Shown piece by piece: positions 1 to 64,000 of a stretch of 64,000 nucleotides of DNA. Both the position numbers and the translations under genes were made by a program. The stretch is from Verrucomicrobiota bacterium. Lineage in GTDB: Bacteria; Verrucomicrobiota; Verrucomicrobiia; Limisphaerales; UBA11358. Within the stretch, counting starts at the first letter, position 1, and each line of letters opens with the position of its first letter. The DNA is taken from assembly GCA_049511835.1 (NCBI GenBank), contig JBEKXN010000002.1, positions 11,219 through 75,218 of the forward strand. Reading direction: 5' to 3'. The notes under the pieces were generated by a model, which had not been told where the DNA came from, did no database searches, and was given only the letters and a program-made list of their open reading frames with translations.

Positions 1-1287
1 GTCGCGCGGAAGCTGGGCATGAAGGTCGAGGAATTCGCCGTCGGTTTCGGCCCGAAAATTCACAGTTGGAAGCGCGAGGGCATTGAATACTCGATCCGTT
101 GGATTCCGGCCGGCGGTTTTGTGAAGCTGCCCCAAATGGTTACCGCCGAGGCGCTCGAAGGCCAGTCGGTGGAAGAAGTTCCGCCGGCGCCGCCCGGGCA
201 CAAAATTCTCGTCGCCGCCGCCGGGCCGTTCATGAATGTGGTTTTTGCGTTCGCCATCGCCACGGTCATTTATTTTGTCGGCCTGCCGGTGCCGGTCAGT
301 CCGCCAATTATCGGCAATGTTGATCCTGATTCTCCGGAAGGCAGGTTGGGGATTCGTGAAGGTGACCGGGTGGTCATGGTGGATAAAAAACCCATAAAAT
401 CGTGGGAGGATGTCATGGAGTCCACGATGCTTGCCCGCACAAACTTGATTCCGGTGGTTATTGAACATGGCGGCGTCTCGAACACTTACAACCTGACCGC
501 CACGGTCAATGAAGTTATCGGCCTGAAAACTCTGAACCTCGACCCGCGCGAACATCCTGTGGTCGGCGCGGTGGAAGGTGGCATGCCGGCGGCGGCGGCG
601 GGCTTGCAGGCAGGTGACAAGATTCTATCTGTAAATGGAATTCCCGTGCCCGGCCAGAAACAGATGATTGAGTTGATTTCAAAATCAGCAGGCAAGCCGT
701 GTGAAATTATTTTCGACCGCAAAAATGAAAAGAAGAGCGTGACCATAACGCCGCAATACGATCCAGCTAATAAACGCGCCCGGATTGGCATCATCTTTAG
801 TGCGGGTGTCTACGAGGTGCAGTACCCGACACCTTGGGCGCAGGTCAAGGACGTTTGTGCGAAGATGGTCAGCCTTTTCAGCGCGTTGGCGCACTCCAAA
901 CAGACCGGTGTGGGCGCAAAAGATTTGGCCGGGCCGGTCGGCATCCTCGCCATGCTCGCCAGCGCGGTGAATAGTGACTATCGCTTGGCTTTGAGTTTCC
1001 TGGTGCTGCTCAACATCAACCTCGCGATCATCAATTTGCTGCCGATTCCCGTGCTCGACGGCGGACACATTTTAATGGCGATCATTGAAAAAATCCGCCG
1101 CCAGCCTTTGAGCATCAGATTTGTTGAATACACCACGACCGGCTTCGCGGTGTTGTTGATTGGCTTCATGCTTTACATCACGGTTTTTGGAGACATCAAA
1201 CGGTTTTCGCTCTATCGCGCGATGTTCAAAAACGACGTGCAAATCCAGCAATCGGCGCAGCCAGCGGCAACCGTGCCGGCAAAATAA
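1..1287 (+). CDS. rseP: RIP metalloprotease RseP (M50 site-2 protease), 5' end cut by window edge
   Basis: The frame is open from nt 1 (VARKLG precedes the ORF-track Met at 19). Contains FAVGFGPKI..IRWIPAGGFVKL, a PDZ-like middle region and the C-terminal NLLPIPVLDGGH motif. Confidence 0.9.
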   Translation, partial: VARKLGMKVEEFAVGFGPKIHSWKREGIEYSIRWIPAGGFVKLPQMVTAEALEGQSVEEVPPAPPGHKILVAAAGPFMNVVFAFAIATVIYFVGLPVPVSPPIIGNVDPDSPEGRLGIREGDRVVMVDKKPIKSWEDVMESTMLARTNLIPVVIEHGGVSNTYNLTATVNEVIGLKTLNLDPREHPVVGAVEGGMPAAAAGLQAGDKILSVNGIPVPGQKQMIELISKSAGKPCEIIFDRKNEKKSVTITPQYDPANKRARIGIIFSAGVYEVQYPTPWAQVKDVCAKMVSLFSALAHSKQTGVGAKDLAGPVGILAMLASAVNSDYRLALSFLVLLNINLAIINLLPIPVLDGGHILMAIIEKIRRQPLSIRFVEYTTTGFAVLLIGFMLYITVFGDIKRFSLYRAMFKNDVQIQQSAQPAATVPAK

Positions 1288-1294
1288 TTTCCCC

Positions 1295-3157
1295 ATGCGC
1301 TACTGCGAATCCCCGTTTTTCCATCACCGGCGAAAGACCCGCGAGGTCGTCATCGGCGATCCGGCACACGGCGGGGTCATCATCGGGGGCGACCATCCCG
1401 TCGTGAAGCAGTCCATGCTCACGTGCGACACGATGGACACCGCTGAATGCGTGAAGCAGACGCTTGAGCTCGTTACCGTCGGCTGCCAGCTCGTCCGCAT
1501 CACCGCGCCGACGGTGAAGGACGCGGCGAATTTACAGCACATCGTTGCCGAACTGCGCCAGCGCGGTTGCCTGGTGCCGATAGTTGCTGACATCCATTTC
1601 AAGCCCGAAGCCGCAATGGAAGCGGTGAAATGGGTTGAGGTGGTGCGCGTCAATCCCGGCAATTACGCCGACTCGAAGAAATTTGCGACCAAGGAATACA
1701 CGGACGAGCAATACACCGCCGAGTTGAAGCGCATTGAGGAGAAATTCACGCCGCTCGTGCTGGAATGCATCCGCCGGAAACGCTGTCTGCGCATCGGCAC
1801 CAACCACGGCTCATTAAGCGACCGGATCATGAACCGCTACGGCGACACGCCGCTGGGCATGATCGAGAGCGCGCTGGAATTCGCCCGCATCTGCCGCAAG
1901 CACAACTTCCACAACTTCAAGTTCTCGATGAAGGCGAGCAATCCCAAGGTGATGATTGAGTGCTACCGGCTGTTGGTCGCCCGGTTGGAACAGGAAGGAC
2001 CGGATTGGAATTATCCAATTCATCTTGGCGTCACTGAAGCGGGCGAGGGCGAGGACGGTCGCATCAAGAGCGCCATCGGCATCGGTTCGCTGTTGTGTGA
2101 CGGTTTGGGCGACACGATTCGTGTCTCGCTCACGGAGGATTCGCCGCGGGAAATCGAGGTCTGCACCGATTTGCTGGCGCAGATTCCCCAACTGTCGAAT
2201 TCCGAACTCCGAATTCCGAACTCCGAATTTCCATTTGACCCGTTCCACTTCGAACGTCGTGAAACGCTGGAAATCGAATTGAACGGGCAGGTCAAATGCG
2301 GCGGCGAACAACTCATCCGTGTCGTGGTCACGCGCGCGACGTGGGACAAGGTCGCGCCGAAGATTCGCCCGAAAGACGACGTGAAACCGGAGGCGGTTTA
2401 CGAAGACCTGAACATTGCCGAGATTGATCCCACTCAGGATTTTGAAATCAACCCCGACTCTGCGTCGGGGCTCGTCACCGTCAAAGACGGTGTCTCGCTG
2501 CCTGTGATTACCGCGTTTCGTCTGCTCGCCGCGAAGTTGAAACGCCTGGGCCGGAACAATCCAATTTTGCTAAAGGATTGCTTGGGCTTTGGTGGTAGCC
2601 GCGGATGTGAATCCGCGGACTCATTCTCCGCGGCAAATCCGCCGATTCACATCGGCGGCTACGAAGGTGTGCTTGAACCGAAGATTGCTTTGTTGCGGGC
2701 GTCGGTGGTCATCGGTTCACTGTTGGCGGACGGCATTGGCGATGCGATTTTGATTCGCGGCGAGGCCGGCGGTGGACAATCACTGCGGCTGGCTTACAAC
2801 CTGTTGCAGGCGGCGGGTTGCCGTTCGTTCAAGACCGATTATGTGGCGTGCCCAAGTTGCGGACGTACGCTGTTCAATCTTCAGACCGTCACGGCACGTA
2901 TCAAGGCGCGCACGGAGCATCTCAAGGGCGTGAAGATAGCCATCATGGGCTGCATCGTGAACGGCCCGGGCGAGATGGCCGACGCGGATTTCGGCTACGT
3001 GGGCGGCGCGCCCGGCAAGATCAATCTCTATGTCGGCAAGCAGGCCATTAAATTCAACATCCCCGAAGCCGAAGCCGTGGACCGGCTGGTGGACCTGATC
3101 AAAGAGCACGGCAAGTGGGTGGAGCCGGAGGCGAAGGCCGGGATAATCTTCAAATAA
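1295..3157 (+). CDS. ispG: 4-hydroxy-3-methylbut-2-enyl diphosphate synthase IspG, long form with insert domain
   Basis: Start moved to ATG 1295 because the ORF-track start at 1160 overlaps rseP. Shows an N-terminal TIM-barrel signature (VKQSMLTCDT, ADIHFKPEAA, NPGNY). The C-terminal Fe-S domain has CPSCGRT...GCIVNGPGE. Confidence 0.92.
   Translation: MRYCESPFFHHRRKTREVVIGDPAHGGVIIGGDHPVVKQSMLTCDTMDTAECVKQTLELVTVGCQLVRITAPTVKDAANLQHIVAELRQRGCLVPIVADIHFKPEAAMEAVKWVEVVRVNPGNYADSKKFATKEYTDEQYTAELKRIEEKFTPLVLECIRRKRCLRIGTNHGSLSDRIMNRYGDTPLGMIESALEFARICRKHNFHNFKFSMKASNPKVMIECYRLLVARLEQEGPDWNYPIHLGVTEAGEGEDGRIKSAIGIGSLLCDGLGDTIRVSLTEDSPREIEVCTDLLAQIPQLSNSELRIPNSEFPFDPFHFERRETLEIELNGQVKCGGEQLIRVVVTRATWDKVAPKIRPKDDVKPEAVYEDLNIAEIDPTQDFEINPDSASGLVTVKDGVSLPVITAFRLLAAKLKRLGRNNPILLKDCLGFGGSRGCESADSFSAANPPIHIGGYEGVLEPKIALLRASVVIGSLLADGIGDAILIRGEAGGGQSLRLAYNLLQAAGCRSFKTDYVACPSCGRTLFNLQTVTARIKARTEHLKGVKIAIMGCIVNGPGEMADADFGYVGGAPGKINLYVGKQAIKFNIPEAEAVDRLVDLIKEHGKWVEPEAKAGIIFK
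2195..2232. repeat. 14-bp tandem repeat GAATTCCGAACTCC (about 2.5 copies), in frame inside ispG
   Basis: Read directly: tcgaattccgaactccgaattccgaactccgaatttcc, translated as SNSELRIPNSEF. Related CCGAAYTCCGA strings occur at 16120, 18541, 25731 and 60306. Confidence 0.8.
2595..2661. repeat. Double-hairpin REP-like element with GTAGC...GCTAC ends, in frame inside ispG
   Basis: GTAGCCGCGGATGTGAATCCGCGGAC...AATCCGCCGATTCACATCGGCGGCTAC contains two perfect 8-bp-stem hairpins. A related string (cacatccgcggac...aatccgcc) lies at 34555-34590. Confidence 0.7.
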
Positions 3158-3187
3158 ATTTCAAACGTTCGGAGAAGGAAAAATTCT

Positions 3188-5782
3188 TCAGGAATGATTG
3201 TTTTCAGAGTTCCCATGAAGCACTTCATGCAGTGTATTAAGAATGGTCTCAGCGGTGTAGGGCTTGGGAATAAAATGCTGGATGCCGGTGTTCTTTACCA
3301 TGGCCAGGCCACCGTCGGAGGCCAGGCCGGTTGAACTGACGATCCTGACTCCCGCATTGATGGCTTTGAGGGCAACAACGGTGGCCGGGCCATCCATGAT
3401 GGGCATGGCCATGTCAGTGATGACCACGTCGATTTCCTTCTGCCGGGGTGCGTACACAGAGACGGCTTCAGCGCCATCAGCCGCGAGCAGGACGCGGTAA
3501 CCAAAACGGGTCAGCACTTTTTGCGCAAGGTTGCGGATCGGCTCCTCGTCATCCACGACCAGCACCAGTTCATTATGGCCGTGCGGCAGTTTGGATTGTT
3601 CGATTTCCTCGTCTTTCAATTCATCCAGCGTGGTGTTGGCTGGGAAATAGACTTCGAACACGGTGCCCTTGCCCGTGGTGCTGTGATAATTGATGAAACC
3701 GCCGTGACCCTTGACGATGGCCAAAGTGGTGGACAAACCCAGCCCGGTGCCTTTGCCGAGTGCTTTGGTGGTAAAGAAAGGATCAAATATCTTGTCCTGT
3801 ATCGCCTTCGGAATTCCCGTGCCGGTGTCCTCCACTTTGATACGCACGTACGGGCCGGGCCGGGCTTCCAGATTCATGCCGGCATAGACTTCGTCGAACA
3901 TCACATTTTCCATGTGGATGACCAGGGTGCCGCCTTTGGGCATGGCGTCGCGTGCGTTGACACAGAGATTCAACAGGACCTGGTGGATTTGGGTCGGGTC
4001 GCCGATGATGGTCCAGAGGTCGTCGGGTGAATGGAATTCAAACTTCACTGATTTGGGGAAGGTTTCATGGACAATCTGTTTGATTTCGCGGGCGACGTGA
4101 GCGGGATAAACCATGGTGCGCTCGCCGGTGACCCCGCGTCCGAAAGCCAGCACTTGTTTCACGAGGCTCGCACCGCGCCGGACGTTGGTTTCCAGAACGC
4201 GCAGCAGTTGTTGCCCGTCGTCATCGGTGATTTTTTCCTTTAACATCTGCACCGCGACGAGGAGTGGTGTCAGCACGTTGTTGAGGTCGTGGGCGATGCC
4301 GCCCGCCAGGGTGCCAATGCTTTCCATGCGTTGAGAGCGCAGGAACTGGGTTTCGAACTTCTTCTTTTCGGTGATGTCGCTGAAAAGAAAAAGCAGGTGC
4401 GGTTCGTCACCCCGGACAAAGGGACTGAATTGACAGACCAGCCAGATTTCCTTGCCGAAGGTGCTGACAAAATGGGATTCACACTGCTGCGGGCTTCCGG
4501 TGGCCAGGGTTTTTTCCGCCAGCTTGAGCAGGCCCGAATTGCGCCACGATTCGAGCTGCCGGAAATCCTGGTTCAAAAGTTGGGACACAGTGGCATTGAC
4601 CGTCCGGGCGGCGGCCTCGTTGGCCAATACGCATTGACCGGACGCCTTGTAGACGAGGATCCCCACGGGAGCGTCCGAGATAATTTTCCGGTTGAAATCG
4701 AGCGTCTCAGCCAGGGAGTGCTCCATCCGCTTGCGTTCGGTGATGTCCTGGAGGGTGGAGCGGATGCCGATAACGCGCCCGTCGTCGTCGTAAAGAATCC
4801 GGTTCTCAATCAGGACCGGCAGAAAGGCCCCATCCTTTCGCCGATAGTTTCGTTCCACCAACTCGGTCGCCGGCGTTTTCCCCGCCAGCCGGGCCATGAC
4901 CGCTTCTCTGGCTTTCTCCCGTTCGGCAACAAAGTCCCACATGAAATGCCCCACCATTTCTTCGGTGGTATATCCCAGCATGACCAGTTCAGTGCGATTA
5001 ACCCTGGTGATGCGTCCCGCCTCATCCAACTCGTGATAGCCCACCGGAGCGTCTTCAAACAACGACTCAAATTGTATTTTGCTCTCTTTGAACTCCTTCT
5101 CCGTCCGCTTGCGCTCAGTAATATCTTCTTTGACGGCCAGAAAATGAGCGATGTGGCCGGCCGCGTCGTAAATCGGGGAAATGGAAGCCCACTCCCAATA
5201 AAGTTCACCGTTCTTCTTCCGGTTATGAAATTCTCCGCGCCACTCCCCGCCAGCGACGATCGTTTCCCACAGTCGCTTGTAATTCCCCGGCGGCATTTCA
5301 CCCGACTTCAAAATGCGGGGATTTTTGCCGATCACTTCCCTGGCCGAATAGCCCGTCACCTCCATGAACTTCGGGTTGACATATTCGATGTTGCCGGCCT
5401 TGTCGGTGATGATAATGGAAACCGGACTATGTTCGATGGCAAGCGACAATTTGCGGACTTCTTCATCCGCCTGCTTGCGCTGCCAAATCACGAAGGCCAT
5501 CACCCACAACACGCTGACGCCCATCAAACGGCTGAACATTGCAAAATGGGGGTCAACCCCCGGCGGGGAAAAAATGAACCCTGCCAGCATCAGCAGCGAG
5601 AAAACGGCGGCGAGCAAAATGGGTAAAAGCCGGCCGCCGACATAAACCGATAACAGCAGGGGAATGAAATAGTAAACCCAGTCGGAGATTCCCCAAGGGC
5701 TGGTCAGATCCAAAACAAACCCCCCAATGGCAAAAATGGGGATTGCCACAAGAGCAACCGTTCTAAGTCGCGCAGCGGTCAT
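3188..5782 (-). CDS. Membrane-bound multi-PAS hybrid sensor histidine kinase with C-terminal receiver
   Basis: N-terminal TM helices and three PAS-like blocks ending DITERK. H-box GIAHDLNNVLTPL. HATPase motifs DTGTGI and GTGLGL. Receiver region VLVVDDEEPIR...ITDMAMPIMDG. Confidence 0.9.
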   Translation of the reverse strand: MTAARLRTVALVAIPIFAIGGFVLDLTSPWGISDWVYYFIPLLLSVYVGGRLLPILLAAVFSLLMLAGFIFSPPGVDPHFAMFSRLMGVSVLWVMAFVIWQRKQADEEVRKLSLAIEHSPVSIIITDKAGNIEYVNPKFMEVTGYSAREVIGKNPRILKSGEMPPGNYKRLWETIVAGGEWRGEFHNRKKNGELYWEWASISPIYDAAGHIAHFLAVKEDITERKRTEKEFKESKIQFESLFEDAPVGYHELDEAGRITRVNRTELVMLGYTTEEMVGHFMWDFVAEREKAREAVMARLAGKTPATELVERNYRRKDGAFLPVLIENRILYDDDGRVIGIRSTLQDITERKRMEHSLAETLDFNRKIISDAPVGILVYKASGQCVLANEAAARTVNATVSQLLNQDFRQLESWRNSGLLKLAEKTLATGSPQQCESHFVSTFGKEIWLVCQFSPFVRGDEPHLLFLFSDITEKKKFETQFLRSQRMESIGTLAGGIAHDLNNVLTPLLVAVQMLKEKITDDDGQQLLRVLETNVRRGASLVKQVLAFGRGVTGERTMVYPAHVAREIKQIVHETFPKSVKFEFHSPDDLWTIIGDPTQIHQVLLNLCVNARDAMPKGGTLVIHMENVMFDEVYAGMNLEARPGPYVRIKVEDTGTGIPKAIQDKIFDPFFTTKALGKGTGLGLSTTLAIVKGHGGFINYHSTTGKGTVFEVYFPANTTLDELKDEEIEQSKLPHGHNELVLVVDDEEPIRNLAQKVLTRFGYRVLLAADGAEAVSVYAPRQKEIDVVITDMAMPIMDGPATVVALKAINAGVRIVSSTGLASDGGLAMVKNTGIQHFIPKPYTAETILNTLHEVLHGNSENNHS

Positions 5783-5941
5783 AAGCCATGGTGTCCCTAA
5801 GTTAAATCTAAATATACGTTATTATTATCGCTTAAGCAAGGTGAATCTTCTTAGTATTCTTAAAAGTGGCCCATGACCCGGGGCCAATAACGCTTGCCAA
5901 ATGCGCGCACTGCATTAAAGTGTGCGGCCACTTTTCAATTT

Positions 5942-6283
5942 ATGGACATATATCGCGCAAGCGGAATTTTAGCGGACGTAACTGCGCCGCCGGCGGCTCA
6001 ACCGCAGCCGCCCGTTTGGATGACGTTTGCCCCGATGATTCTGCTGGTCATTGTGTTTTACTTCATTTTGATCCGTCCGCAGCAGCAGCGCACCAAGCAG
6101 CAGGCCAAATTGATTGCCAGCCTCAAATCGGGCGACAAAGTCGTCACGTCCAGCGGCATCGTCGGCGTTGTCATCACGGTGAAGGACCGGACGGTGTCAC
6201 TCCGTTCGATGGACGCCAAAATGGAAGTCACCAAATCTTCAGTCACGGAAATCCTTGAAGGCGGCGATGCCGTAGAATCCTGA
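5942..6283 (+). CDS. yajC: Preprotein translocase subunit YajC
   Basis: PMILLVIVFYFILIRPQQQRTKQQAKLIASLKSGDKVVTSSGIVGVV is a typical YajC sequence. The start is uncertain: ATG 5942 or the ORF-track start at 5894. Confidence 0.85.
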   Translation: MDIYRASGILADVTAPPAAQPQPPVWMTFAPMILLVIVFYFILIRPQQQRTKQQAKLIASLKSGDKVVTSSGIVGVVITVKDRTVSLRSMDAKMEVTKSSVTEILEGGDAVES

Positions 6284-6290
6284 GCCAACC

Positions 6291-8852
6291 ATGAGCCGAA
6301 ACAATCCCTGGATAGTTCTTTTTGTTGTTCTGATCGTCTGCTGGTCGTTTTACGAAATGTATCCGCCGACGTCGCGCAGCCTGGTGCAGGAGTTTGAAAC
6401 GCGGGCGGTGAACCGGGACACGAACTTTACGGGCATCGTGCAGCGGGTCCAGCCGTTGCAGCAGGCGCGGCCTGAACGCGAGTTCGCCAATTTGCAGGAG
6501 GCCATCGGCACGAACAGCATCGTGCCGTATTTCCCGTTTATCAACACCACCAACCAGGTGCATCCCAATGTTTTCATCCTGAACCAGCTTCAGCGCGATG
6601 CGTCGGGCAAAATCAAGCTGGGACTGGACTTGCGCGGTGGCACATCGTTCCTCGTGGAAATGGACACCAACCAACTGATTTATGTCGAGACGGTCACCAA
6701 CACCGACGGCACGGTCACCACGACGACCAACATGGCCCGGGCGGAAGGCGCGCTGTCCCAGGCGGTCGAGGTGTTGCGCAAGCGCGTGGACGCTTTCGGT
6801 GTGGCCGAACCCATCATTCAACCGGCGGGCGCCAACCGTATTTTGATCCAGTTGCCCGGTCTGTCGGAAGCCGTCAAGGCGGAAGCCCAGACCAACATCC
6901 AGAAATCCGCGTATCTGGAATTCCGAATGGTGAAGGAAGACAGTGATGAAATCATCAGGAACAACGAGCCGATTCCGCCCGGATACGAGAAGCTCCGGCG
7001 CATTGAGCAGCAGCCCAATGGCCCGCCGGTCGTCGAAGAGGTCATCGTCAAGAAAAAGCCGGAGCATGGTTTGGCCGGGGACATTGTTGACAACGCCATG
7101 GCGGTGCGCGGCAATCTGGGCGAGCCGCAGATTGAATTCCGGCTGAACCGGGAAGGCGCGAAACGTTTCGGCGAGGTGACCCGAAACAACATCGGACAAC
7201 GGCTGGCCATCATCTTGGACGGCGAGTTGTATTCCGCGCCGGTCATCCAAAGCGCGATTGAAACAGGCAGCGGCCAGATCACCGGGCACTTTACAACCGA
7301 ACAGGCCCTGCAACTGGCCAACGTCCTGCAAAACCCGCTCCGCGCCCCGCTCAGAATTGATTCTTCCTATGATGTGGACCCGACGCTCGGCGCCGATTCG
7401 ATTCGCAGCGGCATCCGCGCTTCCGTGATGGGTGTCATCTTTGTTTCCGCGTTCATGCTTTGCTATTATCTGCTCGCGGGCGTCGTGGCAAATGTCGCGC
7501 TGGTCACCAACATCATCATCCTGCTCGGGGTGATGTGCTCCATCGGCACAACGCTCACGTTGCCGGGCATTGCGGGCGTGGTGCTCACCGTCGGCATGGC
7601 AGTGGATGCCAACGTGCTGATTTACGAGCGCATCCGCGAGGAACTGGCCAAGGGCAAATCGCTGCGCGGCGCCGTCGCCGCCGGTTATGCCCGCGCCTTC
7701 GGCACGATTTTCGACTCGCATGTCACGACGCTGATTTCCTCGATCATTTTGATTTTCATGGGCACGGGTGAAATCAAGGGGTTCGGTGTCACGCTGACCA
7801 TTGGCGTGGCCGCCAGCCTGTTCACCGCGCTGGTGGTGACGCGGCTCATCTTCAATTTTCTGCTCGACCACAACTGGATCAAATCACTGCGGATGTTTCA
7901 CCTCATTCGCGCCACCAAACTCGACTTTATGAGTCTCGCCAAGCCGGCGTTCATTTTGACCTGGACGATTATCCTCATCGGCATGGGCTACGGAATTTTT
8001 GACCGCGGCTCGAAATTGTTCGGCGTGGATTTCGCCGGCGGCGACAGCACGACGTTCAGCTTTCACCAAAAAGTAGATGTGGAGCAAATCCGCGCCGCGT
8101 TGACACAAGTCGGTGAAAAGGATTCGCAAATCCAATATCAAAAAGACGTGGCTGGCAGCGGCGCCGAGACGCTCCGCGTGACCACGTCAACCGGCTCCGC
8201 CAAAAAAATCGAGCAGGCCCTATCCAGTCAATTTCCGCAAGCGCAGTTCAAAACCATCGGCCAGCAGAGCGTCGGCGCGGTGGTGGGCGACGAAATCAAA
8301 CGCTCGGCCATCATCGCCTCGTTGCTGTCGTTGTTCGGCATTCTGATTTATGTGGCGTTCCGTTACGAATTTTACTTCGCCGTCGGCGCGGTCGTCGCGG
8401 TCATTCACGACGTGTTTATGACGATTGGCTGTTATTGCATTGCCAACGGCATTTCGGGCCGCGAATTCAACGCCACGGTCGTTGCGGCGATTCTGACCAT
8501 CATTGGCTTCTCCACTAATGACACCATCGTGATTTTTGACCGCATCCGGGAAGACCTGAAGCTCGGCGTGCGCGGCACGTTCAAGGAAATCATCAACCAG
8601 GCGCTCAATCAAACCTTGAGCCGGACGCTGATCACCTCGGGCACGGTGTTTCTGGCCACAACGGCGCTTTACATTTTTGGCGGTGGCGTCATCAACGACT
8701 TCGCATTCACGTTCCTCATCGGCATCCTTACCGGCACGTACTCGAGCATCTACATCGCCAGCGCGCTGGTGTTGTGGTTGCACAAGGGTGAGCGTCCGTC
8801 CATCGGCGGCTCGCAGGTGACGATGCAAAACACGACGACGGCGCGCGTCTGA
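6291..8852 (+). CDS. secDF: Protein translocase SecDF fusion
   Basis: 853 aa with a large periplasmic domain followed by two 6-TM blocks (DANVLIYERIREE.. and NDTIVIFDRIRED..). Sits directly after yajC. Confidence 0.93.
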   Translation: MSRNNPWIVLFVVLIVCWSFYEMYPPTSRSLVQEFETRAVNRDTNFTGIVQRVQPLQQARPEREFANLQEAIGTNSIVPYFPFINTTNQVHPNVFILNQLQRDASGKIKLGLDLRGGTSFLVEMDTNQLIYVETVTNTDGTVTTTTNMARAEGALSQAVEVLRKRVDAFGVAEPIIQPAGANRILIQLPGLSEAVKAEAQTNIQKSAYLEFRMVKEDSDEIIRNNEPIPPGYEKLRRIEQQPNGPPVVEEVIVKKKPEHGLAGDIVDNAMAVRGNLGEPQIEFRLNREGAKRFGEVTRNNIGQRLAIILDGELYSAPVIQSAIETGSGQITGHFTTEQALQLANVLQNPLRAPLRIDSSYDVDPTLGADSIRSGIRASVMGVIFVSAFMLCYYLLAGVVANVALVTNIIILLGVMCSIGTTLTLPGIAGVVLTVGMAVDANVLIYERIREELAKGKSLRGAVAAGYARAFGTIFDSHVTTLISSIILIFMGTGEIKGFGVTLTIGVAASLFTALVVTRLIFNFLLDHNWIKSLRMFHLIRATKLDFMSLAKPAFILTWTIILIGMGYGIFDRGSKLFGVDFAGGDSTTFSFHQKVDVEQIRAALTQVGEKDSQIQYQKDVAGSGAETLRVTTSTGSAKKIEQALSSQFPQAQFKTIGQQSVGAVVGDEIKRSAIIASLLSLFGILIYVAFRYEFYFAVGAVVAVIHDVFMTIGCYCIANGISGREFNATVVAAILTIIGFSTNDTIVIFDRIREDLKLGVRGTFKEIINQALNQTLSRTLITSGTVFLATTALYIFGGGVINDFAFTFLIGILTGTYSSIYIASALVLWLHKGERPSIGGSQVTMQNTTTARV

Positions 8853-8864
8853 CGGCGTAAAACC

Positions 8865-9848
8865 ATGCCCGGTTCCGTTGAAATCACGCCGTGGCACTGG
8901 GCGGGTTTCATTCTTTGCGTGCTGATTTTTCTCGCGCTTGATCTCGGCTTGTTTCACCGCCAGGCGCGGGTCGTCAAATTCAAGGAAGCGGCCGCCTGGA
9001 GTGCGGTTTGGTTCGCGCTGGCAATGGCTTTTGCCGGGGCCATGGCGCATTGGCGCGGACGCGAAGAGGCGGTTCAATTCACCACCGGTTATATCATCGA
9101 ACTTTCACTGTCGCTCGACAACATCCTCGTCATCGCGCTCATTTTTGCGTGGTTTCGCATCCCGGTGAAATTTCAGCATCGCCTGCTGTTTTGGGGCATT
9201 CTCGGTGCGCTCGTCATGCGCGGTGCGATGATTGCCGCCGGTGTTGAGTTGATCCATCAATTCGACTGGGTGCTTTATGTTTTTGGCGCGTTTCTCGTTT
9301 GCGCCGGCTTCAAAATGCTTTTTTCCGGCAAGGAAACGGTGCAGCCGGAAAAAAGCCTGGCACTGCGGCTCGCACGAAAATGTTTCGCCGTTGCGCCGGA
9401 CCTTGACGGCCAAAAGTTTTTAACCCGGCTCGACGGCCGCCTGGCCCTCACACCGCTGGCGCTGGTGCTGCTGCTCATCGAGACGACCGATTTGATTTTC
9501 GCCGTGGATTCCGTCCCGGCGGTTTTTTCCGTCACGCGCAAGGCCTTCATCGTTTTTACCTCGAACATTTTTGCCATCATCGGCCTGCGCTCGATGTATT
9601 TTCTGCTGGCCGGCGCGCTCGGTTATTTTCGCCATTTGAAAATCGGTTTGTCGTTCGTGCTCGCCTTTATCGGTGTGAAAATGCTCCTCGATCCGCACGG
9701 TCAGGAGCCGAAAGGGTTTCAGGTCGAAATCCCGACTGGCGTTTCGTTGATGACGGTCGCTACGATCATTGTAATCGCCCTTGTGCTGTCCGTCATGGTC
9801 GCGGAACGGGAGAAACGCACCGGCGCGGACAATTCGTCAAAACCGTAA
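8865..9848 (+). CDS. TerC family integral membrane protein
   Basis: Carries the paired TerC motifs SLSLDNILVIALIF and DLIFAVDSVPAVFSVT and has multiple TM helices. Confidence 0.85.
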   Translation: MPGSVEITPWHWAGFILCVLIFLALDLGLFHRQARVVKFKEAAAWSAVWFALAMAFAGAMAHWRGREEAVQFTTGYIIELSLSLDNILVIALIFAWFRIPVKFQHRLLFWGILGALVMRGAMIAAGVELIHQFDWVLYVFGAFLVCAGFKMLFSGKETVQPEKSLALRLARKCFAVAPDLDGQKFLTRLDGRLALTPLALVLLLIETTDLIFAVDSVPAVFSVTRKAFIVFTSNIFAIIGLRSMYFLLAGALGYFRHLKIGLSFVLAFIGVKMLLDPHGQEPKGFQVEIPTGVSLMTVATIIVIALVLSVMVAEREKRTGADNSSKP

Positions 9849-9854
9849 GCCACA

Positions 9855-11579
9855 ATGAAATTCCGCTGGTCGCTCGCGCCGCCGCAACCGCTCCTTGCCG
9901 GTCAACTGGCGGCGCAGCTCAAAATCCCGCCCCTGCTCGCACAATGCCTGCTCAATCGCGGTTTCAGCGAACCGTCCGCCATTGACAATTTTCTCTCGCC
10001 GCGCCTCAAGAACCTTGCCGACCCTTTTTTGCTCCCGAACATGGCCGTCGCCGTCGAGCGATTGCTCCGCGCCCGCGAACAAAATGAATCGCTGATCATC
10101 TTTGGCGATTACGACGTGGACGGCGTGACCTCCACTGCGCTCCTCGTTGAGGTTCTGCGTCCGCTGGGCTGGAAGGTGGATTTTTATCTGCCCAACCGCA
10201 TGGACGAGGGCTACGGCCTTAGCGCCGATGGCGTCGAAAATTGCCTGAAGAAATTTACCACGACGTTGCTGCTCGCCGTGGACTGCGGCTCAACGGCTGT
10301 GGAAACAATCAACACCCTGCGTTCGCGCGGCGTGGACGTTATTGTGCTCGATCATCATCAGGTTTCATCACCCGCGCCCGCCGCCGTGGCATTGGTCAAT
10401 CCGCAACTCTCAACCCGCAACTCTCAACCCTCAACCACCTTTACCGAGCTTTGCTCCGTCGGTCTCGCCTTCAAGCTGGCGCATGCTTTGGTCAAACGCG
10501 GACGCGAAATTGGCTTGCCTGGCGCGGCGGAATTTGATTTGCGGCCACTGCTCGATTTGGTTGCGCTCGGCACCGTTGCCGACCTTGTGCCATTGACCGG
10601 CGAAAATCGGATTCTCATTTCCACCGGTTTGCAACGCCTTAACCTGACGCAGCGGCCCGGGTTGATGGCGCTCAAGCAGGTCGCACAGTGCCCGCCAACA
10701 CTCGGCGCTTACGAAGTGGGTTTTCAACTGGCCCCGCGCCTGAATGCCGCCGGCCGGCTCGAAACCGCGGAGGAATCGCTGCATTTGCTGCTCGCGCGCG
10801 ATTTGGCCGGGGCCATGCCCATCGCCCAAAACCTCGATTCGCGAAACCGCGAACGCCAGAAGATTGAACGCGGCATCGTCGAAGAGGTCATCGGAGTCGT
10901 TAAATCAAAATTTGATCCGCAGACTGATTTCGTCATCGTCGAAGGGCAATTGCTCTGGCACATCGGTGTGGTCGGCATCGTCGCGTCGCGCGTGCTCCAG
11001 CAATTTTACCGTCCCACGATCATTCTCGGCGGTGAAGGCGGTGAATGGCGCGGTTCGGGCCGCAGCATTGCGGGATTCGATCTGGCCGCCGCGTTGCGGG
11101 AGTGCGGTGATTTGCTCGTGCGGCACGGCGGTCACGCGATGGCGGCGGGCTTGAGCCTTCAGCCGGACAAGATGGACGCGCTCCGGCAGCGGTTGAATGA
11201 ACTGGCGCGCCGCGCGTTGAAGCCGGAAGATTTGCAACCACCGGTGCGTCTCGATGCGGAAGTTGGTTTGGACGAAATGACTTTGGAATCGCTTGGCGAA
11301 CTGGCGTGCTTGAAACCGACCGGGCAGGGGAATCCGCCGGTGCAATTCTGCGCGCGGAACCTCACGCATCAACGTCCTCTCCAGCGCATGGGCAGGGAGA
11401 AACAGCACGTCAAACTATGGGTGACCGACGGCGCCGTGACGCACGAGGCGGTTTGGTGGAATGGCGGCGACAAGTCGTTGCCGGTTGGAAAATTTGACCT
11501 GGCGTTCGCACCGCAGGTCAATGAATTCAACGGCCGCCGCGCGGTGCAATTAAAAGTGCTCGATTGGCGGGCGGCGTAG
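9855..11579 (+). CDS. recJ: Single-stranded-DNA-specific exonuclease RecJ
   Basis: DHH family motifs FGDYDVDGVTS and VIVLDHHQ, the DHHA1 motif GGHAMAAG, and an OB-fold C-terminus. Confidence 0.92.
   Translation: MKFRWSLAPPQPLLAGQLAAQLKIPPLLAQCLLNRGFSEPSAIDNFLSPRLKNLADPFLLPNMAVAVERLLRAREQNESLIIFGDYDVDGVTSTALLVEVLRPLGWKVDFYLPNRMDEGYGLSADGVENCLKKFTTTLLLAVDCGSTAVETINTLRSRGVDVIVLDHHQVSSPAPAAVALVNPQLSTRNSQPSTTFTELCSVGLAFKLAHALVKRGREIGLPGAAEFDLRPLLDLVALGTVADLVPLTGENRILISTGLQRLNLTQRPGLMALKQVAQCPPTLGAYEVGFQLAPRLNAAGRLETAEESLHLLLARDLAGAMPIAQNLDSRNRERQKIERGIVEEVIGVVKSKFDPQTDFVIVEGQLLWHIGVVGIVASRVLQQFYRPTIILGGEGGEWRGSGRSIAGFDLAAALRECGDLLVRHGGHAMAAGLSLQPDKMDALRQRLNELARRALKPEDLQPPVRLDAEVGLDEMTLESLGELACLKPTGQGNPPVQFCARNLTHQRPLQRMGREKQHVKLWVTDGAVTHEAVWWNGGDKSLPVGKFDLAFAPQVNEFNGRRAVQLKVLDWRAA
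10401..10436. repeat. Tandem CGCAACTCTCAACC repeat (reverse complement of the GTTGAGAGTTG motif), in frame inside recJ
   Basis: ccgcaactctcaacccgcaactctcaaccctcaacc is translated as PQLSTRNSQPSTT. The same motif occurs in opposite orientation at 34499-34526 and 37918-37930. Confidence 0.75.
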
Positions 11580-11836
11580 AGCGCAACCAGGCATCGCCGC
11601 CAAACCGACTCAGCCTGTTGGTTGAGTGGTTGTGCCAAGGTGCGTCCGGCGGCGTGAAGTTTTTTAGAAATTACTTGCAATTATTTTGGGAATGACTACA
11701 GTTGCACCGTCTGTTGGACAACTTGTCCTTTCGAGGCATGGAAAATCTTCAAGTGAACGTGGTTCAGTGATGATTTGAGACCCGATGGTCGGGAACAGTC
11801 TGGAAAAACGGTTGGTCTTGAACAGCAAATCATTAA

Positions 11837-12163
11837 ATGAGCACGAAATTGTTTGTTGGAAATCTTTCCTTCAACACTACGGAAAATGACCTGCAAGAAG
11901 CGTTTGCCGCCCACGGCACGGTCGTCGAAGCCAACCTCATGATGGACCGGATGAGCGGCCGCTCGCGCGGCTTTGCCTTCGTCACCATGTCCACGCCCGA
12001 AGAAGCGCAAAAAGCGATCGCCGCCATGAACGGCGCGACGCTGGGCGAGCGTCAATTGACGGTCAATATCGCCCGTCCCAAAGAAGAGCGTCCCCGCGGT
12101 GACCGCGGCCCGCGCCGTGACTTTGGTGGCGGTGGCGGTGGCGGACGCCGGGATCGTTATTAA
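11837..12163 (+). CDS. RRM-type RNA-binding protein with Gly/Arg-rich tail
   Basis: RNP2 motif KLFVGNL, RNP1 motif RGFAFVTM, and a C-terminal GGGGGGRRDRY tail. Confidence 0.9.
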   Translation: MSTKLFVGNLSFNTTENDLQEAFAAHGTVVEANLMMDRMSGRSRGFAFVTMSTPEEAQKAIAAMNGATLGERQLTVNIARPKEERPRGDRGPRRDFGGGGGGGRRDRY

Positions 12164-12185
12164 TCATCGCCGCAAACAGCTTTGG

Positions 12186-12225
12186 CCGGGGCGACGTTCT
12201 TAATGGGCGTTGCCCCGGGTCATTT
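12186..12225 (+). terminator. Possible intrinsic terminator after the RRM gene
   Basis: An 11-bp stem (ccggggcgacg / cgttgccccgg, one G-U pair) is followed by tcatttt. The T-run is short. Confidence 0.4.
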
Positions 12226-12286
12226 TAGGGCGCGGATTTTTTATTGGCTTTGACGGTGCCGGGTTGGATAAGATTCATTTTCATTC

Positions 12287-12499
12287 ATGGAAGAACACAT
12301 ACAAATCGAGGGACGCATTTTAACGGTGCTGGCCGGGACGATGTTTCGCGTCGAACTGGACAATAAACATCAGGTCCTCGCGACCATTTCCGGCAAGATG
12401 CGAAAACGATTTGTCCGCCTCACCGCGGGCGACCGCGTGAAAATGGAAATGTCGCAGTACGATTTGAACAAGGCACGCATCGTCTGGCGGTTGGGCTGA
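12287..12499 (+). CDS. infA: Translation initiation factor IF-1
   Basis: 70 aa. IEGRILTVLAGTMFRVELDNKHQVLATISGKMRKRFVRLTAGDRVKMEMSQYDL is the canonical IF-1 S1 fold sequence. Confidence 0.95.
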   Translation: MEEHIQIEGRILTVLAGTMFRVELDNKHQVLATISGKMRKRFVRLTAGDRVKMEMSQYDLNKARIVWRLG

Positions 12500-12567
12500 G
12501 TGGACGGGGAAAATTTCGTTTGCGGCCGCGCTTGCGTCTGCAACCGGCCAGCAACAGCTTTTACTGC

Positions 12568-13251
12568 ATGAACGCCGCCATTCTTGTCGCCGCCGGCAAA
12601 GGCATCCGCATGGGCGCGGGGGTGGACAAATTGTTTCTCGAAGTGGCTGGACGCCCGGTCATCGCGCACACCTGGCAGCGGTTCGATGGCGCGAAGTGCA
12701 TCGGTGAAATTATTCTCGTCGTCCGCGAGGGGATGGAAAAAAACTTCTCGGAACTCGCGGCAAAATTTCATTTTCAAAAACCATTTCGGGTCGTCGTTGG
12801 CGGGACGGAACGGCAGGATTCGGTCTGGAACGGGCTGGAGGCGTTGTCGGTGACGGCGGAAATTGTGGCCATTCAGGATGCGGCGCGCCCCTGCACGAGC
12901 GGGGAGTTGATCGCCGCAACAGTCAAAGCGGCGGATGAAAGCGGCGCCGCGGTGGCGGCCCAACCGGTAACGGACACCATCAAGGAATCCGACAACGGCA
13001 GATTCATTCAGCGCACCCTCGACCGGTCGCGGCTTTGGACGGTGCAAACGCCCCAGACGTTTCGGGTCGAAGTGATTCGCCGGGCGCTGGCGGAAGCGCG
13101 CCGCCGCAAGTTGATTTTCACCGACGACACGGCGGCGTGTGAATTAATCGGCCAGCCGGTCCGGCTGGTGTCCAGCGTGGCGCCAAATCCGAAAGTCACG
13201 GTGCCGTCCGATTTGCCGTTCATTGAGACGTTGTTGAAAGATAAAATTTGA
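12568..13251 (+). CDS. ispD: 2-C-methyl-D-erythritol 4-phosphate cytidylyltransferase IspD
   Basis: Start moved to ATG 12568 (MNAAILVAAGKGIRMG). Also shows VQDAARP-like IQDAARPC and TPQTF motifs. Confidence 0.9.
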   Translation: MNAAILVAAGKGIRMGAGVDKLFLEVAGRPVIAHTWQRFDGAKCIGEIILVVREGMEKNFSELAAKFHFQKPFRVVVGGTERQDSVWNGLEALSVTAEIVAIQDAARPCTSGELIAATVKAADESGAAVAAQPVTDTIKESDNGRFIQRTLDRSRLWTVQTPQTFRVEVIRRALAEARRRKLIFTDDTAACELIGQPVRLVSSVAPNPKVTVPSDLPFIETLLKDKI

Positions 13252-13326
13252 TTTTGAACCGCCCGGACATAAACCGTTTCCCAATACTTGGTGTTCGGAC
13301 GCTTTTGTGGTAGTTTTTCCCCGTTT

Positions 13327-14655
13327 ATGAGACGACGTTTGATTTATGGTTTGGTGATTGTGGCGCTGATATTAAATCTGGCGATTGGCGCGCGGATTTA
13401 TCTGGGGTCGGCGCACGCGGCAGACAAGCAGGACGCGGTGTATCCGAATCTGGAGTTGTTCGCCAACGTGCTGGAAAAGGTGCGCAAGGAATATGTGGAC
13501 GGCCAGAATCTGACGTATCACGACCTGGTTTACTCGGCGCTCAAGGGCATGCTCGGCTCCTTGGATCCGCACAGTGAATTCATGGACGCGAATGATTACC
13601 AGCAATTGCAGAACGACACGGAAGGACAATTCGGCGGACTCGGCCTCGTCGTTTCGATGAGGGACAATTATGTGACCGTTGTTGCGCCAATGGAGGACAC
13701 GCCGGGATTTCGCGCGGGGATTTTGTCCGGCGATCGCATCATTAAAATTGACGGCAAGAGCGCGGAGAAAATGTCGTTGCCGGAAGCGGTAAAACTGCTT
13801 CGGGGCGAGCCAGACACGAAGGTGACGGTGACCATTCAGCGTCCCTCGTCGGGCCTGGTGAAGGATTACACGCTCACGCGCGCCATCATCAAGATGGCCA
13901 TGGTCAAGGACATCAATGGCAAAAAGGAATTCCCGCTCGGTGACGACAAAATCGGCTACGTCCGCATCACGGAATTCGGTGACAAGGCTGGTGAAGAACT
14001 CGAAGCTGCCATGAACAAACTGAAAGCGGAGGGGATGAAGGCATTGATTATTGATTTGCGCTGGAATCCCGGCGGCTTGCTGGATGAGGCGGTGGAAGTT
14101 TGTGGAAAATTCCTGCCCCACGGCCAGTTGGTTGTCACCACCGAAGGCCGCGATCCGGGCCAGAATTCCGTTCGTCGGGCCGAGGGTCACGGCGATGAAT
14201 TTGCCAACCAGGATGGTTCCCCCAGGCCGATGGTCGTGCTGGTCAATCTCGGCAGCGCGAGTGCGGCGGAAATCGTCACCGGCTGTTTCCAGGATTTGCA
14301 CCGCGCGGTCATTCTCGGCGAGAAAACCTTCGGCAAAGGCTCGGTGCAAAGTGTTTTTCCGCTGGATGACGGCTCGGCGCTGAAACTCACGACCGCCAAA
14401 TATTACACGCCCAGTCACAAGGTCATTCACCAGCATGGCATCACGCCGGACATCGAAGTGCCCATGACCGAGGAACAGGAGGCCGCTTTGGTGCTGAAAC
14501 GCACGCTGGGCGGTCTGGAATCTCTCAGCGAAACAAATCGCGTCAGCATCGAAAAAGTCCATGACATCCAGCTCGAACGCGCCCGGGATTTGCTCAAAGG
14601 CATCATGCTTTATAGCGGACGCGCGGCTGAAGCGGCAAAAATGGCCGCGAAATAA
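13327..14655 (+). CDS. ctpA: Carboxyl-terminal processing protease (S41 family)
   Basis: Signal anchor, PDZ block (GDRIIKIDG), and S41 catalytic region [12 protein letters not shown]...TFGKGSVQ. The ORF-track start at 13288 is TTG, so ATG 13327 is preferred. Confidence 0.9.
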
Positions 14656-14678
14656 AATGAAACCTCTGCAAAACGGGC

Positions 14679-14752
14679 GTAGCGGCTTTCGGCAGAAAGC
14701 CGGACAATTCAATTTTCCGAAGAAATGCGGCGGTCTGCCGACACGCCGCTAC
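14679..14752. repeat. REP family B' (GTAGCGGCTTTCGGCAGAAAGCC ... GCGGCGGTCTGCCGACACGCCGCTAC)
   Basis: Two hairpins bounded by GTAGCGG / CCGCTAC. A near copy lies at 38002-38069. Confidence 0.7.
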
Positions 14753-14759
14753 GATAAAC

Positions 14760-15887
14760 ATGACGGTTCTTGCCCTTGAAACTTCCTGCGACGAAACCAG
14801 CGCCGCCGTTGTGTGCGACGGCAGGGTTTTGTCCAGCGCCGTCTCCTCGCAAATCAAGTTGCACGCCGAATATGGCGGTGTCGTGCCGGAACTTGCCGCC
14901 CGCGAACATCTGCGGAATTTGATTTCCGTCGTGCAAACCGCGCTGGACGAAGCGGGTGTCCAGCCGGGACAACTTGATGCGGTTGCGGCCACGCAAGGGC
15001 CGGGTTTGCCGATGGCCTTGCTCGTAGGACTCAAGGCCGCGCAGGCCGTCGCGTTTGCCTTGCGGAAACCATTCATTGGCATCAACCATCACGAAGCGCA
15101 TTTGTATTCACCGTGGATTTCTAAAAAATCAACGCCCCTCGCCCCGTCCCTCTCCCCGCCCGGCGGGGAGAGGGTGATCGAAGACCGGGAGAGGGGTGGG
15201 AATGCCGAAGGAGTTTTCTTTGCCGACTTCGCCGCCTTTCAGCCGAACGTTTCGCTCATCGTCAGCGGCGGGCACACGATGCTGGTGAAGGTGGAATCCG
15301 AATTGAAACATCGCGTGCTCGGTTCGACGGTGGACGACGCGGCGGGCGAATGTTTCGACAAGACCGGCAAGCTCATGGGGCTGCCCTATCCCGCCGGACC
15401 CGAAATTGACCGGCTGGCAGAACAGGGGAATCCCAAAGCGTATGATTTTCCGCGTCCGTTGCTTCACGATGCCAGCGACGACTTCAGTTTCAGCGGACTG
15501 AAAACCTCCGTGCGCTATTTTCTCCGCGATCACCCGGGGATTTTGGATGACGGGCAAAAACTGCGCGATATGTGCGCCAGCATCCAGGTGGCGATTGTCG
15601 AAGTGCTCGTGAAGAAAACCATCCGCGCGGCGAAACGAAACCATGTGCGTTGCGTGACCGCTTCGGGCGGCGTTACCTGCAACCGCGCGCTACGCCGCGA
15701 CTTGGCCCGCGCGTGCGAGCGCGAAGGATTCGAGCTGCGTCTGGCGGAGAAAAGTTTGTGCACCGACAACGCGGCGATGGTGGGCGTGCTGGCGGAATTC
15801 AAACTTCAAAACGGAGCCGCCGGCGATTCCTTGGACGCGGAAATCCAGCCGGGCTGGGTATTGGCGGACGGGAATACGATTTCCTGA
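14760..15887 (+). CDS. tsaD: tRNA N6-adenosine threonylcarbamoyltransferase TsaD
   Basis: [21 protein letters not shown] and SGGHT motifs, plus C-terminal CTDNAAM. Confidence 0.92.
15135..15200. repeat. GC-rich hairpin element (CCCTCTCCCCGCCCGGCGGGGAGAGGG core), in frame inside tsaD
   Basis: A perfect 11-bp stem at 15148-15174. It is translated as [22 protein letters not shown], between the HxxxH and SGGHT motifs. Confidence 0.75.
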
Positions 15888-15911
15888 AAAAATCATTTTG
15901 GATGGACGATT

Positions 15912-16016
15912 GGTGGGAGCGCGGGCGTCTCGCCCGCAGCATTCGGTGTCCTCGCCGGATGCAGAGATGTTCGCAACGAGACGTTGCGAACGGCGACCGG
16001 GACGGTCGCGCTCCCC
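15912..16016. repeat. Composite multi-hairpin repeat downstream of tsaD
   Basis: The outer arms gggagcgcg / cgcgctccc enclose the hairpins gcgggcgtctcgcccgc and gttcgcaacgagacgttgcgaac. Confidence 0.55.
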
Positions 16017-16059
16017 GCGAAGAAAACAAGGCGGGCCGGGCGCACCCGCAAATGGGTCG

Positions 16060-16111
16060 TGTAGTGTCGGCGCTGTGCGCCGATTCGCTCGATCCACAGG
16101 CTCGACGCTAC
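16060..16111. repeat. REP family A copy (TGTAG..GTCG..hairpin..CGACGCTACA)
   Basis: tgtagtgtcggcgctgtgcgccgattcgctcgatccacaggctcgacgctaca. It has the same ends and arm as the REPs flanking the RAYT gene. Confidence 0.75.
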
Positions 16112-16325
16112 ATCCACATTCCGAATTCCGCATGGGCAGTGGACTTTTTTCCTGAATGCATTTTGGGCTGGATTTGGACGCCATTTGCCCTTGATTTGGC
16201 CAGCGATGAGCCATAGCGTTTGGTCAAAACCAAGCAATCATGCCGGCTCAATGTTTTCCAGCTTAATATCAACTTGGCTTGAAAAGAGTCAATGGAATTA
16301 AATAGTTAAACCACGTCAGCACGCC

Positions 16326-16859
16326 ATGAGAACATTCATCGTCATCATTTTGTCATGCGTATCGGTTTTCGGCGGGGATACCGGCGTTCAAGTCGTTACC
16401 ACCGTCAAGACGAACACTGAGGGTGAGATCATTCTCGCGACGGATGTTTGCACGCGGAATGGTCAGACCAATCTCGTGCGCACCACCTTGACCAAAGCGG
16501 GAGTCGTGCAGATTCGGATTCAGAAGTTTTACCACAGCGGAGTATTTGTCGGCAGATACATGGCCATGAAGGATTCATCCGGTTTCCACGCTGAGGCTGG
16601 CATTCCCTATTCGGTGAGTTTTGAGTTTGGCCGTTCCAACGAGTTGCGCTCTGCTATCATCGAAACGAAGGATTCGATTCTCGATATTTTCTGTTTCACG
16701 AATGGGGTTTTCTACCCTACCGAGGCCATCCGCATCCAGGAGGCCAATGACGCTTTAGGGGCAATAAATGACGCGGGCAATGCTCCGACAACAGCGGAGG
16801 TCGTCAAGAAGATGGAAGAGGCGGCCACGAAAATCAAAGAGAAATATAAAACACCCTGA
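16326..16859 (+). CDS. Hypothetical secreted protein
   Basis: 177-aa ORF with an N-terminal signal-like helix (MRTFIVIILSCVSVFG). The region is AT-richer by eye. No family recognised. Confidence 0.55.
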   Translation: MRTFIVIILSCVSVFGGDTGVQVVTTVKTNTEGEIILATDVCTRNGQTNLVRTTLTKAGVVQIRIQKFYHSGVFVGRYMAMKDSSGFHAEAGIPYSVSFEFGRSNELRSAIIETKDSILDIFCFTNGVFYPTEAIRIQEANDALGAINDAGNAPTTAEVVKKMEEAATKIKEKYKTP

Positions 16860-17051
16860 AGACGTAGTCTAACACCGCGCGAGGCTGTGTGAAAACTCCG
16901 GCGCGGGGCGGGTAGTTGGCGGAGAAAAAGTTTGACCGGCAGTCCGCAAGTTCGGGTCGCCGGTTGGTTTTTCGGAAGTTCAGGTCCGAAGTTATGGACT
17001 GCGGCGACAAGCGGAGCGCTGTGGAGAATGTGAATTATACGGTCAAGAGCT

Positions 17052-17111
17052 GGTAGGGCGGTGCTGCCGCGCCGCCCTGATATTTGGGCTGCGGAGCACC
17101 GCAGCCCTACC
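17052..17111. repeat. REP family D copy (GGTAGGGCGG ... CCCTACC)
   Basis: ggtagggcggtgctgccgcgccgccctga...gcggagcaccgcagccctacc. Shares ends with 17905, 23315 and 52374. Confidence 0.7.
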
Positions 17112-17160
17112 ATTTTTGAGTACGTGGCTGGTGCCGGTAGAATTTTAGGCAGGACCAGTT

Positions 17161-17823
17161 TCAGAACGTCAGGCTGAATCCGCCTTTGACTCCCACGTAA
17201 CCGAAATTCGCGAACAGGTTGTTGTGCTCGCCGCTGTAAGTGGTGGACAGAAACCCGGTGCCGCCGACATCAAATTCGCTGTAGCAGTTCAGATGTTTCC
17301 GCAAACGCAGGCTCAAACCCAATCCGGCGTATCCGTCCGCGCCTTCGAGATAGTCCCGCGTAATGTTGCCAAAATTCGGCGAGTCCACCGGGTGGCGATA
17401 TTCCCAGCTCATCCACAGCAGGCTCGCGCCGGTGGTAAAGTAGGGGTTTAACGCGGCCTTGGTTCCGGTGGGGTAGCAACGCCAGGCAATGCCGAGTTCC
17501 ACAAAAAACGGCTGGCGCGCTTGCGCATCCGCTTGGCTGCCGGGTTTCAATTCAATCACTCCACCCCCGAATACTGCGTCCAGCGCGTTGTGTTCATTCA
17601 GCATTTTCCCGAACGAAATCGTTGCCGGCATCAGCCAGCGGTAATCCCCGTTCAACGGCCAGCGGCAACCGTAGGTCGTGTCCAAGTGATAAACATCGGG
17701 CTTCGTAGCCGGCACCGGTTTGGTCAAGGCGGGCATGGCATTGGTTGCGACTTCTTGCGCCCAGACGCCGGGCAGGGCCGCTCCCAACAACAAATATAAA
17801 ATGGCGGCGCGAAGTATTTTCAT
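17161..17823 (-). CDS. Probable outer-membrane beta-barrel protein
   Basis: Start moved to ATG 17823 (MKILRAAILYLLLGAALPGVWAQE signal peptide). Shows alternating aromatic/Gly pattern and a C-terminal ...GGFSLTF with terminal Phe. Confidence 0.65.
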   Translation of the reverse strand: MKILRAAILYLLLGAALPGVWAQEVATNAMPALTKPVPATKPDVYHLDTTYGCRWPLNGDYRWLMPATISFGKMLNEHNALDAVFGGGVIELKPGSQADAQARQPFFVELGIAWRCYPTGTKAALNPYFTTGASLLWMSWEYRHPVDSPNFGNITRDYLEGADGYAGLGLSLRLRKHLNCYSEFDVGGTGFLSTTYSGEHNNLFANFGYVGVKGGFSLTF

Positions 17824-17904
17824 GCCGGTGGAACCGTGTCCGAGCCTTGTCAATTCTTCGCCCAAAGGCAACTGCCAAAATCAGAATGTCTAAATTTCAA
17901 AATG

Positions 17905-17972
17905 GGTAGGGCGGGCAGTCCCCTGCACGCCGCAATTACGTGGGACGGCGCGCACGGAGTGACGCGCCCTAC
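17905..17972. repeat. REP family D copy
   Basis: ggtagggcgggcagtcccctgcacgccgc...gacggcgcgcacggagtgacgcgccctacc. The right half is nearly identical to 23355-23385. Confidence 0.75.
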
Positions 17973-18023
17973 CATAAAAATCTTTTCGCCAGAAGCTTCC
18001 TTTGCCAGCTACGATTGACGCGC

Positions 18024-20846
18024 ATGGCCGACCGTTTGCCCATTTACGAAATCGAGCGCGACATTATCGCCCGGCTGAAAACCGACCGGCGGCTGATTTT
18101 GTCCGCGCCGACCGGCTCCGGCAAATCCACCCAGGTTCCGCAGATGCTGCTCCAGCACGGATTGCTGGGCGACGGGCAGGTTGTGATTCTCCAGCCGCGC
18201 CGGCTGGCCACGCGGTTGCTCGCATCGCGCGTGGCGCAGGAACTCGGCGTCCAGCTCGGCAACGAGGTTGGCTACCAAATCCGCTTCGAAAATGTCACAT
18301 CACAGCAGACGAAAATCCGTTTTGAGACCGAAGGCATCTTGTTGCGGCAGATGATTGACGACCCGAATTTGCGCGGGATTTCCGTTCTGATCTTCGACGA
18401 GTTTCACGAACGCCATCTTTACGGCGACATCACGCTGGCGCGCGCGCTCGATTTACAGGAGCAGCACCGACCTGACCTGAATCTCATCGTCATGTCTGCG
18501 ACGCTGGATGTGGAGTTGCTGGGGGATTATTTATCGGAGCGCCGAACTCCGATTCGGCGTGATGAAGTTGGAGTTCAAGCTTCAGCTTGTTCGGGCGGCA
18601 GGCTGAAGCCTGAACTCCAACACGCCGTGCCGGAGGCCGGCGCTCCAAAGTGTTCCATCTTGTCTGCTGAGGGCCGGGTATTTCCGGTTGATGTCAAATA
18701 CGCCGCGCAGCCAAGTTACACGGACAAACGGCCGGTTTGGGAGCAGGCGGCCGAGGCTTTCAGTCAGTACGTTGGCTCCGGTGGGGAAGGCGACGTGCTG
18801 GTGTTCATGCCGGGCGGCTATGAAATATCGCAGACTATTGAGGCCATCCGTCACACTTCGGAGTCGGAAGGTTTTATTTTGCTTCCGCTGCACGGCGAAC
18901 TTTCCCCCAAAGATCAGGACGCCGCGGTGGCGCGTTACGGCCAGCGCAAAGTGGTCGTTTCCACCAATGTCGCCGAGACCTCGCTGACCATTGACGGCAT
19001 CCGGCTGGTGATTGACAGCGGCCTGGCGCGCATTCCGCGTTACGATCCGTATCGCGGCATCAACACGCTGCTCATCGAGAAGATCAGCCAATCGTCAGCG
19101 GACCAAAGGACGGGTCGGGCGGGCCGCACCGCGCCGGGTGTTTGCATGCGGCTTTGGTCACGGGAGGAACATGGACATCGTGCGGTGCAGGAACTGCCGG
19201 AAATCAAGCGGCTTGACCTGGCCGAAGTGGTGCTCACGCTCAAAGCTGCCGAGGTCGAAGATTTGCGGAAATTCCGCTGGCTCGAACCACCCGATGAACA
19301 AAGCCTGGTCCACGCAGAGGAATTGTTGGTGGATTTGGGGGCGCTTTACAATGTGGCACAGGTGTCCTCACCTGTGAACGAAAACCAGATTGGCAGAATT
19401 TCAGAACACAGGCCGGAGGCCTGTGCCACACAAATCACGCCCATCAGCCCCAAGATCAGCGTGGCACAGGCGTCTCCGCCTGTGAACGAAAACCAGATTG
19501 GCAGAATTTCAGAACACAGGCCGGAGGCCTGTGCCACACAAATCACCCCCATCGGCCGCAAGATGCTCGCGTTTCCGCTGCATCCGCGTTATTCGCGCAT
19601 GTTGCTTGCCGCCCACGAGTATGGTTGCGTTCATCAAGCCTGCCTCGTTGCCGCGCTCACGCAGGGGCGCGACTTGCTGCTCCGTAATGTTGACCGCGAC
19701 ACGAACTCGTTCCGCGAGGATTTGCTCGGCGAGAAGGCGTCATCGGATTTCTGGATTCTCATGCGCGCGTGGGCTTATGCGGCGAAGAACCAGTTTCGTC
19801 TCGACGCCTGCCGCCGGCTTGGCATTCACGCCGTTACCGCGCGGCAGGTTGGGCCGCTGTTCGAACAGTTCCTTCGCATCGCCAAAGACGAAGGTCTTGA
19901 TGTCAAACCGCGCGAAGTGAAGGACGAGGCGTTGCAAAAGTGCATTCTCATCGGGTTCAGCGACCGGGTGGCGCGGCGGCTGGATCAAGGCACGCTGCGG
20001 TGTGAATTGGTCCACAATCGTCGCGGTGTGCTGGCGCGTGAAAGTGCAGTGCAACACAGCCCCTTGTTCGTTGCCGCCGAAGTCCGCGAAGTCGAGGGCC
20101 GGGAAGTGAACACCATTCTTTCCCTCGCCACCGCCATTGAGGTGGACTGGTTGCGCGAACTTTACCCCGAAGACATGGAATCCGACCTGCATGTCCAATT
20201 CGATTCAACGGCCAAGCGGGTGCAAGCTGCGGAGCTGGTGAAATTTCGCGGCCTGGCGCTGTCGGCCAAGCGCGTTGAACCGCCGCCGGCCGACAGGGCG
20301 GCACGATTGCTGGCCGATGAGATCATTGCCGGACGATTGCCGTTGCCGAATTGGGACCACAGCGTCGAGCAATGGCTGTTGCGGCTGCGCCTGCTTTGCC
20401 AGCATTGTCCCGAACTCCAGCTTCCACCCATCACCGAAGACGACCGCAGGCACATCATCGGACAGCTTTGCCACGGCGCGGTGAGTTACAAGGACATCAA
20501 GGAACGCGAAGTGAAACCGGTCGTGATGTCGTGGCTGTCCGCGGCGCAACGCGAATTGATGGACAAGCACGCGCCGGAGCGGTTGACGCTGCCGAACGGC
20601 CGGACGCCGAAGGTGGCTTACGAGACAGCTGGCCCGCCGCATATTTCGTTGCGCATCCAGGAGCTTTACGACGTGACCCAGACGCCGAAGATTGCGCTGG
20701 GCCGCGTACCGGTGCTGGTTCACATTTTGACCCCGGGCATGAAGCCGATACAAATTACACAGGACCTGGCCAGTTTCTGGCGCGAGCACTATCCGCGCAT
20801 CAAATCCGAGCTGCAGCGGAAATATCCGAAACATCTGTGGCGATGA
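18024..20846 (+). CDS. hrpB: ATP-dependent RNA helicase HrpB (DEAH-box family)
   Basis: Start moved to ATG 18024. Helicase motifs APTGSGKST, IFDEFHERH, MSATLD, TNVAETSLTI and QRTGRAGR, plus an HrpB-type C-terminal domain. Confidence 0.92.
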   Translation: MADRLPIYEIERDIIARLKTDRRLILSAPTGSGKSTQVPQMLLQHGLLGDGQVVILQPRRLATRLLASRVAQELGVQLGNEVGYQIRFENVTSQQTKIRFETEGILLRQMIDDPNLRGISVLIFDEFHERHLYGDITLARALDLQEQHRPDLNLIVMSATLDVELLGDYLSERRTPIRRDEVGVQASACSGGRLKPELQHAVPEAGAPKCSILSAEGRVFPVDVKYAAQPSYTDKRPVWEQAAEAFSQYVGSGGEGDVLVFMPGGYEISQTIEAIRHTSESEGFILLPLHGELSPKDQDAAVARYGQRKVVVSTNVAETSLTIDGIRLVIDSGLARIPRYDPYRGINTLLIEKISQSSADQRTGRAGRTAPGVCMRLWSREEHGHRAVQELPEIKRLDLAEVVLTLKAAEVEDLRKFRWLEPPDEQSLVHAEELLVDLGALYNVAQVSSPVNENQIGRISEHRPEACATQITPISPKISVAQASPPVNENQIGRISEHRPEACATQITPIGRKMLAFPLHPRYSRMLLAAHEYGCVHQACLVAALTQGRDLLLRNVDRDTNSFREDLLGEKASSDFWILMRAWAYAAKNQFRLDACRRLGIHAVTARQVGPLFEQFLRIAKDEGLDVKPREVKDEALQKCILIGFSDRVARRLDQGTLRCELVHNRRGVLARESAVQHSPLFVAAEVREVEGREVNTILSLATAIEVDWLRELYPEDMESDLHVQFDSTAKRVQAAELVKFRGLALSAKRVEPPPADRAARLLADEIIAGRLPLPNWDHSVEQWLLRLRLLCQHCPELQLPPITEDDRRHIIGQLCHGAVSYKDIKEREVKPVVMSWLSAAQRELMDKHAPERLTLPNGRTPKVAYETAGPPHISLRIQELYDVTQTPKIALGRVPVLVHILTPGMKPIQITQDLASFWREHYPRIKSELQRKYPKHLWR
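18541..18621. repeat. Hairpin repeat family F (GCCGAACTCCGATTCGGC plus a long 20-bp-stem hairpin), in frame inside hrpB
   Basis: gccgaactccgattcggc followed by gttggagttcaagcttcagc...ggctgaagcctgaactccaac. The GCCGAACTCCGATTCGGC core recurs at 25731 and 60306. Confidence 0.75.
19353..19568. repeat. REP family C, two tandem 108-bp copies, in frame inside hrpB
   Basis: Each copy reads GTGGCACAGG-hairpin...CACAGGCCGGAGGCCTGTGCCAC. The copies start at 19353 and 19461. They are translated as two 36-aa units VAQ(V/A)[26 protein letters not shown].... Confidence 0.9.
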
Positions 20847-21400
20847 AAAAAGAAATCATTTGTAGCGTCGAGCCTGCGGCTCGAACGAATCGAGGCACAG
20901 CCCCGACGCTACAGCTTTGCCCGAAGTGCGGGCTGTGCTGCAATGGTGTCTTGTTTGCCGATGTGGAATTGCGAAAGGGCGATGACGTCCAACGACTGGC
21001 CGAACTTGGATTGTCGTTGGAGGGAAAAGGCCGCCAACGGGCTTTCGCGCAGCCGTGCGCCTGTTTCAATGGCATGCTTTGCCGGATTTATGCGGAACGT
21101 CCCGCGTATTGCCGGGCGTTTGAATGTGGTTTGTTGAAGCGCGTTCAGGCTGGTGAGCTTGGCGCAGGTGCGGCGTTGGAAACGATTGCCCAAGCCAAAC
21201 GTCAGGTGGAAAAAGTTTGTGAACTTTTGCGCGGCACGGGTTCGGATGACGGGCGACTCGCGTTGAGTCAACGCTACGGGCGGGCCATGAGCGAGCCGGT
21301 TGATTTATCTGGCGGGGAAACGTCAGCCAGATTGCCCGGTAAACTGATGACAATCTATCGCAATTTGATGCAGACGCTCCAGCGGGATTTTTTAGCGTGA
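20843..21400 (+). CDS. YkgJ/UPF0153-like Cys-rich (CxxCxxCC) putative Fe-S/zinc protein
   Basis: Start at ATG 20843 in an ATGA overlap with the hrpB stop. The ORF-track extension back to 20351 lies inside hrpB. Motifs CPKCGLCCNG and CACF..LCRIY..RPAYCRAFEC. Confidence 0.75.
   Translation: MKKEIICSVEPAARTNRGTAPTLQLCPKCGLCCNGVLFADVELRKGDDVQRLAELGLSLEGKGRQRAFAQPCACFNGMLCRIYAERPAYCRAFECGLLKRVQAGELGAGAALETIAQAKRQVEKVCELLRGTGSDDGRLALSQRYGRAMSEPVDLSGGETSARLPGKLMTIYRNLMQTLQRDFLA
20861..20913. repeat. REP family A copy, translated as residues 7-24 of the YkgJ-like protein
   Basis: tgtagcgtcgagcctgcggctcgaacgaatcgaggcacagccccgacgctaca. Confidence 0.8.
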
Positions 21401-21404
21401 GGTT

Positions 21405-21466
21405 TGTAGCGGCGGTCTGTGACCGCCGGAAATTTCAAATGGCGACGGTCGCAGACCGCCGCTACA
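21405..21466. repeat. REP family B copy (TGTAGCGGCGGTCTGTGACCGCC ... GGTCGCAGACCGCCGCTACA)
   Basis: A long imperfect palindrome immediately after the stop of the YkgJ-like gene. Confidence 0.8.
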
Positions 21467-21504
21467 ACTAACTCCAAAACCTGTCGCCCAACCGAGTTTT
21501 TGGC

Positions 21505-21813
21505 CTATGCCGATATCCTGCGGGACATTTTTTTTGTGAGTGTCACCCGCCAGGGCTCGTCATCGGTGTAACTCACCTGGGCAAACCAAATGTAATAAAA
21601 TTCACCATCATCCTCAAACATCCACTGCTGCACCGGGTCCCCGGCTTTCATTCGGAACGTCATGCCGGGCTGGTTGCCCCAATCCGAACCCAAGGGCACT
21701 TCCGAATCCTCCATTTCCACCGGCCCGCCAAGCAGTCCCAGCACCTGGGATGGGCTCCAACCTCCCTTGATTTGGCCAAACTTCTTTTTGAATGACGGTT
21801 TGAACCACAACAT
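21505..21813 (-). CDS. Hypothetical small protein
   Basis: 102-aa ORF with protein-like composition (GDPVQQWMFEDDGEFYYIWFAQVSYTDDEPWRV). No family recognised. Confidence 0.5.
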   Translation of the reverse strand: MLWFKPSFKKKFGQIKGGWSPSQVLGLLGGPVEMEDSEVPLGSDWGNQPGMTFRMKAGDPVQQWMFEDDGEFYYIWFAQVSYTDDEPWRVTLTKKMSRRISA

Positions 21814-21879
21814 ATATTGGACTGTCTGATTAACCCAAGTTGAACTCCGAAGAACTAGCGGCGCAAGCAGAAACTGGCC

Positions 21880-21979
21880 GTAGCGCAGGCTTCCAGCCTG
21901 CGGGTCCGGGTGACTTTCCAGTCACCCGAAACGGAACTGGGAAGTTCCTCAACCAGCAGACAGGAATGTCTGCTCTACA
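21880..21979. repeat. Four-hairpin repeat family E
   Basis: GTAGCGCAGGCTTCCAGCCTGCG, GGTGACTTTCCAGTCACC, GGAACTGGGAAGTTCC and GCAGACAGGAATGTCTGCTCTACA. The reverse-complement copy is at 62281-62382. Confidence 0.85.
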
Positions 21980-21987
21980 ATAAAGAG

Positions 21988-22018
21988 GGCCGCGACGAAT
22001 CGCGGCCTTTGGTTTTTT
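21988..22018. terminator. Intrinsic terminator-like hairpin between aspC and the upstream region
   Basis: ggccgcga-cgaa-tcgcggcc is followed by tttggtttttt on the plus strand and preceded by aataaagag. It may serve the minus-strand aminotransferase as a bidirectional terminator. Confidence 0.5.
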
Positions 22019-22027
22019 GATGGGAAA

Positions 22028-23203
22028 CTACTTCACCAGTGTCCGGCAGAACCGCTCAATTCGTTCCAATCCCTTCTCAAGGTTCGCCATGCTGGTGGCG
22101 TAGCTGATGCGGATGTAATCGTCCGCGCCGAAGGCGATGCCGGGCACGGCGGCGACCTTCTCCGCTTCGAGCAGCTTCGCGCAGAATTCAGTGGACTTGA
22201 GGCCGGTCCTGGAAATGTTCGGGAACAGGTAAAACGCGCCCTTTGGGTTGACGCACGAAATACCCGGAATGCGGTTCAATTTCTGGTGTGCGAAGCGGCG
22301 GCGTTTGTCAAATTCCACTAGCCAGGCCTTCAAATGATCCATTGAACCGGTGATCGCGGCCAGCGCACCCTTCTGCGCGAATGACGTCGGGTTGCTGGTG
22401 CTGTGGCTTTGCACGGCGTCAATTGCTTTCGCAATCGGCTCCGGCGCGGCGAGAAATCCCAAACGCCAGCCGGTCATGCTCCAGGCCTTGGCGAATCCGT
22501 GAACGATGATGGTGTGATCCTGGTGCGCGGGCGAGAAGCTGGCAACGCTCTTGTGCACTGCGCCGTCGTAAAGCAGGTGCTCATAAATTTCATCGCTCAT
22601 GATGAGCACGCCCTTTTCCACGCAAACGTCGCCCAGCGCCCTGGTTTCCTCCGGCGTATAAACGCTGCCCGTCGGATTGCTCGGCGAGTTCAAGATGAAA
22701 AGCCGCGTGTTGGGCGTGATGGCGGCGCGGAGTTGCGCGGGTGTGACCTTGAATTCGGTCTTGTCGGTGGTTGGCAGAATCACCGGTTTCGCGCTCGCGA
22801 GCTTCACCATTTCCGGATAACTCAACCAATACGGCGCGGGAATGAGCACTTCATCGCCCTCCTGGCACGTCGCCAGAATGACGTTGTAACACGAATGTTT
22901 GCCGCCACAACTCACGATGATTTGCGACGGCTTGTAAGTGAGGCCGTTTTCGCGCTTGAACTTGTCGGCGATGGCCTGGCGCAATTCCGGGATGCCGCTG
23001 GACGGCGTGTATTTCGTGAACCCGGCGGCGAGCGCCCTGGCGGCGGCGTCCTTGATGTGTTGCGGCGTGTCGAAGTCCGGCTCGCCGGCGCCGAAGCCGA
23101 CAACGTCCTCGCCCGCGGCCTTCATGGCCTTGGCCTTGGCGTCAATGGCCAGGGTGAGCGACGGCGACAGTGAAGCAGCGCGTTGAGAAATTTTGTAGTT
23201 CAT
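22028..23203 (-). CDS. aspC: Aspartate/aromatic aminotransferase (PLP-dependent, class I)
   Basis: Start moved to ATG 23203 (MNYKISQRAASLSPSLTLAIDAKAKAMKAAGEDVVGFGAGEPDFDTP). Also has the SPSNPTG and FAKAWSMTGWRLG (PLP-Lys) motifs. Confidence 0.9.
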   Translation of the reverse strand: MNYKISQRAASLSPSLTLAIDAKAKAMKAAGEDVVGFGAGEPDFDTPQHIKDAAARALAAGFTKYTPSSGIPELRQAIADKFKRENGLTYKPSQIIVSCGGKHSCYNVILATCQEGDEVLIPAPYWLSYPEMVKLASAKPVILPTTDKTEFKVTPAQLRAAITPNTRLFILNSPSNPTGSVYTPEETRALGDVCVEKGVLIMSDEIYEHLLYDGAVHKSVASFSPAHQDHTIIVHGFAKAWSMTGWRLGFLAAPEPIAKAIDAVQSHSTSNPTSFAQKGALAAITGSMDHLKAWLVEFDKRRRFAHQKLNRIPGISCVNPKGAFYLFPNISRTGLKSTEFCAKLLEAEKVAAVPGIAFGADDYIRISYATSMANLEKGLERIERFCRTLVK

Positions 23204-23314
23204 AATTTTAAAACGCGGAAAGATTACGAGCGATGCGCTGAAATTCAAGAAAGGAAATTGAACGAGAGGTGATGAAGTCGCCAACAGACGGCGCTGGTTT
23301 TGATTTGTTGCTTC

Positions 23315-23385
23315 GGTAGGGCGGGCGCTGCCGCGCCGCTCGTCCATATGCCAAAGACGGCGCGCACGGAGTGACGCGCCCCACC
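23315..23385. repeat. REP family D copy
   Basis: ggtagggcgggcgctgccgcgccgc...gacggcgcgcacggagtgacgcgccccacc, lying between aspC and the phosphorylase gene. Confidence 0.75.
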
Positions 23386-23391
23386 TTTCAT

Positions 23392-25569
23392 TCACTTCGT
23401 CAAATAATACTTCCGGGTGTATTCCTTGACCATGCGGTCGGTGGTGAAATGTGGGACGAGCGTGACCATCGCGCGGCGGATGCGCTTAATCCACTGGCGC
23501 GGAATGCCTTGTTCGTCGCGGTCGAAGAACATCGGAATGACCTGTTCGGTGAGCGTCTGGTAAAGATTGGCGCTGTCCACGCGATCCTGTTCCTCGACGT
23601 TGTCCGGATTGGAATCGCCGCCGATGGCAAAACCATTGGTGCCGTCGTAGCCTTCGCGCCACCAGCCGTCGAGGACGCTGAAATTCAGGCAGCCATTGCA
23701 GCCGGCCTTCATGCCGCTGGTGCCGGAGGCTTCCAGCGGTCGGCGCGGGTTGTTCAGCCAAACGTCGCAGCCGGAAACCATCTGCCGCGCGATGTGAATG
23801 TCGTAGTTTTCGACAAACACCACACTGCCCACCAATTCGCCCTGTTTGCTGAGGTGAATGATTTGCTGGATGAAACGTTTGCCTTCATCGTCGCGCGGAT
23901 GCGCCTTGCCGGCGAAAATAAATTGCACCGGACGCTGTTTGTCGTGCGCGAGCTTCACGATGTTGTCAAATTGCTGGAAAATCAGCGGCGCGCGTTTGTA
24001 GGTGGCAAAACGGCGGGCGAACCCAATGGTCAGCGCGTCAACGTTGAGCAAATGTTCGAAGCGGATGTAATCGCCGGGCGCGATGCGCTGGGTTTGGTGC
24101 AACAGCCGGCGGCGGATGAACTCAATCATCTCGCGCCGCAGTTTGTAGCGCAACGCCCAAAGCTCCTCATCGGAAACGAACGACGCGTCGGCCATTTTTT
24201 CCCAGAATTCATGGTGGTGAATCGCCGCCGCCCAATCGTGTCCATATTTTTCGTCCCACATCTTGACCACGCCTTCCCGCTTGTCCTTCATTTTTTCCCG
24301 CCAGAACTGGCGCACAGAACCCTTCATCCAGCCGAGCAGGTGAATGCCGTTGGTGATGTGGCCGATGGGAACTTTTTCGACGGGCGTGCCGGGGTAAAGG
24401 CATTGCCACATGCGGCGGCTGGTGTTGCCATGCAATTCGCTCACGCCGTTGGCGGCGCGCGACACTTTGAGCGCGAGGACGGTCATGCAAAATGGCTCGC
24501 GCGCGTCTTCGGGACGCACACGGCCCAGCGGCATGATGTCCTGAAACGGCACGGGCAATTGGTGTTGGTAAAGCAGGAACGCGTAGTCCATCAATTCGGG
24601 AGGGAAGCGGTCATGTCCGGCCTCAACCGGCGTATGGGTGGTGAAAATACATTGCGCCCTGGTTGCCGCGCGCGCGTCGGCAAAATTTTGTCCGGCGGCC
24701 ATTTTTTCGCGGATCAATTCCAGCGTCAGAAAGGCCGCGTGACCCTCGTTCATGTGAAAGACCGACGGTTGCACCCCGAGTTTGCGCAGCAGGCGGACCC
24801 CGCCGATGCCGAGCAGGATTTCCTGCATGACGCGCATCGTGTTGTCGCCGCCATAGACGCGCGCCGTCAAATCGCAGAAATGCTGGGCGTTTTCCGGGCG
24901 GTTGGTGTCGAGCAAATACACCGGCACGCGCCCGACGTTCGCGCGCCAGACCTGAAAGAAGACGCGGTTCATGTCAATTTCCACGTCGCACACGACCGGC
25001 TGGCCGTTGGCGTCCAGCACGGGTTCGAGCGGCACGTTTTTCGGGTCCACCAGATTGTAGAATTCGGTCTGCCAGTTGTTCGTGTCAATGGCCTGTTGAA
25101 AGTAGCCTTCGCGGTAAAACAAACCGATGCCGACGAAGCCGAGGCCGAGGTCGCTGGCGGATTTCGCGTGGTCGCCGGCCAGGATGCCGAGTCCGCCCGC
25201 CGAAATCGGCAGCGACTCGTGAAAACCAAATTCGGCGGAAAAATACGCGACGGGATTTTGGAGCAATTGCGGGGCATTTACGTGTCCCCAGGTGGTTTTG
25301 CTCTGGAGATACGACTCGAAATTGAGCAGCACGGCCAGGGCGCGATGCTCAAAGTCGGCGTCCTGCAAACGGACGCGCAGTTCGTATTCCGAGACTTCGC
25401 GCAGAATGGCGGCGGCATTATGATACAGGTTCTGCCAGCTGCGCGGCGAGAGTTCCTGGAATAAATCCTGCGCTTCCTGGTCCCAGCTCCACCACAAGTT
25501 GCGGGACAACTTGTTCAAGCCCGCAACCAGCCCGTTCAGTTCCGCGCCCGCGAGAGGTTTCCTTGTCAT
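23392..25569 (-). CDS. glgP: Alpha-glucan (glycogen/maltodextrin) phosphorylase, GT35 family
   Basis: 725 aa. N-terminal LSRNLWWSWDQEAQDLF block, GGLGILAGDH, and EASGTSGMKAGCNG (PLP-Lys region). Confidence 0.9.
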   Translation of the reverse strand: MTRKPLAGAELNGLVAGLNKLSRNLWWSWDQEAQDLFQELSPRSWQNLYHNAAAILREVSEYELRVRLQDADFEHRALAVLLNFESYLQSKTTWGHVNAPQLLQNPVAYFSAEFGFHESLPISAGGLGILAGDHAKSASDLGLGFVGIGLFYREGYFQQAIDTNNWQTEFYNLVDPKNVPLEPVLDANGQPVVCDVEIDMNRVFFQVWRANVGRVPVYLLDTNRPENAQHFCDLTARVYGGDNTMRVMQEILLGIGGVRLLRKLGVQPSVFHMNEGHAAFLTLELIREKMAAGQNFADARAATRAQCIFTTHTPVEAGHDRFPPELMDYAFLLYQHQLPVPFQDIMPLGRVRPEDAREPFCMTVLALKVSRAANGVSELHGNTSRRMWQCLYPGTPVEKVPIGHITNGIHLLGWMKGSVRQFWREKMKDKREGVVKMWDEKYGHDWAAAIHHHEFWEKMADASFVSDEELWALRYKLRREMIEFIRRRLLHQTQRIAPGDYIRFEHLLNVDALTIGFARRFATYKRAPLIFQQFDNIVKLAHDKQRPVQFIFAGKAHPRDDEGKRFIQQIIHLSKQGELVGSVVFVENYDIHIARQMVSGCDVWLNNPRRPLEASGTSGMKAGCNGCLNFSVLDGWWREGYDGTNGFAIGGDSNPDNVEEQDRVDSANLYQTLTEQVIPMFFDRDEQGIPRQWIKRIRRAMVTLVPHFTTDRMVKEYTRKYYLTK

Positions 25570-26002
25570 ACGTCTTTGGTCCTAAATGTTGCGTTGACTG
25601 GCACAAATGGCCAGTTACCGGCGCTGACACTAATTGCGGGCGCGTTGTTCGGCAATAAAAATTGAATCGCGTTCCAATGCTATCAACCGAACAATCTGAC
25701 TCCGACTTCCATCCAGACTAATCCGAATGGAACTCCGATTCGGCATCACGAGTATTTGGCGTTCCCAAACCAGAATTTTGCCCGGGGGGATGGCATAACT
25801 ATTGCGGCTATCGGAGGCGTGAAAGTGACTTCCCGGAAGATTTGGAAAGAAGGGAAATCCAGTGGGGAAACAAAAATTGGCAGCTCGAAGCTGCCCACGC
25901 TTTGGATCGAATGTCACAATCCGAGACATTCATACGCGAGCGGCTTGAAGGTGCCAGGCAGGATATAAAAGGATTGCGTGGAAGTTTAAAAAATGTAGTC
26001 GC

Positions 26003-29002
26003 ATGAAAGCGACCCTTATCAAAGAGAAAAAATCGGTTGAGCCGTCGCCCCAGGTGCAAACCGCGCCGGGCAATTTGGAAAACCGGATCGGGGCCGAACC
26101 AACCTGCGAGCGTGACTTGTTGCGGACGCTGATTGACGGCCTGCCCGATAACATTTTCATCAAAGACCGGCAAAGCCGGTTTCTGATCAGCAATCTGGCG
26201 CACGTACGGACGTTGGGCGTGACCCGTCTCGACGAGGTGATTGGTAAAACCGACCTCGATATTTTTCCGCCGGAATTAGCCAATCGATATTATGGGGATG
26301 AACAGGCGCTGATGGAATCCGGCCAATCGCTGAATCGGGAAGAAATGGTGGTGAATCCGCGAACCGGCGAGAAGCGCTGGCTGCAAACCACGAAAGTGCC
26401 GCTGAGAGACAAGGAGGGGAAGGTCGTCGGGCTGATGGGCATCAACCGGGACATCACGGATCGGAAGCGGGCGGAAGAGGCGCTGGCCAGTGCGCATCGG
26501 CTGTTGGAAGCGATGCTGGACAACATTCCTGACCGGATTTATTTTAAAGACACCCAATGCCGGTTCGTTCAATGCAACCGGGCGGTTGCCAGGCGCGTGG
26601 GCGTGGAAGATCCCAAACAGGTCATCGGTAAAACGGACTTTGATTTTTACCCTCCGGAAAAGGCCGAGGAGTTCCGGAAGGATGATCAAAGGATTATGCA
26701 GAGCGGCGAGCCGTTGCTCAACAAGACCGAGCAGGTCATCAAGCCCAACGGCGAAATGACTTGGTCGTCCATTGCCAAAGTGCCGCTGCGAGACAGGGAA
26801 GGGAAAATCGTGGGTTTGGTGGGCATCAGCCGGGACATTACGGATCAGAAACGAGCGGAGGAGGTCCTGCGCCAATCGCGCGACGAACTGGAGAAACGGG
26901 TCGCCGAACGCACCGCTGAACTTTCACACGAACGCCTGCTGCTGCGAACGCTCATTGACAACCTGCCGGACGGCATCTACGCCAAGGACACCGCCGGCCG
27001 GAAGACGCTGGCCAATCCGGCTGACCTGAAAAACCTCCGCTGCAAAACCGAAGCCGAGGCGATCGGCAAAAGCGATTTCGATTTTTATCCGCACGACATT
27101 GCCGAAAAATTCCAAGCCGACGACCAGAGTGTAATTCAGGGCCAGCCGGTCATCAACCGGGAGGAGTATTTCTTCGACGGCGAGGGCCAGAAGCGCTGGT
27201 TGTTGACCAGCAAGCTGCCGTTGCACGATCAAAACGGAACAATCGTCGGTCTGGTGGGCATCGGCCGGGACATCACGGAACGTAAGCGGGCGGAAGAGAT
27301 GTTGGTCAGGGAACGCCTCCTGCTGCGGACGCTGATAGACAACCTGCCGGACGGCATTTACGCCAAGGACACCGCCGGCCGCAAGACCCTGGCCAATCCG
27401 GCCGACTTGAAGGTTATGGGGTGCAAGACGGAAGCCGAGGCCGTCGGCAAGAGCGATTTCGATTTCTTTCCCAAGGACATTGCCGAAAAATTTTGGGCCG
27501 ACGATCAAAAGGTGATTGAGGGCCAACCGGTCATCAACCGGGAGGAGTATTTCTTCAACGAAAAAGGCCGGAAATGTTGGTTGTTGACCAGCAAGCTGCC
27601 GTTGCGCGATCAGGACGAAAAGATCTTCGGCCTGGTGGGCATTGGCCGGGACATCACCGACCGGAAACTGACCGAAGCCAAGCTGGCTCATGAGCGCGAC
27701 CTGCTGAACACCCTCATGGACAACACGCCGGACCTTTTTTACTTCAAGGACCTTCAGTCGCGCTTCGTGCGGGTGAGCAAATCCACGCTGAAGTATTCAT
27801 TTGAATCGGCCCTGAAACGCCACCGCTCCAGTCACCAATCCCCTGACGCCGGGGAACTGCCACCGCACCTGGCCAGCCTGGAAGAGTTCAAAAAGTATCT
27901 GATTGGCAAAACGGATTTCGACGTCCTCGACGAGGAACGCGCCCGGTCGACATACAACGACGAGCAGGAGATCATCCGTACCGGCCAGCCCATCATCGGC
28001 AAACTCAGACGCACGACCATGCCCGACGGCACGGTTGGCTGGCGGATCACCAACAAGATGCCCTGGCGTGACAAGGACGGGAAGATCATCGGTACCTTCG
28101 GCACTGGCCGGGACATCACAGCCATCAAGGAAGCTGAAGCCAAGCTCGAGCAAAGCCACAAACAGCTTCTGGAAGTCTCGCGCCAGGCCGGGATGGCTGA
28201 AGTGGCCACCAGTGTCCTTCACAATGTCGGCAATGTGCTGAATAGCGTCAATGTCGCGTCCTCTTGTGTTGCCGACAGCCTCAGGAACTCCAAGGCAGCC
28301 AACCTGTCCAAAATTGTCGCTTTGCTGCGTGAGCACGAAGCGGACTTGGGCCATTTCATCGCCAATGATCCCAAAGGCAAACAGTTGCCCGGGTATCTGG
28401 CGCAACTGGCCGGGTATCTGGCTGGCGAACAAACCGACGCTTTGGATAAACTTGCCCGGCTGCAAAAGAACATCGAGCACATCCGGGAAATTGTTGCCAT
28501 GCAACAAAACTACGCGAAGGCTTCAGGTGTCCTTGAGTCGTTGCCCATTGTTGATCTGGTGGAAGACGCCGTTCGAATGAATGTCGGCTCACTGGAGCGT
28601 CATAATGTAAAGATGCTGCGCGAATATTCCGAAACGCCCCTGGTTTTGGTGGACAAGCACAAAGTGCTGCAAATTTTGGTGAACCTGATCAGCAATGCCA
28701 AACATGCCTGCAAAGATTCTGAAAAGCCGGACAAACAAATCACCCTGCGCGTGGCGAATGAAAAGGAACGGATCAAAATATCAGTCATTGATAACGGCGT
28801 CGGCATTCCCGCGGAAAATATGACCCGGATTTTCAATTACGGATTCACAACCAGAAAAGACGGCCACGGCTTCGGCCTTCACAATGGCGCCCTGGCCGCA
28901 AAAGAAATGGGCGGAAGCCTTGCCGCTTTCAGCGAAGGACCGGGGCGGGGAGCCACCTTTACGCTGGAACTGCCAATCCAGGGACAAAAGGCAAACGTAT
29001 GA
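26003..29002 (+). CDS. Multi-PAS sensor histidine kinase (cytoplasmic, about 6 PAS units)
   Basis: Repeated PAS blocks each ending GI(N/S/G)RDIT(D/E)(R/Q)K. DHp H-box [15 protein letters not shown] (His codon at 28220-28222). HATPase motifs DNGVGI and GHGFGL. Confidence 0.9.
26930..27691. repeat. Internal tandem duplication of one PAS unit (2 x 381 bp)
   Basis: [34 protein letters not shown]...GIGRDIT occurs twice, starting at 26930 and 27311. Long stretches are nucleotide-identical. Confidence 0.85.
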
Positions 29003-30846
29003 ACGTCAACCCGGATAAAAATCATCGGATTCTGGTCATTGATGACAACAAGGCCATACACGAAGATTTTCGCGCAATCCTGACCAAGCCCAAAGCTCCG
29101 TCGCATGATATGGCCGAAGCTGAAGCCGCCTTGTTCGGCGACGCAATGCCGCAAATTGAATTTCCGGAATTCCAGATTAATTCCGCGTTTCAGGGGCAGG
29201 AGGGGTTGGATTTAATCGAGAAAAGCCTTCAGGAAAATCAGCCTTACGCCATGGCCTTCGTGGATGTTCGCATGCCGCCCGGATGGGACGGCGTTGAAAC
29301 CACGGCAAAAATCTGGCAAAAGTACCCCGATCTGCAAGTCGTTATTTGCACCGCCTATTCGGATTATTCGTGGGAAGAAATGTTGAAAAAACTCGGCTAT
29401 TCCGACCGGTTGGTCATTCTGAAAAAGCCGTTCGATAATATCGAAGTTTTGCAACTGGCCATTTCCATGACTGAAAAGTGGCGGCTCTATAATCAGGCCA
29501 AGCTCCGGTTGGAAGATCTGGAAAAAATGGTCCAGGAACGCACCGTCCAACTGGAAGCCACCAACAACGAACTGGTTGCCGCCAATCGACTGTTGATGAT
29601 AGCGACGGAAAAAACGCAGAAAATGGCCCAAGCCGCGCTGGTCGCCACCGAGGCCAAAAGCGAATTCCTCGCCAACATGAGTCATGAAATCCGCACTCCC
29701 ATGAACGGCGTCATCGGCATGATCAATCTGTTGCTCGATACGCCGCTGGCGCCCGAACAGCGCGAGTTCGCCAATACAATAAAAATTAGCGCCGACAGTC
29801 TGTTGTCCATCATCAATGACATCCTCGACTTTTCAAAAATTGAAGCGGGCAAGATGACCATTGAAAAAGTGGATTTTGACCTGGGCGAGACGGTGAAAAA
29901 TTCCATCGTGCTGCTCCAGCCGCGGGCAAAAGACAAAGGGCTGGCCCTGCATTATGCAATCCATCAAGACGTTCACACCCGCCTCGTGGGCGATCCCACG
30001 CGGCTTCGGCAAATCCTGCTTAACCTGTTCAACAACGCCATCAAATTCACCGATCGGGGCGAGGTCTTTCTGGAAGTCGCGCAACTCAGCGAAAAGGATG
30101 GAGAAACTGAATTGCGTTTTTCCGTCCGCGACACCGGCATCGGAATGTCGGAAGAAGTTCGGAAAAAATTATTTCAATCCTTCACGCAAGCGGACTCGTC
30201 CACGACCCGCCGGTTCGGCGGCACGGGTTTGGGGCTGGCCATTTGCCGCAAGTTGGTTGAATTGATGGGCGGATCCATCAACGTCACCAGCGATCCGGGC
30301 AAAGGTTCAACCTTCTGGTTCACCCTTCCATTCGCGAAACAAAAACCGCACGACCTGGTGAGTGATGGATCAATTGCCCAGCCGGAATCTACCAACGGCG
30401 CCGATGCGATGGCAGGTTCCGCTGCGCCAAACAGCCCCCGTGTTCTTTTGGCTGAAGACAATAAAATCAACCAGTTGGTTGGGGTGAAGCAGCTCCAAAA
30501 ACTTGGTTACGATGTGGATGTCGCGCGTAACGGGCTTGAAGCGGTGGAAGCCTGGAAACGGGACAAATACAGCGTCATTCTGATGGATTGCCATATGCCG
30601 GAGATGGACGGATATGAGGCCACTCGAAAAATTCGTAAATTGGAAGCAGAGCAAAATTTGCCACACGCGCGAATCATTGCGTTGACGGCCAGCGTGATGA
30701 AAGAGGACCGTGAACTTTGCCTGGCCGCGGGCATGGACGATTACATTGCCAAGCCGGTGGACACCGGCGAATTAAAAGGCTTGCTTGAAAAAGCAACCCC
30801 GCGCCGGACAGATATTAATTGTGCGTTGAAACCATCCAATCAATGA
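28999..30846 (+). CDS. Hybrid histidine kinase with receivers at both ends (REC-HisKA-HATPase-REC)
   Basis: ATGA overlap with the upstream kinase. N-terminal receiver [14 protein letters not shown]...[11 protein letters not shown]-box [13 protein letters not shown]. HATPase motifs DTGIGM and GTGLGLAI. C-terminal receiver [11 protein letters not shown]...[10 protein letters not shown]. Confidence 0.9.
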
Positions 30847-31003
30847 CCAGCGAATGTGGCAACCCATAGTTTGGCTTCCCCAGCCCGCCACAAGTCAGTA
30901 TTCCGATGAGGAGATGTTGGAAGTCGTTTCCCATTGAACCGGTAAAAATTTCCATTCGCAAATTGGCCGAACGCGGCTGGATTTCCAGCGCGTTCGCTGA
31001 GGA

Positions 31004-31067
31004 ATGAAAAAATACTGGCACGTCATCGGCATCGGGATCCAGAACAACCTGACGTATCGCGTCAATT
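31004..31067 (+). pseudogene. Orphan 5' fragment of the ABC-2 permease gene (direct repeat of 33687-33750)
   Basis: 64 bp with one mismatch to the start of the permease gene at 33687 (atgaaaaaatactggcacgtcatcggcatcggga...gtcaatt). Weaker similarity extends about 55 bp upstream of both copies. Confidence 0.85.
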
Positions 31068-31079
31068 CTTTGGCACAGT

Positions 31080-33458
31080 TCACGGACCGAGCGCGGCGCG
31101 GTAAAAGCGAAAACGATAAACTGCGGAGTTCGGATCGGTGAAATCGTAAATGCCGGCGCTGTTGGTCAGTATCGGCGTCCAAGTAGAAAAATTGGTTGTG
31201 GCTTGAATGAGGTTGGTCTGACCCCCAATTCCGAAAAGCCGCATTCGAAACAGGCCGTTGGTCGCGAAGAGGGGGCTGATTTGCGGCGTGTCGAAATTCT
31301 TCTGCTCGTTCCAGCGCGCGATGTAGAACGATGGCTTGTCACCCATCATTCGGAAACTTCCGCTGGCATAAAGGCTGTTGCCCAAAACACCGAGACCAGA
31401 GATGGAGGGGTTGCTCAGACCGGGATAAGTGGCACCGTTGCCGAGCGCGGACCAATTTGTGCCGTCCCATTTGGCGATGCGATTAACCGGTGTGCCGCCC
31501 ATGTTGGTGAACGTGCCGCCGGCGTAAAGATTCCCGCCCATGGTCGCCAGTCCGTTGATAACGCCGCTGCCAACCAGCCCGCTGCCAAGATTCGTCCAGT
31601 AATTGCCATTCCACAGGGCAATCTTGCTGGCCGCCACGCCGCCGGCATTCGTGAACTGTCCGGCAACATACAAATTGGTGCTGATGACGGCCATGGTGGT
31701 GACGTTGCTGCTAAGTCCCGTGCCCATTACCCATCCATAGGTGCCGTCGAAGCGCATGATATTGTTGCAGCCGACGTAGCCGGAAGGGGGATTGGTATAT
31801 TCACCGAGGTAGAAATAGCCGCCGATGAAAATGTTGGTGCCGATGCAGGCCAACGCGGCCATGCCAAGGTTGGGACCAATAGAAGTTTCCCAATCGGTAT
31901 AAGGCGGAAAGTTGATGGCAACACCCTGCCAGCTCGAACCGTCCCAACGGGAGAAAAACGGGGTGTTGTAATAGCTGACATTGTAAAACGGCGCGCCCAC
32001 CGCATAAACGCCGTTCGAGCGGACGAGAAGGGAAGCCACCACGCCGCCGGGCCCGCTGCCCATCGCGGACCAGTTTGTCCCGTTCCAGGAAGCGATGTTG
32101 GTTACCGGCACACCGCCGGCGTTTGTGAAATAGCCGCCGGCATAAACGTAATTATTGGTGAGGGCGATGGTGAGAATACCGCTGCCGATGGGGCCGCTGA
32201 TGACGCTTGACCCGCTGATGCCGGTGCCGAGCGGATACCAATTCGTGCCGTCGAAGCGGCCGATCAGGTTCACGTTGGTTTGTCCCGCCCAATAAAACGA
32301 GCTTCCGCCTGTGTATAAATTTGTCCCATTGCCAGCCAAAGCCCGGACGGAGGCATAAATGCCATTGATTTGGCCGGCGGTGCCAACGGCATTCCAATTC
32401 GTGCCGTCCCAAGCTGTAAGGCCGTTCATCAATTTGTTGCCTGCTGTAAGAAAATTACCGCCCACATACAGATTGGCTCCGGCAGGATACACCCGCCCCC
32501 CTTGCGCGCTCAATCCGCTGCCGGCGCCAGCCCAAGAGACACCGTTCCACACAGCGAAACGCGATGCGCCGACACTTCCAGCATTCGTAAATGATCCTGT
32601 GGCGCAAATGAGATTGTTGAAAACGGCGATGCTTTGCGCCCCGCTGTTGAAACCGTTCCCAACCAGCGACCAATTTGCCCCATCCCACTTGGCCACTCCG
32701 GAATACGGTGACGACCCGAACAGGCCGCCAGCATACAAATTGCTGCCGTTCAGCATCAGCGAAGTCACGGTGCTGTTAAGACCGCTGCCTAATGCCGACC
32801 AACTCACGCCATCCCAACGCGCCACATTGCTGACCAGCAACGACCCGGCGTTAGTGAACGAGCCTCCGGCATAGACGATGCCGTTGGTGACGGCCAACGC
32901 CCCTACCTGATCAAAATTGGTACCCAACCCGCTACCCAGCACCGACCATGTGCTGCCGTCCCAGCGGCCGATCCGATTCATCGCCAGGCCATCGGCATTG
33001 GTGGTGAAGTAACCGGCCGCATAAAGGTTCCCGCCATCCACCGCCAGGGCGTAAACCGCGCCATTTAAACTGACACTGCTCCAGGTGTTGCCGTCCCACT
33101 TCGCCAAACAGGTCGCCGCCACACCATTCACGTTGGTGAAAACGCCCCCCGCATAAAGCGTGTCACCGACGAAAGCCAGATCATATATCACGGTTATCGG
33201 CGGCCCCGAGAACTGACCGATGCTTGACCATTGCGCGCCATCCCAGACCTGCACCGTCGTATTGGTGTTTGAAACGCCCGTTCCACTGACATAAAGCCGG
33301 CCGTTGTGGGTTGTGACGGCAAGAATGAATCCGCCCGGACCCGGCCAGCCGAACTGCGCGTCCCAATGCTCATCGCCCGGAACTGCGTGCGACGAAAACG
33401 TCGAGAGGAGAAAAACCGCCATACAGCCTGTGTGAGCGAAAGAAATAAACTTTTTCAT
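31080..33458 (-). CDS. Secreted beta-propeller repeat protein (Kelch-like W-x-G/LYAGG-F repeats)
   Basis: Start moved to ATG 33458 (MKKFISFAHTGCMAVFLLSTFSSHA signal peptide). About 14 repeats follow the pattern (I)A.W(D/N)G..WS.LG.G..G.V.AL....LY.GG.FT.AGG. The C-terminal ...FYRAAL type domain is common in PVC secreted proteins. Confidence 0.8.
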   Translation of the reverse strand: MKKFISFAHTGCMAVFLLSTFSSHAVPGDEHWDAQFGWPGPGGFILAVTTHNGRLYVSGTGVSNTNTTVQVWDGAQWSSIGQFSGPPITVIYDLAFVGDTLYAGGVFTNVNGVAATCLAKWDGNTWSSVSLNGAVYALAVDGGNLYAAGYFTTNADGLAMNRIGRWDGSTWSVLGSGLGTNFDQVGALAVTNGIVYAGGSFTNAGSLLVSNVARWDGVSWSALGSGLNSTVTSLMLNGSNLYAGGLFGSSPYSGVAKWDGANWSLVGNGFNSGAQSIAVFNNLICATGSFTNAGSVGASRFAVWNGVSWAGAGSGLSAQGGRVYPAGANLYVGGNFLTAGNKLMNGLTAWDGTNWNAVGTAGQINGIYASVRALAGNGTNLYTGGSSFYWAGQTNVNLIGRFDGTNWYPLGTGISGSSVISGPIGSGILTIALTNNYVYAGGYFTNAGGVPVTNIASWNGTNWSAMGSGPGGVVASLLVRSNGVYAVGAPFYNVSYYNTPFFSRWDGSSWQGVAINFPPYTDWETSIGPNLGMAALACIGTNIFIGGYFYLGEYTNPPSGYVGCNNIMRFDGTYGWVMGTGLSSNVTTMAVISTNLYVAGQFTNAGGVAASKIALWNGNYWTNLGSGLVGSGVINGLATMGGNLYAGGTFTNMGGTPVNRIAKWDGTNWSALGNGATYPGLSNPSISGLGVLGNSLYASGSFRMMGDKPSFYIARWNEQKNFDTPQISPLFATNGLFRMRLFGIGGQTNLIQATTNFSTWTPILTNSAGIYDFTDPNSAVYRFRFYRAALGP

Positions 33459-33686
33459 CTGATTATCCCGGGTCTGAAACGCCATCATGATAGCCGGGAC
33501 ATAGTCATAAGGCAAGCTTTTTTCGCCGATGCATCGTTTTACTTTCTCCTTCGCACTCCAGCCAATCACGACTCCTAACCACCAGCTTCAGCCTGCGCCT
33601 CCTCGCTTTTGAAAGTCGCGGCGGCAATTTACCCGCCTGTTTTCATTCGCAATTTGCCGTTGCGTGGATAAATTTTGCCTGCGCGA

Positions 33687-34493
33687 ATGAAAAAATACTG
33701 GCACGTCATCGGCATCGGGATTCAGAACAACCTGACGTATCGCGTCAATTACCTGACGCGAACGCTGTTCAGCTTCATCCCGCTGTTCGCCATGCTGTCA
33801 CTCTGGCGCACGATTTACGCGGGGAAAGAGCAGGGGAGCGCCCTCGGCGGTTACACCCAGGCGCAGATGATTTTTTATTACCTCATGGTCGCCGTGGTGG
33901 ACGTGCTGACGGCGGTGAACGAGGATGACTGGCAGATCGCGGCGGACATCCGGGAAGGCAACATCAGCCAGTTCCTGCTCAAGCCGATTGATTATCTGCG
34001 GTACCGGCTGTGCCTGTTTTTATCCGGGCGCATCACGTTCATCGCCATGGCGGGCGTGCCGCTGGCCGTGTTCATCTTCTGCTTTCGCGAATATTTTGTC
34101 GGCCCGGCAAACGCAACGGCGCTGCCCGCTTTTGTGATTTCGCTGGTGCTGACGGCGCTGCTGCAATTTTTCATTTCCTACACGATGGCCATGCTGGCGT
34201 TCTGGCTGCTGGAAATTTCCACGTTCATCTTCATCCTGTTCGCGCTCGAATATCTCGCCAGCGGCCATTTGTTCCCGCTTGACCTGTTGCCGCCGGTCAT
34301 CGGGCACGCGCTCTTTTTCACGCCGTTTCCGTCCATGCTTTACGTTCCCATCGCCATTTACATGGGCAAAATAGCCGGGACCGCCATCTGGTTCGGTTTG
34401 CTGGTGCAATTGCTGTGGCTGCTGCTGGCGTATGTCGCCGCCCGGTTTATGTGGCGGCGCGGCGTGAAAAAATACTCGGCTTTTGGAGGATGA
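33687..34493 (+). CDS. ABC-2 type transporter permease (ABC2_membrane_6-like)
   Basis: Start at ATG 33687. Six predicted TM helices and an N-terminal LTYRVNYL motif. Paralogous in layout to 37084-37905. Confidence 0.65.
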   Translation: MKKYWHVIGIGIQNNLTYRVNYLTRTLFSFIPLFAMLSLWRTIYAGKEQGSALGGYTQAQMIFYYLMVAVVDVLTAVNEDDWQIAADIREGNISQFLLKPIDYLRYRLCLFLSGRITFIAMAGVPLAVFIFCFREYFVGPANATALPAFVISLVLTALLQFFISYTMAMLAFWLLEISTFIFILFALEYLASGHLFPLDLLPPVIGHALFFTPFPSMLYVPIAIYMGKIAGTAIWFGLLVQLLWLLLAYVAARFMWRRGVKKYSAFGG

Positions 34494-34498
34494 CGGGC

Positions 34499-34526
34499 TG
34501 AGTTGAAAGTTGGGGGTTGAGAGTTG
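34499..34526. repeat. GTTGA(A/G)AGTTG motif, tandem, 6 bp after the permease stop
   Basis: gagttgaaagttgggggttgagagttg. The same motif lies at 37918-37930 and, reverse-complemented, in recJ at 10401-10436. Confidence 0.7.
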
Positions 34527-34909
34527 AAAGCCAGCAACTGTCGCCGATGCTGTCCGCCAAGACTCACATCCGCGGACAGTTTTTTAATCCGCCACCGAAT
34601 TATTTGCGGGAGATGTCGTCCCGATGGAGCTTGGATTTTTTGCTTTCGTTTTCGACAAAGATGTCGGGCCGGCAGTGCGGGGGTGCGGCTGAATTGAAAC
34701 TTCCAAAAAACTCTCGACACGGTTCGAAAACGGGTGTATTCAGAAAACAGTTGGGGAAATCCGGGCTTCAAAGTGCTGTGATGTTTGGCTGTCTTCTTAG
34801 GGACTCGTGGTTTTCTGTTGGTGCAGGTTCATTCCAATTGCCTGAAAGAATTGGACGTCAACAAACCTTCACGAAAGCGAGGTCCAGAATAAAACCATGG
34901 AATAATTTT

Positions 34910-36922
34910 ATGAAAAGGCCATTTGATTTGATGATTGTTCTCGGTGTCATTTTTCTTACCGCATCATGCGCTACTGATACTGAGAGAAAGATTTACAAAA
35001 CGACAGCAGAACTGAATGATGTCGAGAAATCACTGAATTATTGGGGAAAGGTCGCGATGTCCGAGCCGGTGTTCATTGAAAATAAAGGCCAGTTCAAAGT
35101 TGCCTTTAATGAGGATGCGACCAATTATGTTCAAGCGGCGCGAAGTAACATCAGCGGGGCTTCCCGTTCTGCCTTGGAGACAAGTCTGTATCTGGGTTTG
35201 GCTTTACAGGGCCAGGTTACTCCGCCAATTTCCACCAGTTTAGCTGCCAGTTCAAATTCCACCAATCAATCCGGTGGAGCGAGTTTGCCAAATCAGGCCG
35301 GAGGCGCCTTAAACGCTTTCACGCCACTGCTTGCTTCGGGCGCGCTTGCGCCTGCGATTGATGAACGGCAGGCGGTGCAAAAGGGAATCAATGACAAAAT
35401 AGCCGAGCAACTTCTCGCGTTTATGGCTAATCCAAGTGTCAGCAACAGTGAGCAACAAATTGTTTTTGGAGTCATGCAAATCACCTGCCAGCCGGGACAG
35501 AATACCAAGCATGGATATTTGGCGGATTTGAATGTTTCACTGGGTTATGGGCGTATCCCGGATACAAATTCTCCCTATAAAGAAGATACGGACGGCTTTC
35601 TAGACAGGGACGGCATTCAGGAGAATACGAATTGTTCCCCGGGTATTTTTGCCGTCTTACCACTCGTGGACAGCAGGAATGTCGAGTTACAGAACAGCGA
35701 CCGAAGTCAAATCGAATTGGCATCCGCATTATCAGTGGCCTTCGCGGCAAAGGGGATAAATGCGGCTGCCAAGAGCCTGTCAGACTATGTCAAGCGGCAG
35801 GAATCGGATATGGAGACACGCAATTCACTTCCCGTTGTGACTTCTTATACCGACGGTTCGACTTTTGGGTTTCAGATTTATCCATCGTTTCAAGCCATTG
35901 AAAATCCCAGCAAAGCCAAATCGGCAGACGATGTTTTGGAACCCATTACTTTTCCCGCCGTCGTTGCCATCATCATTAATAAGGAAGCTTACTACTATAC
36001 AACAACAGATTACTCAACGAATTACTATACAACGAATCATGATGAAATAATAACGAATCGTATCGAAGTAACGCCCGGTAATCGTTTAAAAAATCCCTGG
36101 AATTATCTGGTGACCGAATCAGAGACGCGTTGGATTCCCTTTAAACATCCATACTTTGTAAATCATTCGCCTTTTGACAGATTTTTAATGGATAGCTGGC
36201 TTTTCAAGCGTTTGACGGATCCCTCACTTTCTGATCGAGTCAGACGAGCCCAGTTGATTGGCAAAGCAACTGATGCCCTGGACTCGTTGGCTACAAATAA
36301 AATGGTTAGTGATCAACATGAATATCAATTTCAATGTGACCAATTAAAGATCGCGCGTGATTCATTAGAAACGACCGCCTTGGGTCTTCAAGTGGAAAGA
36401 CCTCTGCCTAGTGATCTCGGTGATCTTTTTACGGGCGATGGCAAGACAAACAAACCTAGTATTACAGATGTATTTCCCCATGCCGTCTGGCGTGACACGA
36501 ACACAACGTTCACCATCATTCTCAAAGGGGTGACAAGCAGTGATATTACTGACGTCAACATCGCTGGAGTAAGCTGTCAGGCAAACAGTTCTTATTCTTA
36601 TACTGAGGGCACCAATAGTGGCGTTGTCCTTAATGTGACACTGCCAAATATATTTTACAACACCGCCAACGCTTCCAACACCGTCGAATTCGTCGTCTTG
36701 GCCAAAAATCAACCGCCCATCAGCAAAGTGTTCACTATGCCACTGCAAGGTAAAATTGCCCCTGAAGCGATCGCCACCGTCAACCGGGACACTTCTGGAA
36801 AAGTGTCCGGTCTGGATATTAAACCGGGGCAAAATTTGACGGAGCAGCAACTATTGGATGCGATCAAGGACGTTCTTGAAAAAAGCGAGCCGGTTCCCAT
36901 AACAACCACCATTATCAAATAA
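34910..36922 (+). CDS. Orphan probable lipoprotein, 670 aa, AT-rich
   Basis: Start moved to ATG 34910 (MKRPFDLMIVLGVIFLTASC, signal peptide with Cys). It is clearly AT-richer than its flanks by eye. Contains Ser/Thr/Asn-rich low-complexity stretches. No family recognised. Confidence 0.7.
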   Translation: MKRPFDLMIVLGVIFLTASCATDTERKIYKTTAELNDVEKSLNYWGKVAMSEPVFIENKGQFKVAFNEDATNYVQAARSNISGASRSALETSLYLGLALQGQVTPPISTSLAASSNSTNQSGGASLPNQAGGALNAFTPLLASGALAPAIDERQAVQKGINDKIAEQLLAFMANPSVSNSEQQIVFGVMQITCQPGQNTKHGYLADLNVSLGYGRIPDTNSPYKEDTDGFLDRDGIQENTNCSPGIFAVLPLVDSRNVELQNSDRSQIELASALSVAFAAKGINAAAKSLSDYVKRQESDMETRNSLPVVTSYTDGSTFGFQIYPSFQAIENPSKAKSADDVLEPITFPAVVAIIINKEAYYYTTTDYSTNYYTTNHDEIITNRIEVTPGNRLKNPWNYLVTESETRWIPFKHPYFVNHSPFDRFLMDSWLFKRLTDPSLSDRVRRAQLIGKATDALDSLATNKMVSDQHEYQFQCDQLKIARDSLETTALGLQVERPLPSDLGDLFTGDGKTNKPSITDVFPHAVWRDTNTTFTIILKGVTSSDITDVNIAGVSCQANSSYSYTEGTNSGVVLNVTLPNIFYNTANASNTVEFVVLAKNQPPISKVFTMPLQGKIAPEAIATVNRDTSGKVSGLDIKPGQNLTEQQLLDAIKDVLEKSEPVPITTTIIK

Positions 36923-37083
36923 ATTGTTCCGCAAAAAAAGTGATATAAAAACAATCCCGGAGACGAAGAATATATCAACTTTGCTGGTTGTTCTCAGATG
37001 TGGAGCAGCCGGTTTTGGGCATTCATAAAATTCATTGGCAAGGATGATGCGCGCCGGCTAACTTGTATCGTATCTCATCTTGA

Positions 37084-37905
37084 ATGGTTATTTTTGCCGC
37101 CGAACAAATGAACTTGAAACGTTACCTGGCGATTTACGCCGCTCTGTGGAAGACGTCGGTGACGCGCGAAATGTCGTTCAAAGGCAACTTCCTCCTTTGG
37201 ATTGTCGTCGAGCTGGCCTGGTTCGGGCTGCAACTCGCTTTCGTCGGTGTGATTTTCAGCCAGACCACCACCATCGGCACGTGGACGGTGTGGCAGGTGG
37301 TGCTGCTCACCGGCACGAGCAATTTCATCCAGGAAATTTACCAGGCGTTTTTCCTCGTGAACTGCACGAACCTCTCCGAACTCGTGCGGACCGGCAAAAT
37401 GGATTTCCTGTTGTTGCTGCCGGTCAACACGCGGTTTGTCGTCTCGACGCGGCAGGTGGATCTGCCTTCGTTTGCCAACGCCGCGTTCGCCGTTTGCGTC
37501 ATGATCTACGCGGCGGGGAAATTGCAGCTGCACCCGGCCGCCGGACAACTCCTCGGCTTTGGCGTGTTATGTGTCATCGGGCTTTTGGTGCATTACTCGC
37601 TCATGTTCATGCTGGCCTCGGTGAGCTTTTGGACGGTGCGTGCGCAAGGCATCGTATGGGGCTACTACAGTCTGTTCAACCTTGCGCGAATGCCGGACGA
37701 GGCGTTTCGCGGCGCGTTCAAGGCCGTGTTCACCTTTGCGCTGCCCGTGCTGCTTGTGTCCAACGTGCCTGTGCGCGTGTTGGCGGACAAATTAACTTCG
37801 CCTTCCATGTGGCTGGTGCTGTTGGGCCTGGGCGTCATCTGGGCGCTCATTTCCGAATGGTTCTGGCGGTTCTCCATCCGCCGTTACACCAGCGCGAGCA
37901 CGTGA
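37084..37905 (+). CDS. ABC-2 type transporter permease (second subunit)
   Basis: Six predicted TM helices and an N-terminal REMSFKGNFLLW motif. An alternative start is ATG 37108. Confidence 0.65.
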   Translation: MVIFAAEQMNLKRYLAIYAALWKTSVTREMSFKGNFLLWIVVELAWFGLQLAFVGVIFSQTTTIGTWTVWQVVLLTGTSNFIQEIYQAFFLVNCTNLSELVRTGKMDFLLLLPVNTRFVVSTRQVDLPSFANAAFAVCVMIYAAGKLQLHPAAGQLLGFGVLCVIGLLVHYSLMFMLASVSFWTVRAQGIVWGYYSLFNLARMPDEAFRGAFKAVFTFALPVLLVSNVPVRVLADKLTSPSMWLVLLGLGVIWALISEWFWRFSIRRYTSAST

Positions 37906-37917
37906 GGAAAAAGTCGA

Positions 37918-37930
37918 GGGTTGAGAGTTG
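37918..37930. repeat. GGGTTGAGAGTTG motif, 12 bp after the permease stop
   Basis: Read directly. It is followed by the hairpin ccgccttc...gaaggcgg at 37931-37983. Confidence 0.65.
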
Positions 37931-38001
37931 CCCGCCTTCACTTCGTTTCGGCGCGGTCGCGCCGTAGCCAAAGGCGAAGGCGGAAAGGTTGGCAGTAAAA
38001 T

Positions 38002-38069
38002 GGCTTTCGGTAGAAAGCCGCACTGCTCAAATTCCCCGAATCATCCGGCGGTCTGCCGACCGCCGCTGC
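38002..38069. repeat. REP family B' copy
   Basis: ggctttcggtagaaagcc ... ccggcggtctgccgaccgccgctgc. Compare 14679-14752. Confidence 0.65.
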
Positions 38070-38108
38070 GAACGCGCAACTTGGACGCCTTGTCCGGAAC
38101 CGTGGCGG

Positions 38109-39572
38109 CTATTCGTTGTGCGGAATCTTGATCGTGCTCCCGCCGATGAATTCCCGGATAACGGCGTCCCCCGGGATGAGGTCGCAGGTTAAAAGTTGTT
38201 TCTTCGTAAAACCTTCCACCGATTCGAGCAGCGCCTTTACCCGGTCGTAACGGATGCGCGCGTCGAGAAAGCCCGCGTAAGGCGCGAAATCCTCCGGCTT
38301 GGGCAGCAGACCGCCTTCCCCGATGAAGAACGGTTTGAGCGCGGGCAATTCGAAGGGAAATCCGCCGTTGATGATGTAATCGCCCAGTCCCATGAGCGGG
38401 ATGATGCTGAACAGCTCTCCGTAACGCACGTAATGCCAGTGCAAAATCGTGCGCAGCGCGCTGTGGTTGCGGTGGCGCGCGTCACGCAACATGCGCCGGA
38501 TGAGACGCACATCGGTGAACTGCGTGAGCCGGTTCGTGCTCCCGTCGCCTTCGTACAACACGTTCAGCGTTTCGATGTAGAGACGGAATTGCGCGGAGGC
38601 ATCAATCCCTTCGGTGATGGGCGGGTAAAACCCGTGCAGGCAATCCAGCAAAAGAATCTGGTCCGGCTCAAGCCGCACCTGCCTGGTGCCTACGCGCCGG
38701 CCTTCCTTGAAACTGTAAATCGGTTTTTCAACCGTCTGCCCCTCGAGCAGCGCCCGAAGGTGCTGATTCAACAACTGAATGTCCAGCGCTTCCGGCGTCT
38801 CGTAATTCCGGTCATTGATCCAGTCGGTCGGATGCTCGACCAGCGACCAGAAATAGTCGTCGAGATTGAGCATCAAAAAACGCAGGCCCTGTTTTTCGAG
38901 CCGCTGCGTCAGCTTGACCGTCGTGGTTGTCTTGCCGGAGGAACTGGGGCCGCTCACCCACATCATCCGCAAACGGTTGCCCGCGTTCAGCCGCGCCAGG
39001 ACTTTCTGCGCCGCCTCGTCCAGCGACCGTTCATAGGCATCCAGCGACGCAACGATCACCTCCTTGATGCGCCCGCTGCGGACCGCGTCGTTCAGGCCGG
39101 CCACCGTGTCCACCCCCAGCCGCCGATTTTCTTCGAGGATTTGTTCCATCCGCTCGCGGGGAAAACCGTTGCCGGCGAATTTTTCCGGCGTCAACGCTCC
39201 CTCCCGCAGCCAATGCCGTCCCCAGCGATAACATTCGTAGGCATCGGCGGTGTTCTGGAAACCGTAGCTGCGCAGCGTGTGCAACACCTCGTCCTGGATG
39301 GACTCAATCGTCGGCGGAAAATTTGAAATCAGGTGATGCGGGTCAGAGTTGAGGCAGACGGTGGCCGCGTCCGCCAGAAAACCCGCGATGTTTTCATCCG
39401 AAACCTGTGCGCTGAAAATCTTGTCGTTAATGCCCGGCAGAAAATCCCGGTGAAAACCGCCGATGGATTCCGCGGCGCGCAAAATGGCCCTGCCGATGCG
39501 GTCCGAATCGAATTTGACCAGCGCCCGGTTGCGCTTCTGGACCTTGACAATGCGGTTTTGTACTGGCATCAC
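38109..39572 (-). CDS. ATP-cone domain fused to a uridine kinase/phosphoribulokinase-family P-loop kinase
   Basis: The N-terminal IVKVQKRNRALVKFDSDRIGRAILRA resembles an ATP-cone. A P-loop VSGPSSSGKTTTT follows, then LNLDDYF as in the PRK/UK family. Confidence 0.7.
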   Translation of the reverse strand: MMPVQNRIVKVQKRNRALVKFDSDRIGRAILRAAESIGGFHRDFLPGINDKIFSAQVSDENIAGFLADAATVCLNSDPHHLISNFPPTIESIQDEVLHTLRSYGFQNTADAYECYRWGRHWLREGALTPEKFAGNGFPRERMEQILEENRRLGVDTVAGLNDAVRSGRIKEVIVASLDAYERSLDEAAQKVLARLNAGNRLRMMWVSGPSSSGKTTTTVKLTQRLEKQGLRFLMLNLDDYFWSLVEHPTDWINDRNYETPEALDIQLLNQHLRALLEGQTVEKPIYSFKEGRRVGTRQVRLEPDQILLLDCLHGFYPPITEGIDASAQFRLYIETLNVLYEGDGSTNRLTQFTDVRLIRRMLRDARHRNHSALRTILHWHYVRYGELFSIIPLMGLGDYIINGGFPFELPALKPFFIGEGGLLPKPEDFAPYAGFLDARIRYDRVKALLESVEGFTKKQLLTCDLIPGDAVIREFIGGSTIKIPHNE

Positions 39573-39660
39573 CGCGAACTATACCGCAGCGGGACAAACA
39601 CTCAATGCCGTTTCAACGCGGCCGATGAAGCGCGAATTCTTGGAGAAATCAGTCGGCCGC

Positions 39661-40410
39661 CTACCAGTCGGGCAACTTTTGGGTGGTAGTTTTGGTGGAA
39701 GTGGCTGGCGCTTTTGGGGTGGAACTGCCGGACGCCTTTGGGGGGGCAGGCTGGGTGACGACTGGCTTGAGCGGCGTTGGCCGGGGCACTTCCTTGTAGT
39801 CGCGCGGGATTCCAAACAGCGAAGCGTCCAGCGGCCCTTCCTTGGCCGAAATCAGGGCCAGCGTGATTGTCTGACCGCCGCCGGTGACTTGTGACCTTAC
39901 CACCATGCCCGGCAACGCGCCCAACGTAGGAGTCATATCCGTGTCCGCGCCGGGGGTTTTGTCCAGCACGGCGTAGTCGGCCCGGATCCGGGCGTAATCC
40001 GGATAATTTTTGGCCACCCAGACCATCCCGGTAATGCCACGGGAATTCGTCCACGAATAAAGCTCCGTATCGTAGTCGCCCACTTTCTGGGTTTTGCCCG
40101 TGGGCCGCGGCACGGGCGCCCGGGAGGCGGTGCCCGCCGGCTTGGCTTGTTTCATCGGCTGGCCGGGCGATTTTAAATACAGCTTCTGGGTGTGCAACAG
40201 CGTGATGGTTTCGCCCGTGTTCAAATCCGTGATGGTGCTCAAGGCCTGCGACTGGCCGGCATACATGTCCATGCGGATCTTGGTGCCCTTGATCTTTATT
40301 GCGGCCACCCCGTTGTAGTTCGGGGTGACGATTTGTTGTTGCGTGACCAGATCGGCCTGCACACCGGTGGCGGCGCAAACCAGCGCGAGGGAAGTAAAAA
40401 TTCGTTTCAT
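39661..40410 (-). CDS. Secreted protein with Pro/Thr-rich C-terminal tail (DUF4412-like by recollection)
   Basis: Start moved to ATG 40410 (MKRIFTSLALVCAATGVQA signal peptide). Beta-rich body. C-terminal tail PRPTPLKPVVTQPAPPKASGSSTPKAPATSTKTTT. Confidence 0.6.
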   Translation of the reverse strand: MKRIFTSLALVCAATGVQADLVTQQQIVTPNYNGVAAIKIKGTKIRMDMYAGQSQALSTITDLNTGETITLLHTQKLYLKSPGQPMKQAKPAGTASRAPVPRPTGKTQKVGDYDTELYSWTNSRGITGMVWVAKNYPDYARIRADYAVLDKTPGADTDMTPTLGALPGMVVRSQVTGGGQTITLALISAKEGPLDASLFGIPRDYKEVPRPTPLKPVVTQPAPPKASGSSTPKAPATSTKTTTQKLPDW

Positions 40411-40463
40411 GGCGGCACGATAATCCTTCCGTCCTTCGTGGAAGAAAAGCAAAAAACATGAGG

Positions 40464-40530
40464 TTGCAGCGTTGAGCCTGCGGCTTGCTAAATCGTTCAG
40501 ATAAAATCGGCGCACAACGCCGGCGCTACA
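40464..40530. repeat. REP family A-like copy
   Basis: ttgcagcgttgagcctgcggcttg...cggcgcacaacgccggcgctaca. Confidence 0.6.
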
Positions 40531-40714
40531 ACTTCGAAGCGTCTGCGTCAGTAGTTTCTTCTTGGCTCTCCAAATGCTTTATCTCAGTTGAGCTTATTAT
40601 GCGAACCAACGATAAGAGGCGATGTGCACAAGATGAAGGCGGGCCGCGTCTGAATTCTGGACAGGGCCGGGCTTCAGAAGGCAGCACTGTCGCCGTCATG
40701 CAAAAGGGGTTTGC

Positions 40715-41590
40715 ATGAGTTTCAGTTTCCCACAAGTCATGGAGTTCATCACCGGCGCGCTGCAATTCAGCGTTGCTGGTTACGCCCTGCGACTAAACCG
40801 GATCTTCGGGACGGCCCGCGTGGGCTGGTCGCTGTTCTGGGCCTTTACGCTTCTGGCACTGCTCCACTTGTTTCAATCCATTGCGTTGTTCAATTCCGGC
40901 GAACCGTTGGGGGTCGAGATTGAGGTGATGTATTCCCTCATTTCGCTGCTGCTGCTGACCGGCATGGTCCACATCGAAACCTTGCTCAAGGAGCGTTTGC
41001 GGTTTGAGCGCGAGGAACGGCGTTTGCGGGCCGAATTGGAATCCGAAGTCAAAAAGAAAACGGCGTACCTGAGCCGGGCCATCGAGGAGCTGCAATCGGA
41101 AATTGACGGACGCAAACGAATGGAGGCGGAGGTCGAGAAGACGCACAAGGAACTCCTCGCCGCTTCCCGCCAGGCGGGGATGGTGGAGATAGCCGCCGGG
41201 GTGCTGCGCAACGTGGGCAATATTCTCAAGAATGCCGATGTCTCCGCCAGCCTGGTTTCCGACCAGGTGAAGCAATCCAAGATCGCCAATGTCGTCCATG
41301 TTGGCAACCTGATACGCGAACACGTGAAGGATCTGGGTGACTTTATGGCGCGCGATCCGAGGGGCCAAAAGTTGCCGGAGTATATCGCGGAACTGGCCGA
41401 GCATCTGGCCAATGAACAAACCATGCTCTCAAGTGAGCTGGAATCCCTTAGAAAGAACATCGAGGAAGCCGAAGTGGAGCAGGAAAGCTACACCAAGCTC
41501 ATGAGCAAGGAAGAAGCGGCAAAAGCCGCTGCCCCGCTCGAACAAGCGCCAACGATGAATGGCGACACGCCGGCGCGGCCGGACGTGTAG
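40715..41590 (+). CDS. Membrane-anchored DHp-only histidine-kinase paralog with Arg in place of the phosphoacceptor His and no ATPase domain
   Basis: Three N-terminal TM helices and a coiled coil, then SRQAGMVEIAAGVLRNVGNILKN. This aligns to [23 protein letters not shown] of the 26003-29002 kinase. Similarity continues to LRKNIE, after which the protein ends in a low-complexity tail. Confidence 0.75.
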   Translation: MSFSFPQVMEFITGALQFSVAGYALRLNRIFGTARVGWSLFWAFTLLALLHLFQSIALFNSGEPLGVEIEVMYSLISLLLLTGMVHIETLLKERLRFEREERRLRAELESEVKKKTAYLSRAIEELQSEIDGRKRMEAEVEKTHKELLAASRQAGMVEIAAGVLRNVGNILKNADVSASLVSDQVKQSKIANVVHVGNLIREHVKDLGDFMARDPRGQKLPEYIAELAEHLANEQTMLSSELESLRKNIEEAEVEQESYTKLMSKEEAAKAAAPLEQAPTMNGDTPARPDV

Positions 41591-41655
41591 ATTTTCAGGG
41601 GATATAAACCGCGCCTCCCCGAAATCACCGTGCATCGCCCTCGCGCGCAACTCCG

Positions 41656-42012
41656 TCAGCGTGGTTCGTCGTCATGGCCCAACAATCGGGCGAAGTAAAA
41701 GCAGCCGGCCGCAATGAGGATTGAAACCGCCACAATGATTTCCGCCTGTGTGCCGGGCTGTTTCAGGTCATCGAACCACTCCTCAATTACCGGGCCCATT
41801 TTGCCGTAGAGCATTCCCATCTGCCGCGTCTGGGCCTTGTTGTATCCCAGCATGGATAGGTCATCCGACATATCCGGAGAACGCGTCCCCAGCCAATAAA
41901 CCACGCCCGCGCCGCCCAAGCCCAGCACCAGCACGATGATGCCAATCATCCTGAGCCGCGCACTGCGCCTGGAGGACGCATGAGGACCGGAAATTTTGTC
42001 AATTGGCATCAT
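41656..42012 (-). CDS. Small two-TM membrane protein, hypothetical
   Basis: 118-aa ORF with two hydrophobic helices (MIGIIVLVLGLGGAGVVYWLG and IIVAVSILIAAGCFYFA). Confidence 0.5.
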   Translation of the reverse strand: MMPIDKISGPHASSRRSARLRMIGIIVLVLGLGGAGVVYWLGTRSPDMSDDLSMLGYNKAQTRQMGMLYGKMGPVIEEWFDDLKQPGTQAEIIVAVSILIAAGCFYFARLLGHDDEPR

Positions 42013-42106
42013 GTGCGCAGTGTTCTACGCGCACCGCCAGTAAAACACAAGTCCGCCGACGCTGCCGGATTGCCATTTGCGCCTGAACCGGCAATGATGT
42101 CCGTTC

Positions 42107-42385
42107 ATGAAACACAATTCGTATTTTGACGGAAAAGTTCAGAGCTTGGCCGTGAACACATTGGAAGGCCCGGCCACGGCTGGCGTGATTGAGCCGGGCA
42201 AATACACCTTCAAGACCGACTCGGAGGAACACATGCACGTCGTCGCCGGCACATTGAAAGCGAAAATTCCCGGAGCCTCGTGGCAGACGTTTGCCAGGGG
42301 CCAGTTTTTTGTGGTCCCGGCGCATGCGTCCTTTGATGTCGAGGCCGCTGCCGACGTAGCCTATCTCTGCCATTACAAAAAGTAG
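42107..42385 (+). CDS. ppnP: Pyrimidine/purine nucleoside phosphorylase PpnP (DUF1255/YaiE)
   Basis: 92 aa. N(S)YFDGKVQS...G.YTF.T...E.M.VV.G.L....P......F..G..F.VP....F......A.YLC.Y follows the E. coli PpnP pattern. Confidence 0.85.
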   Translation: MKHNSYFDGKVQSLAVNTLEGPATAGVIEPGKYTFKTDSEEHMHVVAGTLKAKIPGASWQTFARGQFFVVPAHASFDVEAAADVAYLCHYKK

Positions 42386-42387
42386 TT

Positions 42388-42413
42388 TGTAGCGGCGCTC
42401 TGTGAGCGCCGGA
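42388..42413. repeat. REP family B half-copy (TGTAGCGGCGCTCTGTGAGCGCCGG)
   Basis: The identical string occurs at 50689-50714. Confidence 0.8.
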
Positions 42414-42423
42414 AGATGGCAAA

Positions 42424-42478
42424 TGTGGCACAGACCTCTGGTCTGTGTTTTGGCACACAGGCCGGAGGCCTGTGCCAC
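42424..42478. repeat. REP family C copy
   Basis: tgtggcacagacctctggtctgtg...cacaggccggaggcctgtgccac. Confidence 0.85.
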
Positions 42479-42614
42479 GAGAAGTTGCGTCTTGGCAACA
42501 TTGCAGACTTGCGCATCCGCGCACTGACTTCGGAGCGCCGGCCTCCGGCCTGGTGAGGGTCGAGAGATTTCAGAAACAACGCGCCGGATCGGAATTCGGC
42601 ACTCCGCGTTGCCA

Positions 42615-43016
42615 TTAAAGTCGGGGGTAGTGTGATGCGTCTCTTGCGGACTTGCACGGGATGCGATTTGGCCGGGACAACTTGGGAGACTTTTTGCTGC
42701 CGGCGGCGATTTGAATCGCACGATGCGCCCAAGCCACCAACTCTTCCCGGTTTTCCAGCACGTCCGGCGGCACTTCGTGATAACCCATCGTCATCACGCG
42801 CCCCTTCATCTCGTAGGTGAACGGTCCCATGCCGCGCGCAATATAGTCAGCCTGCGACAGCGTGTCCGTTTTGAAAAACAGCCGGCCCTCGTCCAGAATT
42901 GCGAAGAAGGACTCACCCTGATACAACCCATGCGCGCCAAACATTGCCCGGGCACGCACGTCCGGCAACGCGCTCAACTGGTCGAGCACAAATTCTTTGA
43001 ACGAGTCATCCGCCAT
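42615..43016 (-). CDS. TfoX N-terminal domain protein
   Basis: Start moved to ATG 43016. MADDSFKEFVLDQLSALPDVRARAMFGAHGLYQGESFFAILDEGRLFFKTD is typical of the TfoX_N fold. Confidence 0.8.
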   Translation of the reverse strand: MADDSFKEFVLDQLSALPDVRARAMFGAHGLYQGESFFAILDEGRLFFKTDTLSQADYIARGMGPFTYEMKGRVMTMGYHEVPPDVLENREELVAWAHRAIQIAAGSKKSPKLSRPNRIPCKSARDASHYPRL

Positions 43017-43338
43017 TGCTGCGAAAGATTTAACGCAAAAATCGCGGCCTGTCACGCCGCAGCCGAAAGCGAAAGAGAAAGGTGCAAAGTCAAAAAGCAA
43101 TAGCGGCAACTCTGGGAACATTGCCATTGCGGCGGGTGGAGTTGTTTGTTGGTTGCCTTAAAGCCGGTCGGGATATCGGCCTTTGCTCTGAAGCTTCGGC
43201 GCGACCGACTGGCTTCTCCGGAGGTGTGCGCCATGGTTCAAAAATATGTGTTACCTAAAGGAATAGAGGAAGTTGCGCAAATTGCCAATAATTTTCCTTG
43301 TCTTTTTCCGGAACATGTCCCATACTTAGACAGTTGTT

Positions 43339-43812
43339 ATGGTATTAAATGTTCCAACTCAAAAAATCCTGGTTGTTGATGACAATCCGATAATTCTAAG
43401 GGTCTTGTCTTCGGCCTTCAAAGCCAGAGGCTACGAGGTGTTTACCGCCGTTGACGGTCCCGAGGCCTTCATCATCGTGAGCCGGGAACAGCCGGACCTT
43501 ATTTTGCTCGATATTTTCTTTCCGCCGGATCTTTTCCAAAGCGGCAACACTTGGGATGCGTTTAAGATTATGAACTGGCTCCAACGCATGGGCGGACCCC
43601 AAGCCAAGCATATTCCCGTCATCATCATGTCCGGCGCTGACCCGGGGGAAATCAAGGATCGTTGTCTGGCCGCCGGCGCAGTGGACTACTTCCAAAAACC
43701 GATCCAGATGCCCGAACTGCTGGAAGCCATTCAGCAAATCTTCTGCCCGGCTGTGAGCGAAGTGCCGCATGAATTGGTGGTCATTTCAAGTTCCGGTCGC
43801 CTGCGCCTTTAG
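43339..43812 (+). CDS. Single-domain response regulator (CheY-like receiver), copy 1
   Basis: KILVVDDNPIILRVL...DLILLDIFFPP...VIIMSGA...DYFQKP. Confidence 0.85.
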   Translation: MVLNVPTQKILVVDDNPIILRVLSSAFKARGYEVFTAVDGPEAFIIVSREQPDLILLDIFFPPDLFQSGNTWDAFKIMNWLQRMGGPQAKHIPVIIMSGADPGEIKDRCLAAGAVDYFQKPIQMPELLEAIQQIFCPAVSEVPHELVVISSSGRLRL

Positions 43813-43911
43813 CCAAACATCCGGTGGTAATGCGCTCAACGGGCCGGTGGCAAATTGCCAATAATTTGCCTTCTTTTTGTCCGGAGTATTTGCCATGCTG
43901 AAGCCGTTGTT

Positions 43912-44385
43912 ATGGCGTCAAGTCTTGCCACAAAAAAAATTCTGGTTGTTGATGACAATCAGATAATCCTGAATGTCTTGTCGTCGGCCCTCAAATCCAG
44001 AGGCTACGAGGTGTTTACGGCCGTTGACGGTCCCGCAGCCTTCACGGTCGTGCTTCAGGAACAGCCGGACCTCATCCTGCTCGATATTTTCTTTCCGCCC
44101 GACATCTTCCAGAGCGGTAACACCTGGGATGGGTTTCTGATTATGCACTGGCTCCAACGCATGGGCGGACCCCGGGCCAATCGCACCCCCGTAATCGTCA
44201 TGTCCGGGGCTGAACCGGTGGAAATCAAGGATCGTTGTCTGGCCGCCGGCGCAGTGGACTACTTTCAAAAACCGGTCAAGATTCCCGAACTGCTGGACGC
44301 CATTCAGCAACTCTCCCGCCCGAGGGTGAGCGAAGTGCCGCTTGAAGTGGCGGCCATGTCAAATTCCGAGCAACTGCGCCTCTAG
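43912..44385 (+). CDS. Single-domain response regulator (CheY-like receiver), copy 2
   Basis: Start moved to ATG 43912 (MASSLATKKILVVDDNQIILNVL...). Paralog of 43339-43812. Confidence 0.85.
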   Translation: MASSLATKKILVVDDNQIILNVLSSALKSRGYEVFTAVDGPAAFTVVLQEQPDLILLDIFFPPDIFQSGNTWDGFLIMHWLQRMGGPRANRTPVIVMSGAEPVEIKDRCLAAGAVDYFQKPVKIPELLDAIQQLSRPRVSEVPLEVAAMSNSEQLRL

Positions 44386-44392
44386 CCAAACC

Positions 44393-44446
44393 TCTGGCTG
44401 CAACGCACTCAACTGGTCGAGCACAAATTCTTTGAAGGAGTCGTCA
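44393..44446 (-). pseudogene. tfoX 5'-end fragment (start codon lost)
   Basis: ctggctgcaacgcactcaactggtcgagcacaaattctttgaaggagtcgtc matches 42962-43010 of the intact tfoX-like gene. Confidence 0.7.
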
Positions 44447-44463
44447 GTCAAGATACGGGAGAG

Positions 44464-45900
44464 TCATTTAGGTTTGGCAGCTTGTTCTTTAGCGAGTTGA
44501 ACCATTTTATCGAACTCATCCTTGCCGCCGAAACGGGAATAGGTTTCTGGCCCCAGTTTTGGAATCAGTTCGTTCAATACGTCCCACTGTCCGGCTTGAT
44601 ATGCGTACCAAGCGTAATATTCATTATAGGAACCGCCGGGATTGGGGTATAGCTGGAAGAAGCGGTCGTAGGCTGATTTGATGTCAGCCCAGACATCAGG
44701 CTGCTTCCAGTAATTGGTCTGTTCTGATTTGTCAATGTAACCTTGGCAATAGTTCCAATGGGCGTCGACCAGCACCAAGGGGACCCGACCGGCCCAATTT
44801 GTGTTCTGTACACATTCGCGTCCGAAATCAAGCATCGCTTCCCGGGAGCCATACCATTTAGGCTCCAGATAGTAGAGTTTTCTTGAACAGGCTTCATAGT
44901 CATTGGGGTTCAATACCATCGCCCGATCAAACCACAGTTCCATTCGATCCTGACCTCCACCCTGGCCCAACATCACGGTCATCATCTGGTGGGCAATTTC
45001 CGGGTCTTTGGGATTTAATTTCCAAGCGTGTTCCAAAGCTTTTTCCGCCGTGTCGAGTCGTTCGCTGAAATGTTCCCAGCCTTTGGCGCTGACGGTGTAG
45101 GCCCAACCACTGCCGCGGGCATTCCACGCCATCTGGATGTAGGCGGTGCCTTTCAATAACCAGACGATGTAATCATCCGGCCAGTTTTCCAACAGTGGTT
45201 TTTCAACGCAACGATAGGCTTGTTGATAATTGTTCGTGTCGCCGCTCATCCAATACAGGTCTTTGTTGGCGATTTCATATGCCTCACGTGCCGGCATGGT
45301 CTTGTCGTTGAGGGCTGCCTCAACGTTTTGGCCGATTAATGGCGTAAATTCTCCCCAAATCGGCTGGTTGGCCGTGTTCGTACCGTAGGTGTATAAGATC
45401 TGATCCAATGCCCATGTTGCCGCATAGAATTTCCGAACAGGAGGATACGTGCTCTTTTGCATGTCCTTCGCCGTTTGGCAAAATGCCTTGAGAAAGGCTT
45501 CCTTGCTGTTCGTCTGGTCGAGCGCGAACCGGATGAAGAGGTATTTTAACATGGGATCGTCACAGCCGGCTTGGACGGCGGATTCACAGTTAGTTGCAAT
45601 GATCAAGCCCCAAGCTTCATTCGATTCGGTGCAGAGCGATCGTACGCGGGCAAATTCAGTCATGGCACGTTTGACTGGCGCGTCCCATTTTGGACTGGTA
45701 TGACCTGCTTTTTCGTAAGCCTCAACCAGCGTTTTAAGGTTCCACGCCAATCTTTGCTCTTTGGCCTGCTCGGGGGAAAGAGTGGGTTGAATTGGCTTCG
45801 GCGCAGTCGTTTTTTTACAACCCGTCGCCGTGAGAAGAAGAAAACCCGTCGTACCTAATACCGCGAGCCACACCAGCAAGATTGAATTCGCGAGCTTCAT
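44464..45900 (-). CDS. Probable lipoprotein with helical-repeat body
   Basis: MKLANSILLVWLAVLGTTGFLLLTATGC signal with Cys. Trp/Tyr-rich helical repeats include ...LEPKWYGSREAM.... AT-richer than the flanks by eye. The resemblance to DUF4034-type proteins is from memory only. Confidence 0.65.
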   Translation of the reverse strand: MKLANSILLVWLAVLGTTGFLLLTATGCKKTTAPKPIQPTLSPEQAKEQRLAWNLKTLVEAYEKAGHTSPKWDAPVKRAMTEFARVRSLCTESNEAWGLIIATNCESAVQAGCDDPMLKYLFIRFALDQTNSKEAFLKAFCQTAKDMQKSTYPPVRKFYAATWALDQILYTYGTNTANQPIWGEFTPLIGQNVEAALNDKTMPAREAYEIANKDLYWMSGDTNNYQQAYRCVEKPLLENWPDDYIVWLLKGTAYIQMAWNARGSGWAYTVSAKGWEHFSERLDTAEKALEHAWKLNPKDPEIAHQMMTVMLGQGGGQDRMELWFDRAMVLNPNDYEACSRKLYYLEPKWYGSREAMLDFGRECVQNTNWAGRVPLVLVDAHWNYCQGYIDKSEQTNYWKQPDVWADIKSAYDRFFQLYPNPGGSYNEYYAWYAYQAGQWDVLNELIPKLGPETYSRFGGKDEFDKMVQLAKEQAAKPK

Positions 45901-45948
45901 GTCGCCTCATCCTTTGTAAAGGATATTACTAGTGCCCAAGTGTTTTTT

Positions 45949-46467
45949 TCATTTTGCAAGTGGCGGCGGGGTGTTCTGCTGGCTCTTCTGAAGGGCCTCT
46001 GCTCCGATTTTGACCAGAACAAGCCTCCGCAAATTGTCGGACGGTTTTGAGGGGTCCGGCCCCTTAAGCATGCCGGCTATGTTGCGCGTAATCTGGACCG
46101 GGGTCAGGATGAGGCCCCAGGGGAATCCCCACCAGCCGAACACGGCCGAGAACAGCACGCCGCCCAACTGGCTTTTGGTCGCACAGGAACGGCAGGAGAC
46201 CTGCGGCTTGGTGGTCCATCGTGTCAAAAACAGGGCTGACCAGACTTGATGGACTTTGTGAACGTCAATCGGGCCGAGTCCACGGCACTTGGGACAGTTG
46301 CCCCGGAAAATTTCCTCCACCTGCCGGTCAATCACGTCCGGCGGGACTTTTTGGGCAACGCTGAGGACATAAGCGTTGGTGAGGCATTTTTTGTTGCAGA
46401 AGCGCTGGGTGCCGGAGCTCAAGCCGCCCATTATAATCGTCGAGCCACAATAACCACATTTTGCCAT
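45949..46467 (-). CDS. Zinc-ribbon membrane protein, hypothetical
   Basis: CGYCG...FCNKKC, CPKCRG and CRSC motifs, followed by two hydrophobic helices (GGVLFSAVFGWWGFPWGLIL). Confidence 0.55.
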   Translation of the reverse strand: MAKCGYCGSTIIMGGLSSGTQRFCNKKCLTNAYVLSVAQKVPPDVIDRQVEEIFRGNCPKCRGLGPIDVHKVHQVWSALFLTRWTTKPQVSCRSCATKSQLGGVLFSAVFGWWGFPWGLILTPVQITRNIAGMLKGPDPSKPSDNLRRLVLVKIGAEALQKSQQNTPPPLAK

Positions 46468-46530
46468 AGGCTTATGGCTCCTTACCCTGAAGCCTCCCGG
46501 TGCGAATGTCGAGTCAGGATTTCCGCGCTC

Positions 46531-48264
46531 TTACGGCTGGAAAGTGTAGGCCTGAACGGTTCCGTTGGCCAAGGCAATCAAAACACCGCTTTGGCCTGAA
46601 CGCGATGCGATGGCAAAACCTGCAAACTCTTTTGCATGGGCAATGGACGAGATTTTTTGTCCGGTTAAGGCAGCAATGACGAGATTTCCCGATCCGTCAA
46701 TGAAGGCCCACTCCTGGGTTCCGTCGCCTTTAAGATCGCCGACGGCGAAACTACTCGTTCGCCAGCCCGCGTGATTGCCAATCGCGGAGGTCGTCCAGGC
46801 GACCTTTCCGGTCTCGTCAAAAGCCACCGCGTTGTCACCGTTGATCGCGGCTATCTGAATGGTTTTGTCGGCGGTCCGGCACGCGGCCATTTGCGCGTAA
46901 TATCCGCCGTTCGGGCGCAATGTTGCCTGCGGCTTCCCTTGGGCATCAAACATTCTGACCGATCCTCCAGCTTCGGTGGCAAACACCCGCGCCGGTTGGT
47001 CCCGGGTTGCGGAGACGATGGCCTGGTTCCAGACATTGCCGAGGTCTGCCGACCATAGTTTGTTGCCCTCAGCCGACCACGCCTGAAGACCTCCACCTCC
47101 GTTCATGCCCACAATCATTTCGTCGGTTCCGTCGCCGTTTAAATCGCCCCAATGTGCTCCATCAACGCCGGCGGAAGCGCTGACGCTCCATAATTTCTTT
47201 CCGGAATGATCCATAACCGTCACATCATGGCCCCAGTTGCTGTAACCCAGCAGACGCGCCCCTTTTTCCTTGTTTCGTCCGCATTCGATCAGGGTAAACC
47301 GGCCGGGCAGGGGCAGGGATGACGTTTCCGCCCCGGTCAAATCAAGCACGTGAAGTGTTGACCCGGCGGCAACCAGCACGCGGGGGACGCCGTCGTTCTC
47401 CCAATTGCCCACGCACAGTGCCTGCGCGCCGGTAATATTTGTTGACCACAGGACGGATGGTTTCAGCATCTGGGTCGCGTCGGGCAGGGTGGGTGGACCC
47501 GCCGGTGCCGGCTTGGGTGCGCCGGAAAAATCCGCTGCCAACGCATCGCGCTTCAGGTCGTTGTACTCATGGTAACCGACCGCAACCGTTTGAATGACGC
47601 CTTTGCGGTCAATGAAGAAAGTCGTGGGGATGGATTGGATGTCGGCATAGGGCGATGGCAGATTTTTGGCGGAAGCGATGGGGTAGTTTACCCCCTGTTT
47701 CTTGACGAATTCCGTCAAGGTTTTCGCGTCCTCATCCGAAATGCCGACGATGATCAGGTCATCCCGTGACGTTTGGCTGAAGAGTTGGATGAAATGCGGA
47801 ATTTCCCGCCGGCACGGTGGACACCAGGTCGCCCAAAAATCCAACACGACCCGCTTCCCCTTCAATTCGCCCAGCTTGATGGTCCGGCCATCGAGGGTCG
47901 TAACCGAAATGTCGGGAGCGACCACGCCTTCCCATTTCGTGAAATCAACTTCCGTGCTCTGAGATGCGGACTGCATGAGTTTGCTAAACTTCTGATAGGC
48001 GGAATAGTACAGGATGGCGAATCCGATGCTGGCGATAAGGCCGAGAACTGAAAGCGCCACTCCCCAGCGGGCCATGCCGGCCGGCCGTCTTTTCTTCACC
48101 AGATGCGCCACGCCCAAAGCCAGTCCAATCAATCCCAGGACGCCGCTTACCACCAGAAAACTCAGCACCAAAGACAGAATGCCAAGCACCAGGCTGGCAA
48201 TCGCGAGTCCCAGAGAAGCAGATGATGAAGGCACCGGAACGGAATCAGGGGTTGGTGGTTCCAT
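46531..48264 (-). CDS. Membrane-anchored TlpA/ResA-like thioredoxin fused to an FG-GAP/VCBS-type beta-propeller
   Basis: Two TM helices, a redoxin domain with WATWCPPCRREIPHF, and a C-terminal repeat region with GDLNGDGTDEMIVG and GDLKGDGTQEWAF. The start is ATG 48264 or the ORF-track start at 48327. Confidence 0.8.
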   Translation of the reverse strand: MEPPTPDSVPVPSSSASLGLAIASLVLGILSLVLSFLVVSGVLGLIGLALGVAHLVKKRRPAGMARWGVALSVLGLIASIGFAILYYSAYQKFSKLMQSASQSTEVDFTKWEGVVAPDISVTTLDGRTIKLGELKGKRVVLDFWATWCPPCRREIPHFIQLFSQTSRDDLIIVGISDEDAKTLTEFVKKQGVNYPIASAKNLPSPYADIQSIPTTFFIDRKGVIQTVAVGYHEYNDLKRDALAADFSGAPKPAPAGPPTLPDATQMLKPSVLWSTNITGAQALCVGNWENDGVPRVLVAAGSTLHVLDLTGAETSSLPLPGRFTLIECGRNKEKGARLLGYSNWGHDVTVMDHSGKKLWSVSASAGVDGAHWGDLNGDGTDEMIVGMNGGGGLQAWSAEGNKLWSADLGNVWNQAIVSATRDQPARVFATEAGGSVRMFDAQGKPQATLRPNGGYYAQMAACRTADKTIQIAAINGDNAVAFDETGKVAWTTSAIGNHAGWRTSSFAVGDLKGDGTQEWAFIDGSGNLVIAALTGQKISSIAHAKEFAGFAIASRSGQSGVLIALANGTVQAYTFQP

Positions 48265-48456
48265 GACAAATCCTTTCGCTTTTATGGCCAGGTGTTTCTG
48301 ACATGAATTGAAACCAAACTGGTTCACCCCGGTCGTCAGTGCAAGAACAAAGCAGCCTTCTGGCCGGGAGATTCATCATGCTTTATGCGCTTCCTTTGCC
48401 CGGGTGTCAATTTGGCGGCTCAGGCCGGTCGGGGAGACTTTGGACGGGTTGAAGTG

Positions 48457-48999
48457 TCAGTCTTGCGAACATTCCTCCCACAGCCTGAAAATTCCGAGCG
48501 CCCGGGTCCAGCGTTCGATGTAGATGGCGTCGCAGCCGGTGGCCGCGAGGTTCTTCACGTCGCGCAGGTGCCGGGGAGAACGTGATTTCCGGGCCCAATG
48601 CAGTTTCGAGATGATGAGATCCTCCTTGCTCACGATCCAAGTCTTGAAGTTTTCAAATTTGACGCGTTGCCGGCGGCTGAATTCCATGAGGCGATAATCG
48701 ATTTGCCGGCAGATGATGCAGTTCACTTTGATGCGGTTTTTCCGGTGGTAAAGGTTGAAGAATGACTGTTGGGCAATGGCACTGTCCACCGCTTCGCGCG
48801 AAATGTCGTACTCAGGATTAAACAACCGGACCATGACCTCGGCGGCAGCGGGGCGCAGGGCAATAACGAAGTCAAGGTTGTGGGGCACGCAGGGCAGGGC
48901 GTAGCAGTTCAGTGCCATCGAGCCGGTGAGCATGTAGCCGATCTGTGCCGCATCGAGTCGCGTGGAAATGTCGCGGACGATGTCAATTTCGTTTTGCAT
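48457..48999 (-). CDS. Nucleotidyltransferase-fold-like protein with degenerate catalytic motif
   Basis: Start moved to ATG 48999. The GS motif is present in LTGSMALNCYALPCVPHNLDFVI, but the usual R-x-T-x-D-x-D is replaced by C-V-P-H-N-L-D. The C-terminal SKEDLIISKLHWARKS...HLRDV block is typical of this family. Confidence 0.5.
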   Translation of the reverse strand: MQNEIDIVRDISTRLDAAQIGYMLTGSMALNCYALPCVPHNLDFVIALRPAAAEVMVRLFNPEYDISREAVDSAIAQQSFFNLYHRKNRIKVNCIICRQIDYRLMEFSRRQRVKFENFKTWIVSKEDLIISKLHWARKSRSPRHLRDVKNLAATGCDAIYIERWTRALGIFRLWEECSQD

Positions 49000-49225
49000 G
49001 CGGGGCAGGGAAGCGACATTTCCAGTTTCACCTTTGATCGAAATGACCGGCCCACTCCGCAGCAGAGGAAAGGATTTGGCGCCGGGGCGCAAATCAACAA
49101 GGTCGCTATTTTGGCATGTTCTTTTTCCAGTCATCGTGCCTCCGCGGTAATAAATCAGCACAAGTTGGGCCAAGCATCCGACAGGTCGCCAGCGTGGATG
49201 GCGTCAATAATGTTGACACCGAGGG

Positions 49226-49372
49226 AAGGATTTAACGCAACTCCGCTGGCGCGCGAGCAGGCGACGCGAAGGCGCAAAGTCACAAAGCGAAAGCGATGTC
49301 GGGCTCTGGTCCAGGACGTGGACGCGATTTTCTGCGTCTCTCGATGTATGTGAAGCGTCCTGGCGGCCCGGT
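49226..49372. repeat. About 150-bp dispersed leader-type repeat (family G)
   Basis: ggaaggatttaacgcaactccgctggcgcgcgagcaggcgacgcgaaggcgcaaagtc...atgtgaagcgtcctggcgg matches 50537-50682. A related sequence lies upstream of tfoX at 43017-43100. Confidence 0.75.
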
Positions 49373-50257
49373 TCAATTACGCGTCAACGCTTTCGCCACG
49401 GCTTCGCCCAGGTCTTCACCGCGCAGTTCCTTGCCGATGATGATGCCGTGGCGGTCGAGCAGATAATCCATCGGGATGCTGTGCACGCCGTATTTTTTCG
49501 CCAGCTTGTTGTCCCAACCCTGGCCATCAAAATACTGCGGCCACGCCATTCCGTGCGCCGGCAGAAAATTCACCAGCGCATCCCGGTTTTCATCCAGGCT
49601 CACGCCGATGATATCGAAACCCTGCGCGTGATACCTCTGGTAGGTGGCGACCACGTTCGGCATCTCCGCCCGGCAGGGCGGACACCACGTCGCCCAAAAA
49701 TCAATCATCGTCACCTTGCCCCGATAGGCCGACACCGACAGCGGCCTGCCCGCGAGGTCCGTCTCGTTGAAGCCGGGAAATTTCTGGCCGACGGCCAATC
49801 CTTCCGGGACCTTCGGGTCCGGTTCGGCGGCAATTTCCGCATTCAATTTCGCGAGCGACAGGCTGGCTCCCTGCGCCGCCGCCGTTCCCTGGAAATCCCG
49901 CGCCACCTGGGTCCAGATGGCCCGCGCCTTGGCCTTGTCGTTCAGGGCGTCCGCGTAGATGTGTGCATCCAGCAGATACAGCCGCGCCAGTTGCTCGCGG
50001 TTGCCATCCTTCACGTGCTGCGCGATCAGGGCATTGATCGCCTGGAGATTTTCCGCCAGATCAGGTTCCGAAGTTTTGCCCGCGTCAAATTTTTGCTTCA
50101 ACTGCGCCGTGACCGCTTGCAGTTCCGGGGCGAAATCCACCTTGCTGGCCGGGGCTTTCGCTGCGGCGGCGGGCGCCTCCGCCAGAGGGATGGAATTGCT
50201 TTGGCCAAACCCGGTATAAGCGACTCCTACCAACGCGAGGAACAGGAGCTTTTTCAT
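49373..50257 (-). CDS. Secreted TlpA-like thiol:disulfide oxidoreductase with N-terminal helical domain
   Basis: Start moved to ATG 50257 (MKKLLFLALVGVAYTGFG). Redoxin motif FWATWCPPCRAEMP. Confidence 0.85.
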   Translation of the reverse strand: MKKLLFLALVGVAYTGFGQSNSIPLAEAPAAAAKAPASKVDFAPELQAVTAQLKQKFDAGKTSEPDLAENLQAINALIAQHVKDGNREQLARLYLLDAHIYADALNDKAKARAIWTQVARDFQGTAAAQGASLSLAKLNAEIAAEPDPKVPEGLAVGQKFPGFNETDLAGRPLSVSAYRGKVTMIDFWATWCPPCRAEMPNVVATYQRYHAQGFDIIGVSLDENRDALVNFLPAHGMAWPQYFDGQGWDNKLAKKYGVHSIPMDYLLDRHGIIIGKELRGEDLGEAVAKALTRN

Positions 50258-50351
50258 AGGCAAATTGGATTCATCCGATGCTGCCAAACAAACCACCGAA
50301 ATCAAACCGGCTCAAGCTTAAACCGATTCAGCTCCCGGCTTTAAAGACAAC

Positions 50352-50407
50352 TGTGGCACAGACCTCTGGTCTGTGTTGTAGGTTCACAGGCCGGAGGCCT
50401 GTGCCAC
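50352..50407. repeat. REP family C copy
   Basis: tgtggcacagacctctggtctgtg...cacaggccggaggcctgtgccac. Confidence 0.85.
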
Positions 50408-50462
50408 GAAAAGTCACGTTCTAGCATCTTTGCGCCAAGGCGTAAAAAAAATGAATTACCGC

Positions 50463-50521
50463 GACTTCGGCAACGCGTTCAGCGGGTCGGGGACAATTTC
50501 TTTGAAGGAGTTGTCGGGCAT
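50463..50521 (-). pseudogene. tfoX 5'-end relic (encodes only MPDNSFKEIVPDPLNALPKSR then stop)
   Basis: Matches the first ~55 bp of the tfoX-like gene. ATG is retained at 50519-50521 and a stop falls at 50456-50458. Confidence 0.7.
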
Positions 50522-50536
50522 GATGCAAACGTGGCG

Positions 50537-50682
50537 GAAGGATTTAACGCAACTCCGCTGACGCGCGAGCAAGCGACGCGAAGCCGCAAAGTCCAAATGC
50601 CGCGAAGCGGCAACGGAAATTAGCCGGGGACAACGTCCCCGGTTGGCATGAAGAATGTGTTACGTCCTGGCGGGACGATGGA
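50537..50682. repeat. Family G leader-type repeat copy
   Basis: See 49226-49372. Confidence 0.75.
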
Positions 50683-50688
50683 AGGTGT

Positions 50689-50714
50689 TGTAGCGGCGCT
50701 CTGTGAGCGCCGGA
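50689..50714. repeat. REP family B half-copy
   Basis: tgtagcggcgctctgtgagcgccgg, identical to 42388-42413. Confidence 0.8.
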
Positions 50715-50724
50715 AGTTAGCAAC

Positions 50725-50780
50725 TGTGGCACAGACCTCCGGTCTGTGTCATAGATTCACAGGCTGGAGGCCTGTGCCAC
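50725..50780. repeat. REP family C copy
   Basis: tgtggcacagacctccggtctgtg...cacaggctggaggcctgtgccac. Confidence 0.85.
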
Positions 50781-50835
50781 GAGAAGTCACGTCCTGACAT
50801 CTTTGTGCCTTGGTGTTGAAATGAATCAGCGCTAC

Positions 50836-50886
50836 TCCGGCAACGCGCTCAACGGGTCAGGGACAATTTCTTTGAAGGAGTCGTCG
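50836..50886 (-). pseudogene. tfoX 5'-end relic
   Basis: ccggcaacgcgctcaacgggtcagggacaatttctttgaaggagtcgtc. Confidence 0.65.
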
Positions 50887-50939
50887 CCGTAAATTTGTTG
50901 TAGTGTCGAGCCACAGGCTCAACGCTACACCGGAGAACA

Positions 50940-51440
50940 CTACACCCGATCTATCACATGAATCTCGCCTTGATACGGCCAATCATCCGGTCGCTCTACC
51001 AACTTCGCTCGCACCGGATTGTGCCAGACGTAATCCCATTTTTGCGTGTAACTTTCATCGCGCCGCAACAGATGGTCGAAAAAGCCCGGCTGCCAGAAGC
51101 TTTTCAACTTCGCGCCTGGAATCGTCGCTGGCTCGTAGCCCAGCGCTGACAACGCCTTGCCCAGACATTGTTTCAAGCCGCTTTCCCACCGCCGCAGTGT
51201 TATGTCGCGCCCGATGCGCACAAAGACATGGATGTGATCCGGCATCAAGACATAGCGTCCCGTCGCCACGTTGAATTTCAATCCGCGCTCAGCGTAGCTA
51301 CAGAACGCGGCATGCACGGAATCATTCGCGAGCAAGGGACGTTTCAACAGCGTGTTGAACGTGACAAAATAAAGCGGCGCATCGAAATGCTGGAAAAGGA
51401 TCGGCAAACGCGGCGGAGTCCCTTTGAGCTTGCGTTCCAT
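50940..51440 (-). CDS. REP-associated tyrosine transposase (RAYT; IS200/IS605 Y1 HUH family)
   Basis: Start moved to ATG 51440, giving 166 aa. The ORF-track N-terminal extension is just translated REPs. HUH motif PDHIHVFV. Catalytic Tyr region YVWHNPVRAKLV. Confidence 0.88.
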   Translation of the reverse strand: MERKLKGTPPRLPILFQHFDAPLYFVTFNTLLKRPLLANDSVHAAFCSYAERGLKFNVATGRYVLMPDHIHVFVRIGRDITLRRWESGLKQCLGKALSALGYEPATIPGAKLKSFWQPGFFDHLLRRDESYTQKWDYVWHNPVRAKLVERPDDWPYQGEIHVIDRV

Positions 51441-51484
51441 GCCGGAAAAATCCGGCGTCTGCGAAGCTTTGTCGAGCCGGAAAT

Positions 51485-51593
51485 TGTAGCGTCGAGGCTG
51501 CGCCTCGATTTTACTGTAGCGTCGAGCCTGTGGCTCGATTGGATTGCGTCGAGCCTGCGGCTCGTCCGGTTGAGCCGCAGGCTCAACGCTACA
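51485..51593. repeat. REP family A cluster (3-4 units)
   Basis: tgtagcgtcgaggctgcgcctcga..., ctgtagcgtcgagcctgtggctcga..., tgcgtcgagcctgcggctcg..., ttgagccgcaggctcaacgctaca. Confidence 0.88.
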
Positions 51594-51694
51594 CCTATGG
51601 CGGGTGGCAGCACTGGTTATGTAGAGATTGGAACGATCCCATCTCGCACATGGCGATTTAAATAATGGTGGCGACTCACAGAAATAACAGAACA

Positions 51695-52273
51695 CTATAG
51701 TCGCCTAAAATCGCACACAGTTTGATAGCACTTTTGAAACTCGGAACCGGATTCACTTGTAAGGAAAAATCCATATTCAAGCACATAGTGTCCAGCAGGC
51801 AATTTTATTGGGATGCTGACAATATTTGTTCCTGCCTTGAAAGAAAAAATGTCTTGGTAAATCATTGTGCGGCTTGTGGCAGAATCTGGTCGAAGGATTC
51901 TTACTACTAGAGGGCTCAAATCCATGAGCACCGCCGAATTTTTGATTACAAATCTAAATTCCACACGATCTTCCGAAACCACACTGTTTTCAAGGCACTC
52001 TCCCTCACCAATTAGGGAAAATGAAGCACCCTGATATTTACCAGGGAAATTATATTGATCGTGGACCGGCTTCGCGATGTTTGCCGTGTTTGTTCTTGTC
52101 GCTGATGTTAAAACTTCTGGGCTTGGTTTGAAGAACGTGTGGATTTTTTCCAAAGCATCGGTGAGTTGCCCCAGACCAATAATTATCAAGCAAACAAAGA
52201 GTAAAATTGAAATCAATCTGTGGTTTTTACACCAGCGAATGAACTCATCCACTTTTGTAATTTTTTCACCCAT
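51695..52273 (-). CDS. Hypothetical membrane-anchored protein, AT-rich orphan
   Basis: 192-aa ORF with one N-terminal TM helix (LISILLFVCLIIIGLG). Strongly AT-richer than the flanks by eye. Sits directly beside the REPtron. Confidence 0.55.
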   Translation of the reverse strand: MGEKITKVDEFIRWCKNHRLISILLFVCLIIIGLGQLTDALEKIHTFFKPSPEVLTSATRTNTANIAKPVHDQYNFPGKYQGASFSLIGEGECLENSVVSEDRVEFRFVIKNSAVLMDLSPLVVRILRPDSATSRTMIYQDIFSFKAGTNIVSIPIKLPAGHYVLEYGFFLTSESGSEFQKCYQTVCDFRRL

Positions 52274-52310
52274 GTATGCAACTAATTATTTATGAAAGCC
52301 TTCATTCTAC

Positions 52311-54227
<1,917 letters not shown>

Positions 54228-54341
54228 TTGTCATGCGCAGGCTAACAAACCAATGAGCAATTGTCCAACGGCGGTAAAAAGCCGTGGCGCGGCTGAAGAA
54301 GGTGGCCCACAGCGGCAGCCGTGGGATGTGGAATTAAACAT

Positions 54342-54503
54342 CTACCGTCTGCCGTAGCGAAGCATTACCATCGCCATGGTTCCAGCGACAACAAGGCTGA
54401 CCAGCAGAACGAGAACGATGATGGACATCTGATTTTTGCGCTGATCGCGTGCCAAATGCGGGAACAGCAGCTTGCCCAAACGTTTGGAGAAATACCTTGT
54501 CAT
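54342..54503 (-). CDS. Small membrane protein (53 aa), not in the ORF track
   Basis: My own translation: MTRYFSKRLGKLLFPHLARDQRKNQMSIIVLVLLVSLVVAGTMAMVMLRYGRR. Paralog of the adjacent gene. Confidence 0.6.
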   Translation of the reverse strand: MTRYFSKRLGKLLFPHLARDQRKNQMSIIVLVLLVSLVVAGTMAMVMLRYGRR

Positions 54504-54519
54504 ATTCACAACGGAGCCA

Positions 54520-54678
54520 TCAGTGCCGGCCGGACATCATCCACATCACCAGCGAGCCGGCGCCGCAAAGGCTGGCCATGAAAACGAGCAGGATGGTTTG
54601 CAACTGGTGATTGCGCTGGTCGCGCGCCAGATGCGGGAACAGCAGCTTGCCCGTGCGTTTTACAAGATATTCGGTCAT
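54520..54678 (-). CDS. Small membrane protein (52 aa), tandem paralog, not in the ORF track
   Basis: My own translation: MTEYLVKRTGKLLFPHLARDQRNHQLQTILLVFMASLCGAGSLVMWMMSGRH. Synonymous differences from its neighbour in the conserved GKLLFPHLARDQR block argue for real coding sequence. Confidence 0.6.
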   Translation of the reverse strand: MTEYLVKRTGKLLFPHLARDQRNHQLQTILLVFMASLCGAGSLVMWMMSGRH

Positions 54679-55245
54679 GGTGTAAAAAATGGTGTTTCCA
54701 GTCGCGGTGGCTCAACGCAGCTTATGTGCCACCATCGGCGCGAGGGACAGTTGCTATTTATTTCCAGAAAACGATTCCGGCATGAAACCTATTGCAGCGG
54801 AAGCAAATCCACCAAACCAGTTGAAAATAAAACGGGGGATCGAAGGAATGACGATTAACGGCCTTTTCGAAATCTGGTCCGCACCGAATCGCCAACATCA
54901 AACGGGCAGAACGAGTGAAAAGCGCACGCCTGGCAAAGCAAAATATGCAGCCGCACGGTTTCGACAGAGTGCTGATGCCAGCCTTAGTTTATTATCGTGT
55001 CCCGGTTCATTACACTAATTCACCCATTACTTCCCCATTCATGTCTCAATTATTTACACCAGTGTTCAATTTGTGTCTCAGATATTTACATAACGAGACA
55101 ATTCTGGCGCATTAACAATGATCGAAGAGTTTTCCCGTTTTGGGTGTCCTGGTTCTTTGCAGAATCGTGTGTGCGATTCGGAGAAGGTGGTTGGAATGAA
55201 AATCCCCCAATGACACGCCGCCCTGAATTGAATCCGCGCGCAGCG

Positions 55246-55746
55246 TCAGATTTTCAGGTTTTGATTTTTTGCACGCGATTCGTCGGCAAGCTTTTGTTTG
55301 AATTCCACCAACGCCTTTTGCAGTCGTTCGCTGCCCCCACTCAAAATTTGAACCGCCAGCAGTCCGGCGTTTTTCGCCGCGCCAATCCCGACGGTTGCGA
55401 CCGGCACGCCCGGCGGCATTTGCACCATGGAGAGCAACGAGTCGAGGCCCTTGAGCGATCGGCTTTCGATGGGCACGCCGATGACGGGCAGGGTGGTGAA
55501 CGCCGCCGTCACGCCCGGCAAATGCGCCGCACCGCCCGCGCCGGCGATGATGACGCGCAGGCCGCGTTCGTGCGCTTTGCCGGCGTATTGCTCCAAATCC
55601 TTCGGCGTGCGATGGGCCGAAATGACCTTCGCTTCGCTGGCGATGCCGAATTGCGCGCACACATCGGCGGCGGCTTTCATCGTCGGCCAGTCGGAGTCGC
55701 TGCCCATGAGAATTCCGACCAAAGGTTTGGTTTCACTCGTTTTCAT
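55246..55746 (-). CDS. purE: 5-(carboxyamino)imidazole ribonucleotide mutase PurE
   Basis: [20 protein letters not shown] and [10 protein letters not shown] motifs. Confidence 0.93.
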
Positions 55747-55838
55747 TCAGTAAAGTCTAACGGATTCAAAACCGAAAGTCACCCGAATTGAATTGGTGCA
55801 AATTCGTGAAATTCGTGTCAAACTCCGGGGCATCGGCC

Positions 55839-56444
55839 ATGACGACCGCCAACAAAATCACGATTCTGCGAATCCTGCTGATCCCGTTCTTTGTCGTCGA
55901 ATTGATTTATTACCTCCAAACCGGCAACGAGGTCCACCGGCTGCTGGCCATCCTTTCATTTGCGGTCACGGCGATTCTGGACGGCGTGGACGGTTACATC
56001 GCGCGGCGTTACAACCAAAAAAGCGAGCTGGGCGCGATGCTCGATCCGCTCGCGGACAAAATGTTGCTCGTGTCGGGCATCGTCACGTTGAGCTTCAACC
56101 ACGCGTCTTATCTGGGGCAAATCCCGCTTTGGCTCACCGGCACCATCCTCGGACGCGATTTGCTGCTGCTCATCGGCATCGCCGTCATCCGGCTCACCGT
56201 CGGCAAGGTGATCGTGCGCCCGCGCTTCATGGGAAAAATCGCAACGGTACTGCAAATGATCGTGGTCCTTTGGATTTTGCTGGACTGGGACCGCGACTTG
56301 AATGTGCGCTGGCTCAAGGTCTGGACGATTGGCGCCGCAGTCTGCACGGGTGTTTCGGGGCTGTTGTATGTCTGGGACGGCGTGAAACAACTCGGCGCAC
56401 ATCCGGCCAGTTCGCCGACGGTGAAAAGCGGAGAAAGGGAGTAA
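55839..56444 (+). CDS. pgsA: CDP-alcohol phosphatidyltransferase (PgsA-like)
   Basis: Start moved to ATG 55839. Motif DGVDGYIARRYNQKSELGAMLDPLADK. Confidence 0.85.
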   Translation: MTTANKITILRILLIPFFVVELIYYLQTGNEVHRLLAILSFAVTAILDGVDGYIARRYNQKSELGAMLDPLADKMLLVSGIVTLSFNHASYLGQIPLWLTGTILGRDLLLLIGIAVIRLTVGKVIVRPRFMGKIATVLQMIVVLWILLDWDRDLNVRWLKVWTIGAAVCTGVSGLLYVWDGVKQLGAHPASSPTVKSGERE

Positions 56445-56532
56445 TGGAATATCGGAGTGATGGAGTGATGGAAGAAAAAGTATTGCTTCAGGTCCCAACA
56501 TTCCATTCCTCCAATACCCCACTCTCTGATTT

Positions 56533-57000
56533 ATGACAAAGGAACTGAAATTAAAGGAAGGCGATCCCGCGCCGGCGTTTTCGGCGGCAACCAACGGCGG
56601 AGGCAAAGTTTCGCTGGCCGATTTGCGGGGCAAAAATGTTGTTCTGTATTTTTATCCGAAGGATGACACGCCGGGCTGCACGAAGGAGGCGTGCGCGTTC
56701 CGCGACCATTTCGCCGATTTCAAAAAAAGGGGCGCCGTGGTGCTGGGCGTCAGCACCGACCCGGTGAAGTCGCACGACAAATTCGTGGAGAAATTCAAGC
56801 TGCCGTTCACGTTGCTGGCGGACGAGGACAAAAAGATCGTCCAGGCTTATGGCGTTTGGGGCGAGAAAAGTTTCATGGGCCGGAAATACCTGGGAACGCA
56901 CCGCGTGACGTTTCTCATCGGTCCGGACGGGCGCATCAAAAAAATCTGGCTGCAAGTGAAACCCGACGAGCACGCGGAGGAAGTGCTGGCGGTGTTGTAA
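56533..57000 (+). CDS. bcp: Thioredoxin-dependent peroxiredoxin Bcp
   Basis: GDPAPAF...VVLYFYPKDDTPGCTKEACAFRD. Confidence 0.9.
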   Translation: MTKELKLKEGDPAPAFSAATNGGGKVSLADLRGKNVVLYFYPKDDTPGCTKEACAFRDHFADFKKRGAVVLGVSTDPVKSHDKFVEKFKLPFTLLADEDKKIVQAYGVWGEKSFMGRKYLGTHRVTFLIGPDGRIKKIWLQVKPDEHAEEVLAVL

Positions 57001-57225
57001 AATCTGACAGGTGCGTGGAAAATCGCCGGAGGCATCGTGATAAAAATCAGGCCCCGAAGAGTCTCGTTTTGCGACACCCCAGCCATCCGTGCTTGGATTC
57101 AGGAACTTACAGGGCCAGTCCTTCCGAAGATTTCGAGACGTGGCATGATACACCACCGGCATTATTCGTGCTTGAACAGGGGTTTACAACGTGCAGTCTA
57201 AGGAAAATTAGGATGGATTGAAGTT

Positions 57226-58869
57226 ATGATTAACCGCTGGCACTTGGCATTGGCTTGTGCCGTTTCCAGCTTGCTGCTGCTGCTTTGCGGCTTGCTGGTG
57301 CCGGCGTATTTGCGGGCGGTGGATGTCAATGTTATCCAACGGGCCGGGCGGGACACGCCGGCCCTGACCGCACAGGGGCTGTCGCTCGTGAACCAGCAGA
57401 ACCTGGGGACCGCCTGGTTGTTTTTTCAAACGGCGCAAGCGGGGGGAATTTCCGGCCGGGAAAATCTCGGCCTGGCCGTGACCAATGCGATGCGGCAGCA
57501 TCCCGACTGGCTGGTTTGGGGCAACGACTCCGCGTTGAAACGTCTCTTCGGGAATGATTCCCCGTCGCCGGAGCCTTTCACCGGGTTCATCGTCCGGCAA
57601 AAAAACCGGGAGGCCGCCCTGGATCTGCTGCGCGCCTCCACCAGTCCCACCGTGCAGGAGTTGCTGCGCTGCCGCACGCTGACCGGCACCATCCTGTTTA
57701 CGCCGTCGCAGTCGGCTTCCGGCCAGGCCTTTGATGTGGCGGTGACGACTTGCGGATTGTTGGTGGAGGAAGGGCGGTTGACGACGGGTTTGGGCGACAA
57801 CATTTTCAAACTGGCCTCGACCGCCAATCGTGGCGGTGGTTCGCAACCGTTGGAGCAGGTGCTGATGGATTTGATGTCGCTGGGCCGGCGATTCAGTTGG
57901 GACCAGCTTGTGGCGTTTACCGGCCGCGTTGAAGACGCCGGGACGTTGCATGCCCTCGCCGACCAGGTCCGCGATGTCGGCGGGCAATTGCCCGTGCTTT
58001 TCTCCGCCGTGGCGCTTTCCGGCAAGCCGGCGGCGGTGGCGAAATATGTCGCGCATTTTCCCCAGACCGCGTTGACCGATCTCGGTTACAGTCTCCGGTT
58101 CGGTGCGGGCGGTGTGAACGAACTATTGGCGCGCGACCAACTGCTTTACCGCGCCGGGTCCCGCCTGCACCTGGGGGTGGAATGCAGTCTGCGGCTGCCG
58201 TGGCTGGCGTTCATGCTGAAATGGCTGGGCTACCTGTCGAGTGGATTTCTTCTGGCCGCATCGCTGCATTTTGCGCGGCCGGCCGTATCGTCCCTGGAAC
58301 GACCGTTGCAGGTGCGCGGGTTCCATGTGGTCCGCGAGAGTTTGTTTGCGTTGGGTTTCCTGCTGGTGGTGCTGCTTCTGAGCGAGCCGTTTCTCGCCCA
58401 GGACACACGGAAAGAGGAGTACGCCTTTCGGCTGCACGTGCCCACGACGGGCCCGGTGGTCCTGGCTGGATTCGCCCGCAATCATCCCAAAATTATGAAC
58501 AACATGATCCTGCTGACCCTGCTGCTGTTCTTCGTGCTGCAGGCACTGATCTACATCGCCTGCCTCGTGAAGCTGGCGGAAATCCGCCGGCAGAACGTCA
58601 CGCCGCGCTTCAAGCTCAGGCTGCTCGAAAACGAAGACCACCTGTTCGACGCCGGCCTGTACCTGGGCTTCGTCGGCACCATCATCTCGTTGATCCTCGT
58701 CTCGATGGGGGTCATCAAATTCAGCCTGATGGCCGCCTACTCGTCCACGTCCTTCGGCATCATCTTCGTGTGCGTGTTTAAAATCTTCAACCTGCGCCCG
58801 GCCCGCCGGCGATTGCTGCTGGAATCCGAAGCCGAAGCCGCCACGCCAACGCCGGTCACACCGTCATGA
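57226..58869 (+). CDS. Large membrane protein with C-terminal MotA/TolQ/ExbB-like channel domain
   Basis: 547 aa with an N-terminal signal anchor, about 300 aa of unknown domain and two extra TM helices. A final three-helix block follows with AGLYLGFVGTIISL and SSTSFGIIFVCVFKIFN. This resembles the G-L-L-G-T-V and T-T-x-x-G-L signatures of ExbB/TolQ. Confidence 0.6.
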   Translation: MINRWHLALACAVSSLLLLLCGLLVPAYLRAVDVNVIQRAGRDTPALTAQGLSLVNQQNLGTAWLFFQTAQAGGISGRENLGLAVTNAMRQHPDWLVWGNDSALKRLFGNDSPSPEPFTGFIVRQKNREAALDLLRASTSPTVQELLRCRTLTGTILFTPSQSASGQAFDVAVTTCGLLVEEGRLTTGLGDNIFKLASTANRGGGSQPLEQVLMDLMSLGRRFSWDQLVAFTGRVEDAGTLHALADQVRDVGGQLPVLFSAVALSGKPAAVAKYVAHFPQTALTDLGYSLRFGAGGVNELLARDQLLYRAGSRLHLGVECSLRLPWLAFMLKWLGYLSSGFLLAASLHFARPAVSSLERPLQVRGFHVVRESLFALGFLLVVLLLSEPFLAQDTRKEEYAFRLHVPTTGPVVLAGFARNHPKIMNNMILLTLLLFFVLQALIYIACLVKLAEIRRQNVTPRFKLRLLENEDHLFDAGLYLGFVGTIISLILVSMGVIKFSLMAAYSSTSFGIIFVCVFKIFNLRPARRRLLLESEAEAATPTPVTPS

Positions 58870-60260
58870 ACCGCAGCATCCTCATTGTCATCTGCGACTT
58901 CCTGTTGCTGAGCCTGCTGACGTTCTCAACGGACCTCAGCAAGATGGCCGGCGAGAATGAAGGCTCCGCGGCGACCGTCAAGGTGGACGTCATGCCCAAA
59001 ACGGGGGACAACAACTCGAAGGATCTCGCGGCGGTCATGCAACAGGCGCTCGGCGAGGAGCAAAAGAACCGCGAACAATTGCAGGCGGAACTGGCCCAGG
59101 CCCGCGAGGCGGCGCGGCAGCAACAGGAGCAATTCGACCAGCAGGCCAAAGAACTGCAGCAAAAACAATCGAACCTGGAACAGCAGTACGCCACGGCCCA
59201 GGCCAGCATCCAGGCGCTCAACCAGAAATTGCAGAGCAGTTCCGCCGAAACCTCGATGACCCGGGAACAGCTCGCGGTGAAGGAGGCTGAAATCCAAAAG
59301 CAGACCGACCTGGCCGCCGCCCTGCAGAAGCAACTCGCTCAACTCGCGAAAAACAACCAGATTGCCCAGGACGAAAAGCAGAAGCTGGCCGGCCAGCTCC
59401 AGGTGGCGGAAGTTGAGAAGCGGGCCGCCGGCGAAAAAGCCGCCCTGATGCAGCAACAGGTGCAGGCCGAGCGCGCCACCAACGTCAGGCTGGCCGAAGA
59501 TTTCAAGGCGCTGGCAACCAATTCCAGCGCCCTGACCCAGGAAATCCGGGAGAACCGGGCCTTGGCGCCCAACACCATCTTCAGTGAATTTGTCAGCAAC
59601 CGGGTCTGGACCCGGTTCCTGGCTTCCCGATCCGGCTTCCTCGGCATTAATTCCAGGAGCAGCAAGGAGACCGAAACGGTGCTGGTCACCGACGGGACCC
59701 ATACTTTCGCGTTGTGCCATGTGCAAGACACCCCGCTGACTTTGTGGGATCCCGGCACGGACTGGGATGTGCTTACGGGAACGCTGGATCACAACACGGC
59801 GCAAGTTCCCATCCGCTCGTTGTCCTTTCACATTCAGGATCCGCGCGTGGTATTCATGCCCGTCACGCAGACGGAAGTCCGCCAGCTCGGCTGCAAGGTT
59901 TACCCGGTTGCATCAGACCCGTACAAATTCCAGGATGCGGTGGTGATCGGTGTGCAAGGGGACTATTACGGCCAAAGCAGTTTCCAGATTGATGTGAACA
60001 CGCCAGCATACGTCAAACTGGACCGCAATCTTTTGAAGGGGCTGTTCGGGAAATTCAATCCCTCACGCGGCGACCTGGTCTTCAGCCGGACCGGCGAATT
60101 ATTGGGCGTCATGGCCAACAGCACCTACTGCCTGGTGCTGCATGACTTTGCTTCGGAGGTAACCTTCCCCTTTGGCCGGGACATTCGCGCCCAGCACACC
60201 GGCGACGCCTTGTCCCAGCTTTATTCATACGTGTTCAACCTGCCCTCGAAACTGAAATAA
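58866..60260 (+). CDS. ExbD/TolR-like single-pass protein with long coiled coil and unknown C-terminal beta domain
   Basis: ATGA overlap with the upstream gene. The N-terminal SILIVICDFLLLSLLTF has a lone Asp (D11, codon 58896-58898), then ATVKVDVMP. Compare ExbD/TolR (I/L)DV(M/L)LVLL(I/L)IF ... V-x-V-x-LP. About 200 aa of Q/A/E/K-rich heptad-like sequence and about 230 aa of beta-rich domain follow. Confidence 0.6.
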   Translation: MNRSILIVICDFLLLSLLTFSTDLSKMAGENEGSAATVKVDVMPKTGDNNSKDLAAVMQQALGEEQKNREQLQAELAQAREAARQQQEQFDQQAKELQQKQSNLEQQYATAQASIQALNQKLQSSSAETSMTREQLAVKEAEIQKQTDLAAALQKQLAQLAKNNQIAQDEKQKLAGQLQVAEVEKRAAGEKAALMQQQVQAERATNVRLAEDFKALATNSSALTQEIRENRALAPNTIFSEFVSNRVWTRFLASRSGFLGINSRSSKETETVLVTDGTHTFALCHVQDTPLTLWDPGTDWDVLTGTLDHNTAQVPIRSLSFHIQDPRVVFMPVTQTEVRQLGCKVYPVASDPYKFQDAVVIGVQGDYYGQSSFQIDVNTPAYVKLDRNLLKGLFGKFNPSRGDLVFSRTGELLGVMANSTYCLVLHDFASEVTFPFGRDIRAQHTGDALSQLYSYVFNLPSKLK

Positions 60261-60410
60261 TTAAGACACCCAATTGACGGGCGCATCTTGACACCGCTCC
60301 GGAACGCCGAACTCCGATTCGGCAGGCCAATGCCGACAGGAACAACTGGACAACCAGAGTCTTGGCAAGGAGAGACATTACCGCCGCGCGAACTGCGACT
60401 TTCGGGTTGG

Positions 60411-60445
60411 AAATAAAAAACCCCGCAGAAGTCTGCGGGGTTTGG
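60411..60445 (-). terminator. Intrinsic terminator between convergent genes (strong on the minus strand, weak on the plus strand)
   Basis: aaataaaaaa-ccccgcag-aagt-ctgcgggg-tttgg. An 8-bp GC stem with a long T-run on the minus strand. Confidence 0.8.
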
Positions 60446-60464
60446 AAAAAGACTTTATAATTAC

Positions 60465-61325
60465 TCAGGCGCTACGACGACGCAGAGCCACAATGCTCGC
60501 CAAAAAGCCCAAACCTAGCAAGGCCATAGACGCCGGCTCAGGAACGGCATCTAAGTGGGCCGTGATCTGCGACTGAGTGAGGGCGTAACCGTAGTAAGCG
60601 ACATCGGCCATGTCGCCTACGAAGCAATTGTAAACATAGTACTGGTTACCCTCGGCGCCGAGCAAGAGATCCTGATAAGTGCCGGGTGGTGTAAAAGCAC
60701 CTGAACCCGTAAAGGTTCCTTCGAGGGTGCCGTTAACATACAAATTCGCCGTTGCGCCGCTGTAAGTTAGAACGACATAGTTCCAAGCTCCATTGGCGAG
60801 ATTTGGCGGCCATCCATACGAAGTACTACCGGGAACATTCAGGAATGGCTGACCGGCATTAGCTCCATTTTGATTCATGCCAAGCATGTAGTTACCAGTA
60901 CCCCCGTCTGCGTGCGAAATTAAACGGGCGTATGTCTCACTCGCTTGCGGGGATGACTTTTCCCATAATTCGATACTAAAGCTTGTTGCGCTCTCCAGTC
61001 TGTAGGCTGGGCTGGTATAGGAGTTATCAACAACGTCGATGAAACTACCGCTGCCGCCGGAGCCACCATTGAGCTGAATCCCATTGCCTCCGGTGCCCGG
61101 CCCTGATACGAACGAAATACCGCCTTCATATAAGCCTGGCGAGAGTCCTCCCGACGCGCTATCGGCGGCCGTAGCACCATTGGCACTTGAGGCATCATTA
61201 AACTGCCAAAATGACATCGGGTTATCAGCTAAAACCGTGCTTGCATAATCTGCCCGCGCTGAGATGGTCAGCGACAAGCACACAGCAATTGCGCCAGCCG
61301 TCAAGATCACATTTGATGTTTTCAT
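60465..61325 (-). CDS. PEP-CTERM-anchored secreted LamG/concanavalin-like protein
   Basis: Signal peptide MKTSNVILTAGAIAVCLSLTISARA. Body resembles a LamG-type lectin fold (LYVNGTLEGTF). C-terminal VPEPASMALLGLGFLASIVALRRRSA. Confidence 0.8.
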   Translation of the reverse strand: MKTSNVILTAGAIAVCLSLTISARADYASTVLADNPMSFWQFNDASSANGATAADSASGGLSPGLYEGGISFVSGPGTGGNGIQLNGGSGGSGSFIDVVDNSYTSPAYRLESATSFSIELWEKSSPQASETYARLISHADGGTGNYMLGMNQNGANAGQPFLNVPGSTSYGWPPNLANGAWNYVVLTYSGATANLYVNGTLEGTFTGSGAFTPPGTYQDLLLGAEGNQYYVYNCFVGDMADVAYYGYALTQSQITAHLDAVPEPASMALLGLGFLASIVALRRRSA

Positions 61326-61729
61326 AATCTTTTTCTTCTAATTTTAACGTCTTTGTAAGTAATTACTTGTTTAAGGGTCTTATTTTTTAATGGCCAACCG
61401 TGGCCAACCGTGCTGCTAGCATAGTAGCCGCTACGGTATCTGTCAATACAAAAAGTCAATGACTTATGGATGATTTTTTACAGATAAGTGTAACCGCAAC
61501 ATGCCTATTATAAACGTCTTATGTGGTTGATGTTGGTGTAAAAGTTGGCGTAATTTGGGCCAAAGTTTGTCGAATGTCGCTTCAGATGCGGCCTTTTTCC
61601 CCAGAGTGGGACACTTCAAATCGCGCGCGTCCAGAATCTGTCGCTGCATTGCAAATCCTTGTTTGACAGCGGCCGGACAAACTTCCAAATTGTTTGCAAA
61701 GAAAGTTAAATTAGAAACCAAAAAAGATT

Positions 61730-62209
61730 ATGGCAATATCTGTCGGCTCCAAGGCTCCCGACTTCAACCTTAAATCCAAACAGGCGTCCGGCGTCGTGGA
61801 CGTGAAACTCAGCAACAACTTCGGCAAAAAGAACACCGTCCTGCTGTTCTTCCCGCTCGCCTTCACCGGCGTCTGCACCACCGAGATGTGCGACATCACC
61901 GCCGGCCTGTCGGCCTACTCCGGCATGAACGCCGACGTCATCGCCATCAGCGTGGACAGCCCGTTCGCCCAGGAAGCGTGGGCCAAGCAGAACAAAATCG
62001 GCATCACGCTCGCCAGCGACCTGAACAAAACCACCGCCAAGGCTTACGGCGTCCTGCTCAACGACCTGATGGGCTTCGGTTCCACAGCAGCGCGCGCGGC
62101 GTTCGTGATTGATAAGCAAGGCGTCGTGCAATACAGCGAACAAACGCCGACGCCGAAGGACCTGCCGAACTTCGAAGCCGTCAAGGCGGCGCTGGCGAAG
62201 TTGAAATAA
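61730..62209 (+). CDS. Peroxiredoxin (AhpC/TSA family, AhpE-like)
   Basis: KAPDFNL...VLLFFPLAFTGVCTTEMC. Confidence 0.88.
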   Translation: MAISVGSKAPDFNLKSKQASGVVDVKLSNNFGKKNTVLLFFPLAFTGVCTTEMCDITAGLSAYSGMNADVIAISVDSPFAQEAWAKQNKIGITLASDLNKTTAKAYGVLLNDLMGFGSTAARAAFVIDKQGVVQYSEQTPTPKDLPNFEAVKAALAKLK

Positions 62210-62232
62210 ACGTTCATCTCAAAACGAATGCG

Positions 62233-62268
62233 TTCAGGCCGCTCTTCCGGGCGGCCTGAATTTATTTG
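62233..62268 (+). terminator. Intrinsic terminator of the peroxiredoxin gene
   Basis: A perfect 10-bp stem (ttcaggccgc / gcggcctgaa) followed by tttatttgg. Confidence 0.8.
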
Positions 62269-62280
62269 GCGGAGAGATTT

Positions 62281-62382
62281 TGTAGAGCAGACATTCCTGT
62301 CTGCTGGTGGCGGAACTTTCCAGTTCCGCTTTTGGGCGACTGGAAAGTCGCCCAAACCCGCAGGCTGGAAAGCCTGCGCTAC
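62281..62382. repeat. Four-hairpin repeat family E (reverse-complement copy of 21880-21979)
   Basis: tgtagagcagacattcctgtctgct, ggaactttccagttcc, gcgactggaaagtcgc, gcaggctggaaagcctgcgctac. Confidence 0.85.
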
Positions 62383-62391
62383 TAAGGTTAT

Positions 62392-63324
62392 TTACAACTT
62401 TGGCGGAACGTTTGAAGCAGCCATCCATTCGCTCATGGGTCGCAGGCTGCCGCATTCGGGGCAGGACGCTGCGGCGAATTGAGTTCCACAGTTGGGACAG
62501 ACGCCCCGCGTTTCAAACATGTCAAAGGCCTTCCGGCATTTGCCGCATACCCAGAATGCGCCGCGGGGCGGGGCGACTTTGCAGACCGGGCAGGCAAATC
62601 CGTCGTGATGCGGCGCATTGGCGACACGGCCCAGTGCGCGGGCCTGCATCAAACCGCCCCAGCAATTCATCACAATGAGCACGCAGATGCCGCCCAGTAT
62701 GAGATTTTGTTGCAACATGGCCAGTCCGATTAACGCCGCCACGCCAATGAATCCAATGATGCTGACAATCATCAAACTTTTCGCGCGTCCGAACGCAAAC
62801 CAGAGCAGCGACCGCAAAATCTGTCCACCGTCGAGCGGGTAAATCGGCAGCATGTTGAAAACAAGCAGGACTACGTTGATGGAAAAGAGCATGAAGATAA
62901 AATTGAAGACGTTTGGATTCGCGTCCTCCCAGCCGGCGGATTTTCCAAAGACCAATAAAATCCCGAACAGCGGGAACAGCACCACATTCACCAGCGGCCC
63001 GGCGGCGATGCTCCACAGCGTCGCGCCTGGACGCTGCGGCGGCGACACATAAGCCACGCCGCCAAGCACCCACAGCACAATGTCATGAGTTTTCCCGCCT
63101 ACGGAGCGGCACGCCAGTTGGTGTCCAAACTCATGAATCAACACGATCAAGAACAACGAGAAACATTCCAACACGCTCCACAACAGAGATGAATAACCTT
63201 TCGCCTGATAGACGAAATAAGCGACAGCTAAAAACCACGCCCAGTGTAAATAAACTGTGATGCCGAAAAGTTGGAAGAGTCGGATGGAGCCTTGTCGCGT
63301 TGGCATGTTGCATGAACTTATCAC
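62392..63324 (-). CDS. M50 family (site-2 protease-like) metallopeptidase with C-terminal double zinc ribbon
   Basis: HEFGHQLACR and NMLPIYPLDGG motifs. The C-terminus carries four CxxC pairs (CPVC, CGKC, CPNC, CPEC). Confidence 0.85.
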   Translation of the reverse strand: MISSCNMPTRQGSIRLFQLFGITVYLHWAWFLAVAYFVYQAKGYSSLLWSVLECFSLFLIVLIHEFGHQLACRSVGGKTHDIVLWVLGGVAYVSPPQRPGATLWSIAAGPLVNVVLFPLFGILLVFGKSAGWEDANPNVFNFIFMLFSINVVLLVFNMLPIYPLDGGQILRSLLWFAFGRAKSLMIVSIIGFIGVAALIGLAMLQQNLILGGICVLIVMNCWGGLMQARALGRVANAPHHDGFACPVCKVAPPRGAFWVCGKCRKAFDMFETRGVCPNCGTQFAAASCPECGSLRPMSEWMAASNVPPKL

Positions 63325-63381
63325 ATACTAGCTTGCGGCAAACAAGTTTTTTGGCGGAATTCGGCAGGCGTCAGTTGCGGG

Positions 63382-63480
63382 TGTAGCGCAGACTGGCAGT
63401 CTGCCGTGTCTGCCGATTGGCAATCGGCGGACGCTGGATTGCGCAGGGCAGAGCTGCGGGTTGCCAACCCGCGATACAGC
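63382..63480. repeat. Multi-hairpin repeat related to family E
   Basis: tgtagcgcagactggcagtctgc, ctgccgattggcaatcggcgg, gcgggttgccaacccgc. Confidence 0.7.
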
Positions 63481-63584
63481 AGATTATTTGTTAATCTGCG
63501 CCCTCGTCGTTCGTTTCCATTTCGTAACACCACTTTAACCGGACCGTCATTGAGCCCGGCACGAGACGGGGTAAGCTACCCCAA

Positions 63585-63965
63585 ATGGTGCCGCGTATTT
63601 TGATTGTGGATGATGAGCTCGATTTCGTCGAGTTGTTGCAATATCGCCTCGCCGGGTTGGGTTGCGAGTTCATCGTGGCCAACAACGGGGTGCAGGCGTT
63701 GAGCCAGGCGCGTCAGTTCAAACCGGATTTGATCCTGCTCGACATCCTGCTGCCCGACCTCGACGGTCTGTCCGTTTGCAAGATTCTGCGCCGCCAGCCG
63801 GCCACCAAAAAGACCCCCATAATTTTCATGAGCGCGCTTTCGAGCCAGGTGACCAAACGCACCGTGGCGGTGCAGGCCGAGGATTTTTTCATCAAGCCGC
63901 TCGATCTACCGCGTCTGGAACGCCGCATTGTTGATTTGCTGCATTCCGAGCCGGCGGTGAAGTAA
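63585..63965 (+). CDS. Single-domain response regulator (CheY-like receiver)
   Basis: RILIVDDELDFVELL...DLILLDILLPDLDG...IIFMSA...DFFIKP. Confidence 0.85.
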   Translation: MVPRILIVDDELDFVELLQYRLAGLGCEFIVANNGVQALSQARQFKPDLILLDILLPDLDGLSVCKILRRQPATKKTPIIFMSALSSQVTKRTVAVQAEDFFIKPLDLPRLERRIVDLLHSEPAVK

Positions 63966-64000
63966 TCGGTGCCCGGCCCGCCGACAGTGCCCCAATTTGC

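Follow-up and report, generated by a model that had tools for sequence, protein, structure and literature searches.

A REP doublet in tandem and in frame within hrpB of a Limisphaerales-type bacterium

The BIME arrays of Escherichia coli are intergenic and consist of REP-containing units amplified in tandem, presumably by slippage or unequal exchange. A REP is defined by a 5′ GT(A/G)G followed by a palindromic, G+C-rich stem-loop, with a length of 20-40 nt (PMC3686654, PMC3733652). In-frame GTAG/GTGG REP dimers, including those in helicases, are already known in Verrucomicrobia through Di Nocera et al. 2013 (PMC3733652), who described the Opitutus terrae families GTAG-17 to -20, with GTGG in place of GTAG in some families. 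Such dimers encode 20-30 aa and clusters of them 43-82 aa; they are commonest in O. terrae, where their hosts include HrpA, a DEAD/DEAH helicase, tRNA synthetases, and repair genes (PMC3733652). REPINs have been described as nearly always intergenic (Bertels & Rainey 2011, PMC3116915; Nunvar et al. 2013, PMC3686654). In Rickettsia, proteins decorated with RPE-1 have been reported to be expressed (Ogata et al. 2000, as relayed in PMC3184786 and PMC3733652).

The hrpB locus in our 64-kb window, that is, the whole stretch of DNA analyzed, carries repeats, here termed family C, that resemble the O. terrae REPs in their GT(A/G)G tag, short G+C-rich hairpin, mostly inverted dimeric arrangement, and in-frame position in housekeeping genes. 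The lineage and the stem sequence differ from those of O. terrae, and here the dimer is tandemly duplicated together with host flank; in a sister lineage, it is amplified to four copies. HGRDARAT, GTGVPPV, and WHGRPAR, peptides from O. terrae, are the three reading frames of a very similar REP (PMC3733652), and the peptides to be set beside them here comprise a 15-residue stretch and VAQ. With REPIN-RAYT systems (PMC3116915, PMC3686654), our locus shares an inverted REP pair, a long hairpin, many copies, and a REP-flanked RAYT gene nearby; unlike in REPINs, the family-C spacer is not conserved and the doublet is not demonstrated to be the replicating unit, and REPs of a different family border the window's RAYT gene. 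Unlike BIMEs, the arrays here are restricted to unit lengths divisible by three (108 and 84 bp) and are probably translated. The Rickettsia palindromic elements invoked in the original prediction are an apt parallel, as they are selfish palindromic repeats that lie in frame in many unrelated essential genes and are tolerated by the protein, but the O. terrae dimers are the closer precedent. RPE-1-type elements measure ~105-146 bp, belong to other sequence families, and reside in reduced intracellular alphaproteobacteria, and a RAYT association is not part of their description as relayed in PMC3184786 and PMC3733652; because size, host, and tag differ, the comparison is one of analogy. The main addition to this known kind of insertion is that the same HrpB loop holds dozens of different REPs across relatives. 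Family turnover at two loops is documented here in ~180 orthologs, whereas it was noted in passing for Xanthomonas recB in PMC3733652.

The hrpB gene and its tandem array

The host gene, in a contig from a short-read metagenome, encodes a protein matching TIGR01970 HrpB with 598 bits (cutoff, 546) and containing the Pfam domains DEAD, Helicase_C, HA2_C, and HrpB_C (PF08482; E = 5e-38). Its top PDB matches are the E. coli HrpB structures 6EUD and 6HEG, and the helicase motifs GSGKST, DEFHER, SAT, and QRTGRAGR are unbroken. The full-length equivalog match, these motifs, and the C-terminal domain together identify the product as HrpB, a DEAH/RHA helicase. The reading frame is unbroken through 940 codons, array included, and a recorded 940-aa protein (P0001) is identical to the product. 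The host is an uncultured soil or wetland bacterium represented by a Limisphaerales-type metagenome-assembled genome. The gene and the parts of the array, at what we call site 2, are as follows.

18024-20846, plus strand: hrpB, 940 aa counted from ATG (the mechanical ORF begins at GTG 17940)
19353-19460, plus strand: tandem unit 1, REP doublet 19353-19429 and decayed native-flank duplicate 19430-19460 (QITPISPKIS)
19353-19376, plus strand: left REP of unit 1, GTGG tag and hairpin CACAGGTG-TCCT-CACCTGTG
19377-19406, plus strand: spacer of unit 1, 30 nt, locus-specific, NENQIGRISE; repeated in unit 2 at 19485-19514
19407-19429, minus strand: right REP of unit 1, GTGGCACAGGCCTCCGGCCTGTG on the minus strand
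19461-19568, plus strand: tandem unit 2, REP doublet 19461-19537 and functional native flank 19538-19568 (QITPIGRKML)
19461-19484, plus strand: left REP of unit 2, stem GGCG/CGCC
19515-19537, minus strand: right REP of unit 2, a family-C REP

Tandem Repeats Finder reported a single array in the window (19353-19564; period 108, 2.0 copies, 93% matches, 0 indels), and direct comparison of 19353-19460 with 19461-19568 revealed 98/108 identical bases, in agreement with the predicted in-frame 2 × 108-bp duplication. Each 108-bp unit consists of a 77-nt pair of inverted GTGG-tagged REP hairpins and 31 bp of native hrpB: GTGGCACAGG..CCTGTG (24 nt) and a 30-nt spacer are followed by CACAGGCCGGAGGCCTGTGCCAC (23 nt) and the 31 nt ACAAATCAC..AAGAT... 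The translation given earlier for the array, 36 residues per unit in the open hrpB frame, was reproduced. The claim that the duplicated unit takes in native flank was likewise borne out: the flank of unit 2, QITPIGRKML, agrees with the ITPIGRKMLAF conserved in all orthologs, and QITPISPKIS behind the first copy is its decayed duplicate. These head-to-tail copies of one unit, together with relatives in a single-copy state, establish a tandem duplication. The right REP of unit 1 is identical to intergenic copies at 42456-42478 and 50385-50407, and the left REP stem has a T-A pair in unit 1 and a C-G pair in unit 2, a compensated change. The differences between the units are uneven: the central 53 nt have 0, and all 10 fall within the other 55 nt (Fisher p = 0.0013), a distribution not predicted by one simple duplication followed by uniform drift.

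The RNA fold of the 231-nt stretch reached -91.6 kcal/mol, compared with -63.8 ± 4.5 in shuffles (z = -6.2). No terminator-like or promoter-like sites were found in the insert, and Rfam (at gathering thresholds) and tRNA scans gave no matches across the window. The REP arms contain no stop codon in any of the six frames; therefore, the frame in use is not forced by the arms. Frame conservation suggests that the insert is translated, in which case a 19-residue peptide and ISVAQASPPVNENQIGR are the expected tryptic peptides. An AlphaFold2 model of full HrpB from an alignment of 69 close homologs was poor (mean pLDDT, 49; pTM, 0.31), with the insert as its lowest-confidence part between one helix and two short strands. 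Because of this model quality, a surface-loop location for the site-2 insert is best regarded as putative.

Family-C REPs and the RAYT gene in the window

The pattern GTGGCACAG-N9/10-CTGTG matched 12 times in the 64-kb window and 0 times in 100 shuffles, and the 12 family-C REPs lie at 5 loci, the dispersed distribution expected of REPs. Each consists of GTGG and CACAGGCC-TCC-GGCCTGTG, with an 8-bp stem, a 3-4-nt loop, and a total of 23-24 nt, and thus has the GT(A/G)G tag and G+C-rich stem-loop that characterize REPs structurally. The loci outside hrpB and the RAYT gene are listed below.

42425-42478, no strand assigned: intergenic family-C REP doublet, 8-nt spacer; adjoins a GTAGCGGCGCTC REP at 42389-42411
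50353-50407, no strand assigned: intergenic family-C REP doublet, 9-nt spacer
50726-50780, no strand assigned: intergenic family-C REP doublet, 9-nt spacer, ~160 bp from the 3′ end of the RAYT gene
50940-51440, minus strand: gene for a REP-associated tyrosine transposase (RAYT), 166 aa, with GTAGCGTCGAGCC-type REPs on its two sides at 50905-50928 and 51486-51592
53767-53840, minus strand: family-C REP doublet in glnS, in frame, encoding 25 residues

All the copies that had been predicted elsewhere (at 42424, 50352, 50725, and in glnS) are thus present. The further assertion that they represent the same element held for the two REP arms, which are shared, but not for the full element, as the spacers differ: the intergenic copies have spacers of 8-9 nt, whereas that of hrpB measures 30 nt and that of glnS 28 nt, and the likeness among them is not significant. 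The glnS and hrpB doublets have identical orientation and reading frame relative to translation. In keeping with REPINs, the REPs are inverted across a short spacer and able to form one long hairpin, and in single-copy relatives, the 15-16-nt outer arms are complementary over a 77-79-nt span; the REPIN property that doublet plus spacer forms the repeated unit does not apply to family C. The idea that the hrpB spacer belongs to the mobile element found no support: its similarity to the glnS spacer was not significant, with 39% of shuffles scoring equally well. The hrpB spacer is present only in hrpB of the window and its relatives, with no occurrence outside hrpB in ~2 Mb of related DNA. Since no other locus has this spacer, the complete 77-nt unit is not demonstrably what moves. 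An origin of the spacer as a relic of the native loop (NENQI versus DKNNAI) was considered and is not claimed.

The RAYT product matched NCBIfam NF047646 with 89.6 bits (cutoff, 80) and Pfam Y1_Tnp weakly. Family-C doublets lie ~160 and 535 bp from its gene, the direct flanks of which belong to a different GTAG family, and 31 kb separate it from hrpB; its product is therefore at most a candidate cognate transposase for family C. The family-C arms are a genome-dispersed repeat family, and with a RAYT gene in the same window, the earlier view of a mobile repeat was upheld. In L005, a GTAGGACAGGC family keeps its spacer between hrpB and recJ, unlike family C. Descent in situ between family C and GTAGGACAGGC alleles at site 2 found no support, the spacer similarity being not significant (p = 0.04-0.4).

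Insert history and repeat turnover in related genomes

Insert-free relatives have a 4-5-residue turn at site 2 (P0112, DLGALDHAGRIAPIGHKM; P0109, P0117, and ~20 loci), and P0112 is collinear with E. coli HrpB (6EUD) across the site, gap-free. The alignments show this turn, as in E. coli HrpB, to be the ancestral state, and the expectation that the insert would be lineage-specific was confirmed. The right junction ..GTGCCACACAA|ATCAC is common to ten single-copy relatives (L003, L101, L165-L170, and others), and the two-copy state is limited to the P0001 cluster, whose protein was recovered in three assemblies (P0001, P0241, and P0242; 940 aa, 0-2 substitutions). Because the single-copy relatives share junctions and insert-free relatives align gap-free with E. 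coli HrpB, insertion preceded duplication, the order originally proposed. A sister lineage carries a 4 × 84-bp array of the same element in three metagenomes (L085, L086, and L128), which sequence comparison shows to have been built independently of the 108-bp duplication. A CACAC microhomology is consistent with an origin of this 84-bp array by slippage or exchange.

Arms and spacer have followed different courses, as a set of 13 orthologous copies shows. Pairing within the stems is 98.6%, with one pair fully compensated (CG 7, UA 6), and one-sided stem changes are mostly G-U on the sense strand. Pairwise divergence is 3.9% in the right REP and 24% in the spacer, whose variable sites are distributed 7/7/7 by codon position. 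With conserved arms and a spacer that changes to the same extent at all codon positions, constraint within the family acts on the nucleic acid and not on the peptide.

A second insert lies in the same gene, with the following parts.

18536-18646, plus strand: site-1 insert in hrpB, in frame, just after motif III at the RecA1/RecA2 junction
18536-18559 and 18623-18646: outer inverted arms GGAGCGCCG..CGGCG
18570-18618: nested palindrome GGAGTTCAAGCTTCAGC..GCTGAAGCCTGAACTCC

Its DNA fold reached -46.1 kcal/mol (z = -9.2). At this site, some relatives have the outer element but lack the nested palindrome, some have other families, and some are empty (YLKPC). The original prediction was silent on this composite REP insert and on the clade-wide recurrence at both loops. 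Both HrpB loops are occupied in ~86% of 181 related HrpBs and in all members of the crown clade, with roughly 45 and 57 REP-derived families at the two loops; insert-free relatives are also common. Insert family is nearly uncorrelated with the core tree, on which 109-110 state changes were inferred (181 tips). In DNA-based loci, which are free of gene-calling bias, 149/149 site-1 intervals and 156/157 site-2 intervals were in frame and stop-free. Insert 14-mers were ~20-fold enriched in flanks of the same genome (1.43 versus 0.073 per 10 kb), and further in-frame doublets occur in glnS, ispG, and recJ (the last in L005). Collectively, the two HrpB loops are permissive sites that gather REP doublets of many families clade-wide. 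A right-junction relic, (C/T)TACAA|ATC, is conserved in most alleles, and in L099 and L102, the tail of an L006-type REP is retained behind a different doublet.

Competing explanations for the HrpB inserts

Our data make it quite probable that a REP doublet was inserted into hrpB, was tandemly duplicated with 31 bp of the host gene, and is tolerated in a permissive loop. A REPIN-like doublet of inverted GT(A/G)G-tagged palindromes lies in frame in the short turn after the conserved LGAL helix in the winged-helix (HA2) domain of HrpB, the REPs having probably been delivered by a RAYT-type tyrosine transposase. The 216-bp stretch is this doublet duplicated in tandem along with the 31 bp of hrpB, and the duplications may have arisen where short direct repeats beside hairpin-forming DNA allowed slippage or unequal exchange. 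The insert would be translated as a disordered, tolerated loop of 2 × 36 residues without function for the helicase, and selection on inserts may filter solely for open reading frames.

How the two copies arose could be told differently. Unequal homologous exchange between diverged loop alleles, or later partial homogenization by gene conversion, may have produced them in place of slippage on a single chromosome. We consider this possible but doubtful: copy 1 shares its left REP (GGTGTCCTCACC) exactly with the L128-type allele, copy 2 (GGCG..CGCC) is similar to the L003/L101 type, the differences are concentrated in the left REP and flank, and in the crown clade, nearly every combination of site-1 and site-2 insert families is seen, as recombination predicts. 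Against this, no parental allele pair accounts for the two copies exactly, private changes mark the flank of copy 1, and the same picture would follow from a compensated change within one lineage or from conversion by REPs elsewhere in the genome. It is unlikely that the inserts owe their retention to a benefit for the cell, either as a hypervariable, strain-specific HrpB loop or as mRNA hairpins regulating hrpB; altered partner or RNA binding and escape from an inhibitor are conceivable examples of such use. The filling of both loops throughout the crown clade, the very high allele diversity, and the conservation of hairpin arms within an ORF, with its sense-strand G-U bias, would suit such a role. 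Unrelated GlnRS, IspG, and RecJ behave alike, however, which suggests a property of the repeats rather than of HrpB; the even spread of variable spacer sites over codon positions argues against selection at the amino acid level, the insert lacks a terminator-like or promoter-like site, and insert-free relatives are common.

The remaining possibilities concern whether the insert is translated or real. Stable hairpins in the mRNA might suggest an untranslated insert, with hrpB a pseudogene or the element skipped by the ribosome or by RNA processing, but the 940-codon ORF is intact with all helicase motifs, and all but one of >300 site intervals are stop-free multiples of three, which skipping would not require; we regard this as very improbable. 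A last alternative is that the duplication is a metagenome assembly artifact, or that the segment is an ancestral variable linker palindromic by chance. Repeats can be misassembled in short-read metagenome contigs, yet the two units differ at 10 positions, the 216-bp array can be spanned by single reads or read pairs, and the 940-aa protein came from three assemblies with 0-2 substitutions; a chance linker conflicts with the 12 arm occurrences against 0 in shuffles and with the existence of insert-free orthologs. This pair of readings is scarcely credible.

If the preferred account of insertion, duplication, and tolerance holds, REP-type selfish repeats can persist long inside essential bacterial genes, and in hrpB, they have added tens of residues to a conserved helicase, expanded in tandem, and exchanged families at the same codons. 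For annotation, this may explain length variation and "low-complexity" loops in Verrucomicrobiota proteins, with the warning that REP-derived loops carry no phylogenetic signal. Orthologous in-frame copies also offer a natural experiment in which the frame fixes the alignment and arm conservation is separable from spacer drift, and the many alleles at one site could reveal whether REPs prefer existing REPs for insertion. A more tentative extension is that the loops of HrpB, GlnRS, IspG, and RecJ are persistent "REP nests," in which the family active at the time replaces the resident repeat in place, with arms kept by constraint on the nucleic acid and the peptide drifting. A doublet fixed in a permissive loop would attract further REPs, and overwriting might proceed through REP-targeted insertion and deletion or through gene conversion. 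If true, housekeeping enzymes would acquire strain-specific hypervariable loops from a transposase-repeat system and not from point mutation. Leads in this direction are the right-junction relic, the L099/L102 tail, the nesting at site 1, the 109-110 state changes, and the far stronger conservation of the arms than of the spacer.

The duplicated REP doublet in hrpB

Tandem Repeats Finder reported a period of 108 with 2.0 copies and 93% matches at 19353-19568, and direct comparison of the two head-to-tail 108-bp units gave 98/108 identical bases. Both units lie within one open frame of the 940-codon gene 18024-20846, as the original prediction of near-identical units in an open reading frame had stated. 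This gene scored above the cutoff of the HrpB equivalog model (598 bits vs 546), contains DEAD, Helicase_C, HA2, and HrpB_C domains, and encodes the protein recorded at NCBI as MGA2278926.1 from a Verrucomicrobiota MAG (JGI contig name, 3300038428 Ga0427950_000125). Each unit is composed of four parts:

Part 1: 24-nt REP, GTGG followed by CACAGG(T/C)G-loop-C(A/G)CCTGTG
Part 2: 30-nt spacer
Part 3: 23-nt REP in the opposite orientation, CACAGGCC-GGA-GGCCTGTG followed by CCAC
Part 4: 31 nt, translated as QITPI(S/G)(P/R)K(I/M)(S/L)

The REP pattern GTGGCACAG-N9/10-CTGTG occurred 12 times in the window vs 0 in 100 shuffles, and the array stretch folded far better than its shuffles (z = -6.2). The arms agree with the published definition of a REP, in which a short palindrome comes after a 5' GT(A/G)G tetranucleotide (PMC3686654), and their inverted arrangement is similar to that of a REPIN. 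Just upstream of the hrpB ATG, GTAGGGCG-type REPs were also observed at 17947-17972 (-) and 17053-17110; because one of these falls inside the GTG-extended mechanical ORF, the 968-aa reading of hrpB is probably 28 codons too long.

In DEAH/RHA helicases, LGAL marks the end of a winged-helix-domain helix, with a D-x-x-G turn leading to a strand carrying (I/L)T. The winged-helix model HA2_N of Pfam matched just the residues after the insert in the window's HrpB; among relatives, it matched those with a short or empty site and a few others with moderate inserts. Surface exposure of the insert is presumed, because the AlphaFold model was poor (pLDDT, 49), its least confident part being the insert, with a helix on one side and two short strands on the other.

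Insertion followed by tandem amplification

Close HrpB homologs (n = 120; 76-100% identity) were aligned, as were the hrpB genes of 160 DNA loci drawn from GTDB genomes and metagenomes. In insert-free relatives, DLGAL and ITPIGRKM are separated by a turn of just 4-5 residues, as in the homolog P0112 (DLGALDHAGRIAPIGHKM), which is collinear at this site with the E. coli HrpB structure 6EUD apart from one single-residue gap (LGALE-GERLSAQGQKM). The insert thus represents a derived state, as the original prediction had expected from a comparison with HrpB orthologs. A single copy of the same element, with an identical right junction (..GTGCCACACAA joined to ATCAC), was found in ten relatives (loci L003, L101, and L165-L170 among them), whereas two copies occurred, among the hrpB relatives compared, only in the cluster of P0001, the protein identical to the window's HrpB. 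The presence of this cluster in three assemblies, with 0-2 amino-acid differences, argues against the two-copy state being an assembly artefact. ITPISPKIS, the flank behind copy 1, is the conserved ITPIGRKML in decayed form, so element and host sequence were duplicated together; this flank and the ten single-copy relatives bear out the earlier proposal that the unit includes the native flank and that insertion preceded duplication.

A sister lineage from three metagenomes (92.5% identity) carries four tandem in-frame copies at the same hrpB site:

L085, 6495-6875: four-copy array
L086, 7809-8189: four-copy array
L128, 11321-11701: four-copy array

The period of these arrays is 84 bp (element plus ACACACC), with CACAC microhomology at the unit boundaries, so tandem amplification of the hrpB element took place on at least two occasions.

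The ten differences between the window's two units are unevenly distributed, with four in the left REP, six in the flank, and none in the central 53 nt vs 10 in the other 55 nt (Fisher p = 0.0013), and this centre includes the part evolving fastest among orthologs. Copy 1 has a left REP of the L128 type, and copy 2 has one close to the L003/L101 type. The clustering would be explained by unequal exchange between two alleles or by later conversion of the centre.

Probable translation and turnover of the HrpB inserts

A second in-frame insert is present in the same gene:

18536-18646: hrpB insert (SERRTPIRRDEVGVQASACSGGRLKPELQHAVPEAGAP) just after motif III, at the RecA1-RecA2 join

Its outer inverted pair (GGAGCGCCG..CGGCG) encloses a nested palindrome, and the insert folds at -46 kcal/mol (z = -9.2); in relatives, the site holds just the outer element, holds other families, or is empty (YLKPC). 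A third site, at ~20055 (residue 706 of the 968-aa ORF), is empty in the window and filled in 16/181 relatives (e.g., L098, P0029, and P0070) with RYLDSSSSRRESALTSGGKNEPAYAGCY-type REP peptides. Hereafter, the insert at 18536-18646 is called site 1 and the duplicated one site 2.

At the DNA-based loci, which cover 47 (site 1) and 83 (site 2) distinct filled peptides, the interval lengths were divisible by three, with no stops, in 149/149 and 156/157 cases, respectively. Neither skipping of the inserts nor dead hrpB genes would predict this pattern, which is indirect evidence that the inserts are translated. The sole locus with a stop codon in its site-2 interval, L081 (11212-11359), may be a pseudogene or contain a sequencing error. 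Family C, the GTGG-tagged REP family of the window's duplicated insert, was compared across 13 orthologous in-gene copies: the two stems were 98.6% paired, with one pair fully compensated (CG 7, UA 6) and most other stem changes being G-U on the sense strand. Mean pairwise divergence was lowest in the right REP (3.9%), intermediate in the left REP (10.9%), and highest in the spacer (23.8%). Variable spacer sites were spread 7/7/7 across the three codon positions, so the insert peptide is under no amino-acid-level constraint. The arms are kept at the nucleic-acid level, through selection on structure, transposase recognition, or conversion from other copies. Collectively, we regard the in-frame doublet and its tandem duplication as very probably a tolerated passenger.

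In a non-redundant set of 181 HrpBs (at least 72% identity), site 1 was filled in 156 (~45 sequence families) and site 2 in 156-160 (~57 families), nearly all inserts being GTAG...CTAC doublets with different stem sequences at the DNA level. On a tree of the remaining HrpB sequence, family states changed at least 109 (site 1) and 110 (site 2) times, compared with 140 and 145 for shuffled labels and a possible minimum of 45 and 58. HrpB proteins just 1.7% apart can differ in insert family, and the crown clade has ~eight families per site in almost all combinations, a pattern compatible with recombination that shuffles alleles, with in-situ replacement, or with the two together. A right-junction relic, (C/T)TACAA joined to ATC, is common to most site-2 alleles, and the L099 and L102 alleles retain the tail of one family behind another family's doublet, suggesting that one original site was occupied in succession. 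Flanks from the same genome contained insert 14-mers ~20x more often than other genomes did, so each insert belongs to its genome's own repeat repertoire. The stronger view, that the loops act as nests in which REP families succeed one another in situ, is possible but rather doubtful.

Family C beyond hrpB and comparison with known REPs

Four further family-C doublets were located in the window:

42425-42478: intergenic, spacer of 8-9 nt
50353-50407: intergenic, spacer of 8-9 nt
50726-50780: intergenic, spacer of 8-9 nt
53767-53840: in frame in glnS (52311-54227, -), spacer of 28 nt

Relative to translation, the glnS doublet is oriented like the hrpB doublet and read in the same frame. The copies have the arms alone in common, the 30-nt (hrpB) and 28-nt (glnS) spacers being locus-specific with no significant similarity to each other. 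The original prediction of the same element in non-coding DNA and glnS therefore holds for the arms and fails for the whole element; with this correction, its observation is confirmed and its interpretation supported. Because the spacers are unlike between copies, the whole doublet as a mobile unit of family C is unsupported and stays putative. In contrast, the GTAGGACAGGC family of L005 keeps its spacer between hrpB and recJ. In-frame doublets in other genes were as follows:

L005 2525-2609: GTAGGACAGGC doublet in a RecJ-like protein with a DHH motif, on a 1-Mb MAG contig; spacer homologous to the copy in the same genome's hrpB
2595-2662: GTAGCCGCGGATGTGAATCCGCGG doublet (GSRGCESADSFSAANPPIHIGGY) inside the IspG/GcpE gene 1160-3154 (+)

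Across 120 relatives, the GlnRS loop contains many REP families and was never found empty. Near its 3' end, glnS has another GTAG hairpin (52375-52408).

A transposase gene lies near two of the intergenic doublets (~160 and ~535 bp):

50940-51440 (-): REP-associated tyrosine transposase (RAYT; NF047646, 89.6 bits, cutoff 80)

Flanked by GTAGCGTCGAGCC REPs at 50905-50928 and 51486-51592, it resembles a REPtron in arrangement; its mechanical ORF continues upstream into the REPs.

In-frame REP insertion in genes is already known, and the hrpB case belongs to the same kind: intragenic GTAG REPs have been described and are most numerous in the verrucomicrobium Opitutus terrae, where the tag of family GTAG-20 is mutated to GTGG (Di Nocera et al. 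2013, PMC3733652). Their targets include HrpA, DEAD/DEAH helicase, uvrA, and recBCD genes, tRNA synthetases in other species, and recB of two Xanthomonas species, with different REPs at about the same site (PMC3733652). The Rickettsia palindromic elements, in frame according to Ogata 2000 as cited in PMC3184786, are an older analogy. New against the literature found are the in-frame tandem amplification including host sequence, the extent to which families turn over at fixed loops in one clade, the conserved arms vs drifting spacer within an ORF, and the shared junction relic.

Other repeats were observed in the window. A ~170-bp module, composed of a family-C doublet and a 68-nt segment, is repeated 373 bp apart (50348-50516 and 50721-50886); the segment, at 42944-43011 and 44379-44446, also ends two other genes, one encoding a TfoX_N protein (42615-43127, -). 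The large ORF 25949-28999 (+) contains five 381-462-bp tandem repeats (62-82% identity), which look like repeated PAS-type sensor modules; in L003, PAS and HATPase domains are present in the neighbouring syntenic gene. A 66-nt stretch containing an ATG (GAATGAAAAAATACTGGCACG..) occurs at 31002-31067 and 33685-33750, 2.7 kb apart, with 98% identity.

Follow-up and report, generated by a model that had tools for sequence, protein, structure and literature searches.

An uncharacterised three-gene ABC-2 operon has been described in which a natA-like ATPase gene (COG4586) accompanies two permease genes (COG3694 and COG4587); in some Firmicutes it is placed under ppGpp riboswitches (PMC6003355). The genes studied here encode the same two PF06182 permease families and the same ATPase type, but they lie in at least three separate places, with the ATPase gene fixed behind dnaA across the order and the permease genes split by foreign DNA, and a riboswitch was looked for at this locus and not found. 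A second described case is that of putative mobile promoters, an instance of promoter reuse in prokaryotes (PMC3575422). The module described below shares with them a highly similar promoter-like upstream sequence that stands before many non-homologous genes, within and between genomes. It differs in its link with a single genus-level clade of peat Verrucomicrobiae, in a cargo enriched for defence-type genes, and in occurring in same-strand arrays with hairpins between units and at hot spots of cargo exchange; its activity is predicted.

Integron gene cassettes are likewise single-gene units with variable cargo, sometimes arrayed, with a repeated sequence between them. Here, however, the repeat precedes the cargo on its 5' side, is promoter-like and has no attC-like folded inverted repeat, and the boundaries are staggered rather than set by one crossover point. 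In the window (the whole 64,000-nucleotide stretch of DNA that was analysed), no repeat, recombinase, transposase, terminal inverted repeats or target-site duplication was found flanking the island, and no integron integrase was seen beside the module. Like defence islands and single-gene islets, the insert is low-GC accessory DNA between syntenic core genes, with content that differs in sister species, and many cargos of the module belong to known defence families; the cargo here, in contrast, is a lipoprotein of no known defence family, and the hot spot lies within a former operon. Finally, Verrucomicrobiota have surface lipoproteins whose sole annotation is 'IPT/TIG domain-containing protein'. 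With our protein they have in common a lipobox, a C-terminal Ig-like domain, of probable IPT/TIG type in our protein, and an occurrence in environmental genomes only, but the ~350-residue core found here has no match in the libraries searched.

A low-GC island between two permease genes

Two ABC-2 permease genes, perm1 (33687–34493; COG4587/COG3694 type) and perm2 (37084–37905), lie intact on the forward strand and are separated by 2,590 bp (34494–37083). The sequence-only reading had described them as paralogues split by 2.6 kb, with a low-GC lipoprotein gene between, and on these points it was right. Both ORFs are full length and match PF06182 (ABC2_membrane_6; curated cut-off 22) end to end, with 79.5 bits (E = 4e-22) for perm1 and 157.7 bits (E = 5e-46) for perm2, and they are the only two PF06182 genes in the genome. 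Their products are 22% identical to each other, as distant paralogues each with its own orthologue series. Comparison of start codons with relatives places the conserved start of perm2, MNLKRY, at ATG 37108. The lipoprotein gene in the gap has a GC content of 46%, compared with 57% for the genome, and only 0.4% of 2-kb genome windows are as low or lower.

Homology to the tight perm1–perm2 junction of genome G017 stops just past a heptamer array at the perm1 stop, which sets the left edge of the island near 34533; homology to the region upstream of perm2 in G011 picks up again at ~37070. The right end is formed by an AT-rich 3' spacer (36923–37083, forward strand, 41.6% GC), for which similarity to the loci of relatives or to cassette loci was looked for and not found. 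Other congeners carry different inserts at the same junction. We conclude that the perm1–perm2 junction has, in this genome, received ~2.6 kb of foreign DNA.

The description of the spacer as repeat-laden was overstated. Its sole tandem repeat is the array at the perm1 end (forward strand, ~34500–34530; GTTGRRR in four copies at 34500–34527, period 7 in Tandem Repeats Finder). A second heptamer motif (GTCGAGG GTTGAGA GTTG, family D1) follows perm2 at 37913–37930 on the forward strand. The same motif does follow both permease genes, as had been claimed, with GTTGAGAGTTG at 34516 and 37920 and a one-mismatch copy at 34502, but it is not specific to them: the genome holds ~26 GTTGRRR arrays against ~0.5 expected, usually 0–30 nt from ORF ends. 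At the same perm1 junction, congeners carry other heptamers (GTCCRAA, GCAGAAG).

The account that we favour, with a probability of roughly 0.7, is that a foreign, promoter-first cassette sits in the junction and is independent of a dispersed transporter whose ATPase is encoded in trans. The insert would be a self-contained expression cassette made up of an 80-bp promoter-like module, a leader of ~130 nt and one cargo gene, coding for a cell-envelope lipoprotein with an IPT/TIG domain that probably acts at the cell surface. Expression of perm2 would now depend on read-through or arise from the AT-rich 3' spacer, and the transporter would still function with the ATPase supplied in trans.

The promoter-like module and its cargo

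The module (34698–34777, forward strand) consists of an A-tract, the hexamer TCGACA (34714–34719), a 17-nt spacer, the hexamer TATTCA (34737–34742) and the conserved start of a leader, and the leader itself (34778–34909, forward strand) runs from the module to the lipoprotein start codon. That the module is a promoter is suggested by its two hexamers and the distance between them, by the A-tract and by its orientation. A final A in the -10 hexamer kept a sigma-70 scan from calling a promoter at this position. A search for conserved RNA structure in the module gave none (-2.25 kcal/mol, no covariation).

The module model, R1, scored 64.4 bits here (E = 1e-18), and this copy is the only one in the window and in the genome, so recombination between resident copies cannot explain the insertion of the island. 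Elsewhere, 28 of 61 congeners carry the module, as do 51 contigs from peat metagenomes. Every copy lies upstream of an ORF and faces it, and the downstream gene is different each time; when 51 non-redundant cargo ORFs were aligned together, mean column identity was 6%. Some copies sit at hot spots, where the left flank and the module stay constant and the cargo differs, homology stopping at about +55 to +61. About one-third of the cargo genes are of defence type. They include XhoI, GmrSD, Cap4 nuclease, TIR, KAP, AAA_15/21, OLD, DUF5131 with TcmP, PDC-M41A, AriA and GajA. The module and leader sequence (34705–34877) gave a 73% alignment with the leader of a different cassette, which encodes a 203-aa lipoprotein (loci L184 and L226), and GACGTC..CCTTCACGAAA is also present upstream of the closest homologue of the 670-aa lipoprotein (L074). 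The sequence-only reading did not notice this conserved module in the spacer, which appears to identify the island as a member of a larger cassette pool. Since the same module precedes many unrelated genes, the lipoprotein gene is probably transcribed from its own module, independently of the transporter.

Alternatively, the module might not be portable but might be the binding site and promoter of a single regulon, for instance one under a defence regulator or an alternative sigma factor. In that case it would have arisen or been kept at many loci, and the lipoprotein gene would have landed behind it or acquired it. The nearly invariant spacer between the -35 and -10 elements suits a protein-binding site. 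Conserved sequence gives way to cargo-specific sequence at staggered points (about +31, +59 and +100), which also speaks for a regulon. At one hot spot the module lies directly 5' of a high-GC3 EamA gene, and in other strains foreign genes are inserted behind it. At this hot spot at least, the module resembles the native promoter of a core gene, and foreign genes may simply pile up behind an ordinary promoter that is no mobile unit. Against a regulon stand the 0–7 copies per genome and the absence from 33 of the 61 congeners, the many different left flanks, the mostly low-GC3 cargo (median 0.49) and the same-strand arrays in which some copies stand, separated by terminator-like hairpins. Taken together, copy number, flanks, cargo GC3 and arrays fit accessory cassettes better than a conserved regulon, and we regard the regulon as unlikely.

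Going one step beyond the favoured cassette account, we put forward tentatively, as a possibility against which the odds still stand, that the module belongs to a previously undescribed 'promoter-first' gene-cassette system in this genus of peat Verrucomicrobiae, carrying a pool of anti-phage and cell-surface genes. A unit would consist of one variable gene behind a constant promoter and leader, together with a terminator hairpin; units would be swapped at hot spots and stacked in arrays. The 670-aa lipoprotein would then belong to the surface cargo of the pool and might serve to exclude phages. What is observed is a constant promoter-like module that, in uncultured peat Verrucomicrobiae, stands before dozens of unrelated genes, among which defence functions are frequent. 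Should the module prove to be a genuine portable unit of expression, it would offer a route to accessory and defence genes in these genomes. Genetic tools are scarce in this phylum, for which the module may also be a promoter ready for use.

A foreign gene for a predicted envelope lipoprotein

The cargo gene (34910–36922, forward strand; start codon ATG at 34910) encodes a protein of 670 aa with a signal peptide carrying a lipobox, an undescribed alpha/beta core, an IPT/TIG-like Ig domain and a small C-terminal domain. The lipobox, MKRPFDLMIVLGVIFLTAS-C, lies in the N-terminus MKRPFDLMIVLGVIFLTASC and is common to the homologues, in which the cysteine and the hydrophobic region are conserved; judging from it, the protein is predicted to be a lipid-modified envelope lipoprotein. 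It had been said to belong to no recognisable family, and HMM and structure searches bear this out, the Ig-like domain alone being matched. The whole protein had no match in Pfam, NCBIfam, PHROGs or PADLOC. Residues 515–613 of an AlphaFold2 model (pLDDT 78.5) matched Ig and IPT/TIG folds in Foldseek, and searches of the model against PDB and BFVD returned matches for this domain only. The core of ~350 residues, although confidently modelled, matched nothing in Pfam, PDB sequences, the PDB fold library or BFVD. There are 22 close homologues, 40–57% identical and all unnamed, and a profile reached 531 representative clusters; TIG was detected in 37 of 66 family members (best E = 2e-17), the protein in the window falling below the Pfam threshold. 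The locus thereby brings to light a rare, unannotated lipoprotein family of ~500 clusters whose core has no known fold match. A link between this lipoprotein and defence would be by association only, PADLOC having no match for it.

Relatives have kept the permease genes but do not have the lipoprotein: both the protein and its core domain are absent from the 60 related genomes that keep the transporter, where the profile gave matches to the TIG domain only. Sampling 250 genomes of the phylum gave 2 that carry the lipoprotein; a search of 185,579 species representatives gave 4, an Acidobacteriota MAG among them. None of seven homologue contexts contains an ABC-2 permease, and several hold recombinases, IS elements, prophage remnants or defence genes. 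The gene has a GC content of 46.0% and a GC3 of 0.47, compared with a GC3 of 0.79 for the flanking permease genes. The absence from relatives, the rarity elsewhere, the outlying GC and the homologue contexts without ABC-2 genes indicate that the lipoprotein is foreign cargo and not a partner of the transporter.

These data bear directly on the proposal, made from the sequence alone, that the transporter has newly recruited the lipoprotein as a substrate-binding or accessory partner; the gene would then be co-transcribed with the permease genes. Lipoprotein partners are common among ABC importers; the gene lies between the two permease genes on the same strand, and no strong terminator is predicted on either side of it. 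However, beyond its distribution and foreign composition, the protein has no substrate-binding-protein family in Pfam or NCBIfam and no periplasmic-binding fold in Foldseek, and its gene has its own promoter-like module, common to unrelated cargo. The proposal is therefore close to refuted.

Intact but dispersed transporter genes

No ABC ATPase gene adjoins the permease pair in this genome or in relatives, in agreement with the claim that none is present in cis, and a search of the genome for the cognate ATPase located one gene of the COG4586 type on another contig (G000:C12:82356-83333), in single copy and directly downstream of dnaA. Its product is 62% identical to the ATPase adjoining a paralogous permease pair in genome G038, and the next best match is 38% identical. 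The ATPase is 66–94% identical across relatives; throughout the order, 27 of 29 loci still have it next to dnaA. Presence of the ATPase follows that of perm2 (33 genomes with both, 5 with neither, 3 discordant; Fisher p = 1.6e-4).

Other classes of the phylum retain the canonical atp-perm1-perm2 operon, which is also known from the literature (PMC6003355), and in G038 a contiguous operon exists as an additional, second copy. Most of the order's other families have perm1 next to perm2; within the genus they are adjacent in 7 of 21 genomes, the junction being broken in the other 14. In the present genome the three genes are not contiguous in one operon, the ATPase gene being on another contig and the permease genes 2.6 kb apart. 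The missing ATPase gene is thus no local loss but reflects a separation from the permease genes long ago. The order of events would have been a contiguous operon, departure of the ATPase gene, its fixation behind dnaA and, last, separation of the permease genes.

It had also been suggested that the operon is in the course of being dismantled. This holds for gene order but not for the genes themselves. Were the transporter decaying, with the permease genes becoming pseudogenes, the lost linkage to the ATPase gene and between the permease genes would be expected, and in G004 perm1 seems frameshifted, while a TAA lies inside the perm2 match of G003. Yet all three genes are intact, both permease ORFs being complete here, orthologues in the genus are 72–93% (perm1) and 72–91% (perm2) identical, and dN/dS is 0.13–0.22 for perm1 and 0.11–0.16 for perm2, so that both genes are under purifying selection. 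Moreover, perm1 remains intact even where it is on another contig, and the ATPase is conserved and co-occurs with the permeases. Decay is accordingly very improbable. Together the two permeases form the membrane portion of an ABC-2 system with three components (COG4586 ATPase with COG4587 and COG3694 permeases) in which gene order disperses while the genes do not decay. An ABC transporter here persists under selection while its operon breaks up stepwise, a clean natural case against the need of such systems for co-transcription, and the locus ties to dnaA an uncharacterised transporter that in some Firmicutes is under ppGpp control.

An assembly or binning artefact, that is, a chimeric join suggested by the aberrant GC of the island and by its source, a MAG of 91 contigs, is scarcely credible, given that the island is internal to a 179-kb contig and flanked by genes that adjoin each other in relatives, that both flanks are correctly oriented and the downstream ATP-cone kinase gene is syntenic, that other congeners have different inserts at this junction, and that a chimera seldom puts one complete gene and its leader exactly between two intact ORFs.

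Divergent from perm1 lies a gene for an 829-aa beta-propeller-like protein (31080–33569, reverse strand) with a weak match to the Rax2 propeller in Pfam. An orthologue of ~54% identity occupies the same divergent position beside perm1 in G016 and G004 but is not beside perm1 in G017 or G011. On the far side of the propeller gene is a 64-bp copy of the 5' end of perm1 (31004–31067, forward strand), identical to 33687–33750 at 63 of 64 bases.

Permease genes, the distant ATPase and the loss of linkage

Both permease genes, perm1 (33687-34493, + strand) and perm2 (37084-37905, + strand), match PF06182 (ABC2_membrane_6) across the whole Pfam model, and they are the only PF06182 genes in the window's own genome (G000, a MAG of 3.8 Mb in 91 contigs). 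Their identity to each other is 22%, as expected for a COG4587/COG3694 pair. The sequence-only reading, which had described two such permeases split by a low-GC orphan lipoprotein gene, was correct in this observation. The frame of the lipoprotein gene (+ strand) is open from 34517, with the real start at the ATG at 34910 and the end at 36922. Downstream of perm2, an ATP-cone gene fused to PRK/uridine kinase (38109-39572, - strand) is syntenic in four congeners (G011, G017, G022 and G001; 85-91% identity) and marks a conserved right flank.

A genome of the same order (G038) carries a second, diverged permease pair with an ATPase gene directly upstream (locus L090). With this ATPase as the query, one clear orthologue was found in G000 (G000:C12:82356-83333, 325 aa, 62% identical, the runner-up being 38% identical), located directly downstream of dnaA and in the same orientation (G000:C12:80857-83333), with ClpX and ClpP beyond it. 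In 40 relatives the ATPase is single-copy, with 66-94% identity; it lies directly behind dnaA in 27 of the 29 loci compared across the order, and it is either far from the permeases or on a contig other than theirs. The presence of the ATPase co-varies with that of perm2, both being encoded in 33 genomes and neither in five, with three discordant genomes (p = 1.6e-4). Other orders of the class have the ATPase on its own, with no dnaA beside it, and the canonical atp-perm1-perm2 operon is present in other classes of the phylum. An atp-perm1-perm2 operon of three genes, function unknown, is under the control of ppGpp riboswitches in some Firmicutes (PMC6003355). The earlier statement that no ATPase gene is present in cis thus holds for the neighbourhood of the permeases but does not reflect a local loss, as the single ATPase gene lies elsewhere, behind dnaA. 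On these comparisons, the missing cis ATPase is an old and stable trait of the lineage. The dnaA-ATPase pair, whose G000 member encodes a COG4586-type ABC ATPase, is order-wide, and sister orders do not have this adjacency.

Of 13 loci from other families of the order, 11 have the two permease genes side by side. Within the genus, their junction was scored in 21 genomes: it is tight (<100 nt) in seven, holds an insert of 0.3-1.1 kb in four and one of 2.6-3.9 kb in two (the window and G022), and in eight perm1, still intact, is either tens of kb away or on a separate contig. The small inserts comprise a DUF559-like ORF with REP-like palindromes (G011, locus L024), a hemerythrin-like ORF together with a 65-aa membrane ORF (G010, L033) or the 65-aa ORF alone (G008, L032); the 3.9-kb insert of G022 (L026) carries an AraC-like regulator and a disrupted NTPase-like ORF. 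The idea that the operon is being dismantled can be retained in part: gene order disperses and the junction is broken in 14 of the 21 genomes, but the genes are not decaying, as comparison of perm1 and perm2 with four congeners gave dN/dS values of 0.11-0.22, that is, purifying selection. From the sequences compared, we conclude that the transporter genes, though intact and conserved, have lost their linkage stepwise.

A copy of the first 64 bp of perm1 (33687-33750) lies at 31004-31067 (63 of 64 identical), beyond the divergent propeller gene (31080-33569), and an upstream stretch that has diverged further is duplicated too. The propeller gene lies beside perm1 in some congeners only (G016 and G004). 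Taken together, the duplicate of the perm1 5' end and the patchy position of the propeller gene show that a second rearrangement touched the locus.

The island and its lipoprotein gene

Comparison with the tight G017 and G001 junctions by alignment places the left edge of the island near 34533, just past a heptamer array, and junction alignments place its right edge near 37070-37107. The spacer following perm1 had been called repeat-laden; a repeat does exist, but it is the only tandem one, a four-copy heptamer at 34500-34527. The sequence GTTGAGAGTTG, proposed earlier as a mark of the island boundary, is instead a general gene-boundary feature, being part of GTTGRRR heptamer arrays of 3-5 units (in the window at 34500-34530, 37913-37930 and 10404-10435), of which there are ∼26 in the genome against ∼0.5 expected, mostly 0-30 nt from ORF ends. 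Because it belongs to these genome-wide arrays, we rejected GTTGAGAGTTG as an attachment site. Congeners have other heptamers at the same junction, GTCCRAA in G017 and G001 and GCAGAAG in G016; translation of the G017 and G001 arrays appears to extend perm2 at its N-terminus, giving MSPKSEVQSPKPES...

The predicted lipoprotein of 670 aa begins with MKRPFDLMIVLGVIFLTAS-C, a signal peptide with a lipobox, and every homologue starts at the equivalent methionine. Its gene has a GC content of 46.0% and a GC3 of 0.47, compared with a GC3 of 0.79 for the flanking permease genes, and only 0.4% of the 2-kb windows of the genome have an equal or lower GC content. Searches of Pfam, NCBIfam, PHROGs, PADLOC and PDB sequences gave no match to the protein. 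In relatives the family profile gave TIG-domain matches only, and the core of the protein was found in only two of 250 sampled genomes of the phylum. Close relatives are encoded in four of 185,579 species representatives (three Verrucomicrobiae and one Acidobacteriota MAG); large protein collections yielded 22 close homologues and, with the profile, 531 representative clusters, all unnamed or called 'IPT/TIG domain-containing'. On composition and distribution alike, the insert is foreign to this genome.

A first AlphaFold2 model, built from 18 sequences, was too poor for use (pLDDT 58), and an alignment of 66 sequences gave a model with a pLDDT of 78.5 and a pTM of 0.68. Foldseek searches with this model against PDB and BFVD matched only a predicted Ig-like IPT/TIG domain (residues ∼515-613), with no match in either database for the ∼350-residue core. 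TIG was detected in 37 of the 66 family members.

The proposal that the lipoprotein is a newly recruited partner of the transporter was not borne out, since a homologue is encoded in none of 60 relatives (36 of them congeners) and ABC-2 permeases were never near the gene, which stands alone, in seven homologue contexts. Several of these contexts hold a serine recombinase with SIR2 and AAA_15/21 genes, an IS110 element, prophage remnants, or DUF5131 with toxin-antitoxin-like genes. For the island itself, neither a recombinase nor flanking direct or inverted repeats were found, and the genome holds no second copy of the island DNA.

One module upstream of many unrelated cargos

Part of the spacer, 54 nt long, matched sequence that precedes perm2 in G003, and this match led to an 80-bp promoter-like module (34698-34777) with the consensus AAAAAnTCTCGACACGGTTCKGAAATGGGCGTATTCAGCnAACAGTTGGAAAATCCGGGCTTCAAA. 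In the window copy, the sole one in G000, TCGACA (34714-34719) and TATTCA (34737-34742) are separated by a 17-nt spacer. With 1-7 copies each, 28 of the 61 congeners carry the module, as do 51 metagenome contigs from peat and wetlands; the E-values of R1, the sequence model of the module, are rough. Every module examined faces an ORF, its cargo, starting 11-165 nt downstream. The module showed no conserved RNA structure, stable consensus fold or covariation; a structured RNA was accordingly rejected, and the absence of RNA structure fits a DNA-level signal. An Rfam search of 33000-38500 gave no match, and a scan for sigma-70 promoters and terminators gave hits no more numerous than in shuffled sequence. 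The module would be a promoter that drives expression of the island separately; the lipoprotein would act at the envelope, independently of the transporter, and perm2 transcripts would arise by read-through or start in the AT-rich 3' spacer.

Since the module is absent upstream of 12 loci encoding homologues of the 670-aa lipoprotein (three of these with <240 nt of upstream sequence), we rejected the possibility that it travels with this family. The 51 non-redundant cargo ORFs are mutually unrelated, with a median GC3 of 0.49. Defence-type members are recognised by family name. The cargos include XhoI, GmrSD, Cap4 nuclease, CAP12-type and other TIR proteins, KAP and AAA_15/21 NTPases, OLD-type TOPRIM, DUF5131 and TcmP-like (PDC-M41A) proteins, AriA-, GajA- and AbiL-like proteins, a Tle1-like phospholipase and several small lipoproteins. 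These sequences establish that one module is common to many unrelated cargos.

Module and cargo may move as a unit, or foreign genes may accumulate behind a resident promoter. The left flanks of the module are many different genes; at three recurrent hot spots a constant left flank and module are followed by differing cargo, homology ending at ∼+55 to +61 from CTCGAC. A right-end sequence shared between cassettes (module, leader and cargo) was not found for 36900-37110. The metagenome contigs L210 and L173 and several genomes have two or three same-strand copies of the module; on these two contigs a terminator-like hairpin stands before each copy. In L210 (reverse complement, 1080-2145), three units each consist of a hairpin, a module and a small cargo (DUF3892-like, a 50-aa ORF and DUF5131), and L173 (480-1330) has two units within a ∼230-nt repeat, part of which is the 3' end of the left-hand gene. 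These arrays look like tandem accretion at one site. The nearest published concept is promoter reuse by 'putative mobile promoters' (PMC3575422).

The window module and its leader, almost to the ATG, are homologous to the leader of a cassette encoding a different lipoprotein of 203 aa. In a subset of cassettes (window 34778-34830; L172, L174, L191, L201, L214 and L235), conservation extends past the module as ...GCCATGTTGTTTCGGCTGTTTTTGA..., which could encode a mini-ORF (MLFRLFLIHGF-like), either a leader peptide or conservation at the DNA level only. This mini-ORF is in frame with the lipoprotein ORF in the window and in L235, and is interrupted by a stop in L172. A further motif, GGACGTCAAC..CCTTCACGAAA, lies ∼30-60 nt before the start codon (window 34850-34880) and is common to the window, to a different lipoprotein cassette (L184) and to L074, the closest homologue of the 670-aa lipoprotein, on a contig of 45% GC; it may serve as a signal for the translation or regulation of lipoprotein genes.

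What the first reader, a model, noticed from the sequence alone, without database searches (positions are those of the whole stretch)
40715..41590. Stand-alone membrane DHp domain: kinase paralog with His-to-Arg at the phosphoacceptor and no ATPase domain
Residues ~150-235 align closely with the DHp region of the 999-aa kinase (SRQAGM(V/A)E(I/V)A..VL(R/H)NVGN(I/V)L(K/N)...QLP(E/G)Y(I/L)A(E/Q)LA..L..EQ.....L..L(R/Q)KNIE). The phosphoacceptor codon is CGC (41207-41209) versus CAC (28220-28222). The ORF terminates in an acidic or low-complexity tail directly after DHp helix 2. No HATPase remnant is visible in any frame downstream, because the next gene is convergent. Inference: either this is a decaying kinase, or it is a dedicated non-phosphorylatable dimerisation partner. 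Such a partner could act as an anti-kinase or scaffold that heterodimerises with the VLHNVGN-type kinases of this genome.
Basis: partly seen in the sequence, partly recalled or inferred. Interest (0 to 1): 0.62.

Follow-up and report, generated by a model that had tools for sequence, protein, structure and literature searches.

The report
Conserved kinase-less membrane histidine-kinase relative
This gene encodes a membrane-anchored relative of bacterial sensor kinases that lost its ATP-using domain long ago and, in this genome, its phosphorylated histidine. It is still conserved, selected and transcribed in peat-soil Verrucomicrobia, so it is a working non-enzymatic signalling protein, not a dead gene.

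Summary
ORF 40715-41590 encodes a 291-aa protein with 3 TM helices, a long coiled coil, a DHp-like helical hairpin and a disordered tail. It aligns with the DHp region of the 999-aa kinase at 45% identity over 157 aa (E 4e-36). Arg (CGC) sits where the kinase has its phosphoacceptor His (CAC). There is no ATPase domain and no remnant of one.

It is not a pseudogene:
- 215 protein clusters and 23 species-level Verrucomicrobiia MAGs carry the same CA-less form of 260-333 aa.
- dN/dS is about 0.27, within the range of neighbouring genes, and only the tail evolves neutrally.
- Peat metatranscriptomes contain contigs spanning the gene.

The Arg is not the defining feature. That column reads R, Q, H, E and others across the family, whereas 40 of 40 sampled full-length paralogs keep His.

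The family is one clade, sister to ~430-aa 3TM-DHp-ATPase kinases of the same lineage. Both types occur in one MAG.

Constraint is relaxed on the H-box and strongest on the TM module and the extended hairpin.

The most likely function is an accessory pseudokinase that acts by protein-protein contact with such kinases or their receiver partners. This is inferred and was not tested. I rate it a new variant of a known kind, of moderate interest.

The parts
40715..41590 (+). Whole CDS of the 291-aa CA-less histidine-kinase paralog. It is monocistronic, lying between a divergent upstream gene and a convergent downstream gene.
   Evidence: Orthologs of 260-333 aa occur in 215 clusters.
40715..40975 (+). 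N-terminal membrane module, residues 1-87, with three TM helices. Inferred topology is N-out, C-in, with almost no periplasmic loop. It contains invariant or near-invariant YALRLNR.FG..RVGWSLF.AF, H51 and H86.
   Evidence: AF2 helices 5-31, 33-59 and 66 onward. Conservation. dN/dS 0.20. Topology follows the positive-inside rule applied to the sequence (inference).
40976..41164 (+). Signalling coiled coil, residues 88-150, continuous with TM3 and with DHp helix 1.
   Evidence: A single helix 66-202 with pLDDT 90-98 over residues 91-150. dN/dS 0.20. The same TM+coil module is found fused to PAS/HisKA/HATPase outputs in P0136, P0140 and P0237.
41165..41320 (+). DHp helix 1, residues 151-202, including the degenerate H-box AGVLRNVGN and the first half of the hairpin extension.
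   Evidence: H-box conservation is relaxed compared with the kinases.
41207..41209 (+). Codon CGC for Arg165, at the position of the phosphoacceptor His (CAC at 28220-28222 in the 999-aa kinase).
   Evidence: Family census of this column: R112, Q54, H21, E18, K3 and others.
41321..41371 (+). Hairpin tip, residues 203-219, with the family signature DPRGQKLP.
   Evidence: Short helices 204-213 and 215-218. Near-invariant in short forms and conserved in kinases of the same DHp type.
41372..41530 (+). DHp helix 2, residues 220-272. The N-terminal half (YIAELAEHLANEQ) is highly conserved. The C-terminal half, opposite the H-box, is acidic (NIEEAEVEQESY) and 6 residues shorter than in kinases and in more distant short forms.
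   Evidence: dN/dS is 0.125 for residues 181-235 and 0.225 for residues 236-262.
41531..41590 (+). Disordered low-complexity tail, residues 273-291, plus the stop codon.
   Evidence: pLDDT below 50. dN/dS 0.89 for residues 263-291. Length and sequence vary among orthologs.
26003..29002 (+). Comparator in the window: a 999-aa kinase with five PAS domains, a VLHNVGN-type DHp (His740, codon 28220-28222) and HATPase_c.
28999..30846 (+). A 615-aa REC-HisKA-HATPase-REC hybrid kinase whose start overlaps the stop of the 999-aa kinase. It is the likely phosphoacceptor partner class for VLHNVGN-type DHp domains.
   Evidence: The same two-gene layout follows the 3TM kinases in L028-L037.
41656..42012 (-). 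Convergent 118-aa membrane-protein gene that bounds the locus 65 nt after the stop codon. It is syntenic in the close clade only.

Best explanation
The gene encodes a functional, non-catalytic 'pseudo-histidine kinase'. It is an ancient paralog of the ~430-aa 3TM-coiled coil-DHp-ATPase kinases of Limisphaerales-type Verrucomicrobia. It lost the ATPase (CA) domain once, then stopped needing the phosphoacceptor His.

What is shown:
- It kept the membrane input module, the signalling coiled coil and the extended DHp hairpin.
- It is conserved, under purifying selection and transcribed.
- It can neither bind ATP nor, in this genome, be phosphorylated at the canonical site.

What is inferred:
- It works by protein-protein contact as a membrane-anchored accessory regulator. 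The logic resembles RocA/CovS or RetS/GacS.
- It probably dimerises through its coil and DHp, then associates with catalytically active kinases that share its TM/coil/DHp type. It would do this in mixed dimers or higher oligomers.
- In that way it would tune how much phosphate reaches the REC-hybrid kinases that these kinases feed.

Whether it contacts the kinase protomer or the receiver domain is not resolved.
For: - Homology and anatomy.
- CA-less form fixed: 215 clusters of 260-333 aa. All 23 GTDB species loci have open frames of 342 aa or less. The syntenic site is conserved in the clade of 80% identity or more.
- Selection: dN/dS is 0.27 overall, 0.125 in the hairpin extension and 0.89 in the tail. 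Neighbouring genes range from 0.08 to 0.46.
- Transcription: peat metatranscriptome contigs span the ORF.
- Shift of constraint: in 100 kinase representatives [13 protein letters not shown] is at least 90% invariant. In the short forms the His column is R/Q/H/E/K and others, and H+1 and H+4 vary. TM, coil and residues 181-235 are the most conserved parts.
- Origin: the protein is collinear over 258 aa with a full-length 3TM kinase from the same MAG, DATJTK01 (39% identity, E 4e-56). Short forms form one clade, and 40 of 40 sampled full-length paralogs keep His.
- Partner class exists: VLHNVGN kinases are always followed by a REC-containing gene, as in the window.
- Precedents: RetS-GacS DHp heterodimer (PMC8498467). 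A CA-frameshifted ChrS pseudokinase remains active and heterodimerises with HrrS (PMC9491836). RocA is unaffected by mutating its His, and CA-less RocA complements when overexpressed (PMC7028121).
Against: - No interaction was tested. No partner gene is linked: the gene is monocistronic in both synteny types.
- The co-resident full-length paralog is only 39% identical. From general knowledge, histidine-kinase paralogs usually evolve to avoid heterodimerising.
- The part of the four-helix bundle around the H-box, including helix 2 opposite it, is the least conserved helical part. It carries a 6-residue deletion in this clade. That fits poorly with a canonical DHp-DHp heterodimer at that level.
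- Co-occurrence with a 3TM kinase was shown in one MAG only, and that depends on correct binning.
- The AF2 model is a monomer with pTM 0.34, and the fold search was uninformative.
Confidence: 0.45

Rival explanations
1. Receiver-domain decoy, tether or phosphatase-like partner. A homodimer of the short protein keeps the receiver-docking surface of the DHp (helix 1 below the former His, plus the hairpin). It binds the special N-terminal REC of the hybrid kinases, or a stand-alone REC. It would then sequester the receiver at the membrane, shield it, or help dephosphorylate it.
For: The most conserved cytoplasmic stretch runs from helix 1 downstream of the H position through the hairpin to the start of helix 2. 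In solved HK-RR complexes that is the side of the DHp where receivers dock (general knowledge, HK853-RR468). VLHNVGN kinases always have a dedicated REC partner gene, and the short form has none of its own. The DHp domain of EnvZ alone retains phosphatase activity (general knowledge, Zhu et al. 2000). N at H+4 is kept in the window clade.
Against: H+1 and H+4, which are phosphatase residues in HisKA-type kinases, are not conserved family-wide: NVGN becomes SVGD or SVGE. The neighbouring single-domain regulators (43339-43812, 43855-44385) are not of the REC class paired with these kinases. That neighbourhood is also lost in the distant clade. The hairpin signature is equally a general structural feature of the kinases, so its conservation need not mean receiver binding.
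Confidence: 0.25
2. Repurposed membrane coiled-coil protein with a role outside two-component signalling, such as a scaffold or organiser of a membrane complex. The DHp-like hairpin would serve only as a structural dimerisation module.
For: The catalytic H-box is degenerate, while the TM and coil are strongly conserved. Related CA-less variants of 357-526 aa have expanded coiled coils, very degenerate H-boxes and a different conserved C-terminal motif (P0165, P0183, P0193, P0227). There is no linked signalling gene.
Against: The DHp-family signature residues of the hairpin are retained almost invariantly after long divergence. The same TM+coil module is otherwise found only on signalling proteins.
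Confidence: 0.2
3. Split kinase or phosphotransfer protein. The DHp would be phosphorylated in trans by the ATPase domain of another kinase and would pass phosphate on, as in Spo0B or ChpT, or in split kinases such as Hik36-Hik43.
For: About 10% of family clusters keep His at the canonical position, including several basal branches. Split kinases exist (PMC7656254).
Against: This genome has Arg, and about 90% of clusters have a residue that cannot be phosphorylated there (R/Q/E/K/S and others). No CA-only gene is linked.
Confidence: 0.05
4. Decaying pseudogene: a recently truncated kinase remnant.
For: It lacks the CA domain and the His. Three orthologous loci from MAGs show frame breaks (L014, L016, L026), which may be assembly errors.
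Against: The same short architecture is intact in the great majority of relatives down to 52% identity. dN/dS is 0.27 with domain-specific constraint, comparable to neighbouring genes. The gene is transcribed. The clade is monophyletic and old.
Confidence: 0.02

Closest known systems
RocA of group A Streptococcus, accessory pseudokinase of CovS (PMC7028121)
   Same: A membrane-spanning histidine-kinase-like protein. Mutating its predicted phosphoacceptor His has no effect, and a form lacking the CA domain can still complement. It acts through a bona fide kinase.
   Different: RocA still carries a degenerate CA domain and a His. There is no sequence relationship to it, and the DHp type and TM module are different. 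For the present protein no partner is known or tested.
RetS-GacS multikinase network of Pseudomonas aeruginosa (PMC8498467)
   Same: One kinase-like protein blocks another by replacing the canonical DHp homodimer interface with a heterodimeric one. This is the model behind the anti-kinase reading.
   Different: RetS is a large hybrid protein with a CA domain and receiver domains. The present protein has only TM, coil and DHp, and its H-box-level bundle is the least conserved part.
ChrS_CA-fs, a laboratory-evolved CA-frameshifted ChrS pseudokinase of Corynebacterium glutamicum (PMC9491836)
   Same: A histidine kinase that lost its CA domain and still has a phenotype distinct from deletion. ChrS and its paralog HrrS form heterodimers.
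   Different: It arose by a recent frameshift under laboratory selection. The present protein is an ancient natural family with hundreds of members, and its His has also been replaced.
~430-aa 3TM-coiled coil-VLHNVGN DHp-HATPase_c kinases of Verrucomicrobiia (P0132, P0366-P0484; L028-L041)
   Same: The same three-TM module, coiled coil and extended DHp hairpin, collinear over about 258 residues. They come from the same lineage and habitat and co-occur with the short form in MAG DATJTK01.
   Different: They keep the invariant His (40 of 40) and the ATPase domain, and are always followed by a REC-containing gene. The short form has none of these.
DivL of Caulobacter (PMC4211667), and the HOS two-helix output domain of RpBphP1 (PMC6899989)
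   Same: Both are kinase-derived modules repurposed for binding instead of phosphorylation. DivL has Tyr in place of His (general knowledge). HOS is a two-helix output domain in place of a histidine-kinase output.
   Different: DivL retains a CA domain used as a sensor. HOS is soluble and fused to a phytochrome. Neither is homologous in detail to this protein.

Membership tests
Class I sensor histidine kinase (DHp + CA) | Phosphoacceptor His in DHp helix 1 | tested here: not met
   Arg165 (CGC) aligns with His740 of the 999-aa kinase and with the FixL H-box His. Only about 10% of family clusters have His.
Class I sensor histidine kinase (DHp + CA) | HATPase_c (CA) ATP-binding domain | tested here: not met
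   No Pfam or NCBIfam hit. No remnant downstream in any frame. All relatives are 333 aa or shorter.
Class I sensor histidine kinase (DHp + CA) | DHp helical hairpin homologous to that of kinases | tested here: met
   45% identity, E 4e-36, to the kinase DHp. 4426 library hits at E<=1e-10, with CA-containing kinases making up most of the top 150. AF2 places helix 1 within one continuous helix 66-202 and helix 2 at 220-272.
Class I sensor histidine kinase (DHp + CA) | Adjacent cognate receiver gene | tested here: not met
   Monocistronic between divergent and convergent genes in both synteny types. The nearest regulators are 1.7 kb away, separated from it by three genes, two on the other strand, and of a different REC class.
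Accessory pseudo-histidine kinases (RocA-like logic) | Membrane-anchored kinase-like protein in which the phosphoacceptor and CA are dispensable | tested here: met
   Three TM helices. The His column is freely substituted and the CA is absent, yet the gene is under purifying selection.
Accessory pseudo-histidine kinases (RocA-like logic) | Physically binds and modulates a bona fide kinase | not testable with these tools
   Only circumstantial: shared TM/coil/DHp type and co-occurrence in MAG DATJTK01.
Histidine phosphotransferases (Spo0B/ChpT/HPt) | Conserved phosphorylatable His that relays phosphate | tested here: not met
   Arg in this genome. The family census reads R112, Q54, H21, E18.
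Small anti-kinase proteins (Sda, KipI, FixT) | Membership of those protein families | tested here: not met
   No Pfam or NCBIfam match to any of them. The protein is kinase-derived instead.
Pseudogene | Loss of constraint (dN/dS near 1), disrupted frames, and full-length functional orthologs at the syntenic site | tested here: not met
   dN/dS is 0.27, against 0.08-0.46 for neighbouring genes. The frame is intact in 20 of the 23 species loci. All syntenic orthologs are short.

The most novel reading that the evidence does not exclude
The family would be a naturally evolved, signal-responsive 'dominant-negative subunit'. It shares its three-TM input module with several active kinases of the same cell, both the 3TM-DHp-CA kinases and the multi-PAS HisKA kinases. 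It would co-assemble with them in the membrane through the TM and coiled-coil module and poison or re-wire them. One catalytically dead protomer would then set the gain of a whole set of kinase-to-hybrid-kinase cascades. The extended hairpin, more conserved here than the H-box, would be a previously unrecognised docking platform of this DHp class.
Probability: 0.15. Interest if true: 0.75.

Novelty: new variant of a known kind. Interest (0 to 1): 0.5.

Why it matters
Pseudo-histidine kinases are known from a handful of cases: RocA, DivL, RetS and a laboratory-evolved ChrS. Most of these still carry a CA domain.

This case is different in scale and completeness. It is a large, old, naturally occurring family in uncultured peat and soil Verrucomicrobia. 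The ATPase domain was removed outright and the phosphoacceptor was then substituted repeatedly. The membrane input module and an unusually long DHp hairpin stayed under purifying selection.

The family therefore gives a clean natural experiment on which parts of a histidine kinase matter for non-catalytic signalling. It also points to a poorly described DHp class (VLHNVGN, missed by Pfam HisKA). That class is consistently wired to a REC-containing gene directly downstream, most often a REC-fronted hybrid kinase.

The practical impact is limited until a partner is found.

Tried and rejected
- Pfam and NCBIfam scans of the 291-aa protein found nothing above threshold.
- A PDB sequence search with the short protein found only a chance coiled-coil hit.
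- A Foldseek search of the AF2 model against the PDB gave no match with E<=0.001 and only generic helical bundles. Elongated helical hairpins are uninformative for this method.
- The promoter and terminator scan around the gene gave nothing usable.
- I tested whether the two nearby single-domain response regulators (43339-44385) are the partner. They are syntenic only in the close clade. They show no similarity to the REC class that accompanies VLHNVGN kinases. This idea was dropped.
- I looked for a conserved operon partner in the distant clade. The context there is different (PilT-like ATPase upstream, 2-oxoacid:ferredoxin oxidoreductase downstream) and the gene is again monocistronic.
- I considered a dedicated phosphatase role. 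It is weakened because H+1 and H+4 are not conserved family-wide.
- A literature search for the motif 'HNVGN' found nothing relevant. A search for 'stand-alone DHp' or 'DHp-only' proteins found no description of such a family.
Only one MAG-level co-occurrence was obtained.

Full report
**Observation**

The ORF at 40715-41590 (+) is real and encodes 291 aa. BLASTP against the 999-aa ORF at 26003-29002 gives 45% identity over 157 residues (E 4e-36). Residues 129-282 of the short protein align with residues 704-851 of the kinase.

- The motif AGVLRNVGN of the short protein lies on SVLHNVGN of the kinase.
- The codons are CGC at 41207-41209 and CAC at 28220-28222.
- The kinase His is the phosphoacceptor. 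In a search of solved structures, the H-box of FixL-type kinases (ALAHELNQPL) aligns on VLHNVGNVL, and FixL helix 2 aligns on [13 protein letters not shown].
- Pfam finds five PAS domains and HATPase_c (884-993) in the kinase, but no HisKA. It finds nothing at all in the short protein.
- No ATPase remnant exists downstream. A tblastn of the kinase CA domain against 41300-44500 gives only chance hits with E>1. The positive control recovers the kinase's own CA at 28490-28999 and the CA of another kinase gene at 3641-4009.
- The next gene (41656-42012, minus strand) is convergent and begins 65 nt after the stop.

**Anatomy**

An AlphaFold2 model was built on 113 family sequences (mean pLDDT 76.9). 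It shows these elements:
- Two TM helices at residues 5-31 and 33-59.
- A third TM helix that runs on without a break as one helix from 66 to 202. This covers TM3, a coiled coil with pLDDT 90-98, and DHp helix 1.
- A short tip at 204-218.
- A return helix at 220-272, which is DHp helix 2.
- A disordered tail at 272-291.

Charge distribution suggests N-out, C-in topology with almost no periplasmic loop (inference from the sequence). Compared with FixL, the hairpin is about 36 residues longer. The 'insert' between the H-box and helix 2 is therefore an extension of both helices plus a tip carrying DPRGQKLP.

In the window's clade, helix 2 opposite the H-box reads NIEEAEVEQESY. It is six residues shorter than the NIE(H/Y)I(R/K)EIVAMQQNY of the kinases and of more distant short forms.

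**Is it a dying gene? No.**

Two searches of the 5.8-billion-protein collection returned 215 clusters (90% identity level) of the same architecture. All are 260-333 aa and none has a CA domain.

A scan of one genome per GTDB species found 23 loci. All are in Verrucomicrobiia/Limisphaerales-type MAGs from peat, bog and soil, at 57-93% identity. The open frame never exceeds 342 aa.

In the clade of 80% identity or more, the neighbourhood is conserved: PRK/ATP-cone (-), DUF4412 (-), this gene (+), 118-aa membrane protein (-), Ppnp (+), TfoX_N (-), response regulator (+). That test fails to refute.

Nei-Gojobori dN/dS among the eleven closest sequences (the window gene and ten orthologs) is 0.27 overall. 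By region it is 0.20 (TM), 0.20 (coil), 0.24 (H-box), 0.125 (residues 181-235), 0.225 (helix 2 end) and 0.89 (tail). Neighbouring genes in the same genome pairs range from 0.08 to 0.46.

Contigs assembled from peat and soil metatranscriptomes cover the whole ORF in close relatives. One example is a 1268-nt contig of depth 83 spanning 40648-41748. DNA carry-over in such libraries cannot be excluded.

**The Arg is not the point**

At the phosphoacceptor column the family reads R112, Q54, H21, E18, K3 and single S, D, L, N, A, P, G. P0121 has Cys. His-bearing members are just as truncated. Several basal branches keep His, and the window's clade is mostly CGC-Arg, with a nested pair of species loci (L005, L006) that carry His.

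In a neighbour-joining tree the short forms make one clade, separate from the full-length 3TM kinases. All 40 sampled full-length kinases keep His. The simplest history is one ancient loss of the CA domain, followed by repeated loss of a His that no longer mattered.

**Shift of constraint**

In 100 CA-containing representatives of this DHp type, the block [13 protein letters not shown] is at least 90% invariant, and the hairpin signature (D-P-x-G ... P ... L ... L ... EQ) is also conserved.

In the short forms the H-box is relaxed: the His column, H+1 and H+4 all vary. The TM module, the coil and residues 181-235 are the most conserved parts. SDQVKQSKIANV and DPRGQKLP.YIA.LAEHL are nearly invariant down to 52% overall identity.

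The protein has therefore kept the fold and surfaces of the DHp and of the input module, and has dropped the chemistry.

**Origin and pathway context**

About 430-aa kinases with the same three-TM module, coiled coil, VLHNVGN DHp and HATPase_c are abundant in the same lineage. Their gene is always followed, with a 4- to 11-nt overlap, by one of two things. One is a REC-(PAS)-HisKA-HATPase(-REC) hybrid kinase and the other is a 183-aa REC protein.

The window shows the same layout for its PAS kinase and the 615-aa hybrid at 28999-30846. The N-terminal REC domains of these hybrids form their own class, 48-58% identical to one another. The window hybrid's N-REC appears to carry an extra stretch of roughly 40 residues. 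That is my reading of the printed sequence and was not checked against a REC model.

One MAG (DATJTK01) carries both a short form (contig 116, L024) and a full-length 3TM kinase (contig 90, L037). The two are collinear over 258 residues at 39% identity (E 4e-56). The short form ends where the kinase's CA linker begins.

**Mechanism**

Three things are shown. The protein cannot bind ATP through a CA domain. In this genome it cannot be phosphorylated at the canonical site. It is nevertheless maintained by selection. It must therefore act by binding.

I commit to an accessory-pseudokinase model. In it, a membrane-anchored dimer associates with active kinases of the same TM/coil/DHp type and modulates phosphate flow to the REC-hybrid kinases. 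Three precedents support this:
- RetS replaces the GacS homodimer interface (PMC8498467).
- A CA-frameshifted ChrS remains active, and ChrS and HrrS form heterodimers (PMC9491836).
- RocA acts on CovS, and its His and CA are dispensable (PMC7028121).

Confidence in the mechanism is about 0.45. Confidence that the protein is a functional non-catalytic protein is about 0.9.

Four points count against the mechanism:
- Identity to the co-resident paralog is only 39%.
- The bundle is poorly conserved and partly deleted at H-box level.
- No partner gene is linked.
- No interaction data exist.

The main rival is a receiver-domain decoy or tether using the conserved helix 1/hairpin surface (0.25). Next is a repurposed structural membrane coiled-coil protein (0.2). 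A split-kinase or phosphotransfer role is possible only for His-bearing orthologs (0.05). Pseudogene is excluded (0.02).

**Comparison and novelty**

The protein fails two defining tests of a histidine kinase, His and CA, so I do not file it as one. It fits the operational class of pseudo-histidine kinases. Literature searches found no description of a natural, widespread, CA-less, DHp-only membrane family or of the VLHNVGN motif. I rate it a new variant of a known kind, of moderate interest (0.5).

Noticed in passing
window 26003-30846; L028-L041: There is a conserved two-gene module. A kinase with the VLHNVGN-type extended DHp is immediately followed, with overlapping stop and start, by a REC-(PAS)-HisKA-HATPase(-REC) hybrid kinase or a 183-aa REC. 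The N-terminal REC domains form their own class (48-58% identical). The window hybrid's N-REC appears to carry a ~40-aa insert, judged by eye only. This suggests a kinase-to-kinase cascade typical of these Verrucomicrobia.
   Followed up: partly
window 28085-28999 (DHp-CA of the 999-aa kinase): The DHp of this kinase class is not recognised by Pfam HisKA or any other Pfam DHp model, although 4426 library proteins match at E<=1e-10. The hairpin is about 36 residues longer than in FixL.
   Followed up: partly
P0136, P0140, P0237, P0134, P0139, P0150: The three-TM plus coiled-coil module (residues 1-145) is 49-64% identical to the N-termini of proteins with quite different outputs. These include multi-PAS + HisKA + HATPase (+REC) and unknown C-terminal regions. 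That is closer than its match to the ~430-aa 3TM kinases (about 40%). It looks like a mobile, uncharacterised membrane input module with no Pfam model. H51 is nearly invariant and H86 invariant in the short forms.
   Followed up: partly
P0165, P0183, P0193, P0227: Longer CA-less relatives of 357-526 aa have the same TM module and expanded, repetitive coiled coils. Their H-box is very degenerate (Phe, Pro or no alignable residue). They share a C-terminal motif, roughly HL(I/L)xN(V/L)T(E/Q/H)TGTE, that is absent from the window protein.
   Followed up: no
L026 6001-6857; L014; L016; L018: Some orthologous loci in MAGs show frame breaks. L026's open frame is only 156 aa, and L014 and L016 break near the 3' end. 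L018 has an in-frame deletion of about 33 residues in helix 2. These could be assembly errors or genuine local decay.
   Followed up: no
L007 6931-9911: In one ortholog locus about 3 kb is inserted between the gene and the convergent 118-aa gene. The insert encodes secreted proteins that look PEP-CTERM-like by eye, and a 43-aa fragment similar to part of the gene lies at its far end.
   Followed up: no
window 43339-44385: Two tandem paralogous single-domain response regulators (157 and 176 aa, 73% identical). Related genomes carry one or two copies at this site.
   Followed up: partly
window 38109-39572 (-): A 487-aa protein combining an ATP-cone-like N-terminus with a PRK (phosphoribulokinase/uridine kinase) domain, conserved upstream in the syntenic clade.
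   Followed up: no
L024 / L037 (DATJTK01): The MAG labelled 'Candidatus Sulfotelmatobacter sp.' (an acidobacterial name) carries genes that otherwise occur only in Verrucomicrobiia MAGs. The label or the binning is probably wrong.
   Followed up: no

Follow-up and report, generated by a model that had tools for sequence, protein, structure and literature searches.

Insertion sequences of the IS200/IS605 group occur in multiple copies, are mobile as a unit and lack a dispersed family of gene-less hairpins. In REPIN-RAYT systems, a single-copy and vertically inherited gene for a REP-associated tyrosine transposase (RAYT) is flanked by its own REP family (10.1101/119735), and a pattern of one RAYT per REP family has been described (PMC3733652, PMC6006769). 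The REPs of group 3 are perfect 8-bp palindromes with a 3-nt loop and a preceding GTAG, about 23 nt in all, whereas those of Escherichia coli form bulged, imperfect stems that are required by their enzyme (PMC8266576). GTAG repeats were reported from Opitutus terrae, a member of the Verrucomicrobia, by Di Nocera et al. in 2013, where REPtrons and intragenic REPs are catalogued too (PMC3733652). Earlier work covers REPtrons, REPINs and intragenic REPs as well as GTAG REPs from the PVC superphylum, in Opitutus terrae (PMC3733652; PMC3116915; 10.1101/119735).

The locus presented here lies in a 64-kb stretch of DNA (the window) from an uncultured Verrucomicrobiota bacterium of peat bog, which was analysed through its ORF listing and by direct reading of the sequence. 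We consider it very likely to be a REPtron, that is, a single-copy, chromosomally fixed RAYT gene with flanking cognate GTAG REP hairpins. The gene and its surroundings are laid out as follows.

50899..50929, unstranded: downstream REP, TGTAGTGTCGAGCCACAGGCTCAACGCTACA, a single palindrome with a 14-bp stem and GTAG/CTAC at both feet
50936..50949, minus strand: partial duplicate of the REP foot, GGTGTAGTGTT, overlapping the last codons and the stop (GTG TAG) of the gene
50940..51440, minus strand: RAYT (tnpA_REP) coding sequence, 166 aa, MERKLKG...IDRV*, with the TAG stop at 50940-50942
51441..51484, minus strand: leader between the ATG and the REP cluster, compared by eye with orthologue upstream sequences
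51485-51593: upstream REP cluster of four units, starting 44 nt from the ATG (44-153 nt upstream)
51485..51508, plus strand: upstream unit 1, TGTAGCGTCGAGGC-TGC-GCCTCGA, intact and direct, the stem being a compensated variant
51515..51538, plus strand: upstream unit 2, TGTAGCGTCGAGCC-TGT-GGCTCGA, intact and direct
51542..51593, unstranded: upstream REP doublet (units 3 and 4), which jointly fold into an 18-bp hairpin
51542-51565: upstream unit 3, GATTGCGTCGAGCCTGCGGCTCG, with a degenerate tag (ATTG)
51569-51593: upstream unit 4, inverted and intact, GTAGCGTTGAGCCTGCGGCTCAA on the minus strand

The N-terminus MERK(L/F)K is common to all orthologues, and the ATG at 51440 was therefore taken as the start of the gene; a longer ORF of 251 aa, opening with a GTG at 51695, would run across the REP cluster and was rejected. 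A tblastn search for a second RAYT found none in the 64-kb window. The locus was recovered without differences in contigs from two peat metagenome runs. DNA runs were compared for presence/absence polymorphism of REPs at the locus, and in the two best of them the gene, the cluster before it and the REP after it match the window exactly. Joints in the DNA-run contigs at 50349-50836 fall within other repeat families downstream and belong to Logan contigs of mixed populations. Comparison with the two closest full-length orthologues (loci L116 and L120) gave dN/dS values of 0.08-0.10, indicating that the RAYT gene is under purifying selection.

Assignment of the protein to the RAYT family was supported by profile, sequence and fold searches. 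The NCBIfam equivalog model NF047646 (REP_Tyr_transpos) matched over profile positions 11-145 of 146 and scored 89.6 bits, above its cutoff of 80 (E 1.7e-25). The Pfam model Y1_Tnp (PF01797), which the original prediction had named as the check on its call, does find a match, but one that stays below the gathering score (17.4 bits versus 23, E 0.0049), while a precomputed PF01797 match is present in many close homologues. The low score is a sensitivity limit of a general model, which describes the superfamily and is no criterion for RAYTs; despite the borderline Pfam score, the identity is settled by the NCBIfam model, which is more specific, and by the fold search. When all PDB sequences were searched with phmmer, the sole significant match was 4ER8, the E. 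coli TnpA_REP (E 8.9e-8), to which the protein is about 23% identical. An AF2 model based on 50 homologues (pLDDT 87.4, pTM 0.81) likewise retrieved 4er8_A at rank 1 in Foldseek (E 8.9e-9, TM 0.58-0.59), with IS200/IS605 TnpAs occupying ranks 2-30.

The HIHVF and Y-x-x-x-N-P-V blocks noticed from the start in the 166-aa ORF are present as PDHIHVF (the HUH motif, H69-I-H71) and Y137-V-W-H-N141-P-V. In the 4ER8 alignment, in which the HUH motif and the W are aligned too, Y137 corresponds to E. coli Y115, the residue changed in the catalytic mutant Y115F used by Corneloup et al. (PMC8266576), and N141 to N119, which was singled out as essential by Quentin et al. (PMC6006769). H69, H71, W116, Y137 and N141 are invariant in an alignment of 50 homologues, and more than 3,300 homologues were found in metagenomes, several of them named at source as "REP element-mobilizing transposase RayT". 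The RAYT identity first proposed from motifs was thus borne out by the NCBIfam model, by the sequence and fold match to 4ER8 and by the invariant residues. On the strength of sequence and modelled fold, the description of the protein as an HUH/Y1 nuclease of the RAYT/TnpA_REP family appears essentially right, with catalysis a predicted property.

The REPs next to the gene belong to one family, here called family A, written for this RAYT as TGTAGCGTCGAGCCTGYGGCTCGA and TGTAGCGTCGAGCCTGTGGCTCGA. The unit consists of T-GTAG-CG followed by a 7-8 bp stem (TCGAGCC/GGCTCGA) with a TGY loop, about 23-24 nt in total. The palindrome expected 10 bp past the stop was found at 50899-50929, reading TGTAGTGTCGAGCC-ACA-GGCTCAACGCTACA on the plus strand and TGTAGCGTTGAGCC-TGT-GGCTCGACACTACA in gene orientation, 10 nt past the stop codon; as single-stranded DNA it folds with -9.6 kcal/mol (z -3.5). 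In loci L118 and L123, the stop codon TAG itself doubles as part of the GTAG of the downstream REP. On the other side, the cluster anticipated as three or four REPs 45 bp from the start proved to be four units at 44 nt from the ATG, and the cluster as a whole folds with -38.6 kcal/mol (z -7.9).

Between this cluster and the ATG, the leader contains a block, CTCGACAA, followed by about 17 nt, GATTTTT and then about 6 nt to the ATG, an arrangement found in the window and in loci L116, L120 and L123, and partly in L092. This conserved block may be the RAYT's own promoter. Its CTCGAC portion resembles the REP 3' arm, and speculatively the leader may be a REP-derived promoter with a near-leaderless start. 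A sigma-70 promoter scan of the locus found no match on the RAYT strand. Only one metatranscriptome, from a wetland, shared words (4%) with the locus, its contigs being repeats from other loci, none of them over the ORF.

A first alternative to the REPtron reading is coincidence, the hairpins having nothing to do with the ORF and serving between genes as ordinary terminators or regulatory palindromes. One upstream unit is indeed terminator-like on the plus strand, but a T-tract is absent from most units, and hairpins are enriched in the window only behind particular tags. GTAG followed by a perfect hairpin occurs 34 times in the window compared with 3.0 +/- 1.6 in shuffled sequences, and with a stem of at least 7 bp 24 times compared with 0.5 +/- 0.6; GTGG-tagged hairpins are enriched as well (17 versus 2.6), while the control tags GTCG, GTTG, CTAG, GAAG and GCAG showed no enrichment in the window over shuffles. 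Twenty-two of the 34 GTAG hairpins fall outside large ORFs, in 16% of the window. For family A itself, the 13-mer GTAGYGTCGAGCC with at most two mismatches is present 10 times in the window, while dinucleotide shuffles contain 1.9 +/- 1.4 and none of 100 reaches 10, in agreement with the expectation that these REPs exceed chance.

The association between gene and hairpins is also repeated among relatives. Nine RAYT loci were compared, comprising the neighbourhoods of six homologues (62-88% identity), loci L074 and L092, and the window. GTAG hairpins adjoin the gene in all nine (62-89% amino acid identity), and on both sides wherever both flanks are present, the L074 locus ending at the 5' end of the gene. 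Most loci have a REP in gene orientation on each side (usually a TTGAGCC variant), as a rule with an inverted partner after it. The two most distant loci have other stems, TTCGGCC in L121 (72% identity) and TGCGCTC in L122 (62% identity). With REPs beside nine of nine RAYT loci, the proposal that they are cognate to the gene holds.

At L108:3859-4733, in a related MAG, lies a remote paralogue of the RAYT (35% identity over 96 aa) with the GTAGGGACGGCTGGCCCAGCCGTCC REP family on both sides; this GTAGGGACGGC... family, flanking the paralogue, is the one found inside the window's glnS gene. The L108 locus supports one RAYT per REP family in the lineage. Coincidence, against which the different GTAG family beside the paralogue and the differing stems of the two most distant loci also speak, is hardly credible as an explanation, and is refuted by the tag control and by the recurrent REP-RAYT association across relatives.

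A second alternative takes the 695-bp unit in its entirety for an autonomous insertion sequence of the IS200 type, with the REPs as its subterminal hairpins. The unit is of IS200 size (about 0.7 kb), it has a hairpin in the same orientation on each side, as at the left and right ends of IS200/IS605 elements, and the fold matches IS200/IS605 TnpA too. However, only one copy is present in 64 kb, the best HMM and structure matches are RAYTs and not IS200, and orthologues at 77-88% identity hold the same glnS-linked site; glnS, small ORF(s) and RAYT follow one another in this order in the window and in loci L116, L118 and L120. The RAYT gene is single-copy within the window and appears chromosomally fixed and not mobile on this timescale. 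Moreover, REPs are found alone as doublets, far from transposase genes. An autonomous IS200-like element is accordingly very improbable; it was rejected on copy number in the window and on synteny, and is largely refuted.

In the window, the family-A REPs that stand apart from the RAYT are the following.

16060..16113, unstranded: family-A doublet, GTAG outward, heterotypic, a TCGGCGC hairpin with a TCGATCC/GGCTCGA hairpin
20861..20913, unstranded: family-A doublet, a TCGAGCC hairpin with a TCGGGGC/GCCTCGA hairpin, directly after an ORF ending at 20846
40464..40531, unstranded: decayed family-A doublet with a GCAG tag, a broken stem and a longer spacer; partner at 40508-40529 with a CGGCGC-type stem

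The original prediction had listed copies at 16060, 20861 and 40464; all three exist, but as inverted doublets instead of single REPs, that at 40464 in a decayed state.

The family extends far beyond the window. In a scan of GTDB species-representative genomes, the exact degenerate 23-mer was present in at least 113 stretches in at least 54 assemblies, the latter figure counted from the scan matches listed, among which the window's own genome does not appear, so that family A exceeds chance in this wider sample also. Among the matches listed, nearly all assemblies are from peat, bog and soil and carry the labels Verrucomicrobiota, Verrucomicrobiia, Limisphaerales or subdivision 3, and the closest loci are 85-91% identical to the window at the DNA level. 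The REP-bearing loci L009, L016, L020, L038, L050, L057, L079 and L081 are labelled otherwise, as Methylomirabilota, Saccharimonadales, Bifidobacteriaceae, Acidoferrum and others. The 'Bifidobacteriaceae' locus, L079, is about 86% identical to the window in DNA, which suggests that at least some of these labels are mis-binned or mislabelled and do not record horizontal spread.

Sequence variation of the unit was examined in 231 units of the form GTAG-YG plus a perfect 7-bp stem, taken from the REP loci and the window. Compensated stem variants were TCGAGCC (132 units), TCGGCGC (36), TTGAGCC (17), TTCGGCC (11) and TCGAGGC (6), and the T at position -1 of GTAG, which the search pattern did not impose, is 99% conserved. 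Orientation and spacing, which had been expected to reveal BIME-like pairs, do so: 73 of 81 neighbouring REP pairs are inverted doublets with GTAG outward and a start-to-start spacing of 25-28 nt. These doublets, about 53 nt long and mostly made of a TCGAGCC hairpin and a TCGGCGC hairpin, are heterotypic and BIME/REPIN-like. Single-stranded folds of units and doublets lie well beyond those of shuffled controls, the doublets giving long hairpins.

A model for the action of the protein on these REPs can be drawn from the enzymes characterised in E. coli, S. maltophilia and Marinomonas (PMC3479197, PMC8266576). The RAYT would bind the REP hairpin together with its 5' (T)GTAG foot on single-stranded DNA and would cleave nearby through Tyr137, with a metal held by H69/H71 and a 5'-phosphotyrosine intermediate; strand rejoining would then excise, copy or insert REP doublets (REPINs/BIMEs) elsewhere in the genome. 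We infer catalysis, the cleavage site and the spread of REPs by this protein by analogy with those enzymes.

A third alternative retains a functional RAYT but one that no longer spreads REPs, the REPs being old fossils that serve the host in mRNA stabilisation, termination or protein binding, and the gene being kept for another REP-related housekeeping role. Fixation beside glnS under strong purifying selection is housekeeping-like, and RAYTs are regarded in the literature as housekeeping-like genes whose benefit is unknown (bioRxiv 10.1101/119735; PMC6006769). An identical REP 23-mer is shared by at least 54 species-level genomes, and such exact conservation across many species could reflect a selected host function of the REPs and not ongoing mobilisation. 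On the other hand, REP copy number and position vary between close relatives, some orthologous RAYT genes contain in-frame REP arrays that range from 19 to 49 aa and differ in steps of about 10 aa, and the repeat insertions of the window's glnS are missing in orthologues. The variable arrays and the glnS insertions indicate evolutionarily recent gain and loss of repeats, and the fossil reading, taken together with its housekeeping role for the RAYT, is in our estimation quite unlikely.

The arrays were found in a sister clade of RAYT orthologues, which have 19, 29, 39 or 49 additional in-frame residues after the position of window residue P108 and before that of G109; the window's own RAYT has no insert. 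They occur at L118:6334-6382 and L123:6359-6412 (P0021, P0029) and also in P0019, P0025 and P0034, and extended lengths of this kind are seen in about 18 of the best 120 homologue clusters. The inserted DNA consists of tandem family-A REP units with a period of about 30 nt (10 codons), translated as repeats such as GSTLQ.../RA.G, and the site of insertion is a surface loop. The glnS gene of the window (52311-54227, minus strand) encodes 638 aa, compared with 600-603 aa in orthologues, from which its repeat insertions are absent. It contains three in-frame insertions.

aa ~129-154 (53765-53843): insertion 1, a GTGGCACAGRCC hairpin doublet
aa ~605-618 (52375-52399): insertion 2, a GTAGGGACGGCTGGCCCAGCCGTCC REP
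aa 543-554: insertion 3, 12 aa

It is conceivable, though on the whole rather unlikely, that the locus represents a REPIN-RAYT lineage, old yet active to this day, of Verrucomicrobiota from soil and peat in which REPs invade coding sequence, including that of the RAYT gene. Should it be true that RAYT-borne arrays modulate RAYT activity, by self-targeting or autoregulation, this would be a new feature of such systems.

A block of about 170 nt is duplicated 3' of the gene, at 50348-50516 and 50721-50886 (spacing 370-373 nt), and each copy contains a GTGG-hairpin doublet and, on the minus strand, the opening ~20 codons (MPDNSFKEIVPDPLNALP...) of a gene of TfoX_N type. In loci L116 and L118 the RAYT is followed by intact TfoX_N genes, and a paralogue is present in the window at 42615-43127. 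Comparison of the duplicated partial starts with these intact genes suggests that the downstream neighbour has been truncated and duplicated.

Family A accounts for about 11-12 of the ~40 GT[AG]G hairpins in the window, or about a third. Other REP families include GTAGCGGCGCTC..., GTGGCACAGRCC... and GTAGGGACGGC..., and the window holds GT[AG]G hairpins of families other than A at the positions below.

21406/21465, 42389 and 50690: GTAGCGGCGSTC family, GT[AG]G hairpin
21880-21978 and 62282-62382: GTAGCGCAGGCT and GTAGAGCAGACA families, GT[AG]G hairpin
17053/17110: GTAGGGC family, GT[AG]G hairpin
2595/2662: GTAGCCGCSGAT family, GT[AG]G hairpin
52375: GTAGGGACGGC family, GT[AG]G hairpin
19353-19537, 42425-42478, 50353-50407, 50726-50780 and 53767-53840: GTGGCACAGRCC doublets

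None of these other GT[AG]G families directly abuts the window's RAYT, and, as the L108 result suggests, they probably have their own RAYTs outside the window. With family A at about a third and the remaining families likely served by RAYTs of their own, the RAYT described here does not drive all of the window's repeats, and the role first assigned to it in that respect was overstated.

Two further repeats were observed in coding sequence. A doublet GTAGCCGCGGATGTGAATCCGCGG / GTAGCCGCCGATGTGAATCGGCGG, with GTAG outward, lies at 2595-2662 within a 665-aa ORF (1160-3157), and is either an in-frame intragenic REPIN or a sign of two genes fused by the ORF call. A 999-aa ORF at 26003-29002 contains five tandem coding repeats of ~381-435 nt, PAS-like sensor modules by appearance, which add to the repeat load of the window and are unrelated to REPs.

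A known mechanism explains part of the repeat load, and the annotation of the region comprises a RAYT, family-A REPs and REPIN-like doublets. The well-documented REPIN-RAYT systems, for which Proteobacteria have been the main subject of study, gain a large clade of Verrucomicrobiota, uncultured and from peat and soil, and the 23-nt REP, common to dozens of species in this clade, offers a good data set for the long-term co-evolution of REPs and RAYTs. The understanding of how REPIN-RAYT systems work is unchanged.

Among described systems, the group 3 REPtrons, exemplified by REPtron Sm of S. maltophilia K279a, share with this locus the short perfect GTAG palindrome, with a stem of 7-8 bp here. 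They differ in that the present system belongs to the Verrucomicrobiota (order Limisphaerales, going by how the closest MAGs are labelled), has 1-2 nt (CG) between GTAG and the stem, and forms doublets that are mostly heterotypic (TCGAGCC with TCGGCGC). In palindrome, loop and tag, the REP looks more like those of group 3 than like the REPs of E. coli, which belong to group 2 and are bulged. The arrangement of REPs as inverted doublets is that of REPIN-RAYT systems such as the REPINs of Pseudomonas fluorescens SBW25. With the E. coli K-12 REPtron (TnpA_REP = RayT/YafM, 4ER8), the best sequence and fold match, the locus has GTAG-tagged REPs in common, and the alternation of two REP subtypes in inverted pairs recalls the Y/Z BIMEs of that species; yet the proteins are only ~23% identical, and the REPs here are perfect short palindromes. 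IS200/IS605 TnpAs (IS608, ISDra2, IS200) share the HUH-Y1 fold and the same-orientation hairpins on both sides of the gene, whereas the RAYT is single-copy in the window, syntenic and equipped with an extra C-terminal RAYT segment. The GTAG repeats of Opitutus terrae come from the same phylum and belong to the same GTAG-tagged REP superfamily, but come from a different order and presumably form a different REP sequence family. The RAYT is already recognised by the NCBI annotation model, and the locus, which is intact, is an ordinary case of a system already known.
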